A model generated the notes under the pieces. That model was not told the DNA's origin. It saw nothing but the letters and a program-made list of their open reading frames with translations, and made no database searches. Positions 1 through 52,322 of a stretch of 52,322 nt of DNA are shown piece by piece. This DNA is from a bacterium (GTDB lineage: Bacteria; Patescibacteriota; Minisyncoccia; UBA6257; UBA9933). How positions within the stretch are numbered: the stretch's first letter is position 1; each line of letters begins with the position of its first letter. The translations under genes and the position numbers were made by a program. The stretch covers positions 1 through 52,322 of the forward strand of contig JAJYNK010000011.1 of assembly GCA_021786355.1 (NCBI GenBank). The letters run 5' to 3'.

Positions 1-138
1 ATATGTTTTTGCGGCGTCAAGCGTTCTTGTCTGAACCGGCAAAGAGGAGACGTTTTTGGATAATAACAACCTACCATCTTTTATTAATATTGGCAAGCCA
101 CTAGCTGCGGATAAATTTTCAATTTTAAATTGGGACAT
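1..138 (-). CDS. partial ORF (5' end only, continues beyond window edge), unknown function
   Basis: The ATG at 138-136 directly abuts the TAG of the upstream gene. The frame is open for 46 codons to position 1 (MSQFKIENLSAASGLPILIKDG...). No recognisable motif. Confidence 0.25.
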   Translation of the reverse strand, partial: MSQFKIENLSAASGLPILIKDGRLLLSKNVSSLPVQTRTLDAAKTY

Positions 139-1797
139 CTATTTGAATACTCTTTCTGTTTTAACGTACCAGTCTTTGATGTTTTCCAATCGGCTGTTTG
201 GCAAGGCCAGTATTTTTTCTTCGAATCCGTTTAAGGATTTACTTTGGATGTAAATATAAGGAGGCGAAAAAAGGAAAATAGCCGGCTGGTCATTTTTTAT
301 CAGCGACTGAGCTTGCAGCATTTTTTCTCTTCGGTTATCGGCGTTAAAGTCGGCTCTTACGGAATTAATCAGAAAATCAACGTCCTTGTTTTCGTAAAGA
401 GACAAGTTAAGGCCGGGATGGAATTTTTGGCTCGAATGCCAAAAAGAAAACAAATCGGGATTTTTGCCGTAGATGTTTCCGAATAAAATCATTTCATAAT
501 CCCTCGGTTTTATGGTGTCGGGGAAAATTTCGTCATTCGGTTTTATATTAAGATTTATTTTCACCCCGATTTTTTGCCAATCTTCCTGGATTATTTTCGC
601 GGTGTCGGTTAAAAAAGGGATTTCGGGAACGGTCAGCGAAAACTCAAGCCGGGCGTTTTTTCCGCTGTTTTGTCTTATGCCGTCTGACGAAACTTGCCAC
701 CCGCTCGCTTCCAGTAAATCTTTTGCTCTATCGGGCGAGAACTCGTTTTGTTGTTTGAAGAAATTTTCGCTGTAGCCGTTAATTCCCGGCGCGAGCGGAC
801 CGATTAAAGGAATCGCCATTCCTTTAAAAACGTCTTTTATTATCCGCTCGCGGTCGGTTGCCAAATCAAGGGCTTTGCGTACGTTTATGTCGCTCAGAAC
901 GGGATTAACGCTTTGGTTGAAAAAAATTCCATAATAACGGGGCATATTTACGGACTCGGTTTTGTGAGGAATAGTTATTTTATCCAAGTTATTATAAGAA
1001 ACGGCTCCGAGGCCGCTGATCAAGCCTCCGTTAAAAGCCCCAAGCGCGTCTTTTTCGCTGGTATAAAATTTAAAAGTGAAATTATCTAAATATGGTTTTT
1101 GGTTGAAATAAGTTTCATTTTTCACGAGCTCATAATCGGTGATAAAGCCGTCCCGCCGTTTTTTTAAGTCGGAAAATTTAAAAGGGCCGCTGCCTACAGG
1201 ATCGATTAAATTGTAATCGGAGAGGCGGATATTGGAAAAGGGAATGTCGCCAAAAATGTGTTTTGGTATCGGGCGCAGATTTATCAATGTGTTTTCAAAA
1301 AAAACATAAGGCGCGCTTAAAATTAATTTTATTTCTCTGGAGCTGACTCTTTCGGTTTTTACGCCCTGCCAGTCGGGAAATAATGCGGAATTGGCATCCG
1401 GGTCCTGAATGGCTTTGATCGTAAAAATAATATCGTCGGAAGTTATAGGACTGCCGTCTTGCCAGTTGATATCGCCTTTTATTCTTAATTTCCAAATTTT
1501 GCCGTTGTTTTCAATGCCTATTTCTCCGTCTTTTAAATCGTTGATGCTCGCGAAGGTTAGCGCGATAATATCCGAATCAGCCTCGTTTACCGCGATAACC
1601 GGATTTATAAAAACCGGCTGGCCAACTTTGCCTTCGGTGTATCCGCCGCCCTCTACCGGTCGAAGAACCGTGGCGGCTCTTACGAAATTAGCGCTTAAAT
1701 AAATTACTGCGATTACAAAAAGCGCCAAAAAGCCAAAAAAGGCAAGGCGTTCTTTTTTTGAAAAAGCGTTTAAGATTTGGCGGATTTTAAAATTCAA
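139..1797 (-). CDS. ABC transporter substrate-binding protein, family 5 (peptide/nickel type), N-terminal membrane anchor
   Basis: 552 aa. The N-terminal hydrophobic helix, length and sequence style fit OppA/DppA/NikA-type SBPs (…WQDGSPITSDDIIFT…, …NPDLFSFWHSS…). Confidence 0.8.
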   Translation of the reverse strand: MNFKIRQILNAFSKKERLAFFGFLALFVIAVIYLSANFVRAATVLRPVEGGGYTEGKVGQPVFINPVIAVNEADSDIIALTFASINDLKDGEIGIENNGKIWKLRIKGDINWQDGSPITSDDIIFTIKAIQDPDANSALFPDWQGVKTERVSSREIKLILSAPYVFFENTLINLRPIPKHIFGDIPFSNIRLSDYNLIDPVGSGPFKFSDLKKRRDGFITDYELVKNETYFNQKPYLDNFTFKFYTSEKDALGAFNGGLISGLGAVSYNNLDKITIPHKTESVNMPRYYGIFFNQSVNPVLSDINVRKALDLATDRERIIKDVFKGMAIPLIGPLAPGINGYSENFFKQQNEFSPDRAKDLLEASGWQVSSDGIRQNSGKNARLEFSLTVPEIPFLTDTAKIIQEDWQKIGVKINLNIKPNDEIFPDTIKPRDYEMILFGNIYGKNPDLFSFWHSSQKFHPGLNLSLYENKDVDFLINSVRADFNADNRREKMLQAQSLIKNDQPAIFLFSPPYIYIQSKSLNGFEEKILALPNSRLENIKDWYVKTERVFK

Positions 1798-1800
1798 GGT

Positions 1801-2010
1801 TTAAAATAAGTTGATTAAAGACAAAGCGGCGAAAATAACCGTTAAAACTACGGTGGCTATAAAAATTATTTTTTCGAATCCTCTCCGAGTTTGGTAATAA
1901 GAGCTTTCGCTTCCGCCAAAAACTCCCGAAAGGCCCGAGGATCTTTCCTGAAGTAAAATCAAAACAATCAATATTATCGAAATTATTATTTGAGCAATAG
2001 AAAATAACAT
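1801..2010 (-). CDS. secG: preprotein translocase subunit SecG
   Basis: 69 aa with two TM helices and a typical SecG core (LIVLILLQERSSGLSGVFGG). Confidence 0.8.
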   Translation of the reverse strand: MLFSIAQIIISIILIVLILLQERSSGLSGVFGGSESSYYQTRRGFEKIIFIATVVLTVIFAALSLINLF

Positions 2011-2142
2011 GAGTCTTAAAAATATCGCGAGGCATTAATGCCGAGCTAATATCGGCGAAGCCAAGTATCTATTTATATCCACGCGATATTTGCAGCTTCG
2101 CTGCAATACTAATAGATATAAGCTCAACAATAAAGTTTCGCG

Positions 2143-2508
2143 TTATTCTTTATAAAGCCGTTTTGCGGAAAAATGAACTAAAAGATTGATAACGCTTATT
2201 AATATCGTAGCATACAGAAGCGGCGTTAGTCCAGATATTGTAATATCGGCTGAAAAATAGTCAAGGATGTAGAGAGTAAGCGAGTTAACAAGAATAATCC
2301 CTAACCCGAGAGTTATAAAAATTATCGGCGAGAAAATCAATTTTAAAACCGGTCTGATAAACAGATTTATCAAAGTGAATATCAGCGTCGCGCTGGCAAG
2401 CCCGTAAAGACTGGCGCTGATGTTGAATCCGGAAATAAAATACTTAGCCGCCAAAAGAGCCAATACGTTGGAAAAAAAGGAAAATATAAATTTTGAGATA
2501 AGGCGCAT
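2143..2508 (-). CDS. small integral membrane protein, DUF360 / phage-holin-4-like family
   Basis: 121 aa with four predicted TM helices. Resembles the YvlD/DUF360 family from memory. Confidence 0.55.
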   Translation of the reverse strand: MRLISKFIFSFFSNVLALLAAKYFISGFNISASLYGLASATLIFTLINLFIRPVLKLIFSPIIFITLGLGIILVNSLTLYILDYFSADITISGLTPLLYATILISVINLLVHFSAKRLYKE

Positions 2509-2530
2509 ATGTTGTGCTATTTTTTATTCG

Positions 2531-2802
2531 CCAGTGATTTTATTTTAGAAAAATGTCTCGCAGGTCGAGCGGGCAAGGCGTCCAGCCGCAAACCCCTATG
2601 AGCACCGGCGGTTCTTTGGCTCCACCCCGCCAAGGCGGGGCTACGCTCTCGGCATCGCAAGTCGCCTAAGGCGACACCAAGCTTGCGATACCTCCGAGAG
2701 CTGCTCTACGGAACTTGCGGCTGGACGAGCGAGACCGAGAGCCAAGCGGCGATTTCCTCGCAGGGGAAATTGACCGCGCTTTTTCGAATATAAAATCACT
2801 GG
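2531..2802. other. GC-rich nested-hairpin element (candidate structured RNA or composite palindromic repeat)
   Basis: A 12-bp perfect outer inverted repeat (CCAGTGATTTTA 2531-2542 / TAAAATCACTGG 2791-2802) encloses a strongly GC-rich core. Long-range pairings are 2579-2591/2715-2727 (13 bp) and 2555-2560/2730-2735. Local hairpins are 2646-2700 and 2625-2640. Confidence 0.5.
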
Positions 2803-2951
2803 TAAAAATAGGTTTTGTAAACAATATCAATTTTATCACATTATCCGGATTGTGGAAAAACCTCATTTTGAATTTTGGGGTTTATGCTATAATTAAAACA
2901 AATTTAAAAGGTCGAAATTCTTAGTTAAAATGATGTAGCGATTAAATTTTT

Positions 2952-3635
2952 ATGTGGATTCAAAGTTTGACCGAAGCGACTGTGAGATCGCTCAGAACTT
3001 CTTGGGGCCAGGTCTACAATTTTGTGCCGGCTTTCATCGGCGCGATTGTGATATTGGTAATCGGTTTGATCGTCGCGGCTGTTTTGGGTTCTTTGGTTGA
3101 AAGGCTTTTTAGATCCATCAAACTCGACGAATTGCTTAGAAAACTCGGCTTTGCGACTTATGTGGAAAGAGCCGGTCTTCGAATGGATTCCGGAAAGTTC
3201 TTCGGCGCGATTGTTTATTGGTTCTTTATAATTGTTATTGTTTTGGCGGTTTCCAATATTTTGGGGCTTGAGGTGTTTTCAGCCTTCTTGACCCAGGTTC
3301 TTTTGTATTTGCCTAATATTTTTGTCGCCGCTTTGATTATGTTGGCCACTTTAGCCGTAGCCAAGTTTTTGAAGGCGGCTGTGAAGGCGTCGGCTCTTAG
3401 TGCCAGATTTCACGCGGCGAAATTTTTGGGAACCTTTGTTTGGTGGGTTGTCGCGATTTTCGGTTTTGTCACTGCTTTGTCCCAATTGGGGATAAACATT
3501 TTTATTTTCCAGGTTTTGATTTACGGTTTTGTCGCCATGCTGGCGATTGCCGGTGGCGTCGCTTTCGGCTTGGGAGGCAAAGATTACGCTTCTCACCTTG
3601 TTGATAGATTTAAGCAAGAGACAGAAGGAAGGTAA
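2952..3635 (+). CDS. polytopic membrane protein with conserved TM-helix repeats (MscS N-terminal-like)
   Basis: 227 aa with repeated hydrophobic helices. The repeat style matches the conserved TM-helix family. No MscS beta domain is present. Confidence 0.5.
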   Translation: MWIQSLTEATVRSLRTSWGQVYNFVPAFIGAIVILVIGLIVAAVLGSLVERLFRSIKLDELLRKLGFATYVERAGLRMDSGKFFGAIVYWFFIIVIVLAVSNILGLEVFSAFLTQVLLYLPNIFVAALIMLATLAVAKFLKAAVKASALSARFHAAKFLGTFVWWVVAIFGFVTALSQLGINIFIFQVLIYGFVAMLAIAGGVAFGLGGKDYASHLVDRFKQETEGR

Positions 3636-3685
3636 ATGATAAATAATAGCTGCCAGTGATTGGTCGCTGGTGGAAATAAGACAGC

Positions 3686-3716
3686 AAAAGGCGGTCGCCT
3701 AAGCGACCGCCTTTTG
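3686..3716 (+). terminator. rho-independent terminator
   Basis: AAAAGGCGGTCGC-CTAA-GCGACCGCCTTTT: a 13-bp stem, a tetraloop and a T-run, about 50 nt after the stop at 3635. Confidence 0.75.
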
Positions 3717-3743
3717 GATTGAATTTAGCTTTAGCAGTGTTAG

Positions 3744-3879
3744 ACCCCGCACCTTTAAAGGATATTGCACCTCGCTATTTTTTTATCAAACCAGAATTTA
3801 ATATTTAAAATAACTAGTTTATAATAAGGATTATGCAAAAAGGCGCATCTAAAAATACAATCCTTTAAAGGTGCGGGGT
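3744..3879. repeat. 20-bp perfect inverted repeat enclosing a 96-nt AT-rich spacer
   Basis: ACCCCGCACCTTTAAAGGAT (3744-3763) and its exact reverse complement (3860-3879). The right arm ends 26 nt before the ftsK ATG. Confidence 0.85.
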
Positions 3880-3905
3880 AAAATGATAGAATTGATTTTA
3901 GTAAA

Positions 3906-6032
3906 ATGTCCAATAAAAAAAATAAGAAGAATAAAAAAAACGCAAAATCTTTATCAAACGAGGAGGCGGAAAACGAAGCAAAACAATCAAGGCTTCATCC
4001 CGATACTAAAAAAAGCGTGTTCGCTATAGGTTTTTTGGCATTGGCGCTTATTTTAATTTTAGCGAGATTCGGAAACGCCGGTCCGGTCGGCGACTACGCG
4101 TATAATTTTTTTAACTGGCTTTTTGGCGTGGGCTATTTTCTTCTGCCGCTTATTCTTATAATAATGTCGGTTGTTTTTTTAACTTCAGAAAGGAGAAAAA
4201 TTTACGGAATTACTTTTATCGGCGCTATTATTTTTGTTTTGTCGAGCTTGGGGTTGATAGATATTTTTTATTCCGATAAAGCCGGAATTTTCGGCTGGCT
4301 AGTCGGCTCCATCGAGTCGTTGTTTGGTCGGGTTGCTTCGATAATTATTGTTGTCGCGATGATAGTCGCGTCATTTTTAGTAACTTTGAATTTGCCCATA
4401 AAAATAAGAAGAAGGCCCAAAGAATCGATTTTGGAATCAGAGGTTAGCTGGGAAGAAGAAAATAAACAGGAGAGTTCTGAAGCTAAACAGCCAGCCGAAA
4501 AAAGCGAAAACGATGTTCAAGGGGAAACAGCTGAAGAAATAGAGCCGAAAGTGGAAGTAAAAGAAAGATTCGCTTTGCCTTTTTCGCGTCCAGCTAAAAT
4601 TCAAACCAGCCGGGCGCCCGCTAATTATATTTTCCCGCCTCTGGATTTATTAAAGTCTTCTGTTGAAAAACCGACTTCCGGCGATCTTCGCGCTAACGCA
4701 AATATTATTAAAAGAACTCTGGACAGCTTCGGTATTCCGGTGGAAATGGGGGAAATAAATGTCGGTCCCAAAGTAACGCGTTACACTCTGAAACCCGCTG
4801 AAGGCGTGAAGCTTACTAGAATAACCGCCTTGTCTTCCGATTTATCCATGGCTTTAGCCGCGCACCCAATAAGAATAGAAGCGCCGATTCCGGGAAAATC
4901 ATTGGTTGGAATTGAAGTCCCTAACAAGGCCGCTTCAATTGTCCGTTTGGGGAGCTTGATGGCGTATCCGGAGTTTTCCGCAGCCGGGTCACTGGGCTTC
5001 GCGCTCGGCAGAGACGTTACCGGCGAGCCGATTTTCGCCAATATAGAAAAAATGCCTCATATGCTTGTTGCCGGATCAACCGGAAGCGGAAAAAGCGTTT
5101 CCATTCATTCGCTTTTAATATCACTTTTGTATAAAAATTCTCCCGATAATTTAAAAATGATTTTAATCGATCCCAAACGGGTCGAACTTACGGCCTACTC
5201 GGGGATTCCGCATTTGATAGCTCCTGTGGTAACCGAATCTAAAAAATCTTTGGGGGTTTTTAAATGGGCGCTTAAAGAAATGGACGGCCGCTATGAAATG
5301 CTGGAAAGCGCCGGTTCTCGCGACATTAAAAGTTATAACAAAAAAAATCCAAACAGCCCTTTGCCTTTCATTATTATAGTAATTGACGAGCTAGCCGATT
5401 TAATGAGCACGTATGGCAGAGAAGTTGAAGGCTCTATTGTCCGGTTGGCGCAAATGGCAAGAGCCACCGGTATTCATTTAGTATTAGCTACGCAGAGGCC
5501 GTCGGTAGAAGTTATTACGGGCCTTATAAAAGCCAATATTACCACTAGAGTCGCTTTGCAAGTCGCCAGCCAAGTAGATTCCAGGACGATTTTAGATAGT
5601 TCCGGCGCTGAAAAACTTTTGGGCGGCGGCGATATGCTTTATATATCCAGCGATCTTTCCAAGCCAAGAAGAATTCAGGGCGCGTATGTGTCCGAAGAAG
5701 AAATAAATAAAGTTACCCAATTTATAAGAGAAAATAACGGCGGTTACGATCATGAAGACGCGCCCACTTTTGAAAACGGCGCTTCATCGAATGCGATGAC
5801 GTCCGAAAGTTTATTTGATGGATTTGAAAATGACAACGACGACGAATTGCTTGAAGAAGCGATAGCCGTTATAACGGAAGCTCAAAAAGCGTCGGCATCT
5901 TTACTTCAAAGACGTTTGAAAGTGGGTTATGCTAGAGCTGCCCGGCTTCTGGATATAATGGAAGCCAAAAGTATTATTGGCCCTGGCGACGGGGCAAAAC
6001 CCCGCGAGGTTTACGTAAAAAGAGAAATTTAA
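3906..6032 (+). CDS. ftsK: DNA translocase FtsK/SpoIIIE
   Basis: N-terminal TM helices, a linker, a Walker A motif (GSTGSGKS), a Walker B motif (IIVIDELADL) and a C-terminal gamma wHTH (LLQRRLKVGYARAARLLD). Confidence 0.95.
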   Translation: MSNKKNKKNKKNAKSLSNEEAENEAKQSRLHPDTKKSVFAIGFLALALILILARFGNAGPVGDYAYNFFNWLFGVGYFLLPLILIIMSVVFLTSERRKIYGITFIGAIIFVLSSLGLIDIFYSDKAGIFGWLVGSIESLFGRVASIIIVVAMIVASFLVTLNLPIKIRRRPKESILESEVSWEEENKQESSEAKQPAEKSENDVQGETAEEIEPKVEVKERFALPFSRPAKIQTSRAPANYIFPPLDLLKSSVEKPTSGDLRANANIIKRTLDSFGIPVEMGEINVGPKVTRYTLKPAEGVKLTRITALSSDLSMALAAHPIRIEAPIPGKSLVGIEVPNKAASIVRLGSLMAYPEFSAAGSLGFALGRDVTGEPIFANIEKMPHMLVAGSTGSGKSVSIHSLLISLLYKNSPDNLKMILIDPKRVELTAYSGIPHLIAPVVTESKKSLGVFKWALKEMDGRYEMLESAGSRDIKSYNKKNPNSPLPFIIIVIDELADLMSTYGREVEGSIVRLAQMARATGIHLVLATQRPSVEVITGLIKANITTRVALQVASQVDSRTILDSSGAEKLLGGGDMLYISSDLSKPRRIQGAYVSEEEINKVTQFIRENNGGYDHEDAPTFENGASSNAMTSESLFDGFENDNDDELLEEAIAVITEAQKASASLLQRRLKVGYARAARLLDIMEAKSIIGPGDGAKPREVYVKREI

Positions 6033-6043
6033 TTACATCCTAA

Positions 6044-6697
6044 ATGGAACAAAATGTTTTTCCCAAAAGTTTTAAAGAGGAAGTTGAGGGAGCTATGGCG
6101 TTGAAGGGAATGAACGCGGTAAAATTATCGGAAGCCACAAATATTCCCGAACATTACCTTACGGCGCTTATCAGCCATCAGTCGAAGAATCTTCCTCCGC
6201 CGCCTTATATAAGGGGGTATATTTTAAGGATAGCGGAAGTATTGGATTTGGACGGCGGTTATTTGTGGCAGTCGTACAGCAAAACTTTAATTTCCAAAAC
6301 TTCCGGAAGCGAAGACCGTTTGCCGTTCAATAGATTTGCTTTGAAACCGGTAAGCAAGGCGAAAATCGCCGTTGGAATCGTAGTGTTATTTGCTATAATT
6401 TATTTTGGGTGGCGAGCGGGAGGATTTTTTGGGACGCCGGCGATAGAAATAACGAATCCGGCAACCGATAATTTTATTATAAAAGATTCGATTATAAATT
6501 TAACCGGAAAAATAAATCCTCAGGACAAGCTGACCATAAACGGCGAAGAAATAACCACCGACGGAAACGGATATTTTGAAAAATCTTGGGATTTTCGTTT
6601 TGGTCCGGACAATATAACCGCGAAACTGGAATTCAAAGTTAAAAGATTATTAGGCAAAGAAGTCGTAGTTGATAGGCAAATAATTTATCGGCCGTAG
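6044..6697 (+). CDS. HTH domain membrane protein, RodZ-like
   Basis: An N-terminal Xre-type HTH, one TM helix (IAVGIVVLFAIIYFGW) and an extracytoplasmic beta-rich C-terminus. Confidence 0.5.
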   Translation: MEQNVFPKSFKEEVEGAMALKGMNAVKLSEATNIPEHYLTALISHQSKNLPPPPYIRGYILRIAEVLDLDGGYLWQSYSKTLISKTSGSEDRLPFNRFALKPVSKAKIAVGIVVLFAIIYFGWRAGGFFGTPAIEITNPATDNFIIKDSIINLTGKINPQDKLTINGEEITTDGNGYFEKSWDFRFGPDNITAKLEFKVKRLLGKEVVVDRQIIYRP

Positions 6698-6704
6698 AGC
6701 ATGA

Positions 6705-6739
6705 AACACGTAACACGTAACTTATAACTCATATATAAT
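6705..6739 (+). repeat. degenerate heptamer micro-array (AACNNNT x4-5) upstream of recA
   Basis: AACACGT AACACGT AACTTAT AACTCAT ATATAAT. The last unit contains TATAAT (6734-6739). Confidence 0.8.
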
Positions 6740-6765
6740 ATAAGAAATAACAAATTTTAAAAAAT

Positions 6766-7779
6766 ATGGCGCAAAAAAAAGAAGACAAAAAAACCACTGG
6801 CGGATCAAAAGACATAGACGAGCTTTTAGAATCGCTTCAAGGTAAATTTGGCGAAGGAGCGATAATGAAGCTTGGCGACGCAAAAAAAATAAATGTTTCG
6901 GTTGTGCCGACCGGTTCATTTTCGCTTGATTTGGCTTTAGGGGTTGGCGGTTTTCCCAGAGGAAGAATTGTCGAGATTTTCGGGCCGGAATCATCCGGTA
7001 AAACCACTCTTGCTTTGCACGCGGTCGCCGAAGCGCAAAAAAAAGGAGGCAGGGCGGCTTTTATCGACGCCGAGCACGCGATGGATCCTGATTACGCCAA
7101 GCGTTTGGGGGTAAAAATAAACGATCTTTTGATATCCCAGCCAGACAGCGGAGAAGAGGCGCTTAATATTTTGGAAAATCTGGTGCGTTCGGGAATTATA
7201 GATATTATTGTTATTGACTCGGTTGCGGCGCTCACACCCAAAGCGGAGATAGAAGGAGAAATGGAACAGCAGTCGATAGGCCTTCAAGCGCGGCTAATGT
7301 CCAAAGCGCTTAGAAAAGTTACGGCCTTGGCGCACAACACCAATACCTTGATAATTTTTATAAACCAGCTTCGGGAAAAAATCGGAATAATGTTTGGTAA
7401 TCCCGAAACAACTCCAGGCGGACGGGCTTTAAAATTTTATTCTTCGGTTAGAGTCGACGTTAGGCGAACGGCGCAAATAAAAAAAGGCGACGAGGCTGTG
7501 GGTAATCGCGTTACTGCTAAAGTGGTAAAAAATAAAGTTGCCGCGCCTTTTAGAATGGCGGAATTCGATATTTTATTCGGCCAGGGGATTTCTTATGAAG
7601 GCGATGTTTTAACAGCCGCTATTAAATACGGTTCAGTTGCTAAAACCGGAAATACTTATATATTCGACGGAGAAAAGTTGGGCGTCGGATTTGACGCCTC
7701 CCGCGAAAAACTCAAAGAAGACAAAAAACTCGTGGAAGAAATAAAAAAGAAAACCCTGGCGGTAATCTCTGGAAAATGA
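6766..7779 (+). CDS. recA: recombinase RecA
   Basis: Canonical RecA sequence ([30 protein letters not shown]). Confidence 0.98.
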
Positions 7780-7830
7780 TGATTTGTTGATAAAATTAAA
7801 AAATTATTTTTGCGCTAATATAATTTTCTC

Positions 7831-7862
7831 CTCGTTTATCCCACGATCGTTGGATAAACGAG
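7831..7862. promoter_or_regulatory. 32-bp palindrome with ACGATCGT core, upstream flank of cassette A
   Basis: CTCGTTTATCC-c-ACGATCGT-t-GGATAAACGAG, 30/32 symmetric. It lies just downstream of a TATAAT at 7819-7824 and 24 nt before the ATG at 7886. Confidence 0.7.
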
Positions 7863-7885
7863 TAAAAGAAAATTAAATAAAAAAC

Positions 7886-8461
7886 ATGAAAAAAGGAGAA
7901 ATTACCTTAAAAGCTCTCGAAGCCATAGGAGATACCGCAATAAATTTTTTTGACCTTATGGTTGTAATTATGGGCTCAAGGTACGGCGCCTCGTATGGCG
8001 AACTGGATTTTGAATTTAGAAAAAGACAATTCGAAAGAGAAGTAGAAGCAGGAAAACAATTAGAGAAGCAAAAATTTTACGACTTGGTTTATCGGCTTAA
8101 AAAGCAGGGATTAATACAAGAGAAAGAAAGTAAATTTAAATTAACGAAATTAGGATTTGAGAAGTTAAAATTTTTAAAAGAAAGGAAAAAAGAAAGTTTG
8201 CCAACTAATGATTTCCCTGCGGAAAAAGGAAATAATTTTTGTATCGTGATTTTTGATGTTCCTGAAGCCGAAAGAAGAAAAAGGGACTGGCTAAGAGATT
8301 CCTTGGGTCATCTCGGATTAAAAATGATTCAAAAAAGCGTTTGGATCGGCAAAGTAAAAATACCCAAACCATTTTTGAATAGTTTGTTTAAATTAAAAAT
8401 GTTGGATTACGTAGAAATTTTTGAAATTACCAAAGCCGGTAGTTTAAAGCACGTAGTCTAG
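7886..8461 (+). CDS. winged-helix + Cas2/PaaX-like ferredoxin-fold domain protein (paralog A)
   Basis: C-terminal block FCIVIFDVPEAERRKRDWLRDSLGHLGLKMIQKSVWIGK…YVEIFEITKAGSLK has the Cas2/PaaX pattern (beta1 hhhhFD[IV]PE, helix, QKSVW). The N-terminal half has wHTH-like YRLKKQGLIQEKESKFKLTKLG. Paralogs are at 36328 and 46648. Confidence 0.6.
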   Translation: MKKGEITLKALEAIGDTAINFFDLMVVIMGSRYGASYGELDFEFRKRQFEREVEAGKQLEKQKFYDLVYRLKKQGLIQEKESKFKLTKLGFEKLKFLKERKKESLPTNDFPAEKGNNFCIVIFDVPEAERRKRDWLRDSLGHLGLKMIQKSVWIGKVKIPKPFLNSLFKLKMLDYVEIFEITKAGSLKHVV

Positions 8462-8492
8462 TAGTACGAACCGTAATTTGATAGTTTCAGCT

Positions 8493-8534
8493 AAAAACTC
8501 GTTTATTCTACGATCGTAGAATAAACGAGTTTTT
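8493..8534. promoter_or_regulatory. 42-bp perfect palindrome with ACGATCGT core, downstream flank of cassette A (also terminator-like)
   Basis: AAAAACTCGTTTATTCTACGA|TCGTAGAATAAACGAGTTTTT. Each half is the exact reverse complement of the other, and the A5/T5 flanks give bidirectional terminator geometry. Confidence 0.75.
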
Positions 8535-8550
8535 GAATTAAGTTATTTTT

Positions 8551-8579
8551 TTGAAAAAAGAGTTAATTAGAATTATACT
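8551..8579 (+). promoter_or_regulatory. sigma70-like promoter, probably giving a leaderless transcript for the 8586 gene
   Basis: TTGAAA (8551-8556), a 17-nt spacer, TATACT (8574-8579), then 6 nt to the ATG at 8586. Confidence 0.45.
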
Positions 8580-8585
8580 ACTCCT

Positions 8586-9914
8586 ATGAAATTCATTGCC
8601 GACTTTCATATTCACTCCAAATACTCCCGAGCCACCAGCAAAGATATGGTTTTGGAAGAGCTTGACCGCTGGGCGGATGACAAAGGAATTTTAGTAATGG
8701 GAACCGGTGACTTTACACATCCTGTCTGGTTTAACGAAATTAAAACCAAACTCGATCCCGCCGAGGCGGGGCTCTATAAATTAAAAAAAGAACTGAAACT
8801 TCCCACCATAAAAGAAACTTTCAGCGATACGCGTTTTATTTTAACCGCGGAAATTTCCGGAATTTACAGCCGCGGGGGGAAAACAAGAAGAATACATAAT
8901 ATACTTTTTTCTCCAAGTATCGAGGTTGTAGAGAAAATTAACAGCGCGCTTGGAGCGATCGGAAATTTAAAATCCGACGGCCGGCCGATTTTGGGCCTGG
9001 ATAGCGAAAAGCTGGCGGAAATTGTTTTTAATATAGACGAAAATATCGTTATTATTCCGGCTCACGCTTGGACTCCGTGGTTTTCAATTTTCGGTTCGAT
9101 GTCAGGGTTTGATTCCATCGAAGAATGCTTCGGTAAATACGCAGATAAAATTTTTGCCATAGAAACCGGGCTTTCAAGCGACCCGGCGATGAATTGGCGG
9201 TTGTCTAAGCTAGACAAAATTGCTTTGATTTCTAATTCCGATTCGCACTCTTTGCAGAAAATTGGCAGAGAGGCGAATATATTGGATACGGAACTTTCTT
9301 ACGAGGGGGTTGTAAAGGCGATTAAAAATGGAGCTCCCGCTAACCGGAAACAAACATCCGATAATAAACAACAAAATTTTGTTGCCACGTTGGAATTTTT
9401 TCCCGAAGAAGGAAAATACCACTATGACGGCCACCGTGTTTGCGGAGTCGTTTTTTCTCCGGACGAAACAAAAAAACACAACGGAATTTGTCCGGTATGC
9501 AAACGGCCGCTTACGGTGGGGGTTGTTTATAGAGTTGATCAACTTGCGGACGCGAAACCGGAAGTTATAAATGAAGGCAATTACCATTATTTTGACAATC
9601 GCGTTCCTTATTATAATCTCGTGTCTTTGGATGAGATTATCAGCGAGGCTTTTGGCGTGGGAACGGCTTCCAAAAAAGTTAAAGAAGCCTACTTGGATTT
9701 GATAAAAAAATTCGGCTCGGAATTGAAAATTCTTTTGGAAACGAGCGTTGAGGAATTAAAAAAATCTATCGACCCAATGATTGTCGAAGGCATTAAACGG
9801 GCGCGTGAAGGAAAAATTAAAATCCGGCCCGGCTATGACGGTGAGTACGGCGAAGTAAAAATATTTAATGACGGCGAAAGAGAAAAAATGAAAACCCAGC
9901 AGGCATTGTTTTAA
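8586..9914 (+). CDS. PHP-domain endonuclease Q-like protein
   Basis: An N-terminal PHP motif (FIADFHIHSKYSRATS), further His/Asp motifs (PAHAWTPWF, SNSDSHS) and a Cys cluster (CGVVFSP…CPVCKRPLTVGV), as in the EndoQ family. Confidence 0.7.
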   Translation: MKFIADFHIHSKYSRATSKDMVLEELDRWADDKGILVMGTGDFTHPVWFNEIKTKLDPAEAGLYKLKKELKLPTIKETFSDTRFILTAEISGIYSRGGKTRRIHNILFSPSIEVVEKINSALGAIGNLKSDGRPILGLDSEKLAEIVFNIDENIVIIPAHAWTPWFSIFGSMSGFDSIEECFGKYADKIFAIETGLSSDPAMNWRLSKLDKIALISNSDSHSLQKIGREANILDTELSYEGVVKAIKNGAPANRKQTSDNKQQNFVATLEFFPEEGKYHYDGHRVCGVVFSPDETKKHNGICPVCKRPLTVGVVYRVDQLADAKPEVINEGNYHYFDNRVPYYNLVSLDEIISEAFGVGTASKKVKEAYLDLIKKFGSELKILLETSVEELKKSIDPMIVEGIKRAREGKIKIRPGYDGEYGEVKIFNDGEREKMKTQQALF

Positions 9915-10005
9915 AATAGTTAACTGGCAAATTGGCTGATTTGTTGATTGGTTAATCGGCTTAGTGTAAGCTCAAAGTTAACTATTCAACTAATTAATTC
10001 TAATA

Positions 10006-10629
10006 ATGAACGACCCCACTATTTTTATTTTTCAATTAATAACGCTTATTGCTTCGGTAATAATCCATGAAGTTTCTCATGGCTTTGTTGCGTATCGGTT
10101 GGGCGATTCAACGGCTAAAGATATGGGCCGGCTGACTTTGAATCCTTTTAAACATTTGGATTTTTTCGGTTCGTTTCTTTTTCCCCTGGTTTTGTTTTTG
10201 TTCGGCAGTCCTATTCTATTTGGTTGGGCCAAGCCGGTTCCTTATAATCCGTATAATTTAAAAAATCCGCAAAGAGGCGGAGGGTTAATAGCTGCTGCCG
10301 GGCCTTTAAGCAATCTGTCTGTGGCGGTTATTTTTGGATTTATTTTAAAAATTTTTTCAATGAGCGGCATAGTTGATTCGCCCCTTTTTTTATTTTTGCA
10401 GATAATTATTTTAATAAATATTTCTCTTGCAATTTTTAATCTTGTTCCAATTCCGCCGCTCGACGGATCAAAAATTTTATTCGCTTTTCTTCCCCCGCGT
10501 TTTTTAAAAGCTCAAATTTTCTTGGAGCAATACGGTTTCATGTTTCTGCTTTTATTTATTTTTTTCGGAATCAGACTGATTCAGCCGATTATTTCCAAAA
10601 TATTTATGTTTTTAGGCGGCGGCCTTTAA
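10006..10629 (+). CDS. site-2 protease family (peptidase M50) membrane metalloprotease
   Basis: An HEVSH zinc motif in TM1, a later NLVPIPPLDG motif, and a polytopic architecture. Confidence 0.8.
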   Translation: MNDPTIFIFQLITLIASVIIHEVSHGFVAYRLGDSTAKDMGRLTLNPFKHLDFFGSFLFPLVLFLFGSPILFGWAKPVPYNPYNLKNPQRGGGLIAAAGPLSNLSVAVIFGFILKIFSMSGIVDSPLFLFLQIIILINISLAIFNLVPIPPLDGSKILFAFLPPRFLKAQIFLEQYGFMFLLLFIFFGIRLIQPIISKIFMFLGGGL

Positions 10630-10634
10630 TTTAC

Positions 10635-11105
10635 ATGCCTAGTACCGTAAATAAAACAAATAAAATTGCAGTTTCCGACGTTGGTAAAAAATTCAAAAAA
10701 TACGAAAGCTTAATAAAAAAACAAGCCGTAAAAATAGTCAACGTTTTGAAAATTAAAAATTCGGCAATCGATATTTTTTTAACGAGCAACGGTCAAATAC
10801 GTTTGATTAATAAAAAATTTCGCGGCAAAAATAAGCCGACTAATATTTTAAGTTTTGTTGAGCCGAAAAATTTTCCTCATCCAGAGCTTAAAATTAGAAA
10901 AAACTCAAAGAAAATTTTTATCGGGGAAATTTATTTGAATATCGACAAAGTTAAAGAATTCACAGGTTCAAAAGAGCACCTTAAACTGAACGAACTTTTG
11001 ACCCATGGCCTGCTTCATCTTCTGGGCTATATCCACAATACGAAAAATGATAGAATAAAAATGGAAAAGAAGGAAAAATGGTTAATTGGCAAACTAGATA
11101 ATTAG
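10635..11105 (+). CDS. ybeY: rRNA maturation endoribonuclease YbeY
   Basis: C-terminal HGLLHLLGYIH metal-binding motif. At 156 aa the size is appropriate. Confidence 0.8.
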   Translation: MPSTVNKTNKIAVSDVGKKFKKYESLIKKQAVKIVNVLKIKNSAIDIFLTSNGQIRLINKKFRGKNKPTNILSFVEPKNFPHPELKIRKNSKKIFIGEIYLNIDKVKEFTGSKEHLKLNELLTHGLLHLLGYIHNTKNDRIKMEKKEKWLIGKLDN

Positions 11106-11127
11106 TTAACTGGTTTTGGATAATGAG

Positions 11128-11523
11128 ATGGCGAGCGATTTTAAGGATTTGAAAATTTGGCAGGAAGCTTATCGTTTGTCTCTCGCGGTTTATAAAATAA
11201 CTGCAAAATTTCCCACAGAAGAAAAATTTTCATTGGTTGATCAGCTTCGGCGTTCAAGTATTTCAGTAGCGGCAAACATAGCAGAGTCAGCAGGTAGGTA
11301 TCATGGCAAAGACAAGATAAACCTATTAATTATAGCCAGAGGCTCGATTTGTGAAACAAGAAGCCATTTATTAATCGCATTGGGATTGAAATATTTAAGC
11401 AAAGAAAAATCTGAAGAACTGGAAAATGATTATGAAATTTTATCTAAACAAACAAATTCATTTATCGGATTTTTAAAGAAGCAAAAATCAACCAACCAAC
11501 TAACTAACCAATTAACCAACTAA
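11128..11523 (+). CDS. four-helix-bundle protein (23S rRNA intervening-sequence protein family)
   Basis: DLKIWQEAYRLSLAVYKIT…FSLVDQLRRSSISVAANIAES is typical of this family. The ATG at 11128 is preferred over the TTG at 11116. The C-terminal STNQLTNQLTN is encoded by a tetramer repeat. Confidence 0.75.
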   Translation: MASDFKDLKIWQEAYRLSLAVYKITAKFPTEEKFSLVDQLRRSSISVAANIAESAGRYHGKDKINLLIIARGSICETRSHLLIALGLKYLSKEKSEELENDYEILSKQTNSFIGFLKKQKSTNQLTNQLTN

Positions 11524-11533
11524 CTAATTAACT
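11490..11533 (+). repeat. AAYY tetramer array (11 units) spanning a CDS 3' end, its stop codon and the spacer
   Basis: AACC AACC AACT AACT AACC AATT AACC AACT AACT AATT AACT. Confidence 0.85.
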
Positions 11534-11540
11534 AGTTTCC

Positions 11541-12749
11541 ATGTATTTAACGGCTGTTGATTTAGGTTCGTCCCAAATAAAGGCTTTGGTAACGGTTTTG
11601 GATAAAGAAAATCGACTGACTTTGGTCGAGGTTTTTAAACTGCCTTCTCGAGGCATGCGCAAGGGCGAAATAGCCGATTTTAACGAGGCCTTGAAAGCCG
11701 TAAGCTCTCTTTTTATAGAAATAAGAAAAATCAGCAAAGGCGCATTGAAGAATATTTTTGTTAACGTCGGCGGGAAAAACGTCCGTTTGCAGGGGTCCCG
11801 CGGTATTGTGGCGGTTTCTCGCGCGGACAACGAAATATATCAGGAAGATATAGACAGGGTTATTAAAGCCTCGCAAGCTATAAACCTTTCCGACAACAGG
11901 ATGATTCTTCACACCGTTGTTTCCGAGTTTATAGTTAATGGAATGGATCAAATTCAAAATCCAATTGGTATGGTGGGCAATCGTTTGGAGGTTAATAGTT
12001 TGATTGTCGATGCTTTTTCTCCGATTGTTAACGACGTAAATAATTGTGTTGACTCGGCCGGCGGCAGTGTCGGCGGTTTGGTTTTTAATCCGCTTGCCTC
12101 AAGTCGCGCGGTTTTAAATAAAGTTCATCGGGAATTGGGAGTGGCGATGATCGATATCGGTTTTGGAACCACCAGTTTGGCGGTTTTCGAAGAAGACAAG
12201 CTTATTCAGGCGAAAGTGTTTCCAGTTGGCGCCGGCAACATCACTAATGATCTCGCCATTCAATTAAAATCTTCGATAGACGTCGCGGAAAAAATAAAAA
12301 TTTCTTTCGGCCACGCCGAAGCCAGCGAAGTTTCTTCGAAAGACAAGATTGATTTGTCGGAGCTTGATCCTGATTTGAAATCGGAAATTTCCAGAAGATA
12401 TATTTCCGAGATAATCGAAGCCCGACTTGCCGAGATATTTGAAATGGTCAATAATGAACTGAAATCCATAGGGAAAACGAAGTTGCCGGCCGGAATTATT
12501 CTTTGCGGCGGCGGATCGAAAATCCCCGGCATTATTGATTTGGCAAGACATGAGCTGAAATTACCGGTTCATTTTGGCGTTTTGGATCAAAGTAATTTTA
12601 GCGCGGCCAGCGCCGATCTGATTTCAAGAATTGAAGACCCGGAATTTTCGCTTGCAGCGGGACTTATTTTGTGGGGTTACGATCAAATCGCCAAAGAAGA
12701 AACTAAAAAAGGAAAAGTTGCCAAACTATTAAAATATTTTTTGCCGTAA
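11541..12749 (+). CDS. ftsA: cell division protein FtsA
   Basis: Actin-fold motifs (AVDLGSSQIKALV, DIGFGTTSLAVF, LCGGGSKIPGI), directly upstream of ftsZ. Confidence 0.9.
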   Translation: MYLTAVDLGSSQIKALVTVLDKENRLTLVEVFKLPSRGMRKGEIADFNEALKAVSSLFIEIRKISKGALKNIFVNVGGKNVRLQGSRGIVAVSRADNEIYQEDIDRVIKASQAINLSDNRMILHTVVSEFIVNGMDQIQNPIGMVGNRLEVNSLIVDAFSPIVNDVNNCVDSAGGSVGGLVFNPLASSRAVLNKVHRELGVAMIDIGFGTTSLAVFEEDKLIQAKVFPVGAGNITNDLAIQLKSSIDVAEKIKISFGHAEASEVSSKDKIDLSELDPDLKSEISRRYISEIIEARLAEIFEMVNNELKSIGKTKLPAGIILCGGGSKIPGIIDLARHELKLPVHFGVLDQSNFSAASADLISRIEDPEFSLAAGLILWGYDQIAKEETKKGKVAKLLKYFLP

Positions 12750-12750
12750 A

Positions 12751-13917
12751 ATGCCTAAATCAAAAACACAACATTTAGCAAGAATAAAAGTTTTAGGCGT
12801 AGGCGGCGGCGGCTCCAATGCTATTACCAGAATGTATGATAATTTTCCCCGGAGCATCGAACTTATTGCTATAAATACCGACATTCAGGACCTTGAGCAT
12901 TGCGAGGCAAAAAAGAAAATATGCATAGGTAAAAATTTAACTAAGGGACTCGGCACGGGTATGAATCCGGACCTAGGCCGTCAAGCGGCCGAAGAAAGCC
13001 GTTCTGAAATAGCCGAAGTTTTAAGAGACGCGGATCTGGTTTTTTTGACAGCCGGGCTTGGAGGAGGAACAGGGACTGGCGCAATGCCGGTTGTTGCGGA
13101 AATAGCTCGGGAAATGGAAATTTTAACTATTGCCATTGTTACCAAGCCCTTTGGCTTTGAAGGGGGGCAAAGAAACCGGATTGCCGAGGAAGGCTTAATA
13201 AAATTAAGAGACCGCGTTGATACTCTTATAACGGTGCCTAATGACAAAATTTTTTCCGTTATCGGCAAAGATACGACTTTAATTAAGGCTTTCGAAGAGA
13301 TAGACAGCGTTTTAAAGGAATCGGTTAGCGGCATAACCGAGCTTATTTTAAGCGCGGGAATCATAAATGTTGATTTTGCCGACATAAAAGCCATCACCCG
13401 CGATGCCGGAACGGCTATGATAGGGATAGGCATTGCTTCTGGCAACGAAAGATCCAAAAAAGCCGCTGATATGGCTATAAATTCACCGCTTTTGGAGATA
13501 TCCATCGACGGAGCCAAAGGGGTATTGTTCAGTATTTCCGGTCAAAGGGACTTAAAAATGTCTGAAGTTAATGAAATTGCCAAAATTGTCGCTGAAAACG
13601 CAGATCCTTCGGCCAAAATAATTTTTGGCGCTTACCACGATCGCAAACTTGCCAAGGGTCAAATAAAAGTGACGTTGATTGCAACCGGTTTTAGTAATAT
13701 ACTTACAAAAGAAAATCGTTTTTCGTCATCGCTTTTTGTTTCGTCTCCCGAGTTTGCTTCTCAAAGCGCCCACTTGCCGTTTGTTGGCATTACGGAAAGT
13801 TCCGCGCTTGAAACAAGCTCCGAAAAACCGAATTTAAAAAATTCGGACAAGAAAAAAAACATTGAAGACGAATCAAAACTGGAAATTCCCGCATTTTTAA
13901 GAAGAAAACGTCGATAA
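12751..13917 (+). CDS. ftsZ: cell division GTPase FtsZ
   Basis: The tubulin signature GGGTGTG, the motif NTD, and a C-terminal IPAFLRR peptide. Confidence 0.97.
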   Translation: MPKSKTQHLARIKVLGVGGGGSNAITRMYDNFPRSIELIAINTDIQDLEHCEAKKKICIGKNLTKGLGTGMNPDLGRQAAEESRSEIAEVLRDADLVFLTAGLGGGTGTGAMPVVAEIAREMEILTIAIVTKPFGFEGGQRNRIAEEGLIKLRDRVDTLITVPNDKIFSVIGKDTTLIKAFEEIDSVLKESVSGITELILSAGIINVDFADIKAITRDAGTAMIGIGIASGNERSKKAADMAINSPLLEISIDGAKGVLFSISGQRDLKMSEVNEIAKIVAENADPSAKIIFGAYHDRKLAKGQIKVTLIATGFSNILTKENRFSSSLFVSSPEFASQSAHLPFVGITESSALETSSEKPNLKNSDKKKNIEDESKLEIPAFLRRKRR

Positions 13918-14020
13918 CCGATACTTTCACGAATCAGCACAAATTTGGGTACGAATATCACGAATTGATTAGTGTTGTTCGCGCTTTTATTTGTGGATAT
14001 TGGTGATTGTATTAACAATC

Positions 14021-16630
14021 ATGTTCAAAAAACTTCAAAAAAGAAATGGACAAGTCGTGCCTTTCAAGGCGGAAAAAATCATAAACGCCATTTATAAGGC
14101 GTCTTTGGCGGTCGGTGAAGCGAATTGGCAAACAGCGGAGGTTTTAGCGAAAGAAGTTGTTAATAAATTAACAAAAAAAATCAAAAAAAATTCTCTGCCG
14201 ACCGTTGAAGAAGTCCAAGACACCGTCGAGCAGGTTTTAATCGAAACCGCCCACGCGAAAATCGCCAAAGCCTATATATTGTATCGTCAACACCGCGCCG
14301 AAATCCGTTTAGAAAAGCAACAGGTTTTAAACAAAAGCGAAATAGACGAAGTTGATAAAAAATTCGACCTTAATGCTCTAAGAGTTTTAGCCAGCAGATA
14401 TTTAAGAAAAAACGAAGACGGTTCTATTTTTGAAATTCCAAAGCAACTTTTTCAAAGAGTCGCGGTTCATACGACCATTCCCTCTCTTTTTTACGACGTC
14501 AAAGTTTATCAAAAACGGGGCGGCGCATCCGAGCACCGTTTGGAAGAATTTGATTTTATAAAAAATGAAGATAAATATTCCATCGGCAAATACAAGCTTA
14601 ACCGTTTTCATCTCGACGGTTTGTACAGAATGTACAAAAGATTTGACAGGGACAGAAAGATAACAATTTCTTGGCAAGGATTTTTGGATTTATTCAAAAA
14701 AGGATATTTCGATAAATACGAAGAGGAAATCGAAAAGTACTACAACTTGATGGTGAACCGCCGATTTTTGCCGAACACTCCGGCAATCGCCAACTTCGGA
14801 AATATTTTAGGCCAAGGTTCGGCCTGTTTTACTTTGGGAGTGGAGGATTCCATCGACAAAATAATGGATTCTTTGAAAGCGGCGGCGATTATTTTTAAAT
14901 CAGGCGGCGGCTGCGGATATAATTTTTCTAAACTTAGGCCGGAAGGAGATTTCGTCAAGAGTTCGGGAGGCACCGCCTCGGGGCCGATGAGCTTTATGTC
15001 GATGTTCGACAATATGACCGACGTCATAAAACAAGGGGGTATCAGGCGAGGCGCCAATATGGGTATTTTGAATTCAGATCATCCCGATATCGAAAAATTC
15101 GTCCACGCCAAAGAAGGCAACAAGGCTCTTAAAAATTTCAACATCTCGGTGATGTTAAAAGGGGAATTTTGGAAGTGTTTGGAAGAAAAAAAGCCTTATC
15201 CCTTGGTTAATCCCAGAAGCGGAAAAGTGGTGGCGGAAATTGAACCACAGGGTCTTTTAGACGCGATCGCTTATCAGGCTTGGGAATCGGCAGAGCCCGG
15301 AGTTTTGTTCCACGACCGCATCAATGAATATAATCCGTATCTAAAAGGAATTGGGCCTATTGAGGCCACTAACCCGTGCGGGGAGGTTATTCTTTATCCA
15401 AACGAAAGCTGTAATTTGGGTTCTTTAAATGTTTGGAGTTATTTCAAAAGAAACGGCGGGAAAAAACCCTATTTTGATTGGCAAGCTTTTGAGGCCGATA
15501 TAAAAATCGCCACCCGTTTTCTTGACAACGTGGTTGACATTAATAAATATCCCTTGCCTGAAATTGAAGAAATGACTTTAGACACCAGAAAATTGGGATT
15601 GGGACTTATGGGGCTGGGAGATCTTTTGTATGAATTGGAAATTCCTTACGATTCCAAAGAGGGAATTTCTTTTATGGAAAAAATAATGGAATTTATAAAT
15701 TACCATTCCAAAGTCGCTTCGGTCCAATTAGCCAAAGAGCGCGGCAGAATGCCTTCGTTTGACAAATCTTTTTATAAAGAAGGCAAACTTCCATTTTCGG
15801 CATTTAAAGACAAAGACTCTTGGAGTTTCGATTGGAAAGCCCTTGCTTCAAAAATAAAAAAGGACGGGATTAGAAACGGCTTTACGACCGTCATAGCGCC
15901 GACCGGTTCTATTTCAATGATTGCCGGATGTTCTTCGGGGATCGAACCGGTTTTTAGTTTGGTTTTTGAAAAAAACGTGGCCATCGGAAGTTTTTATTAC
16001 ATAGATCCGGTTTTTGAAGAAAGAATGCAAAAAGAAGGTTTGATGGATGAAGCTCTTATAAAAGACGTGGCAGCCATGACCGGCAGCGTCAAAAATATAA
16101 ATTATATTACGCCGAAGCTTAAAAAAATATTCGTTACCGCTATGGATATTTCTCCCAGAGATCACGTTAAAGTTTTGGCGGCTTTCCAAAAATGGACCGA
16201 TTCTTCAATTTCTAAAACGACAAATCTTCCCGCCGAAGCCACCTTTGAAGACATCAAAGATATTTATATTTTCGCGCATGATTTAGGCTGTAAGGGAGTG
16301 ACTGTTTATCGCGACAAATCTCTAAAGACTCAAGTGCTGACCGGCACCATTAAAAAATACGAAAAGAAGCATGACAAAAAAGAAACAAAAGACAGCGAAC
16401 TTGTCGCGATAAAAGACGAAAAAGCCAAAGGCTTGGCGGTTTATCACAAAGCCGGAACAATTTTAGGTATGTCCAGTTTGGGGCTTTCTCCGGCGCCCGA
16501 TAACGGCAATAATGATTCTTCTTCGAATTCGAACAACCAGCTTAAAAATTGTCCGTCTTGCAAAACTCCTTTGGCAAGGCAAGAGGGGTGTTTAAAATGT
16601 CCGAGCTGCGGTTGGGGATTGTGCGCTTAA
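14021..16630 (+). CDS. nrdJ: class II (adenosylcobalamin-dependent) ribonucleotide reductase with N-terminal ATP-cone
   Basis: An ATP-cone (KRNGQVVPFKAEKIINAI), an active-site region (NPCGEVILYPNESCNLGS) and a C-terminal CxxC…CxxC tail. The ATG at 14021 is preferred over the TTG at 13991. Confidence 0.88.
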   Translation: MFKKLQKRNGQVVPFKAEKIINAIYKASLAVGEANWQTAEVLAKEVVNKLTKKIKKNSLPTVEEVQDTVEQVLIETAHAKIAKAYILYRQHRAEIRLEKQQVLNKSEIDEVDKKFDLNALRVLASRYLRKNEDGSIFEIPKQLFQRVAVHTTIPSLFYDVKVYQKRGGASEHRLEEFDFIKNEDKYSIGKYKLNRFHLDGLYRMYKRFDRDRKITISWQGFLDLFKKGYFDKYEEEIEKYYNLMVNRRFLPNTPAIANFGNILGQGSACFTLGVEDSIDKIMDSLKAAAIIFKSGGGCGYNFSKLRPEGDFVKSSGGTASGPMSFMSMFDNMTDVIKQGGIRRGANMGILNSDHPDIEKFVHAKEGNKALKNFNISVMLKGEFWKCLEEKKPYPLVNPRSGKVVAEIEPQGLLDAIAYQAWESAEPGVLFHDRINEYNPYLKGIGPIEATNPCGEVILYPNESCNLGSLNVWSYFKRNGGKKPYFDWQAFEADIKIATRFLDNVVDINKYPLPEIEEMTLDTRKLGLGLMGLGDLLYELEIPYDSKEGISFMEKIMEFINYHSKVASVQLAKERGRMPSFDKSFYKEGKLPFSAFKDKDSWSFDWKALASKIKKDGIRNGFTTVIAPTGSISMIAGCSSGIEPVFSLVFEKNVAIGSFYYIDPVFEERMQKEGLMDEALIKDVAAMTGSVKNINYITPKLKKIFVTAMDISPRDHVKVLAAFQKWTDSSISKTTNLPAEATFEDIKDIYIFAHDLGCKGVTVYRDKSLKTQVLTGTIKKYEKKHDKKETKDSELVAIKDEKAKGLAVYHKAGTILGMSSLGLSPAPDNGNNDSSSNSNNQLKNCPSCKTPLARQEGCLKCPSCGWGLCA

Positions 16631-16654
16631 TAAAATTAATCTAGTATAAAGCTC

Positions 16655-17293
16655 ATGAAATATCGTTTTTTGATATGGTCTTTGATTGCTTTGGGAATAT
16701 TTGCCGTTGTTTTGGCGATTGTCGGATTTATTACCAGGCCCGTGCCGGCTTCTTCGGACGAACTAGCAATCCCTGTTTCTGATAATGATTGGTATTTAGG
16801 TTCTAAAAACGCCAAAGTAACGCTGGTTGAATACAGCGATTTCGAGTGTCCGGCTTGCAAGGCTTACGCGCCGATTATAACGCTGCTTAATAAGGATTTT
16901 CCCAATGATTTGAAAATAGTTTATCGGCATTTTCCTTTGCCTCAGCATAAAAACGCGCGAGTTGCGGCCCAAGCCGCGGAAGCCGCGGGGAAACAGGGAA
17001 AATTTTGGGAAATGGAAAACCTGATTTTTGAAAAGCAAAACGAATGGGCAGACAATAGTAATGCGGAAGAAAATTTTGTTTCATACGCGACGTCGCTGGG
17101 TTTGAATATCGAAAAATTCAAAAGCGACTTTAATTCGGATTTAACCAAAACAAAAATCGAAAGCGATTATGCAAGCGGCGAAGAATCAAAACTAACCTAC
17201 ACCCCCACCTTTTTCTTGAATTCAAAGAAAATAAGCAATCCTCAAAACTATGAAGAATTCAAGTCGCTAATAGAAACTCGGATAGGAAAATAA
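16655..17293 (+). CDS. DsbA-family thioredoxin-fold oxidoreductase, membrane anchored
   Basis: An N-terminal TM helix and a CPAC active site (EYSDFECPACKAY). Confidence 0.8.
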   Translation: MKYRFLIWSLIALGIFAVVLAIVGFITRPVPASSDELAIPVSDNDWYLGSKNAKVTLVEYSDFECPACKAYAPIITLLNKDFPNDLKIVYRHFPLPQHKNARVAAQAAEAAGKQGKFWEMENLIFEKQNEWADNSNAEENFVSYATSLGLNIEKFKSDFNSDLTKTKIESDYASGEESKLTYTPTFFLNSKKISNPQNYEEFKSLIETRIGK

Positions 17294-17295
17294 AT

Positions 17296-17814
17296 ATGTT
17301 TAAAATCCCTAAATGGTCTCTGTGGTCTTATTTAATTTTAAGTTTTGCGGGCTTTGTCGACGCGGCGTACGTAACCGCTAAAATTTACCTAAGCAGCCCT
17401 TTGAGCTGCGCGTTTTTTGAAAACTGTAATAGAGTTATAAATTCTTCTTACTCAAAAATTTTCGGAGCGCCGATAAGTTTGCTGGGCGCGGTTTTTTATT
17501 TGACAATTTTTTTGCTTTCGGTTTATTATGTGGATGTTTCGGCTCGGCGAGACATCCACCCTGAGCTCAAGGTGGAAGGGCCTGTCGAACGGGTGGATGT
17601 TAAAAGGGACCTGGCTTTAAAAGCCATTTTCTTTTTAACCGCCTTCGGTTTTGCTTTTTCATTATATTTGGTATATATTCAAGCGTTTTTATTGAATCAA
17701 TTTTGTTTGTATTGTCTGGTTTCGGCTTTAATTTCATTAATTTTATTTTTAAACACGGGATTTAATTATTTAAAAATGCGAAATATTGAATTGACTCAAG
17801 ATGAATCCCGTTAG
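17296..17814 (+). CDS. vitamin K epoxide reductase (VKOR) family protein
   Basis: A loop Cys pair (SCAFFENC) and a TM CxxC motif (FCLYCLVSA), adjacent to the DsbA-like gene. Carries a 63-nt GC-rich in-frame insert. Confidence 0.8.
   Translation: MFKIPKWSLWSYLILSFAGFVDAAYVTAKIYLSSPLSCAFFENCNRVINSSYSKIFGAPISLLGAVFYLTIFLLSVYYVDVSARRDIHPELKVEGPVERVDVKRDLALKAIFFLTAFGFAFSLYLVYIQAFLLNQFCLYCLVSALISLILFLNTGFNYLKMRNIELTQDESR
17539..17601. repeat. 63-nt GC-rich hairpin insert inside the VKOR CDS, bounded by a 9-bp direct repeat
   Basis: GTGGATGTT occurs at 17530-17538 and 17593-17601, exactly 63 nt (21 codons) apart. The interior contains ACATCCAC(CC), complementary to both copies, and the hairpin CCACC-N10-GGTGG. 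Confidence 0.75.
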
Positions 17815-17907
17815 AAATGGGATTAAATAATAAAATTTGCTAATTTATGAATTTATACAAAAAAAGTTGTTGTAAAAATATGGTGTTTGCGCCATTTCTA
17901 ACGGGAT
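17805..17907. repeat. 16-bp perfect inverted repeat (ATCCCGTTAGAAATGG) enclosing a 71-nt AT-rich spacer
   Basis: The left arm (17805-17820) contains the VKOR stop codon. The right arm (17892-17907) runs into the secD ATG (17906). Same arm family as 28132-28200. Confidence 0.85.
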
Positions 17908-19162
17908 GAATAAGCAACGAATTATTTTTTTATTGGTTATAATTTTGGTTTTGGCCGTTATCGGCGGTATTTTTGTCGCGCCTAAGTGGCTTGGCGCAAA
18001 ATACAGGCCTTGGCGTCTGGGGTTGGATCTTGTGGGCGGCAGTCACCTAGTTTACGAGGTTGATATGTCCAAGGTTGATTCAAAAGATCAAGATTCGGTT
18101 TTGAGCGGCCTTCGAGATGTTATTGAAAAAAGAATCAATCTTTTTGGCGTTAGCGAGCCTAGAGTCACTTCTGCCCAGCAGGGCGATTCTCACAGGCTTA
18201 TTGTCGAACTTGCCGGAATAAAAGACGTTTCCGAGGCGGTGAAACAAATAGGGCTTACTCCATTTTTGGATTTCAGGGAAGTTGTTCAAAAGCCGTCCCA
18301 GGGGAGCACGTCCACAATTCTGAAGGACGAAAACGTGGATTTCGTCCCCACTCAATTAAACGGCCGTTATGTTAAAAACGCTCAGCTCGATATTGACCAG
18401 ACTACCGGCGCAACGCAAGTGGCCATTCAGTTTAGCGACGAGGGCGGCAAAATTTTTGAAGAGTTAACCGCTAAAAATGTGGGCAAACAGCTGGCGATTT
18501 TTTTAGATAATAATTTAGTCAGCGCGCCCACGGTCAGGGAAAAAATTTCCGGCGGCAAGGCCGTAATTACCGGCAATTTTACTCTTGATGATGCAAAGCA
18601 AATGGTTCAAAGGTTCAACGCCGGCGCTCTTCCGGCTCCCATAAATTTGATAAGCCAGCAAACCATCGGCGCCAGTCTTGGCCAGGACTCTCTGAAAAAA
18701 GCGCTTTACGCCGGTTTTATAGGCACGATTTTGATAATAATTTTCCTTATATTTTATTACCGCAAATACGGAGTTTTCGCCGCTTTTGCGCTTTTTATTT
18801 ATATAGTTTTAACCGCCGCCATCTTTAAGATTTTTGTTGTTATGTCTCTTGCGGGCATTGCCGGATTTGTTTTATCAATAGGTATGGCGGTTGACGCCAA
18901 TATTTTGGTTTTTGAAAGAGTAAAGGAAGAAATGAAAAAGGGTTTGCTTGAGGCGCAAGCCATTGAAGAGGGTTTTAAACGGGCTTGGGCTTCCATTCGC
19001 GATTCGAATATTTCCACAATCATCACCTCAATAATTCTTTACGAGTTTACTTCCAGTTTTGTTAAGGGATTTGCTCTTACGCTTTTAATCGGAGTTTTAA
19101 TGAGTATGTTTTCCGCGATAACAATCACTAAAACATTTTTAAGGGCATTCGTAAGAAAATGA
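17906..19162 (+). CDS. secD: protein translocase subunit SecD
   Basis: Typical SecD periplasmic domain and C-terminal 6-TM region (GIAGFVLSIGMAVDANILVFERVKEE). Confidence 0.95.
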   Translation: MNKQRIIFLLVIILVLAVIGGIFVAPKWLGAKYRPWRLGLDLVGGSHLVYEVDMSKVDSKDQDSVLSGLRDVIEKRINLFGVSEPRVTSAQQGDSHRLIVELAGIKDVSEAVKQIGLTPFLDFREVVQKPSQGSTSTILKDENVDFVPTQLNGRYVKNAQLDIDQTTGATQVAIQFSDEGGKIFEELTAKNVGKQLAIFLDNNLVSAPTVREKISGGKAVITGNFTLDDAKQMVQRFNAGALPAPINLISQQTIGASLGQDSLKKALYAGFIGTILIIIFLIFYYRKYGVFAAFALFIYIVLTAAIFKIFVVMSLAGIAGFVLSIGMAVDANILVFERVKEEMKKGLLEAQAIEEGFKRAWASIRDSNISTIITSIILYEFTSSFVKGFALTLLIGVLMSMFSAITITKTFLRAFVRK

Positions 19163-19166
19163 AAAA

Positions 19167-19200
19167 TGTAAATATCAAAATGAAAAATGACAATGTAAAA
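19167..19200 (+). repeat. AT-rich intercistronic repeat, copy 1 (secD|secF spacer)
   Basis: TGTAAATATCAAAATGAAAAATGACAATGTAAAA is identical over 34 nt to 44696-44729. A partner arm TGTCATTTTTATTTT lies downstream in the same spacer. Confidence 0.85.
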
Positions 19201-19295
19201 TCTAAAATAACTGACCCCAAAATTATTTAATGTTAAAATAATTTTGAATTTTTATCTGTCATTTTTATTTTTAATTTTTTAATTTTAAATTTTCT

Positions 19296-20183
19296 ATGAA
19301 TATAATTAAAAACAAAAAATATTTTCTCGGATTTTCCGGAATAATTGTTGTTTTAAGTATTGTTATGATGGCAATATTCGGTTTTAAAACCGGAATAGAT
19401 TTTGAAGGAGGAACGCTTTGGCAAATAAAAGGCGACATTGCCGCGCCTCAGCTACAGTCATTTTTTGAAAATAATTTAAATGTTAAAAACATAACGGTTT
19501 ATCCGGAGCCGTCCAGCCAAAGTTTTTTGGTGCGTTCCAACGACATTAGCGAGGCTAAGCATCAGGAGTATTTAACCGCGTTAAAATCCAATTTTAAAAA
19601 CATCGAAGAACTTCGTTTTGAATCTGTCGGCCCGACAATCGGAAAAGAGTTGAAGACCAACGCTTACGAGGCGATTGCTTTGGTTCTTTTGGGAATTTCC
19701 ATTTATGTCGCCTACGCGTTTAGAAAAGTTTCTTTTCCGGTTAAGTCTTGGAAATACGGAGTAATAACGCTGATAACTCTTTTCCACGACGTTATTATTC
19801 CCGCCGGCATGTTGGCGATTTTAGGGAAAAAATTTGGAATAGAAATGGATACTAATTTCATAGTCGCGCTTTTGGTTGTTATGGGTTTTTCGGTTCACGA
19901 CACTATCGTTGTTTTTGACCGGATAAGGGAGAATCTTACGCTTAGCCGGGGAAAGATTGATTTTGACGAAGTGGTTGATAAAAGCATCAATCAAACGATG
20001 GCGCGCTCAATCAATACCTCTTTAACTCTTGTTTTAGTATTAGTGGCGCTTTTCGTTTTTGGCCCGGTTTCTCTTAAATATTTTATTTTGACGATTTTAG
20101 TAGGCACGATTTTTGGAACATATTCCTCAATATTTATTGCCAGTCCCTTATTGACAATTTGGAACAAATTTAGTAGAGTTTAA
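19296..20183 (+). CDS. secF: protein translocase subunit SecF
   Basis: Typical SecF sequence (GIDFEGGT, HDTIVVFDRIREN). Confidence 0.95.
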   Translation: MNIIKNKKYFLGFSGIIVVLSIVMMAIFGFKTGIDFEGGTLWQIKGDIAAPQLQSFFENNLNVKNITVYPEPSSQSFLVRSNDISEAKHQEYLTALKSNFKNIEELRFESVGPTIGKELKTNAYEAIALVLLGISIYVAYAFRKVSFPVKSWKYGVITLITLFHDVIIPAGMLAILGKKFGIEMDTNFIVALLVVMGFSVHDTIVVFDRIRENLTLSRGKIDFDEVVDKSINQTMARSINTSLTLVLVLVALFVFGPVSLKYFILTILVGTIFGTYSSIFIASPLLTIWNKFSRV

Positions 20184-20191
20184 AAAATGTC

Positions 20192-20325
20192 CAGTACTAC
20201 AACTTCGACAAATTCTTTCTTTTTTGAGAATTAAAAGCATATTAGTATTGGGTAAAAAGAATAAAATTATTTAATTAATAACAACCTCGAGAATCAATAT
20301 AAAAACAATCGAAGTTGTAGTACTG
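20192..20325. repeat. 17-bp perfect inverted repeat enclosing a 100-nt AT-rich spacer
   Basis: CAGTACTACAACTTCGA (20192-20208) and its exact reverse complement (20309-20325). The right arm ends 3 nt before the ATG at 20329. Confidence 0.85.
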
Positions 20326-20328
20326 AGA

Positions 20329-21369
20329 ATGACCCAAGTTTCTAAAATTATAAGCAGCTTAATTAGCGATATTTCAGAGCGCCAACAGGACATTTTAGTT
20401 GGTCGTTTTGGTTTGTCCAAAGACGGCGAAACAAGAACTTTGGCGGATTTGGGAGAAGAATACGGAATTACCAGAGAACGAGTCCGCCAAATCGAAGCGG
20501 ATGCTTTGGTATTAATTGCCGAGCGGGTAAATTCCAGAAATGATGTTCTGGGGATTATTAAAAAGTCTCTTGATCATCTTAGAAGCGTCGGCGGTCTCAA
20601 AAGAGAGGATTATTTTGTCGATGATTTGAAATTTTTGTTCGGCGATGATTCTTTGGGCTTCAAACAGGCTCGCTTTTTATTCGCTGTCTCCGGTTCTCCT
20701 ACGCTTTATGAGTCTGACGATGATTATTTCGATTTTTATTATGTTGACGAACCTGCTTTAGATAATGCCCATGAATTTGTTAAAAACGCCGCTAAATTTT
20801 TTGCCGATAAAAAAGAACATCTTGTTTTTCAAAATAAGTTCGCGCCGCTTGTCGAAGAATTAGCCAGAAATCACAAACTTAGCGAATTTGTGGCATTGAA
20901 TTATTTAATCGCTTCAAAAAAATTCGGAGTCAATCCTTTCAATGATTTCGGGCTTAGCCACTGGGAAGAAATTAATCCCAAAACAATAAGAAGCAAAGCT
21001 TATTTGGTTTTGAAAAAACAGGGAACGCCTCTTCATTTTCGCGATCTTTCCGATTTGATAAACAAGTGGAGCGACGCCAGAAAACGCGCCTACGCGCAAA
21101 CGGTTCATAACGAGCTTATCAAAGACAACCGGGTGGTTTTGGTTGGCAGAGGAATTTACGCTTTAAAAGAACATGGATACTTGCCCGGAACTTGCCGGGA
21201 AATCATCGTAAAAGTTTTAAAAGACAAAGGGCCTCTTAGCAAAGACGAAATAATGGACCATATTTCCAAGCAGAGAATTTTAAAGACCAACACAATACTT
21301 CTTAATCTTCAGAACAAAAAACATTTTAAAAGGACTCCTGACGGCAGATATCGTTTGGTCCGCTCCTAA
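20329..21369 (+). CDS. sigma-70 region-4-like HTH protein with C-terminal winged-helix (HARE-HTH-like) repeats
   Basis: TLADLGEEYGITRERVRQIEADAL is a region-4-type HTH. The C-terminal segments (AYLVLKKQGTPLHFRDL…, IIVKVLKDKGPLSKDEI…) look like wHTH. Confidence 0.5.
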   Translation: MTQVSKIISSLISDISERQQDILVGRFGLSKDGETRTLADLGEEYGITRERVRQIEADALVLIAERVNSRNDVLGIIKKSLDHLRSVGGLKREDYFVDDLKFLFGDDSLGFKQARFLFAVSGSPTLYESDDDYFDFYYVDEPALDNAHEFVKNAAKFFADKKEHLVFQNKFAPLVEELARNHKLSEFVALNYLIASKKFGVNPFNDFGLSHWEEINPKTIRSKAYLVLKKQGTPLHFRDLSDLINKWSDARKRAYAQTVHNELIKDNRVVLVGRGIYALKEHGYLPGTCREIIVKVLKDKGPLSKDEIMDHISKQRILKTNTILLNLQNKKHFKRTPDGRYRLVRS

Positions 21370-21383
21370 TTTATTTTTCTTTT

Positions 21384-21453
21384 AGTCATTCAGAGTCTCG
21401 CTTAGAGGGGCGAAGAATCTCGCTGAGATTCCTCGCTTCGCTTCGGAATGACT
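21384..21453. repeat. solo palindromic GC-richer element
   Basis: AGTCATTC (21384-21391) pairs with GAATGACT (21446-21453), with an internal hairpin GAATCTC-GCT-GAGATTC. The sequence style (…CGCTTCGCTTCGGAATGAC) is related to the repeats flanking the GIY-YIG gene. Confidence 0.6.
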
Positions 21454-21493
21454 TAGCGGTGATTTTTGCTCCAAAATATCTTATAATTAAAAA

Positions 21494-22819
21494 ATGACAG
21501 GTAATTTTCTTCTTGATTTAGAACTTAATTTTTTTAAGAGCCTAGGCGTTATTTTATCTTACGCGGGGTGGTTTATAATTCCCGCTATTTTATTCGTTCT
21601 TTTCTGGGAGTTAAGACTTCGTTTTATCCGCCGGGCTTTTATAAAAAAAATGGATTTTAAGATAATGGAAGTTAAAATCCCAAAAAATATTTTTATAACC
21701 GCAAAAGCGATGGAGCAAATTTTTGCGGCGATGTATTCCATTTACTCTTTCGGCGCTTTTAAAAATTGGGAAAAATACGTTTTGGGAAAAGTTGAAACAT
21801 TCGCTTCTTTTGAAATTGAAGGATCTTCCGCCGGCGTCCGGTTTTATATTTATCACCCGGCGCGACTGAGAAAACTTATCGAAGTGGCGATTTATGCCCA
21901 GTATCCCAACGCGGAGATACACGACTCTTTTGATTACGCAAAATCCACGCCGATTCATTTGCCAAACAGCGAATACGAGGTTTGGGGAACAAACTTTATT
22001 TTAAACAGGGAAAATTATTATCCCATAAAAACCTACGCGTATTTCGAAGAAACAGAAGAAGAAAAAAGAATCGATCCGCTGGCGCACATTGTCGAAGTTA
22101 TTTCTAATTTAAAGGAGGGAGAAAGAATATGGTACCAGGTGATAATCGCCGGCACCGGAAAACCGACGGGAAACGACTGGCAAAAAGAAGGGGAGGATAA
22201 AATTTCCGAAATAGCCGGCCGTAAAAAAGAAGACAAAAATAAATTTAGTGTTTGGGGCGAGTTTAATATGTGGGTTGCCAATTTTTTCAAAGCGCCATTT
22301 ACCGATGTTAATTGGGGCGAAGAAAAAAAGGAAGAAAAGCCAGCTTCTAAATTCCTGACTCCCGTCGAACAAAATATAGTAAAAGCCATTAACGGAAAAA
22401 CCGCGAAACTGGGATTTGAAACCGTTATCAGGATTATTTATATAGACCAAAAAGAGGCTTTTACTCCGTTAAACATCGCTTCAATACTGGGCACTTTTCA
22501 GCAATTTGGAGCCTCTGATATAAATTCTTTCAAGCCTGGCGGGGAAATAACGGGAGTGGGTAATTTTTTATCCAAAATCAGCTCCCGCTATAAAAAAATG
22601 ATGGAATTTACAAAAAAACGGGCGATTTATTTTGCTTATATAAATCGCAGATTTGGCAAAACAAATTGGGAAAAAAAGGAAAAATTTCCTGTTTTAAATA
22701 CAGAAGAACTCGCGACTATTTATCACTTCCCGAGCTTGACGATTGAAACTCCTCAGCTCAGGCGTTTGGATACTAAAAAAGGCGGCCCGCCAAAAGGACT
22801 GCCAATAATAAAAATGTAA
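21494..22819 (+). CDS. membrane-anchored hypothetical protein, upstream partner of the T4SS coupling-protein-like ATPase
   Basis: 441 aa with an N-terminal TM helix (GWFIIPAILFVLFW). No motif I can name. Same strand as the ATPase gene, 108 nt upstream of it. Confidence 0.5.
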   Translation: MTGNFLLDLELNFFKSLGVILSYAGWFIIPAILFVLFWELRLRFIRRAFIKKMDFKIMEVKIPKNIFITAKAMEQIFAAMYSIYSFGAFKNWEKYVLGKVETFASFEIEGSSAGVRFYIYHPARLRKLIEVAIYAQYPNAEIHDSFDYAKSTPIHLPNSEYEVWGTNFILNRENYYPIKTYAYFEETEEEKRIDPLAHIVEVISNLKEGERIWYQVIIAGTGKPTGNDWQKEGEDKISEIAGRKKEDKNKFSVWGEFNMWVANFFKAPFTDVNWGEEKKEEKPASKFLTPVEQNIVKAINGKTAKLGFETVIRIIYIDQKEAFTPLNIASILGTFQQFGASDINSFKPGGEITGVGNFLSKISSRYKKMMEFTKKRAIYFAYINRRFGKTNWEKKEKFPVLNTEELATIYHFPSLTIETPQLRRLDTKKGGPPKGLPIIKM

Positions 22820-22889
22820 AATTTAAAAATCAAAATGTAAAATTTTGGCAATCGTCTACGATGGTATTAATGAACTTTAAATTTTAATC

Positions 22890-22912
22890 TGCCATTTTTA
22901 ATTTTGATATTT
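22890..22912 (-). repeat. AT-rich intercistronic repeat, copy 3 (inverted orientation)
   Basis: The reverse complement AAATATCAAAATTAAAAATGGCA matches AAATATCAAAATGAAAAATGACA (19171-19193) at 21/23 positions. It pairs with a degenerate forward arm at about 22826-22851. Confidence 0.65.
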
Positions 22913-22927
22913 AATATTTAAATTTAT

Positions 22928-24430
22928 ATGGATGACATAACAGTAATCGGAAAAACAAATTTTAGAAATCAAGAAGTTAAATTTGGCATCAAAGCCCAGG
23001 ACAGAAGAAGGCATATGTATGTTATCGGCCAAACCGGAACCGGCAAAACGACCTTGCTTGAAAATATGGTTATTGACGATATCCGCGCGGGTCGCGGCGT
23101 GGGCATTATCGACCCTCACGGAGAATTTGCCGAAAAAATTTTGGAATTTATTCCCGAAGAGCGCGTTGATGATGTTATTTATTTTAACCCGGCCGACGTA
23201 GATAATCCGATCGCTTTCAATCCTTTGGAAAAAGTAGGAATGGAATATCGGCACCTTATCGCATCCGGCATAATGGGCGTCTTTAAAAAGATTTGGGTTG
23301 ACGCCTGGTCGGCCAGAATGGAATATATTTTGAACAATACCTTGTTGGCGCTTTTAGAGTTTCCGGAATCAACTCTTTTGGGGATAATGAGGATGTTTTC
23401 GGACAAAGATTACCGTAAAAAAATCGTTGACAATGTCCAGGATCCCGTTATTAAAGCTTTTTGGGAAAATGAATTCTCCCGCTATTCCCAGCGTTTTGAA
23501 GTGGAAGCGGTGGCGGCCATTCAAAACAAAGTCGGCCAGTTTGTTTCTAATCCTTTAGTAAGAAACATCATTGGCCAAACCCATTCAACGATTGATTTGA
23601 GAAAGATAATGGATGAAGGAAAAATCTTAATCGTTAATTTGTCAAAAGGAAGGATAGGCGAGGATAACTCTGCTCTTTTAGGGGCGATGCTGATAACCAA
23701 GCTTCAGATGGCGGCGATGTCTAGAATTGACATTCCCGTGGATAAACGCCGAGACTTTTATCTTTATGTGGATGAGTTTCAGAATTTTTCAACCGAATCA
23801 TTCGCCAATATTTTATCGGAGGCCAGAAAATACGCCCTAAATTTGACTTTAGCGCATCAATATATAGAACAGCTTGATGAAAAAGTCAGGGCGGCTATTT
23901 TCGGAAACGTAGGCACGGTGATTCTTTTTAGGGTCGGAGCTTTTGACGCCGAGTTTTTAGAAAAGCAATTTATGCCCGAATTTGAAGTCAATGATTTGGT
24001 TAATCTTCCTAATTACCATATTTATTTAAAGCTTTTAATAGATGGCGTTTCCGGCAAGCCGTTTTCAGCCGCCGCGCTGGCGCCGATTTCAATGATCGGT
24101 GAATCGTATTCGGACGTTCTTATCGAAAATAGCCGGAGAAAATACAGCGTTGCAAGATCGATTGTTGAAGAAAAAATCGCTTCCGAGTGGAGCGCCGGAG
24201 TTGCTTCCGCCCAGGATAAAGTATTTCGCCGCGAAGAGAGGCCAGTTAGGGAAGTTTTAGATGGAGGGGGGATTATAAAAAATGAAGCGATGCGAATAAA
24301 AAAAGACGTTATCCAAAAAGAAAGGCCCAATGTGGATATCGGGGATTTGCAGAAATCCATCAGAGAATCGCTGGAAAATAAAACAGAGGAAGGAAAACCT
24401 TCAGCAGAAGAAAAGAACCCAGAACAATAG
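22928..24430 (+). CDS. TraD/VirD4-like (type IV coupling protein-like) P-loop ATPase, soluble form
   Basis: Walker A (VIGQTGTGKTT) and Walker B (FYLYVDEFQNF) motifs. The layout matches TraG/TraD/VirD4-type DNA-translocating NTPases, but there is no N-terminal TM segment. Confidence 0.75.
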   Translation: MDDITVIGKTNFRNQEVKFGIKAQDRRRHMYVIGQTGTGKTTLLENMVIDDIRAGRGVGIIDPHGEFAEKILEFIPEERVDDVIYFNPADVDNPIAFNPLEKVGMEYRHLIASGIMGVFKKIWVDAWSARMEYILNNTLLALLEFPESTLLGIMRMFSDKDYRKKIVDNVQDPVIKAFWENEFSRYSQRFEVEAVAAIQNKVGQFVSNPLVRNIIGQTHSTIDLRKIMDEGKILIVNLSKGRIGEDNSALLGAMLITKLQMAAMSRIDIPVDKRRDFYLYVDEFQNFSTESFANILSEARKYALNLTLAHQYIEQLDEKVRAAIFGNVGTVILFRVGAFDAEFLEKQFMPEFEVNDLVNLPNYHIYLKLLIDGVSGKPFSAAALAPISMIGESYSDVLIENSRRKYSVARSIVEEKIASEWSAGVASAQDKVFRREERPVREVLDGGGIIKNEAMRIKKDVIQKERPNVDIGDLQKSIRESLENKTEEGKPSAEEKNPEQ

Positions 24431-24438
24431 GAATAGTT

Positions 24439-24820
24439 CTGTCATTGCGAGCGTAGCGAAGCAATCTCTTTTCTTTCCGAGAATATTTTGTTGTTCTATG
24501 GATAAGCAATATTTTGTATATTTTATGACCAATAAAGCTAATACAGTTATTTATGTAGGCATCACCAATAATTTAAAAAAGAGGGCTCATCAACATAAAA
24601 ATAAATTAATGAATGGCTTTACAAAAAAGTATAATGTAAATAAACTTATTTATTACGAAATATACGATAATGCGTATAACGCGATTTCAAGAGAGAAACA
24701 AATCAAAAGCGGCTCAAGGCAGAAAAAGATTAACTTGATTAATAAAATAAATAAAGAATGGAAAGATTTATATTATGAATTGTAAAGATTGCTTCGTCGC
24801 TTCGCTTCTCGCAATGACAG
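24439..24820. mobile_element. GIY-YIG gene cassette bracketed by imperfect inverted repeats
   Basis: The left repeat is CTGTCATTGCGAGCGTAGCGAAGCAATCT (24439-24467). The reverse complement of the right repeat (24787-24820) is CTGTCATTGCGAGAAGCGAAGCGACGAAGCAATCT. An extra partial copy AGTCATTGCGA is at about 24832-24842. Confidence 0.6.
24498..24785 (+). CDS. GIY-YIG nuclease family protein (small, UPF0213-like)
   Basis: YFVYFMTNKANTVIYVGITNNLKKRAHQH…REKQIK carries the GIY…YVG, R and E motifs. The start at the internal ATG (24498) is preferred, because the upstream extension overlaps the previous CDS and the repeat. Confidence 0.85.
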   Translation: MDKQYFVYFMTNKANTVIYVGITNNLKKRAHQHKNKLMNGFTKKYNVNKLIYYEIYDNAYNAISREKQIKSGSRQKKINLINKINKEWKDLYYEL

Positions 24821-24868
24821 ATAAAAGTTTTAGTCATTGCGATTATATTAAATATTAAGAATTTTATC

Positions 24869-25441
24869 ATGCTTTATACCGACTTAAAACCCGGAACCTG
24901 CGTAATTATTGACGGCCAGCCATGCGTGGTTTTGGAATATGAATTTTTAAGAATGCAGCAGCGAAAGCCCGTGGTTAAAACCAAACTTAGAAATTTAATT
25001 TCCGGTAGCATTTCCGAACGTTCTTGGCAGCCGTCCGACGACATAAAAGAGGCGGAAATTGAAAGGCAGAAATCCCAATTTTTATATTCTCATCGGGGAG
25101 AATTTTGGTTCACGGAAGCAAATAATCCCAAAAATCGGTTTAGTTTGAAAGAAGAATTTATCGGTTCGATTAAAGATTTTTTAAAAAATAATTTAGAAGT
25201 TATGGCGATAAAATTCGACGAAAAAATAATCGGCATCGAAATTCCGATAAAAGTTGATTATAAGGTTATTGAAGCGCCTCCGGCCATAAAAGGCAACACT
25301 GCTCAAGGCGGAACAAAAACCGTGATTATTGAAACCGGCATCAAAGTTGCCGTCCCGCTTTTTATAAATGAAGGGGACATTATTAAAATAAATACTCAAA
25401 GTGGAGGGTATGCGGAAAGGGCAGAAAAGGGCGGTCTTTAA
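24869..25441 (+). CDS. efp: translation elongation factor P
   Basis: Typical EF-P N-terminal KOW-like domain (DLKPGTCVIIDGQPCVVLEYEF…KPVVKTKLRNL). 190 aa. Confidence 0.93.
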   Translation: MLYTDLKPGTCVIIDGQPCVVLEYEFLRMQQRKPVVKTKLRNLISGSISERSWQPSDDIKEAEIERQKSQFLYSHRGEFWFTEANNPKNRFSLKEEFIGSIKDFLKNNLEVMAIKFDEKIIGIEIPIKVDYKVIEAPPAIKGNTAQGGTKTVIIETGIKVAVPLFINEGDIIKINTQSGGYAERAEKGGL

Positions 25442-25449
25442 GGCCGAAC

Positions 25450-25478
25450 TTGAATAAATAAGCCTCTGGCTTTACTAT
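25450..25478 (+). promoter_or_regulatory. sigma70-like promoter, probably giving a leaderless mnmA transcript
   Basis: TTGAAT (25450-25455), a 17-nt spacer, TACTAT (25473-25478), then 6 nt to the ATG at 25485. Confidence 0.45.
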
Positions 25479-25484
25479 TTCTCC

Positions 25485-26687
25485 ATGGATGCAAAAGATT
25501 TAAAAAAATCAGTTGTTTTTGTGATGATGTCCGGAGGAGTAGATAGCTCCGTGGCTGCTTTTTTGTTGCAAAAACAAGGATATAAGGTTATCGGCTGTTT
25601 TATAAGGGGTTATAATGTTGACGGCTGTCAGGAAAAAGAATCTGAAGACGCCCGCCGGGTTGTCGAATATTTGAACATTCCTTTTTATGTGGTTGATTTG
25701 GAAAATGAATATAAAAAACTCGTGGTTGATTATACTGTCAGGTCTTATAAAGAAGGAATTACTCCCAATCCGGACGTGATGTGCAATAAAGAAATAAAAT
25801 TCGGATTGTTTTTTAAAAAAGCGATTGAATTGGGAGCGGATTATGTGGCAACCGGGCATTACGTGAGGCTTGGTTTTCGGGATATTTTTCGCGGAACCGG
25901 CCGTCTTCTTGCTCCAGCGGCAAGAAGCGGCCTTGGCTCTCGGCTTATTCGCCCCGCCTACGGCGGGGGCCAAGCCGAATTAGCCTCCGAGACATTCCGC
26001 TCAAAAACCCCCGAAAAACTCGCCAGTTTTTATTTAAGGGAGGCCAAGGATAAAAACAAAGACCAATCTTATTTTTTGTGGACTTTAAAACAAAATCAGC
26101 TCAAACGTTGTTTGTTCCCCATCGGCGATTATGAAAAACCGGTGGTAAGAAAAATCGCCAAAAAAGCCGGGCTGCCTACGGCCGAGAAAAAAGATTCTCA
26201 GGGGATTTGTTTTTTAGGAAAAGTTCCGATGGAGGTTTTTTTAAAAAAATTCATTTCACCCAAAAAAGGAAAGATTGTTAATTTGGAAGGAAAAAAAATA
26301 GGCGAGCATCAGGGAGTTTATTTTTATACCATTGGCCAGCGGCATGGGCTCGGCATTGCCGGGAAGCGTCCTTTTTATGTGGCGGAAAAGGATGCGGTTA
26401 ATAATGTCATAAAAGTTGCCCAAGGCAGCGATGACCAAAACTTATTTAAAAAAGAAGCCTATTTAAAAGCGGTTAATTGGATAAGTGGAGAAGTTCCCAA
26501 AGAAAAAATGGAGGTTTTGGCAAGAGTAAGATACAGGCAGCCGCTTTCTCCCGCTTCCCTTTATAAGCTAAAAGCTGACAGCTATAAGCTAATTTTTGAT
26601 TCTAGTCAAAAATTCGTGGCCCCTGGCCAGTCAGCGGTATTGTATAATAAGAAAGGGGAAATGCTGGGCGGCGGCATCATAAGTTAG
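25485..26687 (+). CDS. mnmA: tRNA 2-thiouridine(34) synthase MnmA, carrying a ~145-nt GC-rich in-frame insert
   Basis: PP-loop (MSGGVDSSVAA), NPDVMCN, ATGHY and KDQSYFLW motifs. The GHYVR-to-KDQSYF spacing is about 46 aa longer than in E. coli MnmA as I recall it. Confidence 0.92.
   Translation: MDAKDLKKSVVFVMMSGGVDSSVAAFLLQKQGYKVIGCFIRGYNVDGCQEKESEDARRVVEYLNIPFYVVDLENEYKKLVVDYTVRSYKEGITPNPDVMCNKEIKFGLFFKKAIELGADYVATGHYVRLGFRDIFRGTGRLLAPAARSGLGSRLIRPAYGGGQAELASETFRSKTPEKLASFYLREAKDKNKDQSYFLWTLKQNQLKRCLFPIGDYEKPVVRKIAKKAGLPTAEKKDSQGICFLGKVPMEVFLKKFISPKKGKIVNLEGKKIGEHQGVYFYTIGQRHGLGIAGKRPFYVAEKDAVNNVIKVAQGSDDQNLFKKEAYLKAVNWISGEVPKEKMEVLARVRYRQPLSPASLYKLKADSYKLIFDSSQKFVAPGQSAVLYNKKGEMLGGGIIS
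25874..26018. repeat. GC-rich nested-hairpin element inside the mnmA CDS
   Basis: Terminal pairing TTTTCGGG…GCGGAA / TTCCGC…CCCGAAAA. Internal hairpins are CCGTCTTCTTGC-N6-GCAAGAAGCGG and GGCTT-ATTC-GCCCCGCC-TACG-GCGGGGGC-C-AAGCC. Confidence 0.7.
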
Positions 26688-26699
26688 AATTTTAAAAAA

Positions 26700-27518
26700 A
26701 TGATTATCTTGCTCTACGGGCCGGACAATTACAGGCGAAGTCAAAAATTAAAAGAAATAAGCCAAAACTATGGACAGAGGCAATCCCTTTTTTCTTTGGA
26801 GAAATTTGATTTTGAAGATAACGAAGAGTTTTACCGCTTCAAGGATTTTGCCGGCCAGCAACTTATTTTTGAAGGAAAAAAACTTGCCGTATTAGAAAAT
26901 GCTTTTAGTCTTGGAGAGGAAAATTCAGAATCGTTCAAAGAACTTTTAAAAGAAAATATCAAAAACGAAAACGTGATTTTAATTATTTCCGACAGCCGCG
27001 AACTTCCCGACGAATTTAAATTTGTTTTAGACGAGGCGATTAAAATTCAAGAATTCACTGAACTTGACGAGGGGAAAATGAAATTTTTCATAAGAAATGA
27101 AGCGAAGAAAAGAGGAGTGGAATTCAGTCTTGCCGCGGAAAATTTTCTTTCCGCTTTTTTCAAAAACAATACTTGGGGGTTGATTACCGAAATTGATAAG
27201 CTTCAATCTCTTTATCAAGAGCCCGCTAAAATAGAAGTCAGCGATCTTGAAAGAGCCGGAGATTTTTTTAAATCTTCCGACATCTATAATTTTATAAACG
27301 CTGTTTCTAATAAGGGAAGTTTGTCTGAAAAATTAAAAAACTTGGAAAGCCTTTTTTTGAATCACGAAGAACCAGCCATGATTTTTAATTTCCTGGCCGC
27401 TAACCGCTTTTTGAGCTTTGATTTATTAAAAAAAATGGCCGACTACGATGTTTTGGTAAAGTCGGGCCGAATAGATTACGAAACCGCGCTTTTGGATGTC
27501 TGTTTGCTCCGCATATAA
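26700..27518 (+). CDS. holA: DNA polymerase III delta subunit-like (HolA)
   Basis: The N-terminus (IILLYGPDNY), the ~270 aa size and the helical C-terminus fit short HolA forms. Similarity is weak. Confidence 0.5.
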   Translation: MIILLYGPDNYRRSQKLKEISQNYGQRQSLFSLEKFDFEDNEEFYRFKDFAGQQLIFEGKKLAVLENAFSLGEENSESFKELLKENIKNENVILIISDSRELPDEFKFVLDEAIKIQEFTELDEGKMKFFIRNEAKKRGVEFSLAAENFLSAFFKNNTWGLITEIDKLQSLYQEPAKIEVSDLERAGDFFKSSDIYNFINAVSNKGSLSEKLKNLESLFLNHEEPAMIFNFLAANRFLSFDLLKKMADYDVLVKSGRIDYETALLDVCLLRI

Positions 27519-27555
27519 AAATTTATCTTAAACAGGCTCACTCTTACTCATTCTG

Positions 27556-28095
27556 TTATTCAATCAAACCGAATTCCCTAAAAGATTGTTGATAAACTTT
27601 TAGAACATTGACTGCCTCTTCAAAAGTAATTTTAAAATCTTCTTCGTTGGCTCTAGCGGCGATTTTGTGGGCTTCCAATAGTTCTTGGCTATTAGTTATT
27701 TTTTCCGATGTTAAATGACTTAAACGTTCTTCCAGATCTTCTCCAGGATATGCGCCTGCTTTTAAAATCTCATCTAAAATTTTATCCGCCTCGGTTAAGG
27801 CCGCCTTTATCTGCTTTTCGTCTTTTGTTTCAAGGCGTTTTTTGATTGTTTTCCAGGCTTTTACGGAGTATCGTTTTCCAAAATCCCGAAGCCCAAAATA
27901 TTTAACTTCCAGAGCCGCCACTTTTTCATCGAAGAGATTGAGTTTTATAATATAAAAAATTACCAGCCAAAAAAGAATAGCCGATAAGATAAAAGCTATA
28001 AAATTTAACAGCCAAAGCTTGTCTAGATAAAAATTAACCAAATTGGCAAAAAACTCCGCGACAAATTTATTAATAGATAAAATTAACGTGTCCAT
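27556..28095 (-). CDS. hypothetical membrane-anchored protein
   Basis: 179 aa with one or two N-terminal TM helices followed by a charged helical domain. No motif recognised. Confidence 0.45.
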   Translation of the reverse strand: MDTLILSINKFVAEFFANLVNFYLDKLWLLNFIAFILSAILFWLVIFYIIKLNLFDEKVAALEVKYFGLRDFGKRYSVKAWKTIKKRLETKDEKQIKAALTEADKILDEILKAGAYPGEDLEERLSHLTSEKITNSQELLEAHKIAARANEEDFKITFEEAVNVLKVYQQSFREFGLIE

Positions 28096-28131
28096 AAATA
28101 TGTAAAAATAAATAAATTATATACGAGGTTC

Positions 28132-28200
28132 ATCCCGTTAGAAGTAGCCCGCCCACAGGTCCTTCGGACGCGCAAGCGCGGATGCGACTTCTAACGGGAT
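28132..28200. repeat. hairpin element with ATCCCGTTAGAAGT arms and a GC-rich loop
   Basis: ATCCCGTTAGAAGT (28132-28145) and its reverse complement (28187-28200). The right arm encodes the last three codons plus stop of gatA. The loop contains GCGCAAGCGC. Confidence 0.8.
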
Positions 28201-29639
28201 TCATATAATTTTCCAATTTCTAAAATATCATTTTCTTTAAAATGTTTGCCTATAAGCTGAAACCCCACAGGCGGGTTCTCCATGGGCCTTGTCGAAATGG
28301 ATATTGCCGGAAGTCCCGCTAAGTTTGCCGGAATGGTAAATATATCCGAAAGATACATTTTCAGAGGATCATCTGTTTTTTCGCCGAAATGGAAAGCCGG
28401 AGTGGGAGAGACCGGAGTTAAAATAACATCAACTCCGCCAGCCGACGGATCAAACGCTTTGTCAAAATCTTTTCTAATTAAATTTCTTACTTTTTGGGCT
28501 TTGGCGTAATAAGCGTCGTAATATCCGGAAGACAAAACAAATGTTCCCAAAATGATTCTTCTTTTAACTTCTGGGCCAAAGCCCTCCCCCCGCTGTCGGA
28601 AATAAATTTCTTTCAAGGTTTCAGTTTGCGATCCGCGGCCCGCTATTCGCGCGTAGCGTATGCCGTCGAATCTGGTTAAATTAGCGCTTACTTCCGCGGG
28701 CATAATAATATAATAGCAAGAAAGAGCGTATTTAGTGTGCGGTAAACTTATTTCTTTAAATTTTATACCGGCTTTTTTTAGCGACTCAATTGCTTCGCTA
28801 ATGGCTTTTGTCGTCTGGTCGTCCAGCCCTTCTTTTATGAAGTATTCTTTTGGCAACCCGATTGTTAAGTTTTTTGTTGTTGTAGGTTGTAGGTTGTCGG
28901 TTGTTAGTCGTTGGGATGTCGCGTCCATCGGGTCAAATCCTTTTATAGCGTTAAATAATATTTCCGCGTCTTCGACTGTTTTGGTTATTGGCCCTATCTG
29001 GTCTAAACTTGAAGCCATCGCCATCAGTCCGTAGCGAGAAACTGCTCCGTAAGTTGGTTTTAGCCCTACTACTCCGCAAAAGCTTGCCGGCTGCCTTATT
29101 GAGCCGCCCGTGTCTGACCCAAGTCCTGCCACAGCCATATCTGCCGCTACAGCGGCCGCGGAACCGCCCGAGGATCCTCCCGGCACTCGGCTTACGTCGC
29201 GAGGATTTTTTGTTTTTTTAAAAGCGGAATTTTCCGTTGACGAACCCATGGCGAATTCGTCCATATTGGTTTTGCCTAAGAAAATAGCGCCCTCATTTTT
29301 TAGCTTTTTTATAACCGTTGCATCATAGCTGGCTTTGTAATTTTCTAAGATTTTTGAAGCCGAAGTGGTAATTTCATTCTCAATCAAAATATTATCTTTT
29401 ATTGCTAAAGGAATTCCCGTTAGAGGGGCGAGTGTTTCTCCTTTTGCCTTTTTTATATCAGCCTCACCGGCTTTTTTTAAGGCGGATTCTTTTAGAAGAG
29501 AGATGTAGGCGTTTATTTCCGGATCTTTTTTTTCGATGTGTTTAAAGTATTCTTCGGCAATTTCAAACACGGAGAATTTTTTATTTTTAAGACCTTCTTG
29601 AAATTTTTTAATAGTCAAATTTGTGAGATTCATATGCAT
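28191..29639 (-). CDS. gatA: Glu-tRNA(Gln)/Asp-tRNA(Asn) amidotransferase subunit A
   Basis: Amidase signature (GGSSGGSAAAVAA…GSDTGGSIRQPA), downstream of gatC. Confidence 0.95.
   Translation of the reverse strand: MHMNLTNLTIKKFQEGLKNKKFSVFEIAEEYFKHIEKKDPEINAYISLLKESALKKAGEADIKKAKGETLAPLTGIPLAIKDNILIENEITTSASKILENYKASYDATVIKKLKNEGAIFLGKTNMDEFAMGSSTENSAFKKTKNPRDVSRVPGGSSGGSAAAVAADMAVAGLGSDTGGSIRQPASFCGVVGLKPTYGAVSRYGLMAMASSLDQIGPITKTVEDAEILFNAIKGFDPMDATSQRLTTDNLQPTTTKNLTIGLPKEYFIKEGLDDQTTKAISEAIESLKKAGIKFKEISLPHTKYALSCYYIIMPAEVSANLTRFDGIRYARIAGRGSQTETLKEIYFRQRGEGFGPEVKRRIILGTFVLSSGYYDAYYAKAQKVRNLIRKDFDKAFDPSAGGVDVILTPVSPTPAFHFGEKTDDPLKMYLSDIFTIPANLAGLPAISISTRPMENPPVGFQLIGKHFKENDILEIGKLYESR
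28881..28915. repeat. heptamer micro-array inside the gatA CDS
   Basis: TGTAGGT TGTAGGT TGTCGGT TGTTAGT CGTTGGG on the + strand. It encodes the low-complexity segment …RLTTDNLQPTT… of GatA. Confidence 0.7.
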
Positions 29640-29642
29640 TTC

Positions 29643-29684
29643 AACTCCTAACTCCTAACTACTAACTACTAGCTACTAGCTACT
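29643..29684. repeat. six-unit heptamer array filling the gatC|gatA spacer
   Basis: AACTCCT x2, AACTACT x2, AGCTACT x2. On the coding (-) strand this reads TAGTAGC x2, TAGTAGT x2, TAGGAGT x2, then TGAA-ATG, which gives repeated stops and an AGGAG RBS. Confidence 0.9.
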
Positions 29685-29979
29685 ATTCAAAAACAGGGGG
29701 TATTTTCAAAAAATCACCTTCTTTTTCAGGAAATAAATTTATTAGTGCTTCCCGACTTTTCGCCAAGTCTTGATTTATTTCATCTTCTCTTGTCATGTTT
29801 TTCAAATCGGTTCCGCCGGCCATTGGGGGAATTTTTTTAGTATCCAGCGCCTGAAGCTCTTCAAAATAATTAAGGATTTTTTTAAGATCTTCAACGAGTT
29901 TATCCTCTTCTTTTTCGGTTATTTTTATTCTGGCCAAATCTGCCAGATGTTCCAAGGTTTTTTTGTCTATTTGAGCCAT
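29683..29979 (-). CDS. gatC: Glu-tRNA(Gln) amidotransferase subunit C
   Basis: 98 aa with a typical GatC sequence (LADLARIKITEKEEDKL…) and position upstream of gatA. Confidence 0.85.
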   Translation of the reverse strand: MAQIDKKTLEHLADLARIKITEKEEDKLVEDLKKILNYFEELQALDTKKIPPMAGGTDLKNMTREDEINQDLAKSREALINLFPEKEGDFLKIPPVFE

Positions 29980-30180
29980 TCCCTGTAGTAGAAAAACGAT
30001 ATCAAATTAAATTTTAAAAAATTTAATTTATCCCGTTTATTCTATGATGTAATGATTAGTTTTGGGATTTTTATCTTTTGTCCCGATAAAATAACGATAA
30101 ATGATAAAAGGAATTAATCGTTTTTCACTACGGGGCATTTCTTAGTATTTTATATTTTTTAAGCATTTATGCAAATAAAA

Positions 30181-30243
30181 CCCCCGTATCGCAAGGCAAC
30201 AAACCGGCAAGAAACCGGCGAAAACACCTTTATGATGCGGGGG
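30181..30243 (-). terminator. long hairpin followed by a T-rich tail, downstream of the 30273-30605 ORF
   Basis: On the - strand, CCCCCGCATCAT…GCGATACGGGGG is followed by TTTTATTT, with an inner hairpin CCGG-N7-CCGG. Confidence 0.5.
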
Positions 30244-30272
30244 TTGGGGTGGTTAGAGGTAATAATCATCTT

Positions 30273-30605
30273 TTATTTCAGTGGGGGTAGGTTTACTATA
30301 TAAGTGTCTTTACTGTCGGTCGTTTCGTGGCTGATTTGAAGATGTCGTAGAACTTTTATGAAAGCCTCCTTCAAGCTCAATACTTCTTTTGTTTTGTCGG
30401 GCTCTTTTTTGTAGTCCACGAAATTGACATACAGTTTCCCATCTCTTTCTTCCGAAGAAACAAGGTTGGGAGAAAATCCTTGAGCCTTGCCCAGTCTTTT
30501 TAATAAAACCACAACCTCTCGCGGGTTTTCTTTAATTGTTGTCGAGTTAAAGCATTTTTTAGAACAAGTCGCCATTTGAGCAAAAAGACTTTGAACTATC
30601 GCCAT
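30273..30605 (-). CDS. hypothetical protein
   Basis: 110 aa. A strong SD (AAGAGGGGGTGAGTT-ATG) and a downstream hairpin support expression. No family recognised. Confidence 0.45.
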   Translation of the reverse strand: MAIVQSLFAQMATCSKKCFNSTTIKENPREVVVLLKRLGKAQGFSPNLVSSEERDGKLYVNFVDYKKEPDKTKEVLSLKEAFIKVLRHLQISHETTDSKDTYIVNLPPLK

Positions 30606-30684
30606 AACTCACCCCCTCTTATTTAAAGAATTCTATTCCAATATGCTTTTAAAAGAGTAGCAGGGTAATTTCGAAAAAACAAGA

Positions 30685-31605
30685 TTATTTTCCAATATCG
30701 AAAATTTTAAAAGCGTTTTGAGTTGTTTGCTCGCTCATTTTTTCCAGTGAAATGTTTTTTATTTTCGCCATTTTTTGGGCAGTTTCTTTTATGTAAATCG
30801 GTTCGTTTCTTTTGCCTTTATGCGGTTCGGGCGCGACATACGGGGCGTCGGTTTCCAAAAGAATTTTTTCCAAAGGAATAAATTTTATAATTTCGTCAAA
30901 TTGGCGATTGTAAGTGATTAACCCTCCGAATGTGAAATAAAAACCCATTTCCAAAAGAGTTCTAGCGTCTTCAATGGTTCCGGTAAAAAAATGGATTATC
31001 CCCGGAGGAGTATTTAGGAGTTGGGAGTTAGAACTTAGGATTTGAATTAAGTCGGAGAATGCTTTTGTGGCGGCACCACGCTGAGCGTGGTTGGAGTCGC
31101 GCTCGGCGCGACAATGGATCATTAGAGGTTTATTTAGTTCTTTGGCCAGTTTTATTTGTTGAACAAATGTATTTTTTTGAATTTCTTTCAAATTTTCAAA
31201 TCTTAAATCGTCATTTTTATTTTTTATTTTTAAATTTTTAATTTGAGCGGAGCGATAGTAGTCCAACCCGCATTCTCCGATCGCCACGACTTTTTCGTTT
31301 AAGGCTATTTTTTTATAAAATTCATAATCAAAATTTTCACTTCTCGAATTAAAACCGTTTCCTCCGCCGATTTCTTGCGGATCTAAATGAATGCTGTTGG
31401 TGTGGATCGGGTGAAGCCCGACTGCGGCGTAAACGCCCTCAGAGTATTTATTCGCTAATTCCACCGCTTTTTCAGAGGTGTCTTTTTGGCTGCCTGCGTT
31501 TACTGTCCAGATATTGCTGTCCAGAGTTCTCTTTATAACTTCTTCGCGGTCCTTATCAAAGGCCGAAAATTGAAGGTGGGTATGGGAATCGAATAAGAAA
31601 GGCAT
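30685..31605 (-). CDS. tatD: TatD-family metal-dependent hydrolase/DNase
   Basis: FDSHTHL, ECGLDY, MIHCR and ETDAPY motifs. The start at the second ATG (31605) is preferred, because the upstream 11 codons lie in a repeat array. Confidence 0.88.
   Translation of the reverse strand: MPFLFDSHTHLQFSAFDKDREEVIKRTLDSNIWTVNAGSQKDTSEKAVELANKYSEGVYAAVGLHPIHTNSIHLDPQEIGGGNGFNSRSENFDYEFYKKIALNEKVVAIGECGLDYYRSAQIKNLKIKNKNDDLRFENLKEIQKNTFVQQIKLAKELNKPLMIHCRAERDSNHAQRGAATKAFSDLIQILSSNSQLLNTPPGIIHFFTGTIEDARTLLEMGFYFTFGGLITYNRQFDEIIKFIPLEKILLETDAPYVAPEPHKGKRNEPIYIKETAQKMAKIKNISLEKMSEQTTQNAFKIFDIGK
31076..31112. repeat. pair of GC-rich hairpins inside the tatD CDS
   Basis: CCACGC-TGA-GCGTGG (31076-31090) and GTCGCGC-TCG-GCGCGAC (31096-31112). 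Together they encode the extra segment …AERDSNHAQRGAAT… right after the conserved IHCR motif. Confidence 0.6.
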
Positions 31606-31638
31606 AAAATAAGCTGTTAGCTGATAGCTTTTAGACAT

Positions 31639-31680
31639 GAGGTTTAGCTTCCTAAAAGCTAAAAGCTTTAAGCTATAAGC
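31639..31680. repeat. heptamer micro-array at the metG|tatD junction
   Basis: - strand: GCTTATA GCTTAAA GCTTTTA GCTTTTA GGAAGCT AAACCTC. AGCT-based units continue into 31606-31638. Confidence 0.75.
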
Positions 31681-33115
31681 TATTGAGGCGGGGGAAAAGA
31701 TTCTCTCCTTTTTGGTTATTTTGAATGCTGGTTAAAATTTTATCAGCTGTTTGAGGAAGAAACGGTAAAAGAAGCTCGGCGGATTTTTTGAGTAACAAAA
31801 CCAAGCCAGCCAAAACATCTTTTTTGTTCTCGGGGTTTTCCCAGGGTTTTTCGTTGTTGACTATTGAGTCGCCGTATCCGATAAGTCCCCATATTGTAGC
31901 CAGAGCTTCGTTGAGTTTAAATTCATCTATTTTTTTATTAACGGCGCTCTCCACTTCTTTTATTTTTAAAATTATTTCTTCTTTCGGCTGACAGTCTTTC
32001 AAATCAATTTTTGTGGCAATTGTCAGGACGCGCGCGGAAAAATTTCCCAGTCCGTTGGCTAAGTCGGAATTGTACCGTTCTTTGAGTTTTTCTTCGGTAA
32101 GGTCGCCATCGTCAAGCGTTGGGATTTCTTTAAGCAGATAATATCTTACGGCTTCTGCACCGTATTTTTCTATCAGCTCAAAAGGGGATATAACGTTTCC
32201 CAATGATTTAGACATTTTATGGCCGTTTGAAGTGATGAAACCATGGGTCATTATGGTTTTTGGTATTGGCAATTTTGCCGACAGAAGCATAGCCGGCCAA
32301 ATCGCGGCGTGGAATCTCAAAATGTCTTTTCCTATTAAATGAATATCGGCAGGCCAAAATTTATCGAATAATTCGCTTGAATTAGATCCGTATCCGATTC
32401 CGGTTATATAATTTGGCAGCGCGTCGCCCCACACATAAATAATTTGGTTTTCATCGCCGGGAACCGGAATGCCCCAGGAAAGTTTTTCTTTTATTCTCGA
32501 AAAAGAAATATCTTCCAGCCCGTCGTTTAGGAGCGCGAGAATTTCATTTTTACGGGATTCGGGAACGATATTTAGTTCTCCGGATTTAATTTTTTCTTTT
32601 AATACTTGGGAATATTTGGAGAGTTTAAAAAACCAATTTTCTTCTTCAATAGTTTCGACTTCTTTCAAGTGAATTGGGCATTTATTTCCATCGATAAGAA
32701 CTTTTTTGGTTTTGAATTCTTCGCAGCCAACGCAATAAAGGCCCTTATATTTTCTTTTTTCCAAATCGCCGTTTTCCTCGATTTTCTTCCAAAGTTTGGC
32801 GACTCCCGGCCAGTGTTTTTCTTTGTCCGTGGTCCGGATAAAATAGTCGTTGGAAATTTCTAATTTTTGGCAGAGTGATTTAAATTCGGCGCCGATTTCA
32901 TCTGTGAATTCTTGCGGACTCTTGCCGCTTTTTTTCGCCGCTTCATAAACTTTTTGGCCGTGTTCGTCTGTGCCGGTCAAAAAAAATACATCCTCATTTT
33001 TACTACGATGATATTTGGCTAAAACATCGGCCTGTATGAATTCCAGGGCGTGGCCTATATGAGGGGAAGCGTTTGTGTAGGCAATCGCCGTTGTAATATA
33101 AAACTTCTTTCTCAT
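31673..33115 (-). CDS. metG: methionyl-tRNA synthetase
   Basis: HIGH motif (SPHIGH), KMSKS motif and a CxxC…CP zinc knuckle. The ATG at 33115 is preferred over the TTG at 33118. Confidence 0.95.
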   Translation of the reverse strand: MRKKFYITTAIAYTNASPHIGHALEFIQADVLAKYHRSKNEDVFFLTGTDEHGQKVYEAAKKSGKSPQEFTDEIGAEFKSLCQKLEISNDYFIRTTDKEKHWPGVAKLWKKIEENGDLEKRKYKGLYCVGCEEFKTKKVLIDGNKCPIHLKEVETIEEENWFFKLSKYSQVLKEKIKSGELNIVPESRKNEILALLNDGLEDISFSRIKEKLSWGIPVPGDENQIIYVWGDALPNYITGIGYGSNSSELFDKFWPADIHLIGKDILRFHAAIWPAMLLSAKLPIPKTIMTHGFITSNGHKMSKSLGNVISPFELIEKYGAEAVRYYLLKEIPTLDDGDLTEEKLKERYNSDLANGLGNFSARVLTIATKIDLKDCQPKEEIILKIKEVESAVNKKIDEFKLNEALATIWGLIGYGDSIVNNEKPWENPENKKDVLAGLVLLLKKSAELLLPFLPQTADKILTSIQNNQKGENLFPRLNSL

Positions 33116-33116
33116 C

Positions 33117-33144
33117 AAGAGTTATTGGTTACGAGTTATAAGTT
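33117..33144. repeat. heptamer micro-array upstream of metG
   Basis: - strand: AACTTAT AACTCGT AACCAAT AACTCTT, then g-ATG. It shares the 12-mer AACTTATAACTC with the recA-upstream array (6719-6730). Confidence 0.8.
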
Positions 33145-33149
33145 GAAGC

Positions 33150-34172
33150 TTAAACCGCCAGCCGCTGGTGCCGGTGTTTTTTATCGGTCCAGTCGTTTAT
33201 AAGCTCTTGAAACACCGCCGCCACAGGGATTCCTAAAATAAATCCCGTAAAGCCGGCAAGAGTCGCTCCGGCCAGAAGAGCGAAAACAACAACAACCGGA
33301 TGAATATCAACCGTCCTTTTCATGACAATCGGAACTAATAAGTTAGATTCGACTTCATGGAGAATTACGAAAAGTATAAGCACTTTAATTGCTAACGCCA
33401 CAGAAATCGGAACGGCCATTAAAAACGCGACAATTCCCGCGACAATAAGCCCGATATAGGGAATTATTTCCAAAAGTCCGGCCAAAAGTCCTATTGCCAG
33501 ACTAAAATTTACACCTAACGCTTTCATTCCTAAAAAAGTGGCAAAGCCGACTATGAAACTCAAAATAACTTGCCCTTGCAGCCATTTGCCGATTTTTTTC
33601 CTTGTTCGATGAAATACATTAACCGCGTAATCCTCTTGGTTTGACGGCAAGATAGATTTTAAAAAATTTTCAACCCCCTCGCGATTTAATGCCAAGAAAA
33701 AAGAAACGACAACGGTTGTTATTGCTAAAACGATATTTTTAAATATCGAGGGAATCAGGCCGGTGATTGAAAGGTCGCCGTTGAAAAACATGGAAGTCAA
33801 GCGGTCTAAAAATTCCCCCGCGCTTGCCGTTATTCTGGAGATTCCCGGAACTCCGGAAAGCGCGCCCTGCATTTTATCGAGGTTGGCGAAAATATTTCTA
33901 AGCTCGATGATGCTAATCGGTATTATAGTGTAAAGAACTACCGCAAAAAGAAGGAAAAATGTTATAAAAATGAAAATAAGCCCTAAAATTCGGGGGATTT
34001 TGCGTTTTTCCAGAAAGGTCAAAGGCGCGTCAATGGCCGAAGAAATTACTATAGCCAGTAGAAAGACCACAAAAATGTCGCGGATAAGATAAAGGGCAAC
34101 GGCTAAAATCAGCATAAACAGGACTCTCCAAAGCGAGGTCCAAGAAATTTCTATGTGTTGATTTTCTGCCAT
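33150..34172 (-). CDS. AI-2E family transporter (PerM/UPF0118)
   Basis: Polytopic membrane protein with a typical C-terminal half (…LEIIPYIGLIVAGIVAFL…ILGIPVAAV…). The ATG at 34172 is preferred. The alternative upstream ATG at 34232 adds 20 atypical residues. Confidence 0.8.
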   Translation of the reverse strand: MAENQHIEISWTSLWRVLFMLILAVALYLIRDIFVVFLLAIVISSAIDAPLTFLEKRKIPRILGLIFIFITFFLLFAVVLYTIIPISIIELRNIFANLDKMQGALSGVPGISRITASAGEFLDRLTSMFFNGDLSITGLIPSIFKNIVLAITTVVVSFFLALNREGVENFLKSILPSNQEDYAVNVFHRTRKKIGKWLQGQVILSFIVGFATFLGMKALGVNFSLAIGLLAGLLEIIPYIGLIVAGIVAFLMAVPISVALAIKVLILFVILHEVESNLLVPIVMKRTVDIHPVVVVFALLAGATLAGFTGFILGIPVAAVFQELINDWTDKKHRHQRLAV

Positions 34173-34274
34173 TGTTTTTATAATAATACCATTAATTTCA
34201 AATAGCAATATTTTTAGTTTTTTTGACTTCAAATAAAGTTTGAAACAAGCCGAATTTCAGTATAATGAAAGAAT

Positions 34275-35561
34275 ATGAAAAGAAAGCGGTTTTATTTTGA
34301 TTACGCCGCCACAACTCCTTTAGATAAAAAGGTTTTTTTAAAAATGAAGCCTTATCTTGAGGATAATTTTGGCAATCCGTCTAATTTGTACGAAGCCGGA
34401 CGCAAAGCCAATCAGGCGGTTGGCGAAGCGACTGATAAAATAACTAAAGCTTTGAATTGCGCGCCTGATGAATTTATTTTCACAAGCGGAGCTACCGAAG
34501 CGGATAATTTGGCGATAGCCGGCATAGCCCGCGCCAATAAAGAGTTTGGCAATAAAATTATAATTTCAGCCGTTGAGCATAAAGGCATAATGTCCGTTTG
34601 CGATGCGCTAAAAAAAGAAGGGTTTGAAATTGTAAAAATTCCGGTTAATAAGTTTGGCTTGGTTGATTTAAAAAAACTAAAAAAAGAAATTAATTCAAAA
34701 ACGATTTTGGTTTCTATAACTTACGCGGACAGCGAAACCGGCACAATTCAACCAATCGCAGAAATAGCCGATATTATAAAAAAATTTAAAGAAAAAAAAT
34801 ATTCTAAACCCTATACCCTCGTGGCTAGTGGCTATCCGCCTTATTTCCACACCGACGCCAGTCAAGCCGCGCCATATCTCGATATTAATGTAAAAAAATT
34901 GGGAGTTGATCTAATGACTTTGTCCGCGCATAAAATTTACGGGCCGAAAGGCATCGGCGGATTATATATAAAAAAAGGAATAAAAATAAAACCCATAATT
35001 TACGGCGGCGGACAGCAAAGTTTGAGATCGGGGACTCAAAATGTTCCGGCAATTGTCGGTTTCGGCGAAGTAATGGCGCTGGCGCAGAAAAATAAAAAAG
35101 CGGAATTTAAACACGTAAAACAATTAAGAGACAAATTGGGAAAAGGAATTTTTAAAACCATTCCTAGGATTATTTTAAACGGCCATCCTAAAAACCGTTT
35201 ACCTAATTTTTTAAATATTTCCGTTTTAGATATTGAGGGGGAAGCGTTATTATTATACTTGGATGAAAAGGGAATTGCGGTTGGTACTGGCTCCGCCTGC
35301 AATTCCGAAAGTCTGGAACCGTCCTATGTTTTAGCCGCGCTTGGCCGGCCTTACGAATATATCCACGGCAGTATCCGGTTTACACTCGGAAAATATACGA
35401 AAGATTCGGACGTGAATTATGTTTTGAAAAATTTGCCTGAAATGGTCAAAAAACTCCGCCAGATTTCCCCTTTGAATTTAAAAATTAAAAATCCTCAAAA
35501 AATCAGCCAGCCAAAAGCCTTTGTCGGAGGCAAAACCCCGCATTTTTTAAAAAAGAAATAA
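34275..35561 (+). CDS. nifS: cysteine desulfurase NifS/IscS type
   Basis: PLP-lysine region (SAHKIYGPKGIGGLY) and active-site Cys loop (GTGSACNS). Confidence 0.92.
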   Translation: MKRKRFYFDYAATTPLDKKVFLKMKPYLEDNFGNPSNLYEAGRKANQAVGEATDKITKALNCAPDEFIFTSGATEADNLAIAGIARANKEFGNKIIISAVEHKGIMSVCDALKKEGFEIVKIPVNKFGLVDLKKLKKEINSKTILVSITYADSETGTIQPIAEIADIIKKFKEKKYSKPYTLVASGYPPYFHTDASQAAPYLDINVKKLGVDLMTLSAHKIYGPKGIGGLYIKKGIKIKPIIYGGGQQSLRSGTQNVPAIVGFGEVMALAQKNKKAEFKHVKQLRDKLGKGIFKTIPRIILNGHPKNRLPNFLNISVLDIEGEALLLYLDEKGIAVGTGSACNSESLEPSYVLAALGRPYEYIHGSIRFTLGKYTKDSDVNYVLKNLPEMVKKLRQISPLNLKIKNPQKISQPKAFVGGKTPHFLKKK

Positions 35562-35564
35562 TAC

Positions 35565-36257
35565 ATGTCAAAAAAATCGTTAACCGCAAAAAAGAAAACC
35601 CCGGACGTTGTTAATAAATTCACCGGCGGAAACTGGGTTTATACAAAAGAAGTAAAAGAACATTTTTTTAAGCCCAAAAATTTATTGTGGGAAAATCCTG
35701 ACAGCGCCAAATTCGACGCTGAAGGAATTGTTGGTTCTCCTGCTTGCGGCGATGTTATGCGCGTGTGGCTTAAAATCGATCCTAAAAAAGACAGGATTAT
35801 TGAATTCAAATGGCGGACATTCGGCTGCGCCAGCGCCATCGCCGCCACTTCCATGCTTTCGGTTATGGCAACCGAGAAAGGCGGCATGAAAATAGACAAA
35901 GCGTTAAAAATTAAGCCTAAAGATATAATGAAACGGCTCGGAGGGCTTCCGGACAGAAAAATTCACTGCTCGGTTTTGGGCGATAAAGCGCTTAGAGCGG
36001 CGATAAACGATTGGTTTAAAAAAACCGGCCAATACGAAAGAATTATCGTGGAAGGTTCACGAGTTATTGACCCGGACACTAAAGTCACGGAAGCGGACAT
36101 CGAATCCGCGGTTATCGAAGGTGTAAAAACAATCGAGGGCCTTCAAAAAAGGACAAAAGTCGGGATCGGAAATCCCGCGTGCCTCGACGAAGCCGAACAG
36201 CTACTGAGATTTTACAGGGAAAAGTATTTCGGGAAAGAAGTCTCATTAACCAATTAG
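35565..36257 (+). CDS. nifU: NifU-like Fe-S scaffold (IscU-like N-domain plus BFD-like [2Fe-2S] domain)
   Basis: GSPACGDVM, FGCASAIA and HCSVLG scaffold cysteines, with a C-terminal …VGIGNPACLDEAE… segment. Confidence 0.85.
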   Translation: MSKKSLTAKKKTPDVVNKFTGGNWVYTKEVKEHFFKPKNLLWENPDSAKFDAEGIVGSPACGDVMRVWLKIDPKKDRIIEFKWRTFGCASAIAATSMLSVMATEKGGMKIDKALKIKPKDIMKRLGGLPDRKIHCSVLGDKALRAAINDWFKKTGQYERIIVEGSRVIDPDTKVTEADIESAVIEGVKTIEGLQKRTKVGIGNPACLDEAEQLLRFYREKYFGKEVSLTN

Positions 36258-36279
36258 AGTCACTTTTGATAATCTTTAT

Positions 36280-36317
36280 CTATCGGACTATTTGACGATC
36301 GTAAATTAGTACGATAG
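36280..36317. promoter_or_regulatory. 38-bp imperfect palindrome with ACGATCGT core, upstream flank of cassette B
   Basis: CTATCGGACTATTTG-ACGATCGT-AAATTAGTACGATAG. The arms are 12/15 complementary. It ends 10 nt before the ATG at 36328. Confidence 0.65.
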
Positions 36318-36327
36318 CATTAAGTAA

Positions 36328-36897
36328 ATGCGAGGAGAAAAACGGTTAAAAATTTTGGAATTTCTTTCAGAATCAACCCGCACAGCAGGAGATTTATTTT
36401 CTATTTTTACAATGCCGTACGGAACATCACTTTATAGGGGATTGAAAACAGCGGAAAGATATCATCAAGAACGAGAAAATAGAGAGATAGAAAGGAGAGA
36501 ACGGCTAAATTTCAACGATCTAATTTATAGATTAAGAAAAGACGATCTCGTAGAAGAATTTGGGGAAAAAAGAAAAAAATTTTTTCGCCTAACAGATAAG
36601 GGAAAAAATAGTTTGGCAAAGCTTGAGTTAAGAATATTAACTGATAATTACGAGATAAAAAGGGATAATTTAGTGAAAATTGTAGTTTTCGACATACCAG
36701 AGAAAAAAAGGAAAATGCGCGATTGGATCAGAAGAATATTAGTAAATTTGGAATTTAATATGCTCCAAAAAAGTGTTTGGATCGGCAAAACAAAAATTCC
36801 GGAAGAATTTATTAAACAACTTAGGAATCTAAACCTCTTGTCTTATGTGGAAATATTTGAGATAAGTAAAACTGGAAGTTTAAAGCAAATAAAATAA
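36328..36897 (+). CDS. winged-helix + Cas2/PaaX-like ferredoxin-fold domain protein (paralog B)
   Basis: VKIVVFDIPEKKRKMRDWIRRILVNLEFNMLQKSVWIGKTKIPEEFI…YVEIFEISKTGSLKQIK. Clear paralog of 7886-8461 and 46648-47232. Confidence 0.6.
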   Translation: MRGEKRLKILEFLSESTRTAGDLFSIFTMPYGTSLYRGLKTAERYHQERENREIERRERLNFNDLIYRLRKDDLVEEFGEKRKKFFRLTDKGKNSLAKLELRILTDNYEIKRDNLVKIVVFDIPEKKRKMRDWIRRILVNLEFNMLQKSVWIGKTKIPEEFIKQLRNLNLLSYVEIFEISKTGSLKQIK

Positions 36898-36904
36898 TTT
36901 TTAG

Positions 36905-36944
36905 CCTATCGGATTAATTCACGATCGTTAATTAATCAGATAGG
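36905..36944. promoter_or_regulatory. 40-bp imperfect palindrome with ACGATCGT core, downstream flank of cassette B
   Basis: CCTATCGGATTAATTC-ACGATCGT-TAATTAATCAGATAGG. The arms are 14/16 complementary and share CTATCGGA with the upstream flank. Confidence 0.65.
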
Positions 36945-36997
36945 ATAGGAGATATTGGTTAAAAAATAATTAGAGAATAATTATAAAAGTATTAGTT

Positions 36998-37216
36998 ATG
37001 GAAGCTAAGGTTAAAGAAATTTTGAACAAAGTACGGCCGTATATTAAAATGCACGGAGGTGATGTTGTGTTTGTGGAAATTAAAGACAATGACGTTTTTT
37101 TACAGGTTTTTGGCGCTTGCAAAGATTGCCCTTTATCCGATTTAACTTATAATAAAATGATAGGGGGGCTTCTTAAAGAAGAAATTCCCGAAATTAAAAA
37201 AGTCGTTATAATATAA
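36998..37216 (+). CDS. NifU C-terminal (Nfu-type) Fe-S cluster carrier domain protein
   Basis: 72 aa. VRPYIKMHGGDVVFVEI…GACKDCPLS carries the CxxC motif. Confidence 0.8.
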   Translation: MEAKVKEILNKVRPYIKMHGGDVVFVEIKDNDVFLQVFGACKDCPLSDLTYNKMIGGLLKEEIPEIKKVVII

Positions 37217-37224
37217 ATTTTAAA

Positions 37225-37482
37225 ATGGCAAACCAAAAAGAATATATTAGAAATCGCGCGGATTCAAACATAAGCAAAATCATTATTGACCGCGATCTTT
37301 GCATAGGCGCGGCATCTTGCATTGCCGTTTCCGGCTCCACATTTGAGTTGGATAACGAAAATAAAGCGGTGGTAATAGGAGCCGACACGGCGGACGATGA
37401 AACTTTAAAAATGGCCGCCGAATCCTGCCCCACTAAAGCAATTTTGCTTTTTGACAAAGAAGGTAAGCAGGTTTATCCATAA
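37225..37482 (+). CDS. small ferredoxin (single [4Fe-4S]/[3Fe-4S] type)
   Basis: DRDLCIGAASCIAV…ESCPTKAI: a CxxxxxC…CP ferredoxin pattern. Confidence 0.72.
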   Translation: MANQKEYIRNRADSNISKIIIDRDLCIGAASCIAVSGSTFELDNENKAVVIGADTADDETLKMAAESCPTKAILLFDKEGKQVYP

Positions 37483-37486
37483 ATAT

Positions 37487-37626
37487 TTTAAACAATAATA
37501 TTCTTTCGCTACCGTTCAGCCTCCCAGCGAGCGGCTTCACTGGCGCCGCTCCTTCGCTCGGTCGCCTATGGCGACCACCGTGCCCGCTCAGTCGCGGAGC
37601 CGCGCTCAAGAACATTATTGTTTAAA
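37487..37626. other. GC-rich hairpin element bounded by AT-rich 17-bp inverted repeats
   Basis: TTTAAACAATAATATTC (37487-37503) pairs with GAACATTATTGTTTAAA (37610-37626) at 16/17 positions. The 106-nt GC-rich core has hairpins GAGCGG…CCGCTC and GTCGCC-TATG-GCGAC. Confidence 0.6.
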
Positions 37627-37641
37627 ACAACATAAATTAAA

Positions 37642-38901
37642 ATGGAAAAATATAAGTATGTAATTGTGGGCGGGGGAGTTGCGGGCTTTACGGCGGCTGA
37701 AACATTGCGACAAAAAGACGTAAGCGCCACGATTGCTGTTATAAACAGCGAACCGTACGCCTTATATTCGCGTGTGATGTTGTCAAAGCCCGACTTTTTT
37801 TTGGGCAAAATTCCTTTTGATAAAGTTTGGATGAGAGGCCAGGATTGGTACGAGAAAAACAATATAACTTTTTTTGGCAGTAAAACAGCCGCGTCGCTTG
37901 ATGCCGATAAAAAAATTGTAAAACTATCCGATGGCTCGGAATTAGGCTATGAAAAACTGCTTATTGCCACCGGAGTTTGCGCCAGAAAATGGGGCATTCC
38001 CGGATCCGAAAGAGAGGGCGTTTATTATTTGCGCACCATTGACGACGGAAAGAAAATAATGGAGGCGATAAAATCCGCAAAGCGCGCCGTCACTATCGGC
38101 GGAGGGTTTATTAGTTTTGAAATGGCGGATTTGTTTGCTTTGGCGAAAATAGATACAAGTGTTGTTATTAGGGAAAATTATTTTTGGGAGCCGACTTTAG
38201 ATGAAGCCTCCGGCAAAATGATTGAAAAAGTCCTTACTGGGAGCGGCGTTAAAATAATAAACAACGCCGAAGTCCAGGAAGTTGTAGGCGAGAATAAAGT
38301 TGAGGGTATTGTTTTAAAAGACGGCAGGAAAATAGAGTGCGATATGGTTATTTGCGGAATCGGAGTAGCTTGCGATTTTAACTGGTTTGCTTCATCGGGA
38401 ATAAAAACAAACCGGGGAATTTTAGCGGATGAATATCTTCAAACCAATTTGCCTGACGTGTGGACTGCTGGAGACATTGCCGAATACAACGACCTGCTTT
38501 TGGAAGAAAATATCCAGCTTGGCAACTGGGTGAATGCCCATGAGCAGGGAAGGATTGCCGGGTTAAATATGGCCGGCGTTCACGAGCCGTTTAAATTCGT
38601 TTCGTTTTATACGACTCAAGGAATGGGGATCTCCGTCGCTTTTGTCGGAGATACCAGGCCCGGCCAGGACAGAATAATAATCAAGCGCGGTTATCCGGAA
38701 ATAAATTCCTACGCCCGCATAATTATTGTTGGCAAAGAACTTGTGGGCGCGACTTTAATAAACAGAACCAGTGAGTTATCGGTAATCGCCAAACTTATTG
38801 AAAATAATATTGACGTTTCTCAAAAATATAAGGAACTCGAAGACCCGAATTTTGATTTGAAAGGGCTTTTAAAAACAGAAGTAAAAATTATTCAGTTATA
38901 A
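37642..38901 (+). CDS. FAD-dependent pyridine nucleotide-disulfide oxidoreductase (ferredoxin/rubredoxin reductase-like)
   Basis: An N-terminal GGGVAGFTAA dinucleotide fold, a second Rossmann motif (VTIGGGFISFE) and GDIAE. Confidence 0.8.
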   Translation: MEKYKYVIVGGGVAGFTAAETLRQKDVSATIAVINSEPYALYSRVMLSKPDFFLGKIPFDKVWMRGQDWYEKNNITFFGSKTAASLDADKKIVKLSDGSELGYEKLLIATGVCARKWGIPGSEREGVYYLRTIDDGKKIMEAIKSAKRAVTIGGGFISFEMADLFALAKIDTSVVIRENYFWEPTLDEASGKMIEKVLTGSGVKIINNAEVQEVVGENKVEGIVLKDGRKIECDMVICGIGVACDFNWFASSGIKTNRGILADEYLQTNLPDVWTAGDIAEYNDLLLEENIQLGNWVNAHEQGRIAGLNMAGVHEPFKFVSFYTTQGMGISVAFVGDTRPGQDRIIIKRGYPEINSYARIIIVGKELVGATLINRTSELSVIAKLIENNIDVSQKYKELEDPNFDLKGLLKTEVKIIQL

Positions 38902-40975
38902 CTCTAGCATCTATTATTTTTGCTTCATTTTCCGATGCCATAACCGGATTCAGGTCAATTTCCTGGATTTCTAGGTGCTCAAGAGATAATTTTGAAACAG
39001 CGATAATAAGATTTTCCAATTTTTCGAAATCAACCGGTTTTTCACCACGAAGGCCTTTTAATATCGGATAGCCCTTTATTTCTTCAATCATTTTTTTGGC
39101 TTCGGATTTAGTAACCGGCGCTATTCGCGAAGAAACGTCTTTTAACGCTTCGGTAAAAATTCCTCCCATTCCGAAAACGATAACCGGCCCGAAAGTTTTA
39201 TCTCTTTTCATTCCGATAATTATTTCTCTTGCCCCCACACCAAATGGGGAATGCGTCTTCGCAAAAATATCTTTCCCCGTTATGGTGTGGGGGTTGACCA
39301 TTTTTTGCACAACCATGCCCTCTACCCGCGCATTTGGAAGCTTAGCTTTTATTGAATTTACAATCTCATCCCATGCTTTCTCGGCTTCGTCCAGATTTTT
39401 AATATTTAACTTAACCGCCCTGAACTCTGTTTTATGGATTACGTTCGGTGATACAATTTTAATTGCAACTAGATTATTAAACTTATTAAAAACATTCGAT
39501 AATTCATTTTTTGTTTTTACGAACTCACCTTCAACCGCGATTGAGTATTTTGACAATAATTTTTTTGTTTCCTCGAATCCCAACATTTTGTACGTAGTCT
39601 GCCCGCTCTCCGAAGTTTTAAAAAAGGAAGTTTTTTTATTTTCTGCCGCCATCACATCTAAAATTTCAACAATATCCCTACTATCTCCGAAATTCACAAG
39701 CCCGTTTTTCTTAAATTCCAAAAGCGCTTTATAAATTGATTGTCCGCCTATGAAAACCGGTAAAATCGGTTTTTTCTTTGAAAATCCGCCGAGCAATTTT
39801 GCCGTTTCTTCGGCCTGCGTCATCATCTGGGGAGTAAGTATGGTAATAACAGCGTTAATGTTTTTTTCATTGACTAAAATTTTTAAAGCGCTTGCGTAGC
39901 GGTCGCTTAAAGCGTCGCCGATAATATCAATCGGATTATTTACGGCAGCCATCGGAGGTAAAACTTTTTTAAGCGCGTTTTTGGTCTCATTTTTTAAGGT
40001 TGCCAGTTCCAGCGATTTAGAAAGGTCTATCAGGTCAGCCGCCACAACCGACGGGCCACCGCCATTGGTTAAAACCGCCAGCTGTTTTAAGGGCTTATAA
40101 ATTCCCATATGAAATAGCTTTGCGAAGCTAAAGAATTGCCGGATAGATTCTACGGTTATTACGCCGGATTGTTTACAGGCGGCGGCGAATACGGAATCTT
40201 CCGGCGCAAGCGATCCGGTATGAGAAGCTACGGCGGCCAATCCTTTATTGCTTCGGCCGGCTTTTAAAATGACTATCGATTTTTTACGGGTGATTTGTTT
40301 TGCCAGCCGCATAAACTTTTTTCCGTCGCTTATTTTTTCAAGGTATAGCATTATTGCTTTGGTGTTTTTGTCGCTTGCGAGGTATTCTAAAAATTCTATT
40401 TCGGTTAAGTCCGCCTCGTTTCCCAAACTTATAAATTTGGAAAATCCGATGCCCCTTGCTTTTGCCCAGTCGAGCATTGCCGCTCCCAAAGCGCCGGATT
40501 GCGATACAAAAGCGATACTTCCTTTTAGGGGTATTTCCGGCGCAAATGACGCGTTAAAATTATTTTGCGTATCAATTATGCCAAGGCAATTCGGCCCGAG
40601 AAGTGTTATTTTGTATTTTTTGGCGATGGTTTTTATTTTTTCTTCAAGCTCCAAGCCGCTTCTCCCTATTTCTTTAAACCCAGAAGAAATAATTATTACA
40701 TTAGAGATTTTTTTCTTCCCGCACTCTTCAAGAACCTGGGGGACAATGTCCGCGCGAAGCGCGATTAAAGCTAGATCGATCTCGTTTTTTATATCAAGAA
40801 CCGAAGTGTAAGAAGTGAGATTTAGGATTTTTTTATACGCCGGATTTACTGGATAAATTTTCCGCCGCGAGCCGCCCAGTAGATTTTTAACCAACGAATA
40901 ACCAACCTTATCTTTATTTGGCGAAGCGCCAATTACTGCGATTGATTTGGGATTAAAAAAGTTTGATAGATTCAT
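38888..40975 (-). CDS. ADP-forming acetyl-CoA synthetase (fused alpha/beta, acetate--CoA ligase)
   Basis: An N-terminal CoA-binding motif (IAVIGASPNKDKVGY), a ligase-CoA domain (SQSGALGAA) and a C-terminal ATP-grasp domain. 695 aa. Adjacent to OFOR. Confidence 0.85.
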   Translation of the reverse strand: MNLSNFFNPKSIAVIGASPNKDKVGYSLVKNLLGGSRRKIYPVNPAYKKILNLTSYTSVLDIKNEIDLALIALRADIVPQVLEECGKKKISNVIIISSGFKEIGRSGLELEEKIKTIAKKYKITLLGPNCLGIIDTQNNFNASFAPEIPLKGSIAFVSQSGALGAAMLDWAKARGIGFSKFISLGNEADLTEIEFLEYLASDKNTKAIMLYLEKISDGKKFMRLAKQITRKKSIVILKAGRSNKGLAAVASHTGSLAPEDSVFAAACKQSGVITVESIRQFFSFAKLFHMGIYKPLKQLAVLTNGGGPSVVAADLIDLSKSLELATLKNETKNALKKVLPPMAAVNNPIDIIGDALSDRYASALKILVNEKNINAVITILTPQMMTQAEETAKLLGGFSKKKPILPVFIGGQSIYKALLEFKKNGLVNFGDSRDIVEILDVMAAENKKTSFFKTSESGQTTYKMLGFEETKKLLSKYSIAVEGEFVKTKNELSNVFNKFNNLVAIKIVSPNVIHKTEFRAVKLNIKNLDEAEKAWDEIVNSIKAKLPNARVEGMVVQKMVNPHTITGKDIFAKTHSPFGVGAREIIIGMKRDKTFGPVIVFGMGGIFTEALKDVSSRIAPVTKSEAKKMIEEIKGYPILKGLRGEKPVDFEKLENLIIAVSKLSLEHLEIQEIDLNPVMASENEAKIIDARVITE
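39232..39293. repeat. 62-nt hairpin element inside the ADP-ACS CDS
   Basis: CCCCCACACC (39232-39241) pairs with GGTGTGGGGG (39284-39293), and the inner GGGGAA pairs with TTCCCC. It encodes …NPHTITGKDIFAKTHSPFGVG… in the ATP-grasp region. Confidence 0.65.
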
Positions 40976-40981
40976 TTTTAT

Positions 40982-41770
40982 TTATGTTATTTGTGGATAG
41001 AGTGACTCCTCAAATGTCGGCTTTTCCACTTTATAAAAAACTCCCAAGGCGATTTTTTCCTCCTGAGCCGTGACTTTTTTTATCGCGGTTTCGAGTTTTT
41101 TGGACGGAAATTTTTTGTCGAGCCAATAAACGTGATTATTGTAAAAATCGCGGGTGTCATAAAAAGTAATGCAGGGCTGGATTATATCCACGAAAGAAAA
41201 CCCTTTGTGCTCGATTGCCTGTCTCATGATTTTTTTTGTGCCCTCTATATCTCCGGCGTAAGTACGCGCCACAAAAGTCGCGCCGGCAGCAAGCATTAAA
41301 AGAAGCGGATTAAACGGTTCCTCCGTGCTTCCCGAAGGCGTAGATTTTCCTTTGAATCCTTTGGGGCTTGTGGCTGTTGCCTGGCCGGTGGTCAGAGCAA
41401 AAACCTGGTTGTCGTGTACAAAAAGATTTACATCGGAATTTCTTTTCGCAGCGTGTATCAAATGTTCGGCTCCTTCCGAATACGAATCGCCGTCTCCGCT
41501 GAAGCCCACCACCTGAAGAGAAGGATTTGCGATTTTAATTCCCTGCATTGTCGGAAGCAAGCGTCCGTGAAGCGAAGTAAAAGTATTTATATTCAGATAG
41601 TCGGTAATTTTTCCGTGGCAGCCGATGCCTCCGACTGCGACAAGATTTTCAAGTTTTAAGCTTCTCTCAGTCTTCAATTCTTCAACAAGTTTTCTAAAAG
41701 CGACAAGAATTGCCGAATTCGGGCATCCGGGACACCAGGTTATTTTTGCGCTTGTGGCTAAGTTTTCCAT
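40982..41770 (-). CDS. 2-oxoacid:ferredoxin oxidoreductase beta (TPP-binding) subunit
   Basis: TWCPGCPNSAIL, GGIGCHG and GDGDSYSEG motifs. Confidence 0.9.
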   Translation of the reverse strand: MENLATSAKITWCPGCPNSAILVAFRKLVEELKTERSLKLENLVAVGGIGCHGKITDYLNINTFTSLHGRLLPTMQGIKIANPSLQVVGFSGDGDSYSEGAEHLIHAAKRNSDVNLFVHDNQVFALTTGQATATSPKGFKGKSTPSGSTEEPFNPLLLMLAAGATFVARTYAGDIEGTKKIMRQAIEHKGFSFVDIIQPCITFYDTRDFYNNHVYWLDKKFPSKKLETAIKKVTAQEEKIALGVFYKVEKPTFEESLYPQIT

Positions 41771-43573
41771 TTATAATATTTCGTTTAATTGTTTTGCAAG
41801 TTCAACGACGTCAAAAGGCAAAGAGTCGTATTTTAAAATTTTATTTTCAATGTTAATTCCAGTTTTTTCGCGGATTATTGAAGCCAGTTGTCCGGAGCGG
41901 TTATTTTCAACAATAATTACTTTTTTTGCGTTTTTTAAATTCTCCGCCACCTTCTCCGTGTCAAACGGCGACATCCAGAGTATTTGCAAAAATTTCGGTT
42001 GATTTTTCAAATATTTTGCCGCTTCCAAAACAGCGCCTTTTGTCGAGCCCCAGAAAACAACGATATTTTTGGATTTTGGATCACCGTAAAATTTCACGGT
42101 TTCATATTTTGAAAAATCTTTTTCCAATTGTTTTAATTTTGAAAAACGCTTGTCGCCCATGGCTTTTACCATTTTCGGGTCTTCGGTTGAAATTCCCTCT
42201 TCGCTGTGTTCGTAGCTGGTGACTTTTATAACCGCGTCCGGCGTTCCCGGATATGCCATCGGCGATACTCCGTCTTCGGTTATTTGATAACGCTTATATT
42301 CGCTGTTAATTTTTTCGTCGATCTTCCCCCTTTCAACGGTGATTTCATTCGAGTTAAAAATTACTGTCGATGAGTTTTCCGATAAGTGTTTGTCCAAAAG
42401 CACAATTGCCGGCATCTGGTATTTCCAAGTCAAATTCAAGGCGTCCGCCCCTGCTTTAAAAGCTTCTTCCGGATCTCCGGGCGCGATTACTATTCGTGGG
42501 AATTCTCCGTGGCCTGAATTAATAATCCATTTTAAATCTCCCTGGCTGGTGTGGGTTGGGGAGCCGGTTGCCGGCGCCTGTCTTTGCGAAACCGCGATGG
42601 CTATCGGCGTTTCAGACATCCCAGCCAAAGCGAACGCTTCCTGCATAAGCGCGAATCCGCCTCCGGCTGTGCCTATCGCGGTACGCTTTCCTGCGTAAGC
42701 AGCGCCGAGCGCCATATTAATAACTGAAATTTCGTTTTCCGGATGTATTACTTTAAAAGTTTTTTCTTTCTCCGACGCTTGTGGTCGGTCCGACGACTCC
42801 GACGAGTGTCGGACTCCGTCGGAGAGTCCCGATCCCTCTGGGCGTCGGGACTGATTTTTCGCCAAATAATGCAAAATTGAAGTTGACGGAGTCATTGGAT
42901 AGCCGATATAAAAATCAAGCCCTGCTGCCAAAAGTCCTTTGGCAAAAGCGGTATTTCCGTCCGCCAGTTCCTTTCCTTTATCTCCACCGTGTTCCATTCT
43001 TCGGGAGTGTCGGAACCCGAGTTTTTCCAAATATTTATATCCTTTTTCCGCCAATGTTATGTTTATCTCATATCCCTTTTCTTTAAAAACCCGACGTAAA
43101 ATTTGGTCCATTTCATCAAAGGGCAAATCTAATAAATAACAAACAGCGCCGAGAGCCACAGAAGTCCGGGTTATTGCCGGAGCGTTTGATTCCTCCGCTG
43201 TTTTTACCATTGGAAGCAGTACTGCGTTTTGGCCAAACATTTTTAAGTCCTCGGCGTCGAATTTATCGGAAAAAACAACCGCTTCGGCGTTCAAATCGTT
43301 TTTATGAAGATGCATTGTTTCGTCGTTTAAGGCGATTAAAACGTCTATTTTTGAATAATCATTGTAAATTTTTTCTTTGGAAAAACTGATGCGCGAAAAA
43401 TTATGCCCGCCTCGAATAAGCGACGGATAATCAAAAGAAACAAAAACTTCAAAGCCGAGCTTTGTAAGAAATTGTCCCAAATTCGTGCCGGCTTCGCGCA
43501 CGCCGTCTCCGGCTGCTCCGCCAATGGCAACCGTAAAAATATTAGGGGGTTGATTTTTCTTTTTCCAGAACAT
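41771..43573 (-). CDS. 2-oxoacid:ferredoxin oxidoreductase alpha subunit with fused gamma domain
   Basis: An N-terminal gamma-type motif (IGGAAGDGVREAG) followed by the alpha domains. It abuts the beta gene with no gap. Carries an 84-nt GC-rich in-frame insert. Confidence 0.88.
   Translation of the reverse strand: MFWKKKNQPPNIFTVAIGGAAGDGVREAGTNLGQFLTKLGFEVFVSFDYPSLIRGGHNFSRISFSKEKIYNDYSKIDVLIALNDETMHLHKNDLNAEAVVFSDKFDAEDLKMFGQNAVLLPMVKTAEESNAPAITRTSVALGAVCYLLDLPFDEMDQILRRVFKEKGYEINITLAEKGYKYLEKLGFRHSRRMEHGGDKGKELADGNTAFAKGLLAAGLDFYIGYPMTPSTSILHYLAKNQSRRPEGSGLSDGVRHSSESSDRPQASEKEKTFKVIHPENEISVINMALGAAYAGKRTAIGTAGGGFALMQEAFALAGMSETPIAIAVSQRQAPATGSPTHTSQGDLKWIINSGHGEFPRIVIAPGDPEEAFKAGADALNLTWKYQMPAIVLLDKHLSENSSTVIFNSNEITVERGKIDEKINSEYKRYQITEDGVSPMAYPGTPDAVIKVTSYEHSEEGISTEDPKMVKAMGDKRFSKLKQLEKDFSKYETVKFYGDPKSKNIVVFWGSTKGAVLEAAKYLKNQPKFLQILWMSPFDTEKVAENLKNAKKVIIVENNRSGQLASIIREKTGINIENKILKYDSLPFDVVELAKQLNEIL
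42769..42852. repeat. 84-nt GC-rich multi-hairpin element inside the OFOR alpha CDS
   Basis: TCTCCGACG (42769-42777) pairs with CGTCGGAGA (42817-42825). GTCCGAC (42788-42794) pairs with GTCGGAC (42808-42814). AGTCCCGA (42825-42832) pairs with TCGGGACT (42845-42852). The 28 codons encode …RRPEGSGLSDGVRHSSESSDRPQAS…. Confidence 0.7.
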
Positions 43574-43590
43574 AGGGAGTTATTAGAAAA

Positions 43591-43599
43591 ATTATAACA
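43591..43599 (-). promoter_or_regulatory. extended -10 element (TGTTATAAT) for the OFOR/ACS operon
   Basis: The reverse complement of ATTATAACA is TGTTATAAT, 17 nt upstream of the ATG at 43573. Confidence 0.45.
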
Positions 43600-43647
43600 T
43601 ATTTTTTAAATAGAAGTTGGTTTGTTTTGAATATTTAATTAGTGAGA

Positions 43648-43676
43648 TTGACATAATTTACTTAGTGAGTTATTAA
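43648..43676 (+). promoter_or_regulatory. sigma70-like promoter for the 43735 ORF, flanked by a direct repeat TTAGTGAG
   Basis: TTGACA (43648-43653), a 17-nt spacer and TATTAA (43671-43676). TTAGTGAG occurs at 43639-43646 and 43662-43669. Confidence 0.45.
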
Positions 43677-43734
43677 ATAATCAGTATTTGTAATATCAAT
43701 CAAAAGGGATTATTTCAGGAAAGGGAGGTGGACG

Positions 43735-44109
43735 ATGGGAGCCTTACGGTGGCGAGTTGCGACAATTCTGGCAGAAAAAAAAGATTGTGTAGAGTTTCAT
43801 GTAGACCCAACAATTGATCCTGTGCGCAAACTGGAAGTATTTCTCGCGAGCCAAGATGGGAAAGCTGCCCTGGCTTTTCTTGCCGCAACTGGATTTGTTA
43901 TTTGGCTGGCCAAAGCAAACAGTCCCCATACAGACTTTTATTTGACAGGACGCGGTTTGGTAAGAAGCAATCGCGGCGGGCTCTCGGTGGTTTCCGCGTC
44001 TTCTTCTCCAAAAGGGGTTATTGATGCAGCGGATAATAAGGATCTTATCGAGTATATCCGACGGCAGCTAGATTTATCCGCAAGAGTGGTAATCACAAAT
44101 AGAATGTAA
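43735..44109 (+). CDS. hypothetical protein (compositionally GC-richer orphan)
   Basis: 124 aa with a strong SD (GGGAGGTG, 5 nt before the ATG), its own promoter-like sequence and a downstream hairpin plus T-run (about 44120-44172). No family recognised. Confidence 0.45.
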   Translation: MGALRWRVATILAEKKDCVEFHVDPTIDPVRKLEVFLASQDGKAALAFLAATGFVIWLAKANSPHTDFYLTGRGLVRSNRGGLSVVSASSSPKGVIDAADNKDLIEYIRRQLDLSARVVITNRM

Positions 44110-44184
44110 ACCGACAGATTCGTTTTCATCCGACGCACGCCTCCGTTTTGGAGACACGGCGTCTTTTTTATTTTCAAAAAGCCG

Positions 44185-44193
44185 TGTTATAAT
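44185..44193 (+). promoter_or_regulatory. extended -10 element (TGTTATAAT) for the hydrogenase genes
   Basis: TGTTATAAT lies 11 nt upstream of the ATG at 44205. Confidence 0.45.
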
Positions 44194-44204
44194 TTATAAA
44201 AATC

Positions 44205-44693
44205 ATGGCTGAAGCTGAAAAAATAAAAATTGGGTGGTTTTCGTTTTCCTGCTGTGAAGATAACACTATTGTGATGACCGAAGTTATGAATGACCACTGG
44301 CAAGAGTGGAAAAAGATTTTTGATTTCCGCCACGTTCGGGTTTTAAAATCCAAAAACATTTACGATGAGTTCGACATCGCTTTTATAGAAGGCGCGATCG
44401 CCTCTGATGAGCAAGAAACACAGCTAAAAGATATAAGAAGTCGTTCAAAAAAACTTGTAGCAGTGGGAGCTTGCGCGGTTGTGGGGCTTCCGGCCGGGCA
44501 ACGAAATAATTTTACCGAAGAACAAAACGCCAGTATTCAATTTTTGGTGGATAGATTTAAGGCGCTACCAAAAGTTTTGCGCGTTAAAGACGTGGTTAAG
44601 GTAGACGCGGAAATCCCGGGATGCCCGATGAGCCCGGATAATTTTTTAAAAGTTGTTAATGATTTAGTCGCGGAATTGCAAAAGCAAATTTAA
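44205..44693 (+). CDS. [NiFe] hydrogenase small subunit, minimal form (proximal cluster only)
   Basis: 162 aa. The NuoB/HoxY-like pattern is SFSCCEDN…FIEGA…VAVGACAV…IPGCP. There are no extra Cys clusters for medial or distal Fe-S centres. Confidence 0.78.
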   Translation: MAEAEKIKIGWFSFSCCEDNTIVMTEVMNDHWQEWKKIFDFRHVRVLKSKNIYDEFDIAFIEGAIASDEQETQLKDIRSRSKKLVAVGACAVVGLPAGQRNNFTEEQNASIQFLVDRFKALPKVLRVKDVVKVDAEIPGCPMSPDNFLKVVNDLVAELQKQI

Positions 44694-44695
44694 AG

Positions 44696-44729
44696 TGTAA
44701 ATATCAAAATGAAAAATGACAATGTAAAA
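44696..44729 (+). repeat. AT-rich intercistronic repeat, copy 2 (hydrogenase small|large spacer)
   Basis: 34 nt identical to 19167-19200. It starts 3 nt after the stop codon, as does copy 1 (4 nt after). Confidence 0.85.
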
Positions 44730-44810
44730 AGTAAAATTTTTAAATCTAAATTATTTTATATAATTAATTTGCTATTTTAATTTTTATTTTTAAATTTTTC
44801 ATTATTCATT

Positions 44811-46109
44811 ATGCACTCATTCGATTTATCTTTAGAACACATCACAAAAATAGAAGGCAACGCCTCGCTTTCAGTTAAAGTTGAGGACGGCAAAGTTAAA
44901 GACGTTAATTTCAAGACAATGGAATATAAACGTTTTTTTACCGAAGCGATGAAGGGCAAGTCCATTGCCGCGCTTCCGGCGCATTTGGCGAGAATCTGCG
45001 GCACCTGTTCAAACGCGCACATTATTTGCAGTATTGAGGCGTGTGAAAACGCGCTTGGTATAAAAGCCAGTGAACAAACTAAAATACTTCGCGCTTTAAC
45101 TTTGCACGGGCTTATTATAAGAGACCACGCGCTTCATTTGTATTTATTTTCAATGCCCGATATTTACGGAAAAGACGCTTTTTTGGATTTTGACGAAAAT
45201 AACCCGGAAGAACACCAATTACTTCACGACGGATTTGAAGTGAAAGCCGCGGGAAATTTTTTGGCGACTTTGATTTCCGGAAGAAGCGTGCATGCCACTT
45301 ATCCGGCAGTGGGGGGATTTTTGCATTTTCCCGATAAATCCGGCATAGACGAAGCAATTAAAAAACTTCAATCAGTCCGGCCGGCGGTTTTACGCTTGAT
45401 AGAAATTTTTAAAAACGCGCCTTTTCATTTTGATCGCGAAACGCAATATATGGCATTAGTTCCGGAAAAAAGTTTCGGATATATAATTGGCGATATTAAA
45501 ACTAGTACTGGAGAAACCTACGAAGAAGAAAAGTTCAGAGACCATTTAGAACACGTTGTTTTGCCTTATTCTCAAGCGTCCGCGTATCAGTATGACGGCG
45601 ACGGGTATATGGTTGGCGCTCTGGCGCGCATAAATCTCGCTAAAGATTTGCTTCATCTGGAAACAAAAAAATCATTAAAATTACTTGGCGATATTTTAGA
45701 TCTTTTTCCTTCAACCGATGTTTTTTATAATAACCTTGCGCAGGCGATTGAGATCTTGCATTCTATTGACGAATCAATCGATTTGTTAAGCAATAATAAT
45801 TTTGTCCCAGAGCCGCTTATAAAAGCAGTGCCCCATGAAGGAGTGGGGATTGGAGTCATAGAAGCTCCGCGCGGAACTTTGTACCACAAGGTTGTTATCG
45901 GAGCTGACGGTGTGGCAAAAGAAGGGGAAGTAATAGTGCCAACCGGACAAAACCAAATAAACATAGAAAGAGACGTGGCGATATTGGTACAGAATCTTTT
46001 ACCCGACACGTCCAAAGAAAAAATTGAATTTGAAATAGAAAAACTTATCCGCGCGTATGATCCGTGCATGAGCTGCGCCGCGCATTTTTTGAAAGTGAAT
46101 TGGGAATAA
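44811..46109 (+). CDS. [NiFe] hydrogenase large subunit (group 3-like)
   Basis: An N-terminal RICGTCSNAH motif and a C-terminal DPCMSCAAH motif, followed by a 7-aa tail (FLKVNWE) suitable for endoprotease cleavage. Confidence 0.92.
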   Translation: MHSFDLSLEHITKIEGNASLSVKVEDGKVKDVNFKTMEYKRFFTEAMKGKSIAALPAHLARICGTCSNAHIICSIEACENALGIKASEQTKILRALTLHGLIIRDHALHLYLFSMPDIYGKDAFLDFDENNPEEHQLLHDGFEVKAAGNFLATLISGRSVHATYPAVGGFLHFPDKSGIDEAIKKLQSVRPAVLRLIEIFKNAPFHFDRETQYMALVPEKSFGYIIGDIKTSTGETYEEEKFRDHLEHVVLPYSQASAYQYDGDGYMVGALARINLAKDLLHLETKKSLKLLGDILDLFPSTDVFYNNLAQAIEILHSIDESIDLLSNNNFVPEPLIKAVPHEGVGIGVIEAPRGTLYHKVVIGADGVAKEGEVIVPTGQNQINIERDVAILVQNLLPDTSKEKIEFEIEKLIRAYDPCMSCAAHFLKVNWE

Positions 46110-46133
46110 TATTTGATGTATTATTCCCAATTC
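46097..46133 (+). terminator. hairpin overlapping the hydrogenase large-subunit stop codon
   Basis: GAATTGGGAATAAT-N9-ATTATTCCCAATTC, a 14-bp stem. The T-tail is weak, so terminator function is uncertain. Confidence 0.4.
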
Positions 46134-46164
46134 ATCCCGAACGAAAGGAGGGATCTCAGGATTA

Positions 46165-46545
46165 TTAAAGTTTAAGAATTGCGGTAATTATCGACGTAAT
46201 TTTTTCAATCGCTTTTTCTTGAGAAATCGTCGGCGGAATGCCGATGATTTTTATTTTTTTCAAACGGCCCAATTTTTCCAGATATCTTAAATTTGAATAA
46301 GCGTCAAAATCATGAAGCGAAACATTTGAAGATTTGGAAAAACTTTTTAAATCTTCAAATGTTTTAATTTCCTCAATCCCCAAGACCGTATCTATGATCG
46401 TAAGCTCTTCGGGTATTTCCCATTCTTCATTCGGATCTTTTATTTCAAATTTTATTTCTGGGAATTTTTTTTGGAGTTCCGGCAGAATTTTCAAGGGCAG
46501 AGAATCATTTTTAGTCTCCGGATTTCCAAAAACATATATTATCAT
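46165..46545 (-). CDS. hydrogenase maturation endopeptidase (HycI/HybD-like)
   Basis: 126 aa. VFGNPETKNDSLP, IIDTV and SLHDFD match the Glu/Asp-Asp-His metal-ligand spacing of this family. Sits next to the hydrogenase genes. Confidence 0.6.
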   Translation of the reverse strand: MIIYVFGNPETKNDSLPLKILPELQKKFPEIKFEIKDPNEEWEIPEELTIIDTVLGIEEIKTFEDLKSFSKSSNVSLHDFDAYSNLRYLEKLGRLKKIKIIGIPPTISQEKAIEKITSIITAILKL

Positions 46546-46586
46546 AAATATTTATAATAATAACATCACAGGACTTAGGACTATCG

Positions 46587-46630
46587 CAAAACATCGTATA
46601 TGTGACGACCGTCACATATACGATGTTTTG
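46587..46630. promoter_or_regulatory. 44-bp near-perfect palindrome (core ACGACCGT), downstream flank of cassette C
   Basis: CAAAACATCGTATATGTGAC-GACC-GTCACATATACGATGTTTTG, with 20-nt perfectly complementary arms. It lies about 40 nt upstream of the protease gene start. Confidence 0.7.
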
Positions 46631-46647
46631 GTAGTTTTAAAATGATT

Positions 46648-47232
46648 TCATGTCTTTAATTGTTTTAAACTGCCAGTTTTGCTTATTTCAAATATTTCAA
46701 CATACGGTAGAAGATCAAAATTTTTTAGATTGTGTATCAATTCTTCGGGAAGCTTTGTTTTTCCAATCCAAACACTTTTCTGCAACATTTTAAATTTCAA
46801 ATTTCTGAGAACCTCTCTTATCCACCCTCTTTTCTTCCTGTGCTTTTCTGGAATGTCAAATATTATAATTTTAAATGTATTTTCGTTTTCTATTTTATAT
46901 ACTTTTTGAGGAAACTCATTTGTTTTTCTTAAACGAAGATTTTCCAATTTCTCCGCGCCTTTTTTGGTTATTTGCAATGATTTTTTATTTTCTTTATTAA
47001 TATTTTCGATTAACCCCTCTTTTCTTAGGCGATATAATAGATCGTAAAAACGCAATTTTTCTTCGCGATCTATTTGTCGGCCTTCTCTTTCTCTTTGGCG
47101 GCGCGCTAAAAGTTTTAATCCTTTATTTAATGAAGTTCCATAGGGTAAGCTAAAAATAAAAAACACATTGCCTATGGTTTGAGCTGATTGTTCGAGGGTT
47201 TCTAATATTTTTAATCCATACTCTCCTTTCAT
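46648..47232 (-). CDS. winged-helix + Cas2/PaaX-like ferredoxin-fold domain protein (paralog C)
   Basis: FKIIIFDIPEKHRKKRGWIREVLRNLKFKMLQKSVWIGKTKLPEELI…YVEIFEISKTGSLKQLKT. The start at the ATG at 47232 is preferred, because the longer ORF runs through the upstream palindrome. Confidence 0.6.
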   Translation of the reverse strand: MKGEYGLKILETLEQSAQTIGNVFFIFSLPYGTSLNKGLKLLARRQREREGRQIDREEKLRFYDLLYRLRKEGLIENINKENKKSLQITKKGAEKLENLRLRKTNEFPQKVYKIENENTFKIIIFDIPEKHRKKRGWIREVLRNLKFKMLQKSVWIGKTKLPEELIHNLKNFDLLPYVEIFEISKTGSLKQLKT

Positions 47233-47245
47233 AATTATTATTTTA

Positions 47246-47277
47246 ATCGTATATCTGACGATCGTCAAATATACGAT
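47246..47277. promoter_or_regulatory. 32-bp palindrome with ACGATCGT core, upstream flank of cassette C
   Basis: ATCGTATATCTG-ACGATCGT-CAAATATACGAT. The arms are 11/12 complementary. It lies 14 nt from the ATG at 47232. Confidence 0.7.
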
Positions 47278-47313
47278 ATGGTATGGTTGGTGTGTTTATA
47301 AAATTTTATAAAA

Positions 47314-48051
47314 TTAAAGTGTTTGGTTGGCGAGTGTTAAATTCCGGAGCGTGTATTTTTTTAAATTTAAAACCTGTTCGTTTGTTATGACTTCGCAGAT
47401 TACGCCCCAGTGTATGGAAACGAGATTGCCAATGGCGACTTGTTCAATATCATATTCCGATTCAAGCTGGCGAACCAATTTTCTTTTTATGGGCGTTCCG
47501 ATAAAAAGTTTTTTATCTGTATATAAAAGCGGTTCGGTTAAAACGGTTATGAACGGGCCGTCTATTTCCATAACTTTTCCCCAACTCACGCGACACTCAT
47601 CCATAGTTTCAACCGTATGTTCGCGTTCATCGTGCCCGGTCCTTTTCCAAACGTTTAAAACATGGAAAGAATGGTGCGGAGCCGCGCCTCTGCCGATTTT
47701 ATCTTCAACGACGCTGAATGATTTGCCCCCCATTCGGTATTTTATTTTTTGTTCTTCCACGAGATGACGGTAAAAGCTTTTCTGATCTGTTTTTTCAAGC
47801 ATACTGTTTCCCAGCCAATATGCTTCAACTACTCTGTCGTCAAAAGGATCAGCAACCCCATTTATTCTTGATATATATTTTAGATAAGGATAAAGAGTTT
47901 GGAATTTTGAAATTAAATGCTCCAGGCCGGCGTCTTTGGCGCCTTCATTTATATAGGCCTTAATTTCGCTGTTTTTATTAGGGCCGCAATAATGCAATCT
48001 ATTAGGCCCGAAAGCGTATCGGCTGCAGCGCAAAATTCCATCCATCATCAT
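47314..48051 (-). CDS. hypothetical protein with a Cys-rich N-domain and a HypC/HupF-like C-terminal segment
   Basis: The N-terminus is GILRCSRYAFGPNRLHYCGP. The C-terminal …ECRVSWGKVMEIDGPF…VAIGNLVSIHWGVICEVITNEQ resembles HypC (MCxxxPGxVxxIDG…GDWVLVHxGFAIxxIxxxEA). It overlaps the upstream EamA gene by 4 nt. Confidence 0.5.
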   Translation of the reverse strand: MMMDGILRCSRYAFGPNRLHYCGPNKNSEIKAYINEGAKDAGLEHLISKFQTLYPYLKYISRINGVADPFDDRVVEAYWLGNSMLEKTDQKSFYRHLVEEQKIKYRMGGKSFSVVEDKIGRGAAPHHSFHVLNVWKRTGHDEREHTVETMDECRVSWGKVMEIDGPFITVLTEPLLYTDKKLFIGTPIKRKLVRQLESEYDIEQVAIGNLVSIHWGVICEVITNEQVLNLKKYTLRNLTLANQTL

Positions 48052-48980
48052 ATTGAAGATAATTTTTCCTGCGGGTTGACAAAGGCTTTATCAGCCGCTT
48101 TTTTGGAAAAAATAATCACAATAAAAGTTCCGAGAATAAAAAGCAGAGAACTAATTAGGTCGCGGACAGCGAAAGAATGAGTAATAAAAAGCGCCGATAA
48201 AACATTGGTGATTAAAGTCGCGGGGACAAGAAGTGTCGCTACGTACGTTGTCGGAGCGCGCTTGAGAGCCGCGTACCACGTTGTTACGTAACCGAATAAC
48301 AGCGCGCTGGTTAAAAGTATCCAGCCCCACTGGATTAAATTCAATGACGGGGTGGCAATTATTCCATTTTTTAAATAAAGAAAGGCGATAAGAATAATCG
48401 AGCCGATCGTCATTCGGGCAGACGCCACAATAGAACTTGATAAATCTCGGAGGGCTTTTTTGGCAATGATATTTTCAATCGCCCACAGCAACGTGGCGCC
48501 CAAAATCATCAATTCTCCCAAATTATATTTAAACCCGATAAAGCCCCCAATCAAAAGATTTGCCGCAAAAATCATTCCGACTCCAATCCATTGCCAGCGA
48601 CTTACCCGTTCTTTTAAAAACGGAATCGCCAAAACAAAGACCCATAAAAACAGAGTTTTGTGGATGAGAGCCGCGTTAATCGCGCTCGTTTTTGAAAGCC
48701 CGATAAAAAACAGGGCAAACGGCAATGATCCGCCGACAACGCCGATTAAAAATAATTTCAACCACTGGTTCTTTTTTAAAGATTTAATTTCCGGCCATTT
48801 TTTCAGTCCAGTCAAAACGCCGATAAGCAATATCGCAACTAAGCTATTTTTTAAAGTTGTGAAAAAAATCGGATCTTTGACCGTGGTTACCGCGATCTTA
48901 TTTATAAAATTGGTTAATCCGGAAATAAACGCGGTTGTCAGCGCGAGTATTGTCGCGTAGCGGAAATTTTTATTGCCCAT
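48048..48980 (-). CDS. EamA/DMT-family transporter
   Basis: 310 aa with about 10 TM helices in two repeated halves, typical of the EamA family. Confidence 0.82.
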   Translation of the reverse strand: MGNKNFRYATILALTTAFISGLTNFINKIAVTTVKDPIFFTTLKNSLVAILLIGVLTGLKKWPEIKSLKKNQWLKLFLIGVVGGSLPFALFFIGLSKTSAINAALIHKTLFLWVFVLAIPFLKERVSRWQWIGVGMIFAANLLIGGFIGFKYNLGELMILGATLLWAIENIIAKKALRDLSSSIVASARMTIGSIILIAFLYLKNGIIATPSLNLIQWGWILLTSALLFGYVTTWYAALKRAPTTYVATLLVPATLITNVLSALFITHSFAVRDLISSLLFILGTFIVIIFSKKAADKAFVNPQEKLSSI

Positions 48981-49070
48981 ATTGTAAATAGTTTACTAAA
49001 ATATAAGAACAAACTCAATTTTAAATTCTTGCGGGTTTTTAAAAGAGTAAAAAGGGGTATAATTATAACA

Positions 49071-49691
49071 ATGAAACGGCTAAATAATTTTAAGTTTAAA
49101 GAATTTGATATATTCAAAAAACTGGACACGCCTTCAAAAATACAGGATTTTATTGACGATATTGAGATAAATTTTGAAAAAAACGGCGAGACTTGCCGCT
49201 CGCCTTTAATGGTTTTAAAACATAATGAAGCCCATTGTTTGGAGGGCGCGCTTCTAGCCTCAGCGATTTTTTGGTACCACGGTAAGCCGCCGCTTCTTCT
49301 TGATTTGGTAACAACGCCAAACGACGATTATCATACAGTCGCCTTATTTAAAGAATCAGGCAAGTGGGGAGCGATAAGCAAAACCAATCATGCGTATCTT
49401 AGATATCGCGATCCGGTTTTTAAAAATGTTCGGGAGCTGGCAATGTCTTATTTTAATGAATATTTTTTAGACAGCGGGCAAAAAACTCTGCGAAGTTATT
49501 CCGGCTCTTTTGATTTAACCGAGTTCGGGGAAGATTGGTTGGTTGAAAAAGATGATTTATGGAGCATTGCCGAGGCGCTTGATAATTCCAAGCATTATAA
49601 AATTTTAACCGCCAAACAAATAAGGCGTTTGCGTTTAGCCGACCCCGTTGAAATAAAAGCCAATAAGCTGGTTCAGTGGAAAAAGGAATAA
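49071..49691 (+). CDS. transglutaminase-like / papain-fold putative cysteine peptidase
   Basis: A Cys (NEAHCLEGALLAS), then a His (DDYHTVALF), then acidic residues, in a spacing typical of transglutaminase-like cores. The ATG at 49071 is preferred, with TATAAT 7 nt upstream. Confidence 0.5.
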   Translation: MKRLNNFKFKEFDIFKKLDTPSKIQDFIDDIEINFEKNGETCRSPLMVLKHNEAHCLEGALLASAIFWYHGKPPLLLDLVTTPNDDYHTVALFKESGKWGAISKTNHAYLRYRDPVFKNVRELAMSYFNEYFLDSGQKTLRSYSGSFDLTEFGEDWLVEKDDLWSIAEALDNSKHYKILTAKQIRRLRLADPVEIKANKLVQWKKE

Positions 49692-49707
49692 AATAAATTT
49701 ATTAACA

Positions 49708-50298
49708 ATGCACCTGTCCATAACGGAAATTACAAATTTATTAATCCAGTACAGATATTTTATCCTGTTTCCGATTGTGGTTTTTGAAGGCCCGATAATA
49801 ACCGTGGTGGCTGGGTTTTTAACTTCGCTGGGTTATTTTAACTTTTTTATAGTTTACGCGGTTGCGGTAGCGGGAGATTTAGCGGGAGACGTTCTTCATT
49901 ACGCTATCGGTTATTGGGGTGGGGAAAAGTTTATAAGAAAATACGGACACTATTTCTTTATGGACGAGAAGAGAATTATTAAATTGGAAAAAAGTTTTGA
50001 GCGTAACGGAAATAAGATGCTTTTTATTGGTAAAATAGCTCATGGCGCGGGAGGCGCGTTTCTTATCGCTGCCGGGTTGGTCAAAATGCCTTTTCGTGAA
50101 TTTATGCGCGCGAATTTGTTGGCGACCGTTTTAAAATCTCTTATTTTGCTTTTATTGGGCTTCTATTACGGCGCATTTTTATCAAAGATAAATTCATATT
50201 TTGATTTTATCGCCGCAATTTTTATCGGAGCGGTTATTATCGTTGCCGTTATTTACTTTTTTTATTATCCCAAAAAAAATGAAGGAAAAACTGATTGA
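49708..50298 (+). CDS. DedA-family membrane protein
   Basis: Typical DedA core (FPIVVFEGPIITVVAGFL…GKIAHGAGGAFLIAAG). Confidence 0.82.
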   Translation: MHLSITEITNLLIQYRYFILFPIVVFEGPIITVVAGFLTSLGYFNFFIVYAVAVAGDLAGDVLHYAIGYWGGEKFIRKYGHYFFMDEKRIIKLEKSFERNGNKMLFIGKIAHGAGGAFLIAAGLVKMPFREFMRANLLATVLKSLILLLLGFYYGAFLSKINSYFDFIAAIFIGAVIIVAVIYFFYYPKKNEGKTD

Positions 50299-51118
50299 AA
50301 CAAACAACGGAAAGATTTTTTATTATACAGATATATTATCTTCTCAAGATCCGACAGTGGTTTTTTTACACGGTCTTTCTTCCAATCATACGACCTGGCT
50401 TAATGCGGCAGAAATTCTTCGCAAAAATAATACCAACAGCATAGCGCCGGATTTGCGCGGTCACGGGCTGTCTGACAAAACCAAAAAAAGAACGCTTTAT
50501 TCGTTTAGTGTCTTTTCCGATGACATAAAAAAAATTATCGACAACGAAGGATTGTCAAAAATTATTCTCGTCGGTTATTCGTACGGCGGTTCAATTGCCA
50601 TTGATTTTGCTATTAGATATCCGGAAGTTATGGATGGTTTAATATTGATTAGCGCGAATCACGTTAGTCCGTTTAAATATCGGGGGATTAATTTTCTTTC
50701 CCCGCTTGCTTATTATTTTCTTAACGCGTTAGCTTTTATTTTTTTGTGGCAAAAAAGAAAAAATTATTATTATTACAGGCAGGGGCAGTCAAAAGGATAT
50801 TGGCATTCTGTGTGGGTCGGTTTGAATACGATGCCGCTCGCTGTTAATTTTTGGATGTTAAGCCGCATGTTGTTGATAAATTTTAAAAATATAATTAGTT
50901 TAATTAAAGCGCCAACCTTAATAATAAGGGCGGAAGGGGACCCGTTTTTAACAGAAGCTGAGACGAAGGATATTGCAAAAGCTATAAAAAACGCAAAAAT
51001 AATCATTCCCGAACACGGTAGCCATTTTTTGGCTTCGCGCTCGCAAAACGAAATAGCCGAAATCATTGTTGGTTTTGTAAAAGGCCGGTTTGTGGCGGGG
51101 GAAATAGACCGGAAATAA
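50279..51118 (+). CDS. alpha/beta-fold hydrolase
   Basis: HGLSSNHTTW (oxyanion region), the nucleophile elbow GYSYGG, and a C-terminal GDPF…HGSHF. The ATG at 50279 is preferred and overlaps the DedA 3' end. Confidence 0.8.
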   Translation: MKEKLIETNNGKIFYYTDILSSQDPTVVFLHGLSSNHTTWLNAAEILRKNNTNSIAPDLRGHGLSDKTKKRTLYSFSVFSDDIKKIIDNEGLSKIILVGYSYGGSIAIDFAIRYPEVMDGLILISANHVSPFKYRGINFLSPLAYYFLNALAFIFLWQKRKNYYYYRQGQSKGYWHSVWVGLNTMPLAVNFWMLSRMLLINFKNIISLIKAPTLIIRAEGDPFLTEAETKDIAKAIKNAKIIIPEHGSHFLASRSQNEIAEIIVGFVKGRFVAGEIDRK

Positions 51119-51163
51119 ATTCCGCGCCAATTTAATCTAGCCGGATGCAATATAATAATCAGT

Positions 51164-52322
51164 ATGAAAATTGCGATTTTTAGCGACAGCTTTTTCCCTC
51201 AGGTAGACGGTGTGGCAAGTGTTGTTTTTAGATCGGCTCAAGGGCTGGGCGAATTAGGGCATGATGTTTATGTTTTTACCGCCTCAGCCGGTCGTTTAGT
51301 TAAGCAGGAAGAGAGCCGCAAAGAAAAAGCCCAAAAATTTACCTTAATCAGAATGCCTTCGGTTCCGGCGCTAATTTATCCCGGATATCGGTTTGCGTTG
51401 CCGATAGGTTTTGCGGTAAATAAATTAAGAAAGATTAAGCCCGATATTATTCATACCCACACTCCATTTTCGGTTGGTTGGGAAGCCGTGTGGCCGGCTA
51501 AAATTTTCGGCATCCCGATAGTGGGCACTCACCATACTTTTTATAATCATTATTTAAAACACGCCAAAATAGATTATGCCTGGGCGAAAAAAATTTCCTG
51601 GAAATACACGGTTGGATATTACAATCGCTGCAATCTTGTTTTGAGTCCGAGTAAGTCCTTGGCGGATGAATTAAAATTTCAAGGATTGAAAAAACTAGTA
51701 AAGGCATTCCCCAATCCCGTTGATACGGAATTTTTCCATCCGGTTGCAAGTCGAACAAAAAAAGAAGAGTTAAAAAAATTACTGGGCATTAAGGGAGCAT
51801 CTTTGGTTTATATGGGACGTGTCAGCTATGAAAAAAGCATAGATCAGGTTATTAAAGCCGCCGCGTTGGCTATGAAGAAAATTCCTAATTTACAGTTTGC
51901 AATAGTCGGGGACGGGCCGGAGCGGAAAAAACTTGAGAAATTAGTTAAGGATTTAGAAATAGAAAAAAACGTTCTATTTTTGGGGATCAAACACGAAAAA
52001 GATTTAGTTGAAGCGCTTCAGGCAAACGATGTATTTTTAACCGCAAGCAAGACAGAAAATATGCCGGTGTCAATTTTGGAAGCGATGGCAACTGGACTTC
52101 CGGTGATAGGTGTTGACGCTTTGGGAATTCCCGAAATAGTTTTGAACAACGTTAACGGATTCATAGTTTCTCCGGATAAAATTGAATCGATGGCCGGGAA
52201 AATATTACAACTCATTGAAGACGTCAAATTAAGAGAAAGATTTTCAAAAAAATCTAGGGAATTGTCGCTTGATTATTCGCAAGGGGAAATTGCGAAAAAA
52301 TTAGAGAACGAATATAATCAGT
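51164..52322 (+). CDS. GT4-family glycosyltransferase (3' end beyond window)
   Basis: My own translation from the ATG at 51164 gives MKIAIFSDSFFPQVDGVASVV…GRVSYEKSID…ENMPVSILEAMATGLPVIG…NGFIV. This is the EX7E-type GT4 signature. The frame is open to the window end, and the ORF is not in the supplied track because it is unterminated. Confidence 0.85.
   Translation, partial: MKIAIFSDSFFPQVDGVASVVFRSAQGLGELGHDVYVFTASAGRLVKQEESRKEKAQKFTLIRMPSVPALIYPGYRFALPIGFAVNKLRKIKPDIIHTHTPFSVGWEAVWPAKIFGIPIVGTHHTFYNHYLKHAKIDYAWAKKISWKYTVGYYNRCNLVLSPSKSLADELKFQGLKKLVKAFPNPVDTEFFHPVASRTKKEELKKLLGIKGASLVYMGRVSYEKSIDQVIKAAALAMKKIPNLQFAIVGDGPERKKLEKLVKDLEIEKNVLFLGIKHEKDLVEALQANDVFLTASKTENMPVSILEAMATGLPVIGVDALGIPEIVLNNVNGFIVSPDKIESMAGKILQLIEDVKLRERFSKKSRELSLDYSQGEIAKKLENEYNQ

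Follow-up and report, generated by a model that had tools for sequence, protein, structure and literature searches.

What is the role of a small gene that lies, with a long palindrome on either side, in the hydrogenase neighborhood of a patescibacterial genome? The gene (46648-47232) encodes a 194 aa protein, here termed paralog C, on the minus strand of a 52,322-nucleotide stretch of DNA, the whole of which is referred to below as the window, and runs from an ATG at 47232 to a stop codon at 46648-46650. A repeat search confirmed both flanking palindromes far beyond chance, and the outer arms ATCGTATA are common to the two. The upstream copy (47246-47277) spans 32 bp with a 95% match between its arms, has a CGATCG core and reads ATCGTATATTTGACGATCGTCAGATATACGAT in the sense of the gene. 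The downstream copy (46587-46630) spans 44 bp, with its first position 17 nt past the stop codon, and has CGACCG at its center. The first-pass annotation had ascribed perfect arms of 20 nt to this second palindrome: the arms (46587-46607 and 46610-46630, with 2 nt between them) are indeed 100% complementary, but measure 21 nt.

Genomic context of the cassette and its paralogs

Cassette C, i.e. the gene together with its two palindromes, is embedded in the minus-strand gene order that was originally proposed for it. The string is headed by a gene for an EamA-family transporter (48048-48980; Pfam E-value: 2e-35), followed by that for a 245 aa DUF6390 protein (47314-48051; E-value: 2e-62), which is the upstream neighbor of C, then by the cassette, and finally by the gene for a 126 aa HycI/HybD-like hydrogenase maturation protease (46165-46545), whose match to its family is weak (E-value: 3e-4) and below Pfam's threshold. 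The genes for the small (44205-44693) and large (44811-46109) subunits of a NiFe hydrogenase lie on the plus strand, convergent with the protease gene. The 245 aa protein had been read as possessing a HypC-like C-terminus; however, as a whole it matches DUF6390 only, and when its C-terminal 98 aa are compared with the HypC/HupF model PF01455 the hit is sub-threshold (E-value: 0.1; 13.2 bits with a cutoff of 28.5). Nor can the cassette be regarded as an intrinsic part of a conserved hydrogenase-maturation string, as its initial placement had implied. The same site in close relatives holds either no cassette, or a 66%-identical one, or one that is 83-100% identical; at the loci L084, L094 and L095, the DUF6390 protein is 67-85% identical and the protease gene directly adjoins its gene.

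The window codes for two further paralogs, B (56% identical to C) and A (43% identical), both on the plus strand. Cassette A (7826-8534) comprises a palindrome at 7826-7867, the gene at 7886-8461 and a perfect 42-bp palindrome at 8493-8534, with recA (6766-7779) and a PHP-like gene (8586-9914) as its neighbors. Cassette B (36280-36944), with palindromes at 36280-36317 and 36905-36944 and the gene at 36328-36897, is located between nifU_N (35565-36257) and nfu (36998-37216). When all 52 kb were scanned for 36-bp palindromes that have no spacer and match at 14 or more of 18 positions, seven emerged, of which six flank A, B and C, the seventh being a classical terminator hairpin at 3685-3716.

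Domain architecture and diversity of the protein family

Paralog C combines a PadR-like winged helix in its N-terminal half with a PaaX_M/Cas2-like domain, displaying the signature FDIPE ... QKSVWxGK, in its C-terminal half. The latter is recovered by the PaaX_M model (PF20803) with E-values of 2.9e-13 for C, 5.4e-15 for B and 4.1e-14 for A, all above the gathering score. Pfam matches of the N-terminal part to PadR are sub-threshold, and the N-terminal winged helix of PaaX (PF07848) gave no match at E<=1. Fold comparisons with an AlphaFold model of C (pLDDT 82) retrieved PadR/LmrR winged helices, the E. coli PaaX structure 8a39 and Cas2, with the PadR/LmrR winged helices as the best matches for the N-terminal 110 aa; a sequence search of the PDB with the family profile returned nothing below an E-value of 0.1. 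A few residues separate the PaaX_M-like domain from the C-terminus at residue 194, and there is no match to the PaaX_C effector domain. The PaaX equivalog model TIGR02277 is aligned over model positions 41-155 only and fails, its score of 23.9 bits falling short of the 264.55 cutoff. Judging from these sequence affinities, the family of cassette proteins is best classed as a variant of the PaaX-type putative repressors.

Conservation is higher in the Cas2-like half than in the winged helix: family alignments show D126, E129, R135 and Q151 to be invariant and R139 and K158 to be near-invariant, a level of conservation that exceeds the strict need of a scaffold. At 50% identity, the family (E<=1e-30) forms 705 or more clusters of proteins of about 190 aa, with several paralogs per genome that are 35-75% identical to each other and are accompanied by palindromes with different arms. 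Public records name its members hypothetical, 'PaaX' or 'Cas2' ('CRISPR-associated endonuclease Cas2'), and a search of the full-text literature found no description of the subfamily, only the PaaX operator precedent. The family is probably a large, undescribed set of local gene regulators specific to Patescibacteria.

Palindromes as a family-wide feature

Among 85 homologous loci from Patescibacteria (neighboring gene families were counted for 80 loci), palindromes are present upstream of the gene in 56 and downstream in 58, with 44 loci having both. The gene between two palindromes is hence a family-wide rule, and the earlier supposition that the shared layout of the three loci in the window is no coincidence is borne out. 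In 684 kb of patescibacterial DNA, we found 179 strong 32-bp palindromes, 125 of which lie at most 200 bp from a family gene; 103 of these 125 are centered on CGATCG. The palindromes range from 32 to 46 bp and show three zones, namely the near-invariant CGATCG core (1.6-1.8 bits per position), linker positions 5-10 from the dyad, and paralog-specific outer arms at positions 11-16, the arms having less than 0.75 bits family-wide. As was noted at the outset from the window, the arms are locus-specific: those of the upstream and downstream palindromes of the same locus are 84% identical, versus 33% between loci. The orthogroups also keep function-specific neighbors, such as xerC/D-like genes, Pyr_redox_2 and the nifU string, in keeping with local regulators.

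The upstream palindrome is further associated with a promoter-like signal. For C, a promoter scan predicted TTGACG (47268-47263) and TAAAAT (47245-47240) on the minus strand, with 17 nt between them; 8 nt separate the pair from the ATG, so that the mRNA would have no leader or almost none. A comparable TTGACG-17-TAGCAT is predicted for B at 36292-36320. Across the family, the distance from the dyad to the ATG clusters at 25-39 nt, and 14 of 56 upstream palindromes, versus 5 of 58 downstream ones, have TTGAC ahead of the core. The overlap of such a promoter-like pair with the upstream palindrome presents, as far as sequence can tell, the geometry of autorepression. However, at the locus L002 a perfect palindrome between two convergent gene ends carries TTGACG on both strands, which makes it less certain that TTGACG represents a -35 element.

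Cognate palindromes away from the gene

Palindromes matching a given paralog also occur at a distance from its gene. In GCA_021839875.1, the gap between the DUF6390 and protease genes (L094/L095) is devoid of a cassette and contains, immediately ahead of the protease gene, a solo palindrome whose arms are B-type. The same genome encodes, at its nifU locus (L096), a B-type protein that is 91% identical to B of the window and is flanked by matching palindromes. The presence of a solo B-type site before the protease gene, with the B protein encoded elsewhere in the genome, suggests that the palindromes act in trans and that the protease gene is a likely target or regulated neighbor. Third cognate sites are seen at L002, L016 and L019, the one at L002 being a C-type palindrome that follows the protease gene, and three orphan C-type palindromes in metagenome contigs also speak for action in trans. 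The first-pass annotation had entertained an operator or activator position; an operator role is the best reading.

A predicted autoregulator with local operators

We propose that each paralog most likely binds its own 32-46-bp palindrome as a dimer. The Cas2-like domain, which is the dimerization module in PaaX, here follows a PadR-like winged helix and is not itself followed by an effector domain. As the upstream palindrome overlaps the predicted promoter of the gene, binding there should repress the gene itself, resulting in autoregulation. The downstream palindrome would constitute a second operator, which might either support looping with the first or, when bound, form a roadblock. At the locus considered here, the cassette may thereby act as a gate between the DUF6390 gene and the HycI-like protease gene, which are adjacent in the cassette-free relatives. 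Taken as a whole, this explanation in terms of a mini-PaaX autoregulator with local operators appears reasonably probable to us.

A precedent is presented by the PaaX repressor of the phenylacetate catabolon of E. coli and Pseudomonas (PDB: 8a39, 3L09), in which a winged helix likewise precedes a central domain of the Cas2-like type, and whose long palindrome with widely spaced half-sites over its own promoter has a geometry that the cassette palindromes seem to fit at the sequence level. The E. coli protein recognizes TGATTC-N27-GAATCA and sterically hinders RNA polymerase, thereby repressing its own promoter (PMC9493321). There are also clear differences: whereas the half-sites of the PaaX operator are distant, the cassette palindrome is contiguous with a near-invariant CGATCG core, and two copies of it bracket the regulator gene. 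The phenylacetyl-CoA-binding C-terminal effector domain of PaaX is missing from paralog C, and the cassette proteins occur as several divergent paralogs per genome, in Patescibacteria. In place of the paa genes, the cassettes adjoin genes for the DUF6390 protein, the HycI-like protease, nifU/nfu, recA and a PHP-like protein, and no paa family is among the most frequent neighbor families of the 80 loci. PadR proteins such as LmrR share the winged helix with the N-terminal 110 aa of paralog C, but dimerize by a C-terminal helix rather than a Cas2-like domain and have shorter operators.

Alternative explanations

One alternative holds that the downstream palindrome of cassette C (46587-46630) is an activator or operator site dedicated to the protease promoter, with C as its regulator. 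Its dyad (46608/46609) is situated 63-64 nt from the protease ATG (46545), matching the distance of about 63 nt first given for it. The -10-like TATTAT/TATAAA that had been pointed out just before this ATG is present, but the promoter scan detects no complete -35/-10 pair; with no recognizable -35, an activator-dependent promoter is conceivable. The family palindrome directly before the protease gene of the close relative GCA_021839875.1, and the bracketing of the protease gene by C-type palindromes at L002, would likewise fit such a role. However, a downstream palindrome is general in the family irrespective of the orientation of the next gene, being found at 17 of 28 loci where that gene is convergent versus 36 of 51 where it is co-directional; an operator that simply served the promoter of the next gene would not account for this, which also counts against the autoregulator explanation. 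Thus, it appears to belong to the cassette rather than to be a specific activator site of the protease gene. Moreover, the distance from the palindrome to the next gene varies from overlap to more than 400 nt, and even among orthologs of locus C that from the dyad to the protease ATG lies anywhere between roughly 43 nt (L092) and 150 nt (L002), while the PaaX precedent is one of repression (PMC9493321). We hence consider a dedicated protease-promoter site unlikely.

A different challenge comes from the co-variation of the arms. Positions that are symmetric within each palindrome of a locus and differ between the two number 49, with 4 and 2 for the alternative patterns, versus 7:7:6 for the same patterns under simulated independent drift. 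This is far above the need of simple half-site reading by a dimer. Since such a dimer requires no co-variation between arms, the pattern hints at the formation of hairpins or cruciforms, or else at a mutational bias, and could point to structure-dependent recognition of cruciform DNA. Arm similarity is only weakly correlated with the identity of the N-terminal half of the protein (rho 0.08; partial 0.086), too weakly to assign the reading head, and shows no signal with that of the C-terminal half. In the most far-reaching reading, the protein would recognize an extruded hairpin or cruciform and not the linear duplex, with the Cas2-like domain on the CGATCG tip and the variable winged helix on the locus-specific stem; the gene with its two palindromes would then be excisable, leaving solo palindromes, and could be re-inserted at solo sites via recombination across the core. 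We regard this composite scenario as a speculative one, with a rather low probability.

Also improbable is a selfish or mobile cassette, which would spread by cleavage or recombination at its palindromes through a Cas2-like nuclease acting on hairpins with a CGATCG tip. The likeness to IS200/IS605 or RAYT/REP elements is a loose one, consisting of a small gene between two similar hairpin-forming palindromes, occasional orphans and stem-like co-variation of the arms. Mobility would account for cassettes splitting otherwise adjacent genes, with empty sites known for both C (L084, L094/95) and B (L086), and for the variable cassette content of a single site across relatives whose DUF6390 proteins remain 84-87% identical. 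The left arm of the solo palindrome at L095 is that of the B upstream palindrome and its right arm is closest to that of the B downstream palindrome, as expected from recombination across the core; an Asp and a Glu are invariant in the Cas2-like domain, and three orphan C-type palindromes were recovered in metagenome contigs (L088-L090). Against this, no near-identical copies occur within any genome, and recent transposition was rejected because no within-genome pair of paralogs exceeds 75% identity. Both the position and the orientation of the cassettes persist over long distances: 11 of 11 xer-adjacent loci are co-directional, and the C locus remains stable down to 83% identity. No histidine is among the invariant and near-invariant residues given above, so that no HUH motif is apparent; the paralogs match no transposase models, and the family has no relatives in viral contigs. 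Orphans are very few: none lies in the 52-kb window, few extra sites are found in the 684 kb, and the whole metagenome collection yielded only 4 pattern matches. Finally, unlike those of IS200/IS605 and RAYT/REP, the cassette palindromes are perfect and without a spacer, with a predicted promoter embedded in the upstream one.

Comparably improbable is the notion that the palindromes function independently of the protein, as DNA cruciforms or as RNA hairpins with a role in termination, in insulation or at the ends of mRNAs, their likeness within a locus being due to gene conversion over 600 bp. The compensatory co-variation of the arms is compatible with this, as is the very stable hairpin predicted for the downstream palindrome of C (-21.1 kcal/mol; z -8.9). 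The terminator scan flags 46587-46630 on the plus strand, runs of A and T flank the downstream palindromes of A and C, and palindromes also lie between convergent genes. However, cognate arms at unlinked sites (the solo palindrome of L095 versus L096; the orphans at L088-L090) are beyond the reach of local gene conversion, and such palindromes are found almost only beside one gene family. A T tract is missing from most of them, and their mismatches show no G:U bias on the sense strand (15 G:T versus 17 A:C); on these two grounds the RNA hairpin or terminator reading was rejected. Terminators elsewhere in the window are ordinary GC-rich hairpins (3685-3716, 46096-46134), and no Rfam family was detected in it.

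With Cas2, paralog C has in common the ferredoxin-like fold, the Asp of beta-1 (FDIPE) and the QxSV(F/W) strand, and in Cas1-Cas2 complexes the Cas2 dimer is aligned with duplex DNA; unlike Cas2, it is fused to a winged helix and is not beside cas1 or a CRISPR array, and a role in adaptation is not plausible. That it is a genuine CRISPR-associated Cas2, the name given to homologs in some NCBI and JGI records, can practically be dismissed: the Pfam Cas2 model (PF09827) is just above its threshold of 23.8 bits for all three paralogs (27.2 for C, 27.5 for B, 24.2 for A) and TIGR01573 passes its cutoff of 24.5 for A only (27.7; C: 22.8, B: 23.6), but PaaX_M is the better-scoring model, the protein, which has an N-terminal winged helix, is twice as long as Cas2, a tandem-repeat search found no CRISPR-like array in the window, the immediate neighbors of the three paralogs and the Pfam-scanned members of the hydrogenase/POR string are housekeeping rather than cas genes, and no cas family is among the most frequent neighbor families of the 80 loci.

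Implications

Patescibacteria (CPR) have tiny genomes, and we know of almost no characterized transcription factors from them. If each paralog regulates via its cognate palindrome, as in the preferred autoregulator explanation, operators would become readable from the genome, and regulons could be predicted in uncultivated organisms by means of solo palindromes. The family would then amount to a natural set of orthogonal repressor/operator pairs, and a correction would be due for many of the 'Cas2' annotations of CPR genomes. Should recognition of cruciforms instead prove true, the family would represent an undescribed kind of semi-mobile regulator-operator cassette by which patescibacterial operons are rewired. 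For the organism represented by the window, the autoregulator explanation predicts paralog C to act as a gate on hydrogenase maturation protease expression.

Palindrome-bounded mini-PaaX genes and their neighbors

Paralog C, a member of the mini-PaaX family of Patescibacteria (winged helix plus PaaX_M/Cas2-like domain), is a 194-aa ORF on the minus strand (ATG 47232, stop 46648-46650) lying between two palindromes recovered by repeat search: an upstream one of 32 bp at 47246-47277 (95% complementary, centre CGATCG) and a downstream one of 44 bp at 46587-46630, whose 21-nt arms are 100% complementary with 2 nt between them (centre CGACCG). This confirms the architecture that the first-pass annotation had described, and the same flanking is found at the two paralogs detected by tblastn of the window: A (7886-8461; 43% identical to C), with palindromes at 7826-7867 and 8493-8534, the latter perfect over 42 bp, and B (36328-36897; 56% identical), with palindromes at 36280-36317 and 36905-36944. 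A whole-window scan for zero-spacer palindromes of 36 bp with at least 14/18 matches returned these six sites and one other, an ordinary terminator hairpin at 3685-3716; a chance origin of the layout is excluded.

Cassette C, i.e. the gene with its two palindromes, follows an EamA gene (48048-48980) and a DUF6390 gene (47314-48051; E 2e-62) and precedes that of a 126-aa HycI/HybD-like protease (46165-46545; weak matches, E 3e-4), all on the minus strand; the NiFe hydrogenase small and large subunit genes are convergent with the protease gene. The HypC-like C-terminus earlier ascribed to the DUF6390 protein is a faint resemblance at best (PF01455, E 0.1). Copy A is flanked by recA and a PHP-like gene, and copy B falls within the string iscS-nifU_N-[B]-nfu-ferredoxin-reductase. 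The layout is identical in the closest public genome, GCA_027423115.1.

Several further features accompany these regions. A hairpin at 46096-46134 with perfect 16-nt arms (TGAATTGGGAATAATA / TATTATTCCCAATTCA), probably a bidirectional terminator, begins inside the 3' end of the large subunit gene and extends into the gap between it and the convergent protease gene; in the C-ortholog locus L002 a C-type palindrome replaces it in the equivalent gap. An AT-rich 26-bp palindrome (TATTATCATAAATATT / AATATTTATAATAATA; 46537-46562) overlaps the protease start codon, and short tandem repeats occur in or near intergenic DNA at 11490-11532 (AACCAACT x5.4) and 29643-29685 (AACTACT x6.1). DUF6390 may be tied to metal-centre maturation more broadly, because in two loci (L085:4001-5715, L086:4001-5810) it is followed by genes for ~150 and ~130 aa without adjacent hydrogenase genes, and in L086 is divergent to the iscS-nifU string. 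At L084:5312-6618 the gene for the NiFe hydrogenase large subunit is split into two called ORFs of 142 and 261 aa, which could reflect a frameshift, pseudogene or assembly error. For the region of copy A (6766-9914), related loci among L004-L083 have as neighbors UvrC (2), GIY-YIG (3), DNA ligase (2), MPG glycosylase, a DNA alkylation repair protein, PolA and TatD; there may be a DNA-repair theme in one clade.

A family distinct from PaaX proper and Cas2

A, B and C match the Pfam model PaaX_M, which describes the Cas2-like middle domain of PaaX, with E of 1e-13 to 1e-15, and a Cas2 model just above threshold, while their N-terminal halves give sub-threshold PadR/MarR-type winged-helix matches. 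An AlphaFold model computed from an alignment of 76 sequences (pLDDT 82) predicts a winged helix and, after it, a beta-alpha-beta-beta-alpha-beta domain. In the PDB the model matches PadR/LmrR winged helices, E. coli PaaX (8a39) and Cas2, in each case weakly, since each of the two domains matches on its own. Pfam searches found no PaaX_C domain in A, B or C, and the PaaX equivalog model failed. The family would work similarly to PaaX, yet fails the tests for PaaX proper. It also fails those for CRISPR Cas2.

Homologs are ~190-200 aa long, labeled 'hypothetical', 'PaaX' or 'CRISPR-associated endonuclease Cas2', and come from Patescibacteria wherever the source is named; a profile search of 1.84 billion representatives recovered 705 cluster representatives at E<=1e-30 and 1909 at E<=1e-10. 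In family alignments the Cas2-like half is conserved much above the winged-helix half, with F125, D126, P128, E129, R135, W137, Q151, S153, W155 and G157 invariant.

Palindrome structure and predicted autorepression

We compared 80 loci from species-representative genomes, all Patescibacteria MAGs and several with four or more copies, taking at each gene end the best palindrome no more than 150 nt away. With the window and its orthologs included, a convincing palindrome was found upstream in 56/85 loci, downstream in 58/85 and on both sides in 44/85. In 684 kb of this DNA there are 179 strong 32-bp palindromes; 125 of them fall no more than 200 bp from a family gene, and among these 125, 103 are centred on CGATCG. 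The gene-between-palindromes layout is thus a property of the whole family. Palindromes of another type (ACATTCYNACATTCT..AGAATGT..GAATGT; L040:3399-3430, L045:7036-7067 and 7092-7123, L056:3107-3138), seen in three MAGs and adjoining no family gene, are presumably sites of another regulator.

The 228 half-arms resolve into three zones: positions 1-3 from the dyad (...CGA|TCG...) carry 1.6-1.8 bits, followed by a purine at position 4; positions 5-10 vary even within the palindrome pair of one locus; and positions 11-16 are locus-specific and identical in both palindromes of a locus. The locus specificity of the arms claimed at first reading holds family-wide: arm identity is 0.84 within a same-locus pair vs 0.33 between loci, and in 98% of loci exceeds the 95th percentile of between-locus values.

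In C and B the palindrome core provides a -35-like TTGACG, with a -10-like hexamer 17 nt on that ends 7-8 nt ahead of the ATG; a promoter scan detects both pairs (47268-47240 and 36292-36320, respectively). In A, a TTAAAA-17-TATAAT pair lies directly against the upstream edge of the palindrome. Of the upstream palindromes 14/56 have TTGAC ahead of the core, vs 5/58 of the downstream ones, and dyad-to-ATG distances cluster at 25-39 nt across the family, as expected from a -35 element at the dyad and a leaderless mRNA. Judged from sequence, the placement of the upstream palindrome is the geometry of autorepression. A precedent for the predicted mechanism is PaaX, which represses its own promoter by binding a long palindrome, TGATTC-N27-GAATCA, and thereby blocking RNA polymerase there (PMC9493321). 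Predicted -10 hexamers end 6-8 nt ahead of the ATG in several SD-less genes of the window (8551-8586, 47240-47232, 36315-36328; e.g. TTGAAA-17-TATACT at 8551-8579, ATG at 8586), which suggests that leaderless mRNAs are frequent in this organism.

At positions where the four half-sites of a locus split two against two, the palindromes are internally symmetric and different from each other in 49 cases, against 4 and 2 for the two alternative patterns; simulated independent drift through the same detection pipeline gave 7:7:6. Such co-variation is not required by a dimer reading half-sites. The mismatch spectrum gave no sign of a sense-strand RNA hairpin (G:T 15, A:C 17), and the predicted DNA hairpins are highly stable, with -21.1 kcal/mol (z -8.9) in the case of the downstream palindrome of C. 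Either the formation of cruciforms or hairpins is of importance, or the arms are made alike by quasi-palindrome template-switch correction.

Possible cassette turnover and likely action at a distance

Some form of cassette turnover is favored by empty sites, by a solo palindrome and by the rapid divergence of C compared with the genes around it. Orthologs of C in L001 (90% identical) and L002 (83%) keep both synteny and palindromes. In L084 (DUF6390 67% identical) the protease gene directly follows DUF6390 with no palindrome between them, and in L086 nifU_N and nfu are only 39 bp apart, an empty site for B. The nearest relatives of this kind, the pair of loci L094/L095 (DUF6390 85% identical), lack the cassette and have an 88-bp gap with a solo palindrome, CTATCGGACTATTTGACGATCGTGAATTAATACGATA, of B-type arms, the left being that of B-up and the right closest to B-down; the same assembly, GCA_021839875.1, encodes ahead of nfu a B ortholog (L096) that shares 91% identity with window B and has matching palindromes of B type on either side. 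In L092/L093 the cassette at the C site encodes a protein only 66% identical to C beside a DUF6390 of 86%, with outer arms still ATCGTAT. Membership of the cassette in a conserved maturation gene string, as had been proposed, is not supported.

Recent mobility is disfavored by within-genome paralog identities of 35-75%, stable position and orientation, the failure to find relatives in viral contigs, and orthogroups that retain function-specific neighbors. A XerC/D-like recombinase is the upstream neighbor in 11/75 cases, all co-directional and with family members of one orthogroup, as they are mutual best hits; another orthogroup adjoins Pyr_redox_2 genes. These tyrosine recombinases (L015, L018, L022, L024, L026, L031, L033, L035, L044, L050, L082) lie 51-206 bp from the family gene (at about 4001), where arms end in ACTATCC or ACTATA.

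Cognate palindromes also occur away from family genes. L002 has a third, perfect C-type palindrome 3' of the protease gene, and a pattern scan of metagenomes for C-type arms returned a single orthologous locus plus three orphan palindromes that lack a family gene in their vicinity. In L016 and L019 a third cognate palindrome (5342-5373 and 4467-4498) lies past a convergent minus-strand gene of ~150 aa with a LexA-N-terminal-like winged helix (4715-5215 and 3802-4251), which it brackets together with the downstream palindrome. Cognate arms are thus retained at unlinked sites, for which local gene conversion fails to account but sequence-specific recognition can.

Among 80 loci in which a downstream ORF was called, the next gene is convergent in 28; the downstream palindrome occurs in 17/28 convergent vs 36/51 co-directional cases, and its spacing to a co-directional gene varies from overlap to >400 nt. 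The convergent cases and variable distance make it part of the regulator unit rather than tailored to the protease promoter, so that the specific activator site envisaged earlier is not supported. The cognate solo palindrome at the protease gene in L094/L095 does support a function of operator type and a connection with that gene. The downstream palindrome could be a second operator, looping with the first or acting as a bound roadblock, and the inserted cassette would then serve as a gate separating DUF6390 from the protease gene. The palindromes likely act away from the family gene, with the protease gene a likely target.
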